Shown here one piece after another: positions 1-13,137 of a stretch of DNA of 13,137 nt. This stretch comes from Candidatus Fraserbacteria bacterium (GTDB taxonomy: Bacteria; Bipolaricaulota; Bipolaricaulia; RBG-16-55-9). A model generated the notes under the pieces. That model was not told where the DNA came from. It saw only the letters and a program-made list of their open reading frames with translations, and did no database searches. The position numbers and the translations under genes are program-made. Where the stretch lies: assembly GCA_037442925.1 (NCBI GenBank), contig JBBIPG010000063.1, positions 1 through 13,137 of the forward strand. The letters are read 5' to 3'. Numbering within the stretch: the first letter of the stretch is position 1; each line of letters begins with the position of its first letter.

Positions 1-1
1 T

Positions 2-238
2 GCAAGACCAGTCATCTTTTCTGTTCAATCCTCTAATAATCCCGTCGAAGAAGCCCAGTGTGGCCTCACCGTTCCGCCACGAGATCCACAAGCCCTCGCC
101 GACGCTGTCATCAAGCTCTATCAGATGCCTAAAGAAGAACGCGAGGCGATGGGCTGCCGCGGACGCGCGTATGTCGAGAAGTACCACGCCATGCCCCTAC
201 TGGCCGAGAGATTGATGCAGTGTATTGGGAGCGCCTAG
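2..238 (+). CDS. Glycosyltransferase family 4 (GT-B), C-terminal fragment, truncated by the window edge
   Basis: My frame +2 translation is ARPVIFSVQSSNNPVEEAQCGLTVPPRDPQALADAVIKLYQMPKEEREAMGCRGRAYVEKYHAMPLLAERLMQCIGSA*. It has the typical GT4 C-terminus (G.lV.P.D..aLA.ai..l...r..mG..gr.yv). It ends at TAG 236-238 and is not in the ORF track. Confidence 0.88.
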   Translation, partial: ARPVIFSVQSSNNPVEEAQCGLTVPPRDPQALADAVIKLYQMPKEEREAMGCRGRAYVEKYHAMPLLAERLMQCIGSA

Positions 239-266
239 TAGCTTTCTCAGAAGATCCGGATGATCC

Positions 267-295
267 TTGACTTAGTCCAGGACTTAGTCCACAAT
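267..295 (+). promoter_or_regulatory. Candidate sigma70-type promoter overlapped by a tandem palindromic repeat
   Basis: TTGACT (267-272), 17 nt, CACAAT (290-295). GACTTAGTCCA occurs at both 269-279 and 281-291. Confidence 0.4.
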
Positions 296-374
296 CTGTA
301 CGGTTTCCCCATCTTGACGAGCGACCCACAGATCGCTCAGTATGATGTGGAAACGCTTTGGTGAGCGAATGCAA

Positions 375-1040
375 ATGAGTCGCCGATTCCACCTTGCAGC
401 TAAAAGAGTGCTGGACGTGATCGTCAGCGCCATCGGACTGGCAGTACTGGCTCTTCCCTTTGTGCTCATGGCACTGGCCATCAAGCTCGACTCGAAGGGA
501 CCCGTGTTTTTCAGGCAGGAGCGCGTGGGCAAAGACGGAAAACTCTTCAAAGTCTGGAAATTCCGCACGATGGTCGAGGGAGCTGAGCAGCAGGGGCTGG
601 GATATAACGTCGCCAAGGACGATCCGCGGATCACCCGCGTCGGTAGAATCCTACGCGATTGGGGCCTTGATGAGCTATCACAGCTCATCAACGTCCTCAA
701 GGGAGATATGAGCTTGGTTGGTCCGCGACCAACTCTACTCTACCAGGTCCAGCACTACGACGAGTTTCAACGACAACGCTTGAAGATGAAGCCAGGGATC
801 ACCAGTCTCGCGGTCGTCTCTGGTCGAAATACGCTCCCTTGGGAAGAGCGCATCAAGCTCGACATCTGGTATGTTGACCACTGGTCGTTCTGGCTGGATC
901 TGAAGATCTTGTTCCAGACATTGTGGGTCGTGCTCATCAAGCGCGAAGGGATCTACGGCGAAGGCGGAATCAACGATCCCTTCGTTGATCATGCACCAAC
1001 TCAAGCAGCAACTGCCTCTCAAGAGAAACATGCCCAATAA
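375..1040 (+). CDS. Undecaprenyl-phosphate phosphoglycosyltransferase (bacterial sugar transferase, PglC-like monotopic type)
   Basis: Motifs KRVLD, DSKGPVFFRQERVG, KFRTM, DPRITRVG, LDELSQL, GDMSLVGPRP, KPGIT and DIWYV. ATG 375 was chosen because GGTGAG (360-365) precedes it. ATGs at 342, 345 and 369 are alternatives. Confidence 0.93.
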   Translation: MSRRFHLAAKRVLDVIVSAIGLAVLALPFVLMALAIKLDSKGPVFFRQERVGKDGKLFKVWKFRTMVEGAEQQGLGYNVAKDDPRITRVGRILRDWGLDELSQLINVLKGDMSLVGPRPTLLYQVQHYDEFQRQRLKMKPGITSLAVVSGRNTLPWEERIKLDIWYVDHWSFWLDLKILFQTLWVVLIKREGIYGEGGINDPFVDHAPTQAATASQEKHAQ

Positions 1041-1674
1041 GCGGGAAGAACTGCTCATTTACGGCGCCAGCGGCCATGCCAAAGTGATCATCGACGCCGT
1101 TGAACAAAGAGGGCAGTATAGAATTATGGGTCTTCTCGATGACAACCCGAAGCTGCATGGCCAAGAGTGCGCGGGCTATCCCATACTCGGAGGCATGAAG
1201 CAGCTGAAGCAACAATCGTATAAGCACTGTCGGCTGATCCTGGCTATCGGCTCGAATGAAGCACGCTGTAAGCTCCAGGAACATCTAGCGGCACGGGACG
1301 AACGATTCGCTTGCATTGTCCATCCAGCTGCTCAGATCGGGCGGGGCGTCTCTTTGGGAGCGGGGACGGTTGTGATGGCAGGCGCCGTCATCAATACAGA
1401 CACCATCATCGGCCAGCACGTGATCATCAATACAGGAGCGACAATCGATCATGACTGCGTTATCGGTGATTTCGTTCACATCGCCCCCGGGGCTCACTTG
1501 GCCGGTGGAGTGAGAGTGGGAAGACTAGCCCACCTGGGGATCGGCAGCAGTATCATCCAAGGGATCACTATAGGAGAGGGGACGATCATCGGCGCAGGAG
1601 CCGCTGTCATTGAGAACGTTCCAGATCACGTCACCGCCGTCGGGGTTCCCGCGAAGGTGATCAAGAAAAGCTAG
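1030..1674 (+). CDS. Sugar N/O-acetyltransferase, PglD/NeuD family (left-handed beta-helix)
   Basis: N-terminal IYGASGHAKVI, then AIGSNEAR and VHPAA, hexapeptide repeats, IDHDC and HIAPG, and C-terminal VGVPAK. The likely start is ATG 1030, overlapping the end of the upstream gene. Confidence 0.92.
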   Translation: MPNKREELLIYGASGHAKVIIDAVEQRGQYRIMGLLDDNPKLHGQECAGYPILGGMKQLKQQSYKHCRLILAIGSNEARCKLQEHLAARDERFACIVHPAAQIGRGVSLGAGTVVMAGAVINTDTIIGQHVIINTGATIDHDCVIGDFVHIAPGAHLAGGVRVGRLAHLGIGSSIIQGITIGEGTIIGAGAAVIENVPDHVTAVGVPAKVIKKS

Positions 1675-1681
1675 CTTATGC

Positions 1682-1710
1682 TTGCACATACTAGCTCAAG
1701 AGGTTAGTAT
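1682..1710 (+). promoter_or_regulatory. sigma70-type promoter of the toxin-antitoxin pair, with a probable operator
   Basis: TTGCAC (1682-1687), 17 nt, TAGTAT (1705-1710). The inverted repeat ATACTA (1688-1693)/TAGTAT (1705-1710) overlaps the spacer and -10. SD-like AAGGTGA lies at 1717-1723. Confidence 0.65.
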
Positions 1711-1729
1711 ACCCAGAAGGTGATTGATG

Positions 1730-1951
1730 ATGCTTAAGACCTATGCAGCAAAGCTGGAAGAGCGTCAGATCGAGGCCTTAAAGAGACTCTCCCGCAAGAC
1801 CAAGATCCCCCAGGCGGAGCTCCTGCGCCAGGCAGTCGAGCTGCTATTGGCGAAGTGGCAACGTGATCGAGAGCGGCTAGAGTTCATCAGACGACTCGAC
1901 GAGCGGCTCGAGGAGGATAGGGAAGCGATGGAACGACTGGCCGAACTATGA
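1730..1951 (+). CDS. Ribbon-helix-helix antitoxin
   Basis: KTYAAKL-EERQIEALKRLSRKTKIPQAELLRQAVELLL fits the RHH strand-helix-helix pattern. It has a charged helical C-terminus and an ATGA overlap with the toxin. The start could also be 1727. Confidence 0.82.
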   Translation: MLKTYAAKLEERQIEALKRLSRKTKIPQAELLRQAVELLLAKWQRDRERLEFIRRLDERLEEDREAMERLAEL

Positions 1952-2355
1952 GATATCTCGAGGCCGAAGAGGTGCTCCTGATCCATGAGCGTATTCTGGA
2001 GAGATTCGGTGGGGCCGGAGGACTACGAGATTGGAACTTGCTCGACTCCGCGGTCCACCGGCCCAGAGCTACCTTTGAGAAGCAGGAGCTGTACCCCGAT
2101 CTCTTCACTAAGGCAGCCGCTTTGGGTCACTCCCTTGTGCTCAATCATCCTTTTGTGGACGGCAACAAAAGAACCGCCTGGGAAGCCATGCACACCCTCA
2201 TCGAGGAGAACGGTTACACCCTGCAGGCCGATCCCAAAGAGGTTTTGGAGTTTATGCTCCGCATCGAAGACAAGAGCTTGGGGGTCGAGCAGATTGCCCA
2301 CTGGCTTAAGGACCATTCACTCGAAGAGAACAAGAGAAAACGGAGAGTCAGGTGA
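1948..2355 (+). CDS. doc: Death-on-curing (Doc) family type II toxin, Fic fold
   Basis: 135 aa with MRYL...IHE..L..FGG..GLRD..LL.SA..RP, YPDLF.KAA and the Doc-type catalytic motif HPFVDGNKRTA. Confidence 0.93.
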   Translation: MRYLEAEEVLLIHERILERFGGAGGLRDWNLLDSAVHRPRATFEKQELYPDLFTKAAALGHSLVLNHPFVDGNKRTAWEAMHTLIEENGYTLQADPKEVLEFMLRIEDKSLGVEQIAHWLKDHSLEENKRKRRVR

Positions 2356-2360
2356 GGGCC

Positions 2361-3470
2361 ATGCAGATCCCCCTGTCCCGTCCAGATATCACAGAGCATG
2401 AGATTAAGGCCGTCACTCAAGTCTTACGGACGCCCCATCTGAGCCTCGGCCCTAAGCTCGCAGAGTTCGAACGCGAAATTGCCCAATACGCAGGTGTTCG
2501 ACACGCAGTGGCCGTCAACAGCGGCACCTCTGCTTTGCACCTGATCATTCGTGCTTTGGGAATCAGTGAAGGTGATGAAGTCATCACCACACCCTTCAGC
2601 TTCATCGCCTCCGCCAACTGTGTTCTCTTTGAGCGCGCTCGGCCCGTCTTTGTGGACATCGACCCGAAAACGCTCAACATCGATCCCGCCCAGATTGAGG
2701 AGAAGATCACACGGAAGACAAGAGCGATTCTGGCCGTGGACGTCTTTGGTCACCCTGCGGAATGGGACGAGCTAACACGCATCGCCCAAGAGCACCAGTT
2801 GAAGCTCATCGAAGATTCCGCGGAGGCGTTGGGAGCTGAATACAAGGGCCGAAGGACCAGCAGCTTTGGGGATGCCGCCGTCTTCGCGTTCTATCCCAAC
2901 AAGCAGATCACCACAGGAGAGGGGGGAGTCGTCCTCACGGACAACGACGAGATCGCCCGACTCTGCCGCAGCCTCAGAAACCAAGGGCGTGGCGAAGGCG
3001 ATGAATGGCTCCAGCACGAGCGTCTGGGCTATAACTACCGGCTGAGCGACATCCACTGCGCCTTGGGGCTGGCCCAATTGGAACGAATCGAGGAGATCTT
3101 GCAAAAGCGCGAGCGCGTCGCCCAAATATACAACGAACGCCTAGCGTGCATCGAAGAGGTGCGGACGCCCTACGTAGCGCCTCATGTGAAGATCAGCTGG
3201 TTTGTCTACGTGATTCGTCTGGCAGATCGCTATACACGTGCGGATCGGGACAGGATTTTGCAGGGGTTGAAAGCGCGGGGGATCGGCTGTAGCAACTACT
3301 TCAGTCCCATTCACCTACAGCCGTTCTATCGCAATCTTTTTGGCTATGAACCGGGCGACTTCCCCATCACAGAGCACGTCGCCGAACGCACCATCGCCCT
3401 ACCCTTTTATAACAACTTAACCGAGGAGCAAATCGACTCCGTCGTCTCACGACTCAAGGCCCTGCTATAA
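2361..3470 (+). CDS. PLP-dependent sugar aminotransferase, DegT/DnrJ/EryC1/StrS family (PglE-like role)
   Basis: Motifs IPLSRP, AVNSGTSALHL, GDEVITTPFSFIAS, IEDSAEALG, FAFYPNKQITTGEGG (PLP lysine) and GYNYRLS. The start is ATG 2361 after GGTGAGG; the track's GTG 2352 is an alternative. Confidence 0.95.
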   Translation: MQIPLSRPDITEHEIKAVTQVLRTPHLSLGPKLAEFEREIAQYAGVRHAVAVNSGTSALHLIIRALGISEGDEVITTPFSFIASANCVLFERARPVFVDIDPKTLNIDPAQIEEKITRKTRAILAVDVFGHPAEWDELTRIAQEHQLKLIEDSAEALGAEYKGRRTSSFGDAAVFAFYPNKQITTGEGGVVLTDNDEIARLCRSLRNQGRGEGDEWLQHERLGYNYRLSDIHCALGLAQLERIEEILQKRERVAQIYNERLACIEEVRTPYVAPHVKISWFVYVIRLADRYTRADRDRILQGLKARGIGCSNYFSPIHLQPFYRNLFGYEPGDFPITEHVAERTIALPFYNNLTEEQIDSVVSRLKALL

Positions 3471-3477
3471 TCATGCG

Positions 3478-5340
3478 ATGAATCGCGCTTGGCTCAAGTC
3501 CGCATTCCTGCGCAAGAGGACTCTGCTCTTCATGGTGGGAGACATCATCCTCATCGCTTTGTCACTCTACCTCAGCCTGTTCATTCGATTTGAGGGGCAA
3601 ATTCCTTCCCCCTGGCTCAGGAGCTGGACGACCTTCCTACTCATCGCTCTGGGAGCCAAGCTTCCCATCTTCTATTCATTGGGTCTATATCGCATGAGCT
3701 GGGCCCACGTCAGTTTCAAGGAGCTCTGGTCCATCTTGTTGGCCGTCAGCTTGAGCTCCAGTTTGCTCGGAGCACTCTTTTTCATCCTTCGAGCAGAGCA
3801 GATCGCTTGGACTCTTCCTCGATCTGCGTGGATCATCGATTATTTTCTGACGCTCTTTCTCATCGGTGGATTTCGCTCGGCGAAGCGCATCTATTTGGGG
3901 CTGCATGGTGGCTTCTCCGGCCAGGGGCACCGCGTGCTCATCGTAGGAGCCGGCGATGCTGGAGAGCAGATTGTGCGCGCCATGTTGCAAGAGAAGCGTT
4001 CTCAGTATTTCCCGATAGGTTTCGTCGATGATGACCCCGCCAAGCAGGGGATCGCCCTGCACGGAGTCCGTGTGCTGGGCAAGCGTACAGAGATTCCACG
4101 AATTGTCAAGCAGCACGAGATCGAGGAACTCCTCATCGCCATGCCTTCCATTTCGGCCCCGATCATTCGAGAGACGGTGGGGTTGGGACGCCAAGCAGGT
4201 TTAAAGCAGATTAAGATCCTGCCTGGATTTCACGAGTTGGTCACCGGACGCGTGGGGCTTGCCGATATACGAGAGGTGCAGCTGGAAGACCTCTTGGGTC
4301 GACAACCCGTGCATGTCGACGCATCTGAGTTGCGGCGATCTCTGCAAGAGAAAGTAGTATTGGTCACCGGTGCGGCCGGCTCCATCGGCTCAGAACTCTG
4401 TCGCCAGATTGCCCGATTCCATCCCCAGAGGCTACTCGCACTCGATCAAGATGAGACGGGGCTCTTTCATCTGGAGAGCGACTTACGCGAGCGATGTGAT
4501 GAGGTAGATCTTCAGGTCATTGTTGCAAACATCCTAGATGAATCTAAAGTGGAGCAGGTCTTTCAGGAGCATCAGCCGCACATCGTCTTTCACGCGGCGG
4601 CGTATAAGCATGTCCCGCTCATGGAAGCCCATCCGGACGAGGCTGTAAAGAACAACATCCTTGGAACATTGACCGTGGCCGAGGCAGCCCAAAAACACAG
4701 CTGCCAGAAGTTCGTGCTGATCTCTACAGATAAGGCCGTGAACCCGACGTCCGTCATGGGCGCTACCAAGCGGGTGGCCGAGATGGCCGTACAAGCGCTC
4801 AATCGGCAGGGATCAACTCAGTTTGTGGCAGTTCGCTTCGGCAACGTATTGGGCAGCCGTGGCAGTGTCATTCCCCTCTTTCAAGAACAGATCAAGCGGG
4901 GAGGACCGGTCACCGTCACTCACGAAGGCATGCAGCGATATTTCATGGTGACCTCCGAGGCGGTCTTGCTGGTGGTGCAGGCCGCCGCGATGGGCCAAGG
5001 AGGCGAAGTGTTTGTGCTCGATATGGGCGAGCCCATCAAGATTGTCGAACTGGCTCGTGAGTTGATCCGCCTCTCCGGCTATGAGCCGGACAAAGACATC
5101 CCCATTGTCTTCACCGGGCAAAGACCGGGCGAGAAATTCTTTGAAGAACTCCTGACAGCTGAGGAGGGGACCGTCGCTACACAGCATAAGCAGATCTTCA
5201 TCGCGCGTATGGGAGCAGCTCCCGAAGAAGGAAGACTGCGCGCACAGCTCCACGAATTGGAGAGACTCGCTTCGCAAGGTACCAAGGAGGAGATCATTGC
5301 CTTGCTGCGTACCATCGTGCCGACGTATCGACCCATCTAG
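3478..5340 (+). CDS. Membrane-bound UDP-GlcNAc 4,6-dehydratase, PglF/CapD/WbpM family
   Basis: Four N-terminal hydrophobic segments, then LIVGAGDAG, EDLLGR, LVTGAAGSIGSELCRQ, FHAAAYKHVP, STDKAVNPTSVMGATK, VRFGNVLGSRGSV and RPGEK. Confidence 0.96.
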   Translation: MNRAWLKSAFLRKRTLLFMVGDIILIALSLYLSLFIRFEGQIPSPWLRSWTTFLLIALGAKLPIFYSLGLYRMSWAHVSFKELWSILLAVSLSSSLLGALFFILRAEQIAWTLPRSAWIIDYFLTLFLIGGFRSAKRIYLGLHGGFSGQGHRVLIVGAGDAGEQIVRAMLQEKRSQYFPIGFVDDDPAKQGIALHGVRVLGKRTEIPRIVKQHEIEELLIAMPSISAPIIRETVGLGRQAGLKQIKILPGFHELVTGRVGLADIREVQLEDLLGRQPVHVDASELRRSLQEKVVLVTGAAGSIGSELCRQIARFHPQRLLALDQDETGLFHLESDLRERCDEVDLQVIVANILDESKVEQVFQEHQPHIVFHAAAYKHVPLMEAHPDEAVKNNILGTLTVAEAAQKHSCQKFVLISTDKAVNPTSVMGATKRVAEMAVQALNRQGSTQFVAVRFGNVLGSRGSVIPLFQEQIKRGGPVTVTHEGMQRYFMVTSEAVLLVVQAAAMGQGGEVFVLDMGEPIKIVELARELIRLSGYEPDKDIPIVFTGQRPGEKFFEELLTAEEGTVATQHKQIFIARMGAAPEEGRLRAQLHELERLASQGTKEEIIALLRTIVPTYRPI

Positions 5341-5379
5341 TACAATAAGGCTGAGTGGAACGAAGGGAGGATCACAACG

Positions 5380-5937
5380 ATGGCTGCTCTACTCACGAGA
5401 CGCCGCTTCACAGTAGACGAATACCATCAGATGGCCCAGGCAGGAATCTTTAGCGAAGATGACCGAGTGGAGCTGATTAAGGGGGAGGTTGTAGAGATGA
5501 CACCGATCGGCAGTTCTCATGCGGCTTGTGTAGCCCGGCTGATTGCGCTGTTCACCCGTGCTGGAAGCAAAGGCATTCTTTGGGTCCAAAATCCCGTTCA
5601 CTTAAGCGAACACTCGGAACCTGAACCTGACTTCGCCTTACTCCAACCTCGCCCCGACTTTTACGCTTCCGGCCACCCCCGACCGAGAGATATCCTGCTG
5701 ATCATCGAGGTTGCAGATGCTTCCGCCAGCTATGATCGGGACGTGAAGATCCCCATCTACGCTCAAGCCGGGATCGTTGAAGTTTGGCTCATTGATCTCG
5801 CCAAGACATGTGTCGAAGTCTATCGCGAGCCCACATCCCAAGGGTATGAGAGAGTTCAAATCGTCCGTCGTGGCGAGCGCCTCACCCCACAAGCCTTCCC
5901 CCAGCTTGAAGTGACAGCCGATGAGATCCTGGGCTAG
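5380..5937 (+). CDS. Uma2 family (DUF820) putative PD-(D/E)xK endonuclease
   Basis: Motifs RRFTVDEYHQM..AGIF.EDDRVELI.GE, EPEPD, LIIEVA..S..YDR.VK.P.YA.AGI.EVWLIDL. SD GGGAGG precedes the start. Confidence 0.92.
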   Translation: MAALLTRRRFTVDEYHQMAQAGIFSEDDRVELIKGEVVEMTPIGSSHAACVARLIALFTRAGSKGILWVQNPVHLSEHSEPEPDFALLQPRPDFYASGHPRPRDILLIIEVADASASYDRDVKIPIYAQAGIVEVWLIDLAKTCVEVYREPTSQGYERVQIVRRGERLTPQAFPQLEVTADEILG

Positions 5938-5961
5938 CTCTACTCCCTTGGCGAAAAGACC

Positions 5962-7155
5962 GTGAAGATCCTCTATTTGGATTGTTTTTCCGGCATCAGC
6001 GGCGATATGTTCCTCGCGGCGTGTTTGGACGCTGGCATCATCAAAGAGAGTCTCCTAGAGAGAAAGCTGTCAACCCTGAGTCTTGGAAAAGTAAAGATTA
6101 TCACCCGAAGAGTCAAGCGCAACTCCATCGCGGTCACACGCATCTCGTTTCAAACCGCACGCCGCAAGAAAGCGCCAGAGCATAGGAGCTTCCGCAATAT
6201 TCGCCAGCTGATCGCAAAGAGCGATCTCACGGCCGACGAACAACAACGCTCCATCGCCATCTTTCACAGCTTGGCCAAAGCCGAAGCCAAGATTCACAAT
6301 ACGTCCCTCCACAAAGTGCACTTTCACGAACTGGGTGCAGTGGACTCCATCCTAGACATCGTCGGCGCAGCCGTCGTGATAGAGCATAGTGGCATAACGA
6401 GATCTTTCGTCTCGAAGATCAACCTGGGATCGGGTTTCATCAAGACAGAACATGGCCCGCTCCCCGTGCCTGCCCCGGCCACACTGGAGCTTTTGAAGGG
6501 ATTGCCCGTTTACTCGTCCGGCATCGAAGCGGAACTCGTCACACCGACCGGAGCGGCCATCGTAAAGCATCTCGCACCCGAGTGTGGGCTTCCCCCCGCT
6601 CGCTGGGAGACCATCGGCTACGGCGCCGGAACCCGCGATCTCAAAGAACAGCCTAACGTGCTCCGCGTGCTCATTGGAGAGAGCATCCCGACCACTCAAA
6701 GCACAGCGCACGAAGAGGCTGTGGTCATCGAGACGGATATCGATGATATGAACCCACAGCTCCTCCCACACGTTCAGGAGTTACTCTTCCAGCAAGGAGC
6801 GCAGGACGTGAGTTGGCACTCGCTTCATATGAAGAAGAACCGTCCCGGTGTCCGGCTTTACGTGATGAGCCCGCCGGAACACGTTGATGCGCTCTGTGAG
6901 ACGGTCTTTCGTGAGACGACTACACTCGGAGTGCGGATCAACGCAGTAGAGAAGCGCAGGCTAGAGCGAAAGATGATGGAAGTAGAGATTCCGCAGGGCA
7001 GAGTCCGCGTCAAGGTAGGCCTCTGGCAGGAGCGCGTGATGAATTTGGCTCCGGAGTACGAAGATTGTGTACGATTGGCAAGACAGAGCAACGTGCCCGT
7101 AAAGGAGATCATGCGCCTCTCTCTAGAGAGCGCACATCGCAAGCTGAAACCATGA
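5962..7155 (+). CDS. larC: Nickel-pincer nucleotide cofactor nickel insertase LarC (DUF111)
   Basis: Motifs MKILYLDCFSGISGDM, LAKAEAKIH, VHFHELGAVDSILDIVG, HGPLPVPAPAT, ELVTPTGAA, GYGAG, ETDIDDMNP, MKKNRPG, ETTTLGVR and PEYEDC. Confidence 0.95.
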   Translation: MKILYLDCFSGISGDMFLAACLDAGIIKESLLERKLSTLSLGKVKIITRRVKRNSIAVTRISFQTARRKKAPEHRSFRNIRQLIAKSDLTADEQQRSIAIFHSLAKAEAKIHNTSLHKVHFHELGAVDSILDIVGAAVVIEHSGITRSFVSKINLGSGFIKTEHGPLPVPAPATLELLKGLPVYSSGIEAELVTPTGAAIVKHLAPECGLPPARWETIGYGAGTRDLKEQPNVLRVLIGESIPTTQSTAHEEAVVIETDIDDMNPQLLPHVQELLFQQGAQDVSWHSLHMKKNRPGVRLYVMSPPEHVDALCETVFRETTTLGVRINAVEKRRLERKMMEVEIPQGRVRVKVGLWQERVMNLAPEYEDCVRLARQSNVPVKEIMRLSLESAHRKLKP

Positions 7156-9269
7156 AGGGGACGAACACGGGACAACTAAGCCCGATCATCGCGCCCCGCT
7201 CCGTGGCCGTGATTGGTGCCTCCACACGGCCGGATTCGATCGGTCGAGCTGTCTTCGCCAACATCCTCTTCCACAGCTTTCAGGGGATCGTCTATCCCGT
7301 CAACCCCAAGGCTCACAGCATATTGGGGGTGCGAGCCTACCCTTCTGTACGGGAGATCCCTGATGAAGTGGATCTAGCTGTGATCGTTGTGCCTGCGGCG
7401 GGGGTGCCCCAAGTGCTGGAGGAGTGCGGGCACAAGGGCGTTCGAGGAGCCGTTGTGATCAGCGCGGGCTTCAAGGAGATCGGACCCGCAGGTGCCGCCC
7501 TGGAATCGCAACTCATAGAGATCGTGCGAAAGTACAAGATCTCGCTCATCGGACCAAACTGTCTGGGGATCATCAATACCGATCCGTCCGTCTCGTTGGA
7601 TGCCACATTCGCGCGAGTCATCCCGCGGGCCGGGAATATTGCCTTGGTCTCTCAGAGTGGGGCTGTAGGCGCCACGGCTCTAGAATACGCCCAGATGGAG
7701 GGCATTGGGCTCTCCAAGTTCATCTCGTTGGGCAACAAGGCCGATCTCAACGAGAATGATCTTTTGGCAGCGCTTCGAGAGGATCGAGAGAGCGATGTCA
7801 TCTTGCTCTATTTGGAAGACCTCGTAGACCCGAAAGGCTTTTTGGATCTCGCTCAGGAGATCACCGGCGAGAAACCGATCTTGGCGATCAAATCCGGCCG
7901 GACACGGGAGGGAGCCAAGGCCGCATCGTCGCACACGGGTGCCCTGGCAGGCTCCGATGAACTCTACGACTCGCTCTTCCTGCAAGCGGGTGTGCTCCGC
8001 GTGGAATCCCTGGAGGAACTATTCGAGTATGCTGTGGCCTTCGCGAATCAACCCACACCTCGGGGCAATCGAGTGGCCATCGTCACGAACGCGGGCGGTC
8101 CCGGTATCATGGCCACGGACGCCTGTGTGAGACACGGCTTGCAGCTGGCGGAGTTCAGCGAGAAGACCCAGCAGTCTCTAAGGCAAGGGCTGCCTGTTAC
8201 AGCCAGCGTCCACAACCCTGTGGATCTGATCGGAGATGCGAACGAGGATCGCTATGAGCTGGCGCTCCAAGCGGCACTCGCTGACGAAAACGTGGACGCC
8301 TGCTTGGTCATCTGCGGTCCTCGCGTCTTGTCGGATCAGAACGCCATCGCCCGTGTCGTCGCCAAGAGCGCCAGAGCTGAGAAACCGCTGCTGGCTTGCT
8401 TCATGGCCCTAGAAGAGATCGACGAGGTGTTCAACATCCTAGAAGAAGCGAAGGTCCCCAATTACCGCTTTCCCGAAGACGCAGCACGCGCGCTCGCCAA
8501 GATGGCTCAGTATGAGACTTGGGTTCATCGCCCTCGCACGCAGTTCAGAAGCTTCTCTGATATAGATCGTGCTCAGGCGAAGGCGATCACCTCACGCGCT
8601 CAGGCCGAGGGACGCCGATTCTTGCCGGAGCCCGAAGCCCATGCCCTCTTGAAGGCGTACGGCTTCCCGGTGCTGAAATCCCATCTGGTCAAGACAGAGG
8701 ACGAGGCAGCACAGTCAGCCAATGAAATCGGCTACCCCGTCGTCTTGAAGATCGTCTCACCGGACATCATTCATAAAGTAGACGTAGGAGGCGTCAAGCT
8801 AAACCTCCAAAGTGAAATACAAGTACGCCATGCCTACCGGGAGTTGATGTCGGCTGTGATATCTGTGCAGCCCCAGGCGAAGATCTGGGGAGCCTTCGTT
8901 CAGCAGCACATCTCGGGAGGGAAGGAGATCATCTTGGGCCTCAAGCGTGACCCGCATTTCGGTCCCCTCTTGATGTTTGGTCTGGGTGGCATCTATGTGG
9001 AAGTCCTCAAGGATGTGACGATGCGCATTGCGCCCATTCGTGCGCTAGGGGCTTACCGCATGATCGAGCAGATTCGTGGCTACAAGATCCTCGCGGGATA
9101 CCGCGGTGAGCCCCCCTCGGACATTGACGCGATGGCAGAGTGTTTGCTGAGGCTCTCGCAGCTCTCGCAAGAAGTCGACGAGATCGAGGAACTGGACATC
9201 AACCCGCTGATCGTGTTTACCAAGGGTGAGGGAGCCCGGGTCGTGGATGCCAGAATACTCTTAAAATAA
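7152..9269 (+). CDS. ADP-forming acetate/acyl-CoA ligase, fused alpha-beta (CoA-binding plus ATP-grasp)
   Basis: PRSVAVIGAS, GPNCLG, SQSGA, SLGNKADL, AASSHTGALAG (phospho-His), TNAGGPG and NPVDL, then an ATP-grasp region with GYPVVLKIVSPDIIHKVDVGGV, FGPLLMFGLGG and ELDINPL. There is no GNAT tail. The likely start is ATG 7152 (ATGA overlap with larC), not 7065. Confidence 0.93.
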   Translation: MKGTNTGQLSPIIAPRSVAVIGASTRPDSIGRAVFANILFHSFQGIVYPVNPKAHSILGVRAYPSVREIPDEVDLAVIVVPAAGVPQVLEECGHKGVRGAVVISAGFKEIGPAGAALESQLIEIVRKYKISLIGPNCLGIINTDPSVSLDATFARVIPRAGNIALVSQSGAVGATALEYAQMEGIGLSKFISLGNKADLNENDLLAALREDRESDVILLYLEDLVDPKGFLDLAQEITGEKPILAIKSGRTREGAKAASSHTGALAGSDELYDSLFLQAGVLRVESLEELFEYAVAFANQPTPRGNRVAIVTNAGGPGIMATDACVRHGLQLAEFSEKTQQSLRQGLPVTASVHNPVDLIGDANEDRYELALQAALADENVDACLVICGPRVLSDQNAIARVVAKSARAEKPLLACFMALEEIDEVFNILEEAKVPNYRFPEDAARALAKMAQYETWVHRPRTQFRSFSDIDRAQAKAITSRAQAEGRRFLPEPEAHALLKAYGFPVLKSHLVKTEDEAAQSANEIGYPVVLKIVSPDIIHKVDVGGVKLNLQSEIQVRHAYRELMSAVISVQPQAKIWGAFVQQHISGGKEIILGLKRDPHFGPLLMFGLGGIYVEVLKDVTMRIAPIRALGAYRMIEQIRGYKILAGYRGEPPSDIDAMAECLLRLSQLSQEVDEIEELDINPLIVFTKGEGARVVDARILLK

Positions 9270-9283
9270 GAGAGAAAGCTCTG

Positions 9284-9312
9284 TTGCTTTCATCGAATAC
9301 TTGTGGTATAAC
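9284..9312 (+). promoter_or_regulatory. sigma70-type promoter with extended -10, probably giving a leaderless transcript
   Basis: TTGCTT (9284-9289), 17 nt, TATAAC (9307-9312), with TG at 9304-9305. ATG 9321 is only 8 nt downstream and has no SD. Confidence 0.72.
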
Positions 9313-9320
9313 GGCCTTCA

Positions 9321-9677
9321 ATGTTCGCAAGATTTGCGCGCCATGCAATCATTTTGCTGATCATCGTCGCCCTGGATGCAAGCGCGGTCGCTGTAACGTG
9401 CTTGCATCGCTGGCACCTACATGAGTCTTCCGCAGCCTCCGAAGATGGCCACAGCAGCTCGCATCATCACGATACTACTGACCATGACTGTCACCTCCTT
9501 CATAATAGCTATGCTTCCCCAGTTCTTCTAATCCCTGGCAGCTGTGATCAAGCCACGACTGCTACAGACATTCTCCCGGAATTCCAATTGCTCACTTCGC
9601 TTCGCGCAACCTCTCACACCTTCTCGCTACAGCCTTACCACCCTCCTCCCCTCAAACCCCCGAAACTCCTTTCCTAG
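9321..9677 (+). CDS. Putative exported His/Cys-rich leader (arrest-type) peptide, DUF2946-like architecture
   Basis: Signal-peptide-like N-terminus (MFARFARHAIILLIIVALDASAVA). Ten His plus C27 and C57 fall in residues 27-61. The C-terminus is YHPPPLKPPKLLS. It is the first ORF after the promoter and directly upstream of the copC-like genes. Confidence 0.7.
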   Translation: MFARFARHAIILLIIVALDASAVAVTCLHRWHLHESSAASEDGHSSSHHHDTTDHDCHLLHNSYASPVLLIPGSCDQATTATDILPEFQLLTSLRATSHTFSLQPYHPPPLKPPKLLS

Positions 9678-9715
9678 GCCTCGCTATACCCAAAACAGCA
9701 GATCTTTGAAAGGAG
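9666..9715 (+). promoter_or_regulatory. Anti-SD/SD hairpin sequestering the ribosome-binding site of the first copC-like gene
   Basis: CTCCTTTC (9666-9673) is the exact reverse complement of GAAAGGAG (9708-9715). Further inner pairs are 9676-78/9703-05, 9680-81/9700-01 and 9683-85/9697-99. Confidence 0.65.
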
Positions 9716-9724
9716 CTGGTGAAG

Positions 9725-10111
9725 ATGAAGAAAGTGAGTTTGGGTCTGTCTATCGTACTAACAGCCATCGGGTTGGGGCTACTCTTCGTAGGAGCAGCCT
9801 TCGGACATCCACGGGTCGAGACCTCAAACATCGCCGACGGGGCAGTTTTCAATCTCACACAAGTCCCAGGTCAGATCACCCTGACGTTCAACGAGGAGAT
9901 CGATCCCAAACGAAGTGTTGTCTACGTCGTCCGGCTTCAGGGACGCCGGATCGTGGACAACGGCAATCTCTTCATTGAGGAGAATCAGATGACGATCGGA
10001 GTCAATGCGCTCGATGAAGGAGTCTACCAGATCCGCTGGATTGCCGTCACCCCAGATGACGCCGGCTTTAGTGAAGGAACGATCACCTTTGCCGTGCACT
10101 TCGACTCGTAA
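9725..10111 (+). CDS. copC: CopC-like periplasmic/exported copper-binding protein (atypical, no DGH histidine)
   Basis: The signal peptide ends AFG|H, followed by HPRVETSNIADGAV, ITLTFNEEI and L.EGVYQIRWIAVTPDDAGFSEGTITFAV. ATG 9725 is 9 nt after AAGGAG. Confidence 0.85.
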   Translation: MKKVSLGLSIVLTAIGLGLLFVGAAFGHPRVETSNIADGAVFNLTQVPGQITLTFNEEIDPKRSVVYVVRLQGRRIVDNGNLFIEENQMTIGVNALDEGVYQIRWIAVTPDDAGFSEGTITFAVHFDS

Positions 10112-10132
10112 GCTACGCCTATGGAGGTTGCT

Positions 10133-10549
10133 ATGCAACGAAGAACGCAAGCTAGACTGACACAAGGGCTGACGCTGCTCCTAGCGGTTGTGGGAATGCT
10201 GTTCTTGATCGCGAGTGGAAGCGCAGCTCATCCTAACCTACGGGCGAACGAGTCCAGCCCTAGTCCAGGGGCCCTGCTAAACTCCTCACCCGCTAGAGTG
10301 CAGCTGGTCTTCAGCGTGGAGTCTCAGGGACTTGTCCCAGAACAGAGCTTCTTCTGGGTCATCAAGGAAAGTGGGCTGAGTGTGGTTGCCTTGGGCCAAG
10401 TCGATCTCAGCGTTGCCGATCGCAATGTCATGGCTGTAACGCTACCCCACCTGGACCCGGGCGTCTATCGAGTCAAATGGGTCGCGGTATCTTTCAGTGA
10501 TCAAGGCTTCAGCGAAGGCAGCTTCAGCTTTGCGGTCGCGGGCCAGTAA
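10133..10549 (+). CDS. copC: Second CopC-like exported protein (atypical, no DGH histidine)
   Basis: The signal peptide ends SAA|H, followed by SSPSPGALLNSSPARVQLVFS and LDPGVYRVKWVAVSFSDQGFSEGSFSFAV. GGAGG at 10123-10127 precedes ATG 10133. Confidence 0.83.
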   Translation: MQRRTQARLTQGLTLLLAVVGMLFLIASGSAAHPNLRANESSPSPGALLNSSPARVQLVFSVESQGLVPEQSFFWVIKESGLSVVALGQVDLSVADRNVMAVTLPHLDPGVYRVKWVAVSFSDQGFSEGSFSFAVAGQ

Positions 10550-10562
10550 GAAAGACGAGCTA

Positions 10563-10593
10563 CAGGGGAGACAGGCATCGCTTGTCTCCCCTG
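10563..10593 (+). other. Strong intergenic stem-loop (possible attenuator, processing/stability element or RBS occluder)
   Basis: CAGGGGAGACA (10563-10573) pairs perfectly with TGTCTCCCCTG (10583-10593) over 11 bp. Inner GU/GC/CG pairs could extend it. No long U-run follows. Confidence 0.7.
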
Positions 10594-10605
10594 CGTTCTG
10601 ACGTT

Positions 10606-12297
10606 ATGAACAGAGTGCTTACCGGCTTATTGCTCATCGCGGCCACCACGTGGCTCTCGGCCTCGACAGCTTTGGCTCATGCGTATCTTGTCAAGTCGGA
10701 GCCGCCGATCGGAGCCGTACTGGCGGCTCCACCGGAGCAGCTCCAACTCAGCTACAGCGAGGCGATTGAACCCAAATTCAGTCACTTCCGACTCTATGAT
10801 GCCCAAGGCAACAGAATCCTCGAACTACCCGCACAGCTGGAGCAAGATGGGCTACAAGCTGTTCTGAGCTTGAGCCCTGTGCCACCGGGTGTTTACACAC
10901 TGAGCTGGCAAGTGCTCTCAGCCGTGGATGGACACCTCACACAGGGGACGATCCCGTTTGCCGTGGGCGTGGATGCCGCTTTGTCATCGTCCATTGGGCA
11001 GGCTACCCAAACCACTTCTGCACCGCCGCTGGGGAGGCTGTTCACCCGCTGGGTAGGATTCTTGGCTACCATGATCCTGGTAGGAAGCCTCTTCTTCCCC
11101 CTGTTGCTTCCTGCCAAGAACGGGATTCCTCAAGAGAACCTCAAGGCAAGAAATCTGCTCCGGATCAGCTGGGGTGTGTTCGTTCTTGCTGGGGTGGCAG
11201 ATGTTCTCTTGCAAGCGCAGAGGCTGGGAACTTCTCTCATGGAAATACTAATGCAGAGCCGCTGGGGTAGCATGCAGCTGGCCAAAGCGAGTTTCGCCTT
11301 GGCTTTAGGGATCACGCTCTGCAACAGTGTGGAAGGCAGGTTCAACCTCTGGTTGGCAAGGTGCTTTTCCGCTCTCTTCCTACTCGCTTCTTCCATGTCG
11401 GGCCATAGCGCCGTGTTGGGACCCATGGGTGTGGCAGCCGACTGGGTTCACCAGCTGACCGTCGCCCTTTGGCTGGGAGGCCTGACGCAACTGGCCCTCA
11501 TTTGGTTCCCCCGAAGGCTACACCGATCTCCAGAGCAGCGGGCTACCTTGCTGAGCGAGCTTGTGTCCCGGTTCTCAAATCTAGCGCTCGTGAGCGTACT
11601 GTTGCTGCTGGGGAGCGGACTCTATGTGGCTTTACGCCAAGTTCCCTCATGGGGCGCGCTCACCTCCACCCTCTACGGTCAAGCCCTGCTCGCCAAACAC
11701 CTCTTGTTGCTTCCAGTCTTAGCGCTGGCAGCCATCAATCGCTGGCTGCTGAAACCCAGAATGATCGCTCGTGTTGCTCTTGTCTCCACCAACCCAGATC
11801 CGGTGAAGAGTGTCGAGAATACAGAGAACACGCTTTCGCATCTTCACAAGCTCATTGCTACAGAAGTGCTGGTTCTTGGAGTAATCGTCCTCTTCGCTGG
11901 TGTTCTGACGCTGACTGCACCGCCTCTCGGAGGTGCCGCTTCTGCGTTGCAGACGCCTCTGGAGCAACCACAGCTCTTCATTCAACCGCTGGGCCAGATC
12001 ACAGTCGCCCTGAGCGTGAGCCCGGTGCGCGTCGGCAAGAACGTCTTCGAGATCGCGGTGACAGATTCGAGCGGAAAGCCCGTCGAGGACATCTTGAAAG
12101 TCTGGATCGATTTTGTTTATCTCGATCAGCCGTTGGGATCGACTACAGCGGTGGCTCAACCGACCGGGGAAGGTCGATACCGCGTGGAGGGGGTTCTCAT
12201 GAGTCTACCTGGCAATTGGCATGTTACCGTCTCGGTCCGCCTCAAAGATAGAATCGATGACTTGAAGGCAGAGGTTCACCTCGTTGTGGAAAGATGA
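10606..12297 (+). CDS. CopC-CopD fusion copper uptake/resistance protein with a C-terminal YtkA/FixH-like domain (YcnJ-like)
   Basis: CopC domain: ALA|HAYLVKSEP...YSEAIE...GVYTLSWQVLSAVDGHLTQG. Multi-TM CopD region: GHSA, ADWVHQLTVALWLGGL, RFS, YGQALLAKH. Beta-rich C-terminal domain: P.RVGKNVFEI...G.Y......LPGNW.V.V. The start is ATG 10606 or TTG 10582. Confidence 0.92.
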   Translation: MNRVLTGLLLIAATTWLSASTALAHAYLVKSEPPIGAVLAAPPEQLQLSYSEAIEPKFSHFRLYDAQGNRILELPAQLEQDGLQAVLSLSPVPPGVYTLSWQVLSAVDGHLTQGTIPFAVGVDAALSSSIGQATQTTSAPPLGRLFTRWVGFLATMILVGSLFFPLLLPAKNGIPQENLKARNLLRISWGVFVLAGVADVLLQAQRLGTSLMEILMQSRWGSMQLAKASFALALGITLCNSVEGRFNLWLARCFSALFLLASSMSGHSAVLGPMGVAADWVHQLTVALWLGGLTQLALIWFPRRLHRSPEQRATLLSELVSRFSNLALVSVLLLLGSGLYVALRQVPSWGALTSTLYGQALLAKHLLLLPVLALAAINRWLLKPRMIARVALVSTNPDPVKSVENTENTLSHLHKLIATEVLVLGVIVLFAGVLTLTAPPLGGAASALQTPLEQPQLFIQPLGQITVALSVSPVRVGKNVFEIAVTDSSGKPVEDILKVWIDFVYLDQPLGSTTAVAQPTGEGRYRVEGVLMSLPGNWHVTVSVRLKDRIDDLKAEVHLVVER

Positions 12298-12344
12298 TAA
12301 GATGAGTGAGAGGGTCAAGTAACGGAGGGGGAGGTACGAAGCAC

Positions 12345-12935
12345 GTGAACAAACGCACTCTTCTCGTTCTGTTTGGCATTGCCACACTCATGCTCGTTGC
12401 CCCATCAGCATGGGCACACTACAGCATTTCCCGACGTGTCGAAAACTGGAACATCACGTTGTCTGTCATTGCCGTCCACTCTCTCGAACACGACGAGGAC
12501 GAAGGGGATACTGCCATCCGCGTGGGAGAACATGAGTTTGAGCTGAATGTACTGGACATCAGCCGCGGGTACCAGCCGGTCGACAACGCACAAATCCGGC
12601 TTCTCTTCCGGATGCCTGATCGCGACATGAGTGAACAATCGATCATCACAGACCCGCAAGGCCAAGGCAGTTACGTCGCGCGGGGGTCTTATCTCACTAT
12701 GGCCGGCCGCTGGCAGCTCGTCGCGGAGTTGAGCCTGACAGATCACGCTGAGCCCGTGCGCGCCGAGTTTGAACTCACCGTTGAGGAACCTTTGCCTGCG
12801 CGAGTGCCCTCTGGCCCACTCGGCCTCGGCCAGTCGAATACGCTCATACTGACAGTGGTCGGTCTAGTTTTGGCGTTGATTGTACTAACACTCGCCGCGT
12901 TTCGATGGAAGCGACAGAGGAGTAAGGAGGCATGA
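12345..12935 (+). CDS. Exported YtkA/FixH-like Ig-fold protein with a C-terminal membrane anchor
   Basis: GTG 12345 follows GGAGGT (12330-12335). The signal peptide ends AWA|H. It contains PVDNAQI.L.F.MPD.DM...G.G.Y.A.G..LTMAGRWQL and ends in a TM helix plus basic tail (RWKRQRSKEA). Confidence 0.78.
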   Translation: MNKRTLLVLFGIATLMLVAPSAWAHYSISRRVENWNITLSVIAVHSLEHDEDEGDTAIRVGEHEFELNVLDISRGYQPVDNAQIRLLFRMPDRDMSEQSIITDPQGQGSYVARGSYLTMAGRWQLVAELSLTDHAEPVRAEFELTVEEPLPARVPSGPLGLGQSNTLILTVVGLVLALIVLTLAAFRWKRQRSKEA

Positions 12936-12937
12936 GT

Positions 12938-13090
12938 ATGGCAAAGAGCAAGAAGACGGAGCAGGGCTCACCAGAGCCCATCCATGAGGGCGAGGGCCGT
13001 TTCCCTTGGTGGATCTGGGTAGCTGTGCTGCTCTGGCTCATCTATGCCTTTCTCATCGGCCCATTCGACCTGACGAGTCCAGGGAGGTAG
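12938..13090 (+). CDS. Small single-pass membrane protein, 50 aa (absent from the ORF track)
   Basis: A strong SD AAGGAGG (12924-12930) lies 7 nt before ATG 12938. Translation: MAKSKKTEQGSPEPIHEGEGRFPWWIWVAVLLWLIYAFLIGPFDLTSPGR*. It fills the intergenic gap exactly. Confidence 0.75.
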   Translation: MAKSKKTEQGSPEPIHEGEGRFPWWIWVAVLLWLIYAFLIGPFDLTSPGR

Positions 13091-13097
13091 AGAGGAG

Positions 13098-13137
13098 ATG
13101 GAGAAACAAGCGATCAAGCTATGGTTCTTCTCGTCGC
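13098..13137 (+). CDS. Start of a further gene, truncated by the window edge (MEKQAIKLWFFSS...)
   Basis: The ATG follows purine-rich GGAGGTAGAGAGGAG and the frame is open to the window end. Only 13 codons are visible, so the product cannot be assigned. Confidence 0.55.
   Translation, partial: MEKQAIKLWFFSS

Follow-up and report, generated by a model that had tools for sequence, protein, structure and literature searches.

The copC operon of this Candidatus Fraserbacteria bacterium lies behind a 118-residue leader ORF whose last codons carry an eight-base arm that is the exact reverse complement of the Shine-Dalgarno (SD) sequence of the first regulated gene, copC1. It is tentatively proposed, with a confidence a little short of even, that this arm is the gate of a leader-run translational switch that activates a copper-import operon at low copper. 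That a stalled ribosome controls access to the SD is in itself considered probable, and the direction of the response leans modestly towards induction at low copper over induction by copper. The RNA logic is that of the published CutF mechanism and is not new; the novelty lies in the signature of the peptide, in which two invariant cysteines precede an invariant Pro-Pro pair, the second at a nearly fixed spacing, ahead of genes for CopC and CopD proteins. All positions refer to the window, the whole stretch of 13,137 nucleotides that was analysed, and are collected in Table 1.

Table 1. Positions of the leader, its RNA elements and the downstream genes in the window
Feature	Position	Strand	Remarks
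Promoter-like site TTGCTT-17 nt-TGnTATAAC	9284..9312	+	read from sequence; sigma-70-like
Leader ORF, 118 aa	9321..9677	+	N-terminal hydrophobic helix (putative signal or anchor), Cys27, His-rich loop, Cys57, C-terminal PPPLKPPKLLS
Cys27 codon	9399..9401	+	invariant, 34/34 family members
Cys57 codon	9489..9491	+	invariant; 56 residues ahead of Pro113
Pro113-Pro114 codons	9657..9662	+	invariant; predicted stall site
Anti-SD arm CTCCTTTC	9666..9673	+	in Leu-Leu-Ser codons near the leader end
Inner imperfect stem-loop	9676..9705	+	predicted; inside the anti-SD/SD helix
Competing local hairpin	9696..9718	+	predicted, -5.2 kcal/mol; partly masks the SD when the arm is covered
SD GAAAGGAG of copC1	9708..9715	+	complementary to the 16S-like tail in this genome (C32)
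copC1, exported CopC-domain protein	9725..10111	+	first regulated gene; PF04234 E 8.5e-12
copC2, second CopC-domain protein	10121..10549	+	PF04234 E 1.7e-10
CopC-CopD fusion	10606..12297	+	YcnJ-like architecture; PF04234 E 1.4e-19, PF05425 E 6.8e-20
YtkA-like membrane-anchored protein	12306..12935	+	last operon gene; PF13115 E 1.4e-7

The leader has a basic N-terminus followed by a hydrophobic stretch, and its AlphaFold model (pTM 0.32) comprises one confident helix (residues 2-40) and a low-confidence, mostly unstructured chain; the helix would direct export as a cleaved signal or an anchor. The only cysteines encoded in the window leader are C27, C57 and C75. The leader closes with the codons Pro113 CCC (9657-9659), Pro114 CCG (9660-9662), Lys AAA, Leu CTC (9666-9668), Leu CTT, Ser TCC and the stop TAG (9675-9677), and a spacer of 47 nt separates it from copC1. 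The 118-residue sequence matched no family in Pfam or NCBIfam, and searches of this genome turned up no further copy. A search of the ESM Atlas returned high-scoring clusters of unnamed small proteins together with CzcI-like clusters, which serves as a lead only. The mRNA of the leader is probably leaderless or nearly so, because the promoter-like site ends 8 nt before the ATG and an SD is absent. The promoter scanner was silent on this site, its rule demanding a T at the final -10 position. By eye, -10-like boxes lie 7-14 nt upstream of leader starts that have no SD at about 9 of 14 loci, and the L004, L005 and L011 leaders differ in having a longer 5' region with AGGAGG. An inverted repeat (GAAAGC-N6-GCTTTC, 9274-9291) overlaps the -35 box of the leader promoter; it was flagged as a minus-strand terminator-like site with a chance-level score and may serve as an operator or mark the end of the upstream gene.

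The letters of the anti-SD arm are identical to the 3' tail of the 16S-like end in this genome. A first-pass annotation had placed the Pro-Pro codons, the arm, the SD and the ATG at 9725, and had described eight out of eight pairs between arm and SD that inner pairs extend into one imperfect hairpin. Every coordinate proved exact and the complementarity perfect, and folding of 9630-9740, the check that it had suggested, produced the anti-SD/SD helix with the inner pairs (9676-9685/9697-9705) and, in addition, outer ones (9659-9662/9717-9721), with -17.6 kcal/mol for 9659-9721. The pair probabilities of the anti-SD/SD helix are 0.86-1.0 in five of six folding windows; in the sixth (9648-9746) they fall to 0.05 and the arm pairs with the copC coding sequence instead. 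The copC1 ATG lies 9 nt past AGGAG, and a GTG at 9719 was rejected as the start as it is only 3 nt past the SD. A search of Rfam found no family for the hairpin.

The hairpin is a real and uncommon feature. Among 403 AGGAG starts called by a simple rule in this genome, a perfect helix of at least 8 bp over AGGAG with its 5' arm 25-65 nt upstream is found at two, this one counted, and at three when the arm may lie 10-120 nt upstream. The folding of the whole region is unremarkable (z -0.91; 42 of 200 shuffles as good), synonymous recoding (2000 draws) gave the 8-bp helix in 5.9% and an equally strong duplex in 22%, and shuffling of the 30-nt segment at this locus gave p = 0.12. As evidence of selection the single locus is suggestive only, and support comes from the leader family.

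The effect of a ribosome held on the Pro-Pro codons was modelled from the general size of the ribosome footprint at 16 loci, and the cost of opening the SD was compared. With Pro113 in the P site the arm occupies +9 to +16, inside or at the edge of the ribosome, and footprint edges from +12 to +24 gave similar results. At this locus the cost falls from 11.3 to 5.1 kcal/mol, a gain of 6.2-6.7 kcal/mol that is equalled by 12 of the 403 starts, this one counted. The earlier suggestion that the stalled ribosome covers the arm and frees the SD thus holds for the geometry and for the drop in cost, but the SD is not fully freed: the local hairpin still pairs GGAG, with 4.5-5 kcal/mol left to open. 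The SD is therefore predicted to pass from tight to loose masking. Across the set, a gain of at least 4 kcal/mol is reached at 4/16 loci with the edge at +17 and at 7/16 with the edge at +23, set against 8% of the 403 starts and 13, 9 and 9 of 200 genes in a background that used a slightly different window. The gain stays below 4 kcal/mol in 9/16 loci even with the wider footprint and below 1 kcal/mol at L002, L007, L010, L013 and L044, and at L003, L005 and L077 the arm begins 14-21 nt past the first Pro, where the cover of a ribosome sitting on the Pro-Pro pair ends or has already ended. Local SD hairpins are predicted at L001 (this locus), L002, L011, L013 and L045, and the L013 spacer extends to 182 nt with U-rich hairpins. 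An anti-anti-SD relay of 5 bp in L002 was dropped as too weak.

The leader is a conserved regulator-like peptide. Matches to copC1 were found in 13 of 61 genomes, this genome counted, and 11 of the 12 others have a similar ORF immediately before the copC1 match; G017 keeps copC and has no leader. Profile searches located the leader family in 13 of 184 genomes of the phylum, always with the same gene order, and as 25 clusters in a library of 1.8 billion proteins, and a second profile round added one paralogue in G003 plus weak matches. In an alignment of 34 leaders with a mean column identity of 25%, only C27, C57, P113 and P114 are invariant. The second cysteine precedes the first proline by 56.7±1.2 residues (range 54-61), and the two cysteines are 43±8.5 apart, with the His-rich stretch between them ranging from 28 to 58. 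A count made free of the alignment finds a cysteine 54-59 residues before the last Pro-Pro in 33/34 leaders, where about 14% would be expected by chance. Between the two invariant cysteines lie 4-13 histidines, and this Cys/His region is a putative metal site. A cysteine also stands 36 residues before the Pro-Pro in 14/34 members and 39 residues before it in 12/34, and because of these some members have a CxxC. The family motif reads [D/E/x]-[R/K/x]-P-P, and no member (0/34) has Arg two residues ahead of the Pro-Pro pair. In alignment A4, which omits L005, 2-11 residues follow the pair.

Several members depart from this pattern or stand in other surroundings. The L005 leader (G027) has 29 codons past the Pro-Pro and ends 1 nt before the copC start, in which its close relatives L004 and L011 differ; the extension possibly marks a shift to direct translational coupling. 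L077 (G023), the one of six weak matches (E 0.001-0.03) that was taken in, is a weak member (E 0.02, hhalign probability 57%) outside the 34-sequence alignment; its spacing is also 57 and it lies 3' of a P-type ATPase gene and a CsoR-family repressor gene. The divergent leader of G023 (L080, 1351-1710) keeps the 57-residue distance, and no other anti-SD in the set is as strong; it follows a CsoR-family gene by 20 nt and precedes genes for a MacB-like ABC transporter, two DOMON proteins and, first of all, an exported protein. Paralogous leaders in G007 (L044, 1483-1911) and G003 (L081, 1134-1568) stand before genes for an Fe2+-transport (PF10634) protein and a DUF7405 protein and both behind an ABC-3 permease gene; they may sense another metal. 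All the genomic contexts examined for the family are metal-related.

Conservation of the anti-SD across the family is partial. The first-pass annotation had pointed to covariation in homologues as a further check, and several differently spelled arms do fit the flanks of their own SDs (L003, L006, L008, L009, L045, L077 and L079), among them L003 (TAAGCTCCT/AGGAGCTTA), L008 (AACCTCCTCTG/CAGAGGAGGTT), L045 (GACCCTCT/GGAGGGTT) and L077 with a helix of 12-13 bp, but by the 4 kcal/mol criterion the arm lacks conservation in 9-12 of the 16 loci. Swap and shuffle tests were chosen since arms and spacers vary in position and length and a hand-fitted RNA alignment would be circular. The 16-locus set leaves aside L012 (no leader), L046 (only 97 nt of contig precede the match), L047-L048 (possible duplicates) and L049-L054 (distant CopC matches). 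For the first 13 loci, own pairs were not significantly better than swapped ones (p 0.06). L045, L077 and L079 were then added and the windows varied in 16 settings, over which own pairs beat swapped pairs at p 0.0001-0.010; leaving out L001 and L077 gave p 0.003-0.006, and tests with one locus per genus gave a median p of 0.037, below 0.05 in 11 of 21 combinations. Base composition inflates the swap test, because an upstream control window likewise beats the swaps in 8 of 16 settings (p 0.001-0.02). With composition-preserving shuffles the region after the Pro-Pro pair gave a Fisher p of 3e-6 (4/16 loci below 0.05) and two upstream control windows gave 0.06 and 0.99; these p-values overstate, since the loci are kin and 7/16 come from one genus.

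Erosion of the arm is seen in a contig that is about 90% identical to this region (X2; 93 differences in 995 nt) and was assessed pair by pair. Its letters at 9666-9668 are TCT and its SD is the same, so that arm and SD keep five Watson-Crick pairs beside two G-U pairs and one mismatch, with no compensation. In its inner stem one pair changes from G-U to A-U and another is lost, and one outer pair is probably lost; no listed difference falls within the local hairpin at 9696-9718. At 9719-9727 the same contig carries six extra nucleotides that duplicate the start region and seemingly place three in-frame ATGs after the same SD.

The four genes behind the leader encode two free CopC-domain proteins, a CopC-CopD fusion and a YtkA-like protein, and the leader is the first gene of this copper-homeostasis operon. 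The C-terminal domain of the fusion is FixH/YtkA-like, with a FixH match at E 0.0097 that is below the cut-off and, in the orthologue from G003, a YtkA match at E 9e-6. Among named relatives of the CopC proteins, the closest (56% and 43%) are assigned to Candidatus Acetothermia, and a search of the CopCD protein against GTDB contigs found no relative. The genome encodes EF-P, Rho and two heme-copper oxidase subunit I (COX1) proteins. Some relatives add to the operon a gene for a multicopper-oxidase-like protein (G011, G014) or a P1B-type ATPase (G015). The N-terminal His is retained in CopC1. At what we take to be the position of the second His ligand in the CopC family it has PDDAG, against VDGH in the CopC domain of the fusion and DH in some relatives, and this ligand seems to be absent from CopC1. 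Between copC2 and the fusion lies a 14-bp stem-loop (10563-10593; one G-U, loop ATC) with no U-tract after it, which may make the copC1-copC2 portion of the transcript more stable or reduce expression of the fusion, whose ATG at 10606 has no clear SD. In three relatives the CopC-CopD fusion closes with a cytochrome c domain (L055 3590-5635, L056 3680-5758, L063 2540-4621), and a G006 protein (L064, 3218-5014) that combines a CopC domain, a cNMP-binding domain and a Crp-type HTH, and is encoded beside a ZIP transporter and a multicopper/cupredoxin gene, is possibly an unusual membrane-spanning copper regulator.

It is proposed that the leader is translated and exported, and that its ribosome would pause near Pro113-Pro114 in a metal-dependent manner. 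The paused ribosome would sit over the arm, the hold on the copC ribosome-binding site would slacken and more copC would be translated, and a stall during copper scarcity would turn the copper-import operon on. The lengths of the ribosome tunnel and the Sec channel set how much of a nascent chain is still enclosed when the ribosome reaches the Pro-Pro codons. The spacing of 56 residues would place Cys57 just past both, near Cys27 where the membrane helix ends. Copper could then bridge Cys27 and Cys57 with the help of the His loop, pull the chain and release the ribosome, upon which the hairpin would re-form and switch the operon off. We infer export, stalling, metal binding and direction from these features of peptide and RNA. 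An intrinsic stall at the Pro-Pro pair is not assured, because RAPP/RGPP is absent and EF-P is present. Induction at low copper is favoured because the CopC-CopD-YtkA set resembles the importer YcnJ and the genome has two COX1 genes, and the paralogous leaders before the Fe2+-transport (PF10634) protein count in the same direction. The first-pass annotation had argued that the polarity suits induction of an uptake system when copper is scarce; the YcnJ-like importer agrees with this, but direction is unreadable from sequence and CutF, the tested case of anti-SD gating, follows the same logic and is copper-induced. Overall its interpretation is partly supported.

CutF of Rhodobacter capsulatus (cutFOG) is described as copper-induced, stalling with copper and controlling a multicopper oxidase (PMC9973294, bioRxiv 10.1101/2025.02.05.636593). 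It resembles the present leader in its 118 residues, its export (putative here), its cysteines, its C-terminal proline motif without RAPP, its short spacer and a stem-loop with an anti-SD that masks the SD of the next gene and is proposed to be opened by stalling. It differs, by the same descriptions, in a CxxxC (69-73) about 41-45 residues before PPP, in place of two distant cysteines with Cys57 56 residues before the Pro-Pro, in its multicopper oxidase target, in place of CopC-CopC-CopCD-YtkA, and in a stem-loop described as intergenic, the arm here lying within the last leader codons; it also belongs to another phylum, and the comparison is one with CutF as described. The rules given for CutF-like proteins in PMC9973294 agree with the leader in size and motif position (<150 aa with Pro-Pro in the last 15 residues; here 118 aa and 113-114), in spacer (47 nt) and in having a putative Cys/His metal site. 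The N-terminal signal peptide that these rules also ask for would here be the basic N-terminus with its hydrophobic helix. An SD-masking stem-loop within reach of the stalled ribosome, as in the CutF mechanism, is predicted here and at 4-7 of the 16 family loci. A term search in three of the supplements of PMC9973294 found no Bipolaricaulota, Acetothermia or CopC; its File S1, a list of CutF-like proteins outside that search, could include the leader family.

The second known copper-responsive leader, CruR (Bp2923, DUF2946/PF11162) of Bordetella pertussis, is reported to combine CxxC and RAPP 45 residues apart with a 162-nt spacer and copper-triggered Rho-dependent termination, and a fixed spacing from metal site to proline motif is given as a hallmark of DUF2946 leaders (PMC9426467); arrest is described with the first Pro in the P site (PMC12992588). 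CruR is likewise the first gene of a copper-handling operon, with a Cys-to-Pro-Pro spacing conserved at a value of its own and an uptake system as target, and CopC genes are listed among the neighbours of its homologues. The leader differs from these accounts in having no RAPP, no CxxC, a spacing of 56-57 residues (56.7±1.2 from second cysteine to first proline in the family, against 48-51 in CruR), a 47-nt spacer, an SD-masking hairpin and no PF11162 match. Membership in DUF2946 was rejected by the Pfam score and by the CxxC and RAPP motifs (LKPP here): PF11162 did not match the window leader, and the best relative scored 10.6 bits (E 1.0) against a cut-off of 23.7. The RAPP/RGPP arrest peptides SecM, ApdA/ApdP and Streptomyces SLIV_16130 (PMC12992588) share a localisation signal (putative here), a C-terminal Pro-Pro and a place upstream of metal-homeostasis genes, and differ by the motif-defining Arg that the leader family lacks; in SecM stalling is described as opening an SD-masking stem-loop (bioRxiv 10.1101/2025.02.05.636593). 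The copper-import operon ycnKJI of Bacillus subtilis also encodes a CopC-CopD fusion with a C-terminal YtkA-type domain (PMC13344008), and differs in that the repressor YcnK controls transcription (PMC8424229), whereas here a leader peptide comes first and two free CopC genes precede the fusion. A literature search, mostly without subscription papers, found no report of the leader family or of a comparable leader from this phylum.

Among the alternatives, the same RNA switch could run in reverse, with copper on the exported Cys/His region inducing a stall at KPP as in CutF, so that the operon would be copper-induced. CutF is described as working in this way, and its tail PEPEGPPPRL resembles the family tails PPIGPPRLS, PPLGPPRAV and PPTGPPRSA; an xPP motif without RAPP in the presence of EF-P suggests a stall that requires a ligand; and the multicopper-oxidase-like gene and the P1B-type ATPase of some operons, together with the position of the weak member L077 after a P-type ATPase and a CsoR-family repressor gene, point the same way. 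The core regulated genes, however, resemble the importer YcnJ, other paralogues precede an uptake-type protein, and CruR, which controls an importer, is reported to be released by copper. This reversed response is judged rather unlikely. A comparably low probability is given to the reading in which the leader is truly a stalling sensor but acts mainly through CruR-like Rho-dependent termination or through the local SD hairpin, and in which the 8-base arm, equally improbably, would be incidental or an addition confined to the lineage. The peptide features do not vary, whereas the arm is patchy and eroded in X2, Rho is present and the leader end is C/T-rich, as Rho loading sites tend to be, and there are the local SD hairpins at five loci and the long U-rich spacer of L013. 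Against such a route stand the spacer of 47 nt, compared with the 162 nt described for CruR, and the locus-specific complementarity after the Pro-Pro pair, which is significant in shuffles and written in different letters in several genera.

It is very unlikely that there is no switch at all, with the leader an unremarkable small protein that is exported and binds metal, and the helix a chance meeting of pyrimidine-rich Leu/Ser/Pro codons with a purine-rich SD. The statistics of this locus (region z -0.91, recoding p 0.06-0.22, segment shuffle p 0.12) and the copC of G017 without a leader would accord with this, but an unstructured low-confidence model with an invariant Pro-Pro and a ±1-residue spacing is the signature that the published account of regulatory DUF2946 leaders describes, and such peptide features are hard to explain for a folded secreted protein. 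The stall-controlled switch that turns the operon on at low copper is retained as the tentative reading. More doubtful, although possible, is its fuller form, a two-cysteine clamp with a 57-residue ruler and neither RAPP nor CxxC, which would join the direction of CruR to the output of CutF on a YcnJ-type importer and a leaderless mRNA. The leaders may then be, with the same reserve, a lineage-specific family of copper-sensing arrest peptides whose ruler is sized to read copper outside the membrane.

If the proposal is true, copper-sensing nascent-peptide switches would extend to the deep-branching Acetothermia/Bipolaricaulota lineage, in a switch family that Pfam and NCBIfam have missed. The tested examples, CruR and CutF, answer copper in opposite directions through different outputs, and the leader family, with its two invariant cysteines, ±1-residue ruler, non-RAPP proline motif and short spacer, would be a compact test case.

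Follow-up and report, generated by a model that had tools for sequence, protein, structure and literature searches.

A 13,137-nt stretch of the genome of a Candidatus Fraserbacteria bacterium (the window, below) carries a copC-copC-copCD-ytkA-like operon whose first gene is a 118-codon open reading frame of a rare, unnamed family, and this frame probably encodes a metal-sensing arrest leader of the CutF/CruR kind that gates a YcnJ-like copper-acquisition operon, a ribosomal pause near its end freeing copC's Shine-Dalgarno (SD) sequence. Copper-sensing arrest leaders are characterized in two Proteobacteria only, and these disagree on sign, sensing compartment and output: CruR (Bp2923) of Bordetella pertussis, said to be the prototype of the Pfam family DUF2946 (PF11162), and CutF of Rhodobacter capsulatus (cutFOG), which its authors reportedly count in DUF2946 and whose peptide is reportedly undetectable or quickly degraded in vivo. 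In Bipolaricaulota (Candidatus Acetothermia), a little-studied phylum, the family described here would be an independent and highly divergent version, with a new ligand layout, a different but equally strict distance between cysteine and proline, and as its cargo a YcnJ-type importer, a type whose regulation is otherwise known through repressors alone. Since the leader frames are unannotated or labelled "hypothetical", the copC/copCD operons in such genomes are read without their regulator.

The leader frame runs from an ATG at 9321 to a TAG at 9675-9677 and is followed, 47 nt past its stop, by the ATG of the first copC (Table 1). All the features that the initial annotation listed for it are there: C27, H29, H32, H34, H44, H48-50, H55, C57, H58 and H61, out of 13 His and 3 Cys in the whole product, and the C-terminal P108-P109-P110-L-K-P113-P114, after which four sense codons (K-L-L-S) remain before the stop. 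The N-terminus reads MFARFARH and then AIILLIIVALDASAVAVT; R4 and R7 precede 19 residues that lack Lys and Arg (with one Asp, D19), include A20-S21-A22 and extend up to Cys27, and a signal peptide is predicted here from charge and hydrophobicity only. The mature product of the first copC would begin with His after the predicted cleavage of its signal peptide. In the CopC-CopD fusion, CopC spans residues 33-128 and CopD residues 327-442, both above the cut-offs, with a weak FixH match, and residues 480-570 match the YtkA-like domain of the next gene; the protein thus carries CopC, CopD and, at its C-terminus, a YtkA-like domain on a single chain, the domain order given for YcnJ in the available text of PMC13344008. 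The genome also carries EF-P and two COX1 (heme-copper oxidase) genes, and no regulator gene was found adjoining the operon.

Table 1. Features of the leader region and the copper operon in the window (positions in nt)
Feature	Position	Strand	Remarks
Promoter-like pair: TTGCTT (9284-9289), 17 nt, TGnTATAAC (-10 hexamer 9307-9312)	9284..9312	+	our reading
Leader ORF, 118 codons + TAG	9321..9677	+	member of unnamed family, probably CutF/CruR-like
N-terminus, export-signal-like or signal-anchor-like, codons 1-26	9321..9398	+	from charge and hydrophobicity
Cys/His cluster, codons 27-61	9399..9503	+	Cys27 (9399-9401) and Cys57 (9489-9491) invariant
Spacer, codons 58-112, fixed length, poorly conserved	9492..9656	+	holds C75 and P108-P110
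Pro113-Pro114 (CCC CCG), proposed pause site	9657..9662	+	invariant, 34/34
Anti-Shine-Dalgarno CUCCUUUC, codons L116-L117-S118	9666..9673	+	pairs with 9708-9715
Leader-copC spacer, 47 nt, loop of the helix	9678..9724	+	no Rfam match
copC Shine-Dalgarno GAAAGGAG, GGAG at 9712-9715	9708..9715	+	9 nt before ATG 9725
copC-1	9725..10111	+	PF04234, E 8.1e-12
copC-2	10121..10549	+	PF04234, E 1.7e-10
CopC-CopD fusion with YtkA-like C-terminal domain	10582..12297	+	PF04234, E 1.4e-19; PF05425, E 6.8e-20
YtkA-like protein, C-terminal membrane anchor	12306..12935	+	PF13115, E 1.4e-7

The leader frame is real beyond chance, as its syntenic family, four invariant residues and dN/dS ratios demonstrate. Neither Pfam nor NCBIfam holds a family matching it, and as a single query it retrieved nothing at E<=1 from a database of 5.8 billion clusters and only matches at noise level (E>=8.9e-4) from 41 relatives, two of which, for all their weakness, are syntenic leader frames. 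Profile searches recovered 24 family representatives among 1.84 billion proteins and 12 among the 5.8 billion clusters, none with a Pfam domain and none with a name other than "hypothetical protein"; ten of the database proteins are singleton clusters lacking names or accessions. When the 184 genomes of the phylum, which supply the gene context, were scanned with the family profile, 15 gave a match. The 12 strong ones (E<=1.2e-18), all in genomes of the order to which the window belongs, share the strand of copCD and stand 0.9-2.2 kb upstream of it; 20-odd further members are known as database proteins alone. The frame precedes copC...copCD in 12 of the 14 related genomes that have this cluster, and at the copC-copCD locus of one genome (G017, 70% complete) no such leader was found. 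Conservation ahead of orthologous clusters, on which the arrest-leader proposal of the initial annotation had been staked, is thus borne out, with the Pro-Pro tail and the cysteines invariant and the Cys-to-Pro spacing fixed. The alignment used (A2) comprises 34 sequences and omits three near-duplicates of the P0002 group (P0003, P0005 and L034, the last also with a run-on frame), P0012 (a near-duplicate of P0011), the fragments P0029 and P0030, L038, P0034, which has no C-terminal match, and P0035 (1684 aa), whose match is of low complexity. Two metagenome-contig loci that matched the window frame were spurious, lying inside unrelated genes, and the CopCD protein as the lone query against genome contigs gave 96 pattern matches, none of them confirmed.

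The pattern of constraint within the family is uneven. Cys27, Cys57, Pro113 and Pro114 are present in all 34 members, the columns averaging 27% identity, and in 32 of them a Lys or Arg is followed by 13-26 residues (median 19) free of both before the invariant Cys. Between the two cysteines lies a His-rich loop of variable length (27-57 residues across the family), with CxxH at the first Cys in 23 members and C-H at the second in 16. The cluster of histidines and CxxxH that had been put forward as the metal site does not stand in that form: the constrained ligands are Cys27 and Cys57, and among the histidines only H49 is nearly invariant. From C57 to the proline pair the distance is 53-58 residues (median 56) in 34/34 sequences, while differences of up to 30 residues occur in other segments. 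The low-complexity spacer noted earlier is present, its length corrected from about 50 residues to the 55 that separate C57 from P113. It contains a semi-conserved third cysteine (C75 in the window), additional Cys or CxxC occurring in 22 of the 34 members (10 with CxxC, 5 with CxC, 7 with one C; the other 12 have none) and, where present, ending 34-38 residues ahead of the prolines. Two to five residues follow the proline pair in 29/34 members, and R or K stands directly ahead of it in 24/34; the window has K-P-P, and K-P-P-K is not, to our knowledge, a strong stall context.

Two invariant cysteines and many histidines are also plausible copper ligands of a stable protein, a membrane-anchored or secreted chaperone or buffer that would pass copper to CopC/CopCD and in which the proline pair would have a structural or docking role. 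This we consider unlikely, even though all the proteins encoded downstream are of extracytoplasmic copper-handling types and the language-model neighbours of the frame, useful as a lead only, include an automatically named "Cobalt transporter" and CzcI-like clusters. AlphaFold2 predicts a helix over residues 2-40 (pLDDT 86-97 across residues 1-30), no fold past residue 40 (pTM 0.32) and no secondary structure in spacer codons 58-112 (pLDDT 50-58), and a product modelled as an N-terminal helix alone is better suited to a leader peptide than to a stable domain. The strictest constraints, moreover, are the distances from the proline pair to the stop and from the cysteine to the prolines, with freely drifting sequence between them, and a combination of fixed spacing and drifting sequence is the hallmark reported for CruR in the available text of PMC9426467. 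Against a stable protein there is also the pairing of the last codons with the SD of the next gene, seen in 5/11 orthologous loci and in both paralogues.

In the window, CUCCUUUC and GAAAGGAG form a perfect 8-bp helix that appears in both the minimum free energy (MFE) and the centroid structures. Counted from the first base of the Pro114 codon, the anti-SD lies at +6 to +13, where a ribosome paused on that codon would cover it, and modelling a ribosome on the proline pair raises the accessibility of the copC SD from 0.00 to 0.31. Among 640 control start sites taken from this genome, perfect helices of at least 8 bp over GGAG are rare (3/640), and the probability of an unpaired GGAG, 0.001 at copC, is 0.01 or lower at 44 of the controls. 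By duplex energy alone the pairing is ordinary, the -13.5 kcal/mol being reached at 106/640 control starts. Folding of the 111-nt segment is no better than that of its shuffles (z -0.91; 42/200 fold as well), the shuffle p for the anti-SD zone is 0.042, and 5 of 104 windows from the body of the upstream frame pair equally well. Codons for Pro and Ser are intrinsically anti-SD-like.

Comparison with the orthologous loci gives a divided picture. The masking helix is present in 5 of 11, and in four of these (L031, L035, L036, L037) the same SD pairing is achieved through different sequences, with dG of -13.6 to -17.2 and with none of the 104-120 frame-body windows tested per locus pairing as well; at L035-L037 the modelled SD is unmasked only with the ribosome on the proline pair (0.14-0.35) and not at the stop codon (0.00-0.04). 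In the paralogous leaders L077 and L074 the codons after the proline pair also pair with the SD of the next gene in MFE folds. The other six orthologous loci, that of genome G014 among them, have no notable anti-SD within 24 nt from the proline codons. The initial annotation cited SecM and MifM as coupling arrest to the opening of a downstream SD; a helix that would permit this is predicted in the window but in only a part of the orthologous loci.

The six loci without an anti-SD could point to a transcriptional route of the CruR type, in which the paused ribosome would keep Rho, or an attenuator in the stretch from leader to copC, from acting and the SD helix would be coincidental. CruR itself is a precedent (PMC9426467, available text), and the G014 spacer is 182 nt long and by our reading has a hairpin and U-run soon after the stop. 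In the window, the spacer offers only 47 nt and the + strand has no terminator-like hairpin with a U-run, and the 8-bp helix over the SD is, as noted, rare among the start sites of the genome. We regard this route as somewhat less probable still than the stable protein, and opening of the SD by the pause as the preferred reading for the window.

The relation of the family to DUF2946, to which the initial annotation had assigned the leader in divergent form, is at best remote. PF11162 (gathering score 23.7 bits) gives no match to the window frame even at E<=10, and six-frame scans with it over the 41 relatives (E<=10) and the 184 genomes of the phylum (E<=0.001) matched no frame upstream of copC, while the positive control P0036, a genuine DUF2946 member from the window's order, scores 24.4 bits. 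Three of the 34 members have sub-threshold matches to PF11162 (best E 0.02). Across the C-terminal 55 columns, hhalign of A2 with one true DUF2946 protein gave a probability of 7% (E 0.005), and the A2 HMM scores 8.4 bits against that protein, a score equalled by 3 of 2000 shuffles; the match is collinear, taking in the TM segment, both cysteines, CxxC and KPP, and may hint at distant kinship. Of the DUF2946 characteristics, the CXXC aligns in the window with one Cys only (C75), the Cys-to-Pro spacing of about 45 residues contrasts with 53-58 residues from C57, and the R-A-P-P has a partial counterpart in the invariant near-terminal proline pair, which stands within [RK]PP in 24/34 members. 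CopC is also not new as a target of such leaders, as the initial annotation would have had it, since CopC and YcnI are both found in DUF2946-headed operons according to the available text of PMC9426467. The initial reading of the frame as a divergent metal-sensing arrest leader is partly supported overall.

Among characterized systems, the likeness to CutF is extensive. According to the available parts of PMC9973294 and of the preprint bioRxiv 10.1101/2025.02.05.636593, CutF has a Sec signal, a CxxxC, the C-terminal P109EPEGPPPRL118, a stem-loop over the cutO SD and stalling that depends on EF-P; the former source adds that its proline motif alone, in a LepB fusion, is not a strong staller. 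Shared with it are the place of a small gene at the head of a copper operon, a predicted N-terminal Sec-type signal, cysteine in the predicted exported part, a proline-rich tail near the stop (PEPEGPPPRL in CutF, for example PPEGPPRLV in the family and PPPLKPPKLLS in the window, with LAPPEGPPRLV of P0011 closely resembling the CutF tail), a short spacer with a stem-loop shielding the next SD and, as proposed here, a pause that turns the operon on. In length, C-terminal prolines and distance to the next gene the window frame fits the CutF-like filter of Ozturk et al. (2023; PMC9973294, available text): it has 118 aa, with prolines at 113 and 114, and copC starts on its strand 47 nt downstream. 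Three of that study's supplement files contain no entry for CopC, PF04234 or Chloroflexota. In CutF, however, the CxxxC lies about 40 residues ahead of PPP (our arithmetic, from the residue numbering and the 90-aa mature part in the available texts), whereas the family has two single cysteines 27-57 residues apart, the second 53-58 residues before the proline pair. The target here is a YcnJ-like CopC/CopCD operon of uptake type and not a multicopper oxidase, the host phylum is another, the Pfam model gives no match, and the present system is known from sequence alone.

CruR, for which the available text of PMC9426467 describes a CXXC, a spacing of 45 residues conserved to within 1-2 and RAPP 3 residues from the end, resembles the window leader as an upstream frame that opens a copper-uptake operon and has an invariant Cys at a set distance from a near-terminal proline pair and, on the present proposal, a pause that means operon on. 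Peculiar to CruR are a 162-nt spacer, Rho-dependent termination and regulation independent of signal peptide and EF-P; in the window the prolines stand in KPP, the gap measures 55 residues, the spacer is 47 nt long and a predicted helix masks the SD. In SecM, MifM, VemP and ApdA/ApdP, too, an exported or inserted nascent chain opens an SD-masking structure by C-terminal arrest, which is released by pulling force on the chain, but these peptides monitor the export machinery and no metal. Their type of arrest motif is RAGP or RAPP (PMC10951233, available text), that of the family [RK]PP with an upstream PP. The cargo is of the same kind as in ycnKJI of Bacillus subtilis, a CopC-CopD-YtkA importer that serves heme-copper oxidases (PMC13344008) and is controlled by the DNA-binding repressors YcnK/CsoR (PMC8424229), both as given in the available texts; no such regulator gene adjoins the window operon, which has the leader peptide instead. 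In the limited literature searched, leaders of this sort were described neither for Bipolaricaulota/Acetothermia nor in front of a YcnJ-type gene.

These comparisons are compatible with the following scheme. The leader product would be exported while still attached to the ribosome, its N-terminal hydrophobic segment inserting N-in/C-out via SecYEG, and the ribosome would pause at Pro113-Pro114. As these codons are decoded, Cys27 may have reached the outer face of the membrane, with the His-rich loop outside and Cys57 just leaving the channel, some 56 residues bridging the ribosomal tunnel and the translocon, and copper held between the two cysteines, with neighbouring histidines, could alter the duration of the pause. 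A paused ribosome covering 9666-9673 would keep the copC SD free of the 8-bp helix, so that copC and the genes behind it would be translated, while the helix would reform behind a ribosome that runs through; a pause would then mean operon on. As to sign, we lean slightly towards the logic of CruR, in which copper would shorten the pause and shut the uptake operon off, because of the YcnJ importer architecture, the CtaK/YtkA-like protein and the two heme-copper oxidase genes; the target of CruR being an uptake system, copper would be expected to switch the operon off. Alternatively, and with only somewhat less weight, copper would prolong the pause and turn the operon on, as in CutF.

A more specific and tentative version, which on balance we doubt, treats the two cysteines as a molecular ruler: Cys57 would exit SecYEG as the ribosome reaches the pause, at which moment the signal anchor would hold Cys27 at the outer membrane face, and copper bridging the cysteines would fold the His-rich loop against the channel exit, the resulting pull freeing the ribosome. 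Extracytoplasmic copper would in this way shut an uptake operon for heme-copper oxidases with no DNA-binding regulator. If true, copper perception would consist in a force-generating, metal-induced folding on the nascent chain, unlike in CutF, where copper blocks release, and in CruR, where sensing is cytoplasmic and involves Rho. The ruler of 53-58 residues, against 45 in CruR, offers a testable handle on the sensing position along tunnel and translocon.

That the leader region is untranslated, being a leader RNA without coding function or a frame open by chance, is very improbable: database annotation stops at "hypothetical protein" and no obvious SD was seen 5' of the ATG, but the sequences compared, at 64-89% nucleotide identity, are conserved at the protein level with dN/dS of 0.31-0.63 in five close pairs, the invariant residues and fixed spacings hold across 34 sequences, Rfam at E<=10 returned three chance-level matches and no family for the leader and spacer region, and a promoter-like pair right at the ATG fits leaderless initiation. 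This pair stops 8 nt short of the ATG, so that the leader would be the first cistron of a leaderless or near-leaderless mRNA. A consensus promoter scan does not list it because the scan demands T at the last -10 position; the sole output of the scan, an internal CTGACC/CATAAT pair at 9478-9506, is regarded as chance. A comparable -35/-10 pair, ending 6-25 nt ahead of the start codon, is present in 11 of the 12 family loci.

The initial annotation read the ORF at the head of the copper operon as a CutF/CruR-like metal-sensing arrest leader gating a set of copper-handling genes, and the residues on which that reading was built are all present (C27, H29, H32, H34, H44, H48-50, H55, C57, H58, H61 and P108-P-P-L-K-P113-P114). 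The ORF carries 13 His and 3 Cys in total, and its tail after P113-P114 (hereafter PP) is K-L-L-S, followed by the stop. Single-sequence searches of 41 relatives and of a 5.8-billion-cluster database gave nothing significant; two sub-threshold matches in the relatives are located just upstream of copC. A stop-to-stop scan of the DNA that precedes each copCD homologue of the 41 relatives showed a similarly built ORF in 12 genomes, the window's included, and a thirteenth case in G006, where the locus is covered in part and the tail alone is seen. In G017, a genome 70% complete, copC-copCD directly follows an ABC transporter, with no leader ORF.

A profile of 12 sequences (A1) retrieved 12 unnamed proteins without Pfam domains from the 5.8-billion-cluster database and, among 1.84 billion, 24 representatives at E ≤ 1e-3, including six at E ≤ 1e-10; ten of these that were looked up are singleton clusters without names. 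A second profile, from a 34-sequence alignment (A2), matched 15 of 184 genomes of the phylum. The 12 strong matches (E ≤ 1.2e-18) all lie on the same strand, 0.9–2.2 kb upstream of copCD, and are confined to three families of the window's order, and two paralogues score at E 3.3e-8 and 2.2e-7. Two marginal matches, one of them with three stops, were disregarded. The expected conservation upstream of orthologous copC-copCD clusters, with invariant Cys, a PP tail and fixed spacing, is thus borne out by the 12 strong loci and the 34-sequence alignment. Among five close pairs dN/dS is 0.31–0.63; the leader ORF is therefore a genuine coding gene, with purifying selection of moderate strength acting on it. 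In one locus (L034, genome G027) the frame runs 28 codons beyond PP and overlaps the copC start, and P0003, a near-identical database protein, ends at RPPIF; the discrepancy is either a lineage indel or an assembly error.

The aligned sequences have a mean column identity of 27% and four invariant residues, C27, C57, P113 and P114, with M1 and H49 nearly invariant. From the proposed ligand cluster the two cysteines therefore hold throughout the family, and of the histidines just H49 comes close. In 32 of 34 members the N-terminus consists of Lys/Arg and then 13–26 residues (median 19) free of Lys/Arg up to the first invariant Cys, and AlphaFold2 places a helix at residues 2–40 of the window ORF (pLDDT 86–97 over residues 1–30) and no fold beyond it (pLDDT 50–58 for residues 41–100, pTM 0.32). 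The first Cys belongs to a CxxH in 23 of 34 members, and the second, directly followed by His in 16, is separated from it by a His-rich loop of variable length (27–57 residues from C27 to C57). Unlike this gap, the distance from C57 to PP is 53–58 residues (median 56) in all 34. A third Cys or a CxxC/CxC, ending 34–38 residues before PP, is found in 22 members, Arg or Lys immediately before PP in 24, an additional PP two residues upstream in 16, and a mere 2–5 residues between PP and the C-terminus in 29. A strict ligand, a strict distance and a strict PP beside the stop, with free drift elsewhere, is the pattern reported for CruR, and family tails such as LAPPEGPPRLV resemble the C-terminal P109EPEGPPPRL118 given for CutF in bioRxiv 10.1101/2025.02.05.636593.

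Features of the leader ORF and the operon that it heads
Feature	Coordinates	Strand	Remarks
Promoter-like pair	9284-9312		TTGCTT-17-TGnTATAAC; ends 8 nt before ATG 9321
Leader ORF	9321-9677	+	ATG 9321 to TAG 9675-9677; 118 residues
copC Shine-Dalgarno sequence (SD)	9708-9715		GAAAGGAG; 9 nt before ATG 9725
CopC gene 1	9725-10111	+	downstream of leader ORF
CopC gene 2	10121-10549	+	downstream of leader ORF
CopC-CopD fusion	10582-12297	+	downstream of leader ORF
YtkA-like membrane-anchored protein	12306-12935	+	downstream of leader ORF

Within codons L116-L117-S118 of the window leader, CUCCUUUC (9666-9673, the anti-SD) is perfectly complementary to the copC SD GAAAGGAG. The MFE and centroid structures both contain this helix, and the computed probability of an unpaired GGAG at this SD is 0.001. 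A ribosome whose P-site holds the Pro114 codon (9660-9662) would cover the anti-SD, at +6 to +13, with its footprint, and when pairing there is forbidden to mimic a ribosome on PP, SD accessibility goes up from 0.00 to 0.31. Controls on this helix cut both ways. The same genome has 640 GGAG-N5-10-ATG starts that belong to ORFs of 150 aa or more. Three of them show a perfect helix of 8 bp or longer that covers GGAG and uses the 60 nt upstream, 44 have a probability of at most 0.01 for unpaired GGAG, and 106 reach the window's duplex energy of -13.5 kcal/mol. The 111-nt segment, taken whole, folds no better than its shuffles (z -0.91).

Of 11 orthologous loci, five (the window, L031 and L035–L037; dG -13.5 to -17.2) have a strong anti-SD no more than 24 nt from the first Pro codon, and six lack one. 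As many as 5 of 104 windows of the leader body pair as well in the window locus, and none of the 104–120 tested per locus in the other four. In L035–L037 the anti-SD directly follows the PP codons and the stop lies 10–11 codons further; modelling unmasks the SD with a ribosome on PP alone (0.14–0.35, versus 0.00–0.04 with a ribosome at the stop). For both paralogous leaders, L077 and L074, the MFE fold likewise pairs codons after PP with the SD of the following gene. The SD switch thus recurs, built from differing sequences, yet it is not universal in the family, as the CutF authors likewise state for CutF-like proteins in general (PMC9973294). In L040 (G014) the spacer measures 182 nt and contains, 15–45 nt past the leader stop, a hairpin and U-rich run that may represent an attenuator form of the switch in place of the SD helix. 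The paralogous leaders (L077 1501-1938 in G003 and L074 1483-1911 in G007; 35.5 and 32.9 bits) follow ABC-type metal transporter genes and head genes for a P19-type Fe2+ transport protein (PF10634) and a Tat-signal DUF7405 protein.

As to cargo, the final 90 residues of the CopC-CopD fusion share homology with the next gene's YtkA-like domain, giving the order CopC-CopD-YtkA as in B. subtilis YcnJ, described in PMC13344008 as a copper importer for heme-copper oxidases under copper starvation. No regulator gene adjoining the operon was found among the window's genes; the genome has two CsoR-family genes at other places and also encodes EF-P. In the proposed mechanism, the leader would be exported co-translationally, metal would be bound by the Cys/His cluster, and a ribosome pausing at Pro113-Pro114 would unmask the SD, so that the pause would turn the operon on. 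As for the sign of the copper response, features of the sequence point both ways, and we lean slightly towards copper shortening the pause. The YcnJ-like and CtaK/YtkA-like cargo, the two COX1 genes of the genome and the paralogues at a P19-type metal-uptake gene favour a CruR-like logic, that of an acquisition operon switched off by copper, whereas the short spacer with its SD helix is a trait of CutF, in which copper switches expression on.

Membership in DUF2946 (PF11162), suggested for the ORF, fails at the level of the Pfam model, which the window ORF does not match even at E ≤ 10. DUF2946 is nevertheless the only family matched by more than one of the 34 members (three, sub-threshold, best E 0.02). 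A true DUF2946 protein occurs in the same order (G024, L042 1477-1848; 24.4 bits, where the cut-off is 23.7), 98% identical to a 'DUF2946 family protein [Candidatus Acetothermia bacterium]'. With A2 it gives an hhalign probability of 7% (E 0.005) and an HMM score of 8.4 bits, reached by 3 of 2000 shuffles, in an alignment collinear through the hydrophobic segment, the first Cys with xxH, the second Cys, CxxC and KPP. Distant kinship, short of family membership, is thus probable, and the leaders appear to work like CutF and CruR with no demonstrable place in PF11162. The G024 protein ends in STKPPTFHS and stands ahead of two DUF1573 proteins that carry CxC motifs, not of a classical copper gene.

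The control principle is already known from two proteobacterial systems, and PMC9973294 already describes CutF-like proteins in 29 clusters, some of them having motifs of His only, and calls members from Chloroflexota and Spirochaetota scarce. Set against those clusters by description only, the unnamed leader family of Bipolaricaulota/Acetothermia is new, as are its two-Cys layout, the 53–58 residue Cys-to-PP ruler and YcnJ-type cargo behind such a leader.

Several features of the surrounding genes deserve mention. The stand-alone CopCs, in the window as in G005, have D-x-G-F in place of the invariant D116-G117-H118 of the fusion's CopC domain, so that one canonical Cu(II) ligand may be missing from them. 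The CopCD of G005 (L014 1423-3471) is extended at its C-terminus by a cytochrome c-like part with the haem-binding motif CxxCH; the CopC of G014 (L007 2079-3188) has at its end a long acidic repeat rich in His and Glu, and the next gene carries CxxCH. The genes upstream of the leader are unrelated (LarC, and an ADP-forming acetyl-CoA synthetase ending at 9269); the longest synthetase frame (TTG 7065) overlaps the larC end by 91 nt (7065-7155), and its true start is probably further downstream. Ribbon-helix-helix (PF12651) and Fic/DOC (PF02661) genes overlapping by 4 nt (1724-2355), likely a Phd/Doc-type toxin-antitoxin pair, sit within a polysaccharide-synthesis cluster (Bac_transf, PglD-like acetyltransferase, DegT aminotransferase, Polysacc_synt_2).

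At 11 of 12 loci a -35/-10-like pair with a 16–18 nt spacer, read by eye, ends 6–25 nt ahead of the leader start codon; that of the window is absent from the list of a consensus promoter scanner. Its position leaves no room for an SD, which suggests a leaderless or near-leaderless start. The same mode of initiation is suggested for most loci, as the leader ORFs of L029–L041 and the window mostly have such a pair 6–15 nt before the start codon and no SD; those of G015, G027 and G028 have instead a 25-nt leader with AGGAGG.
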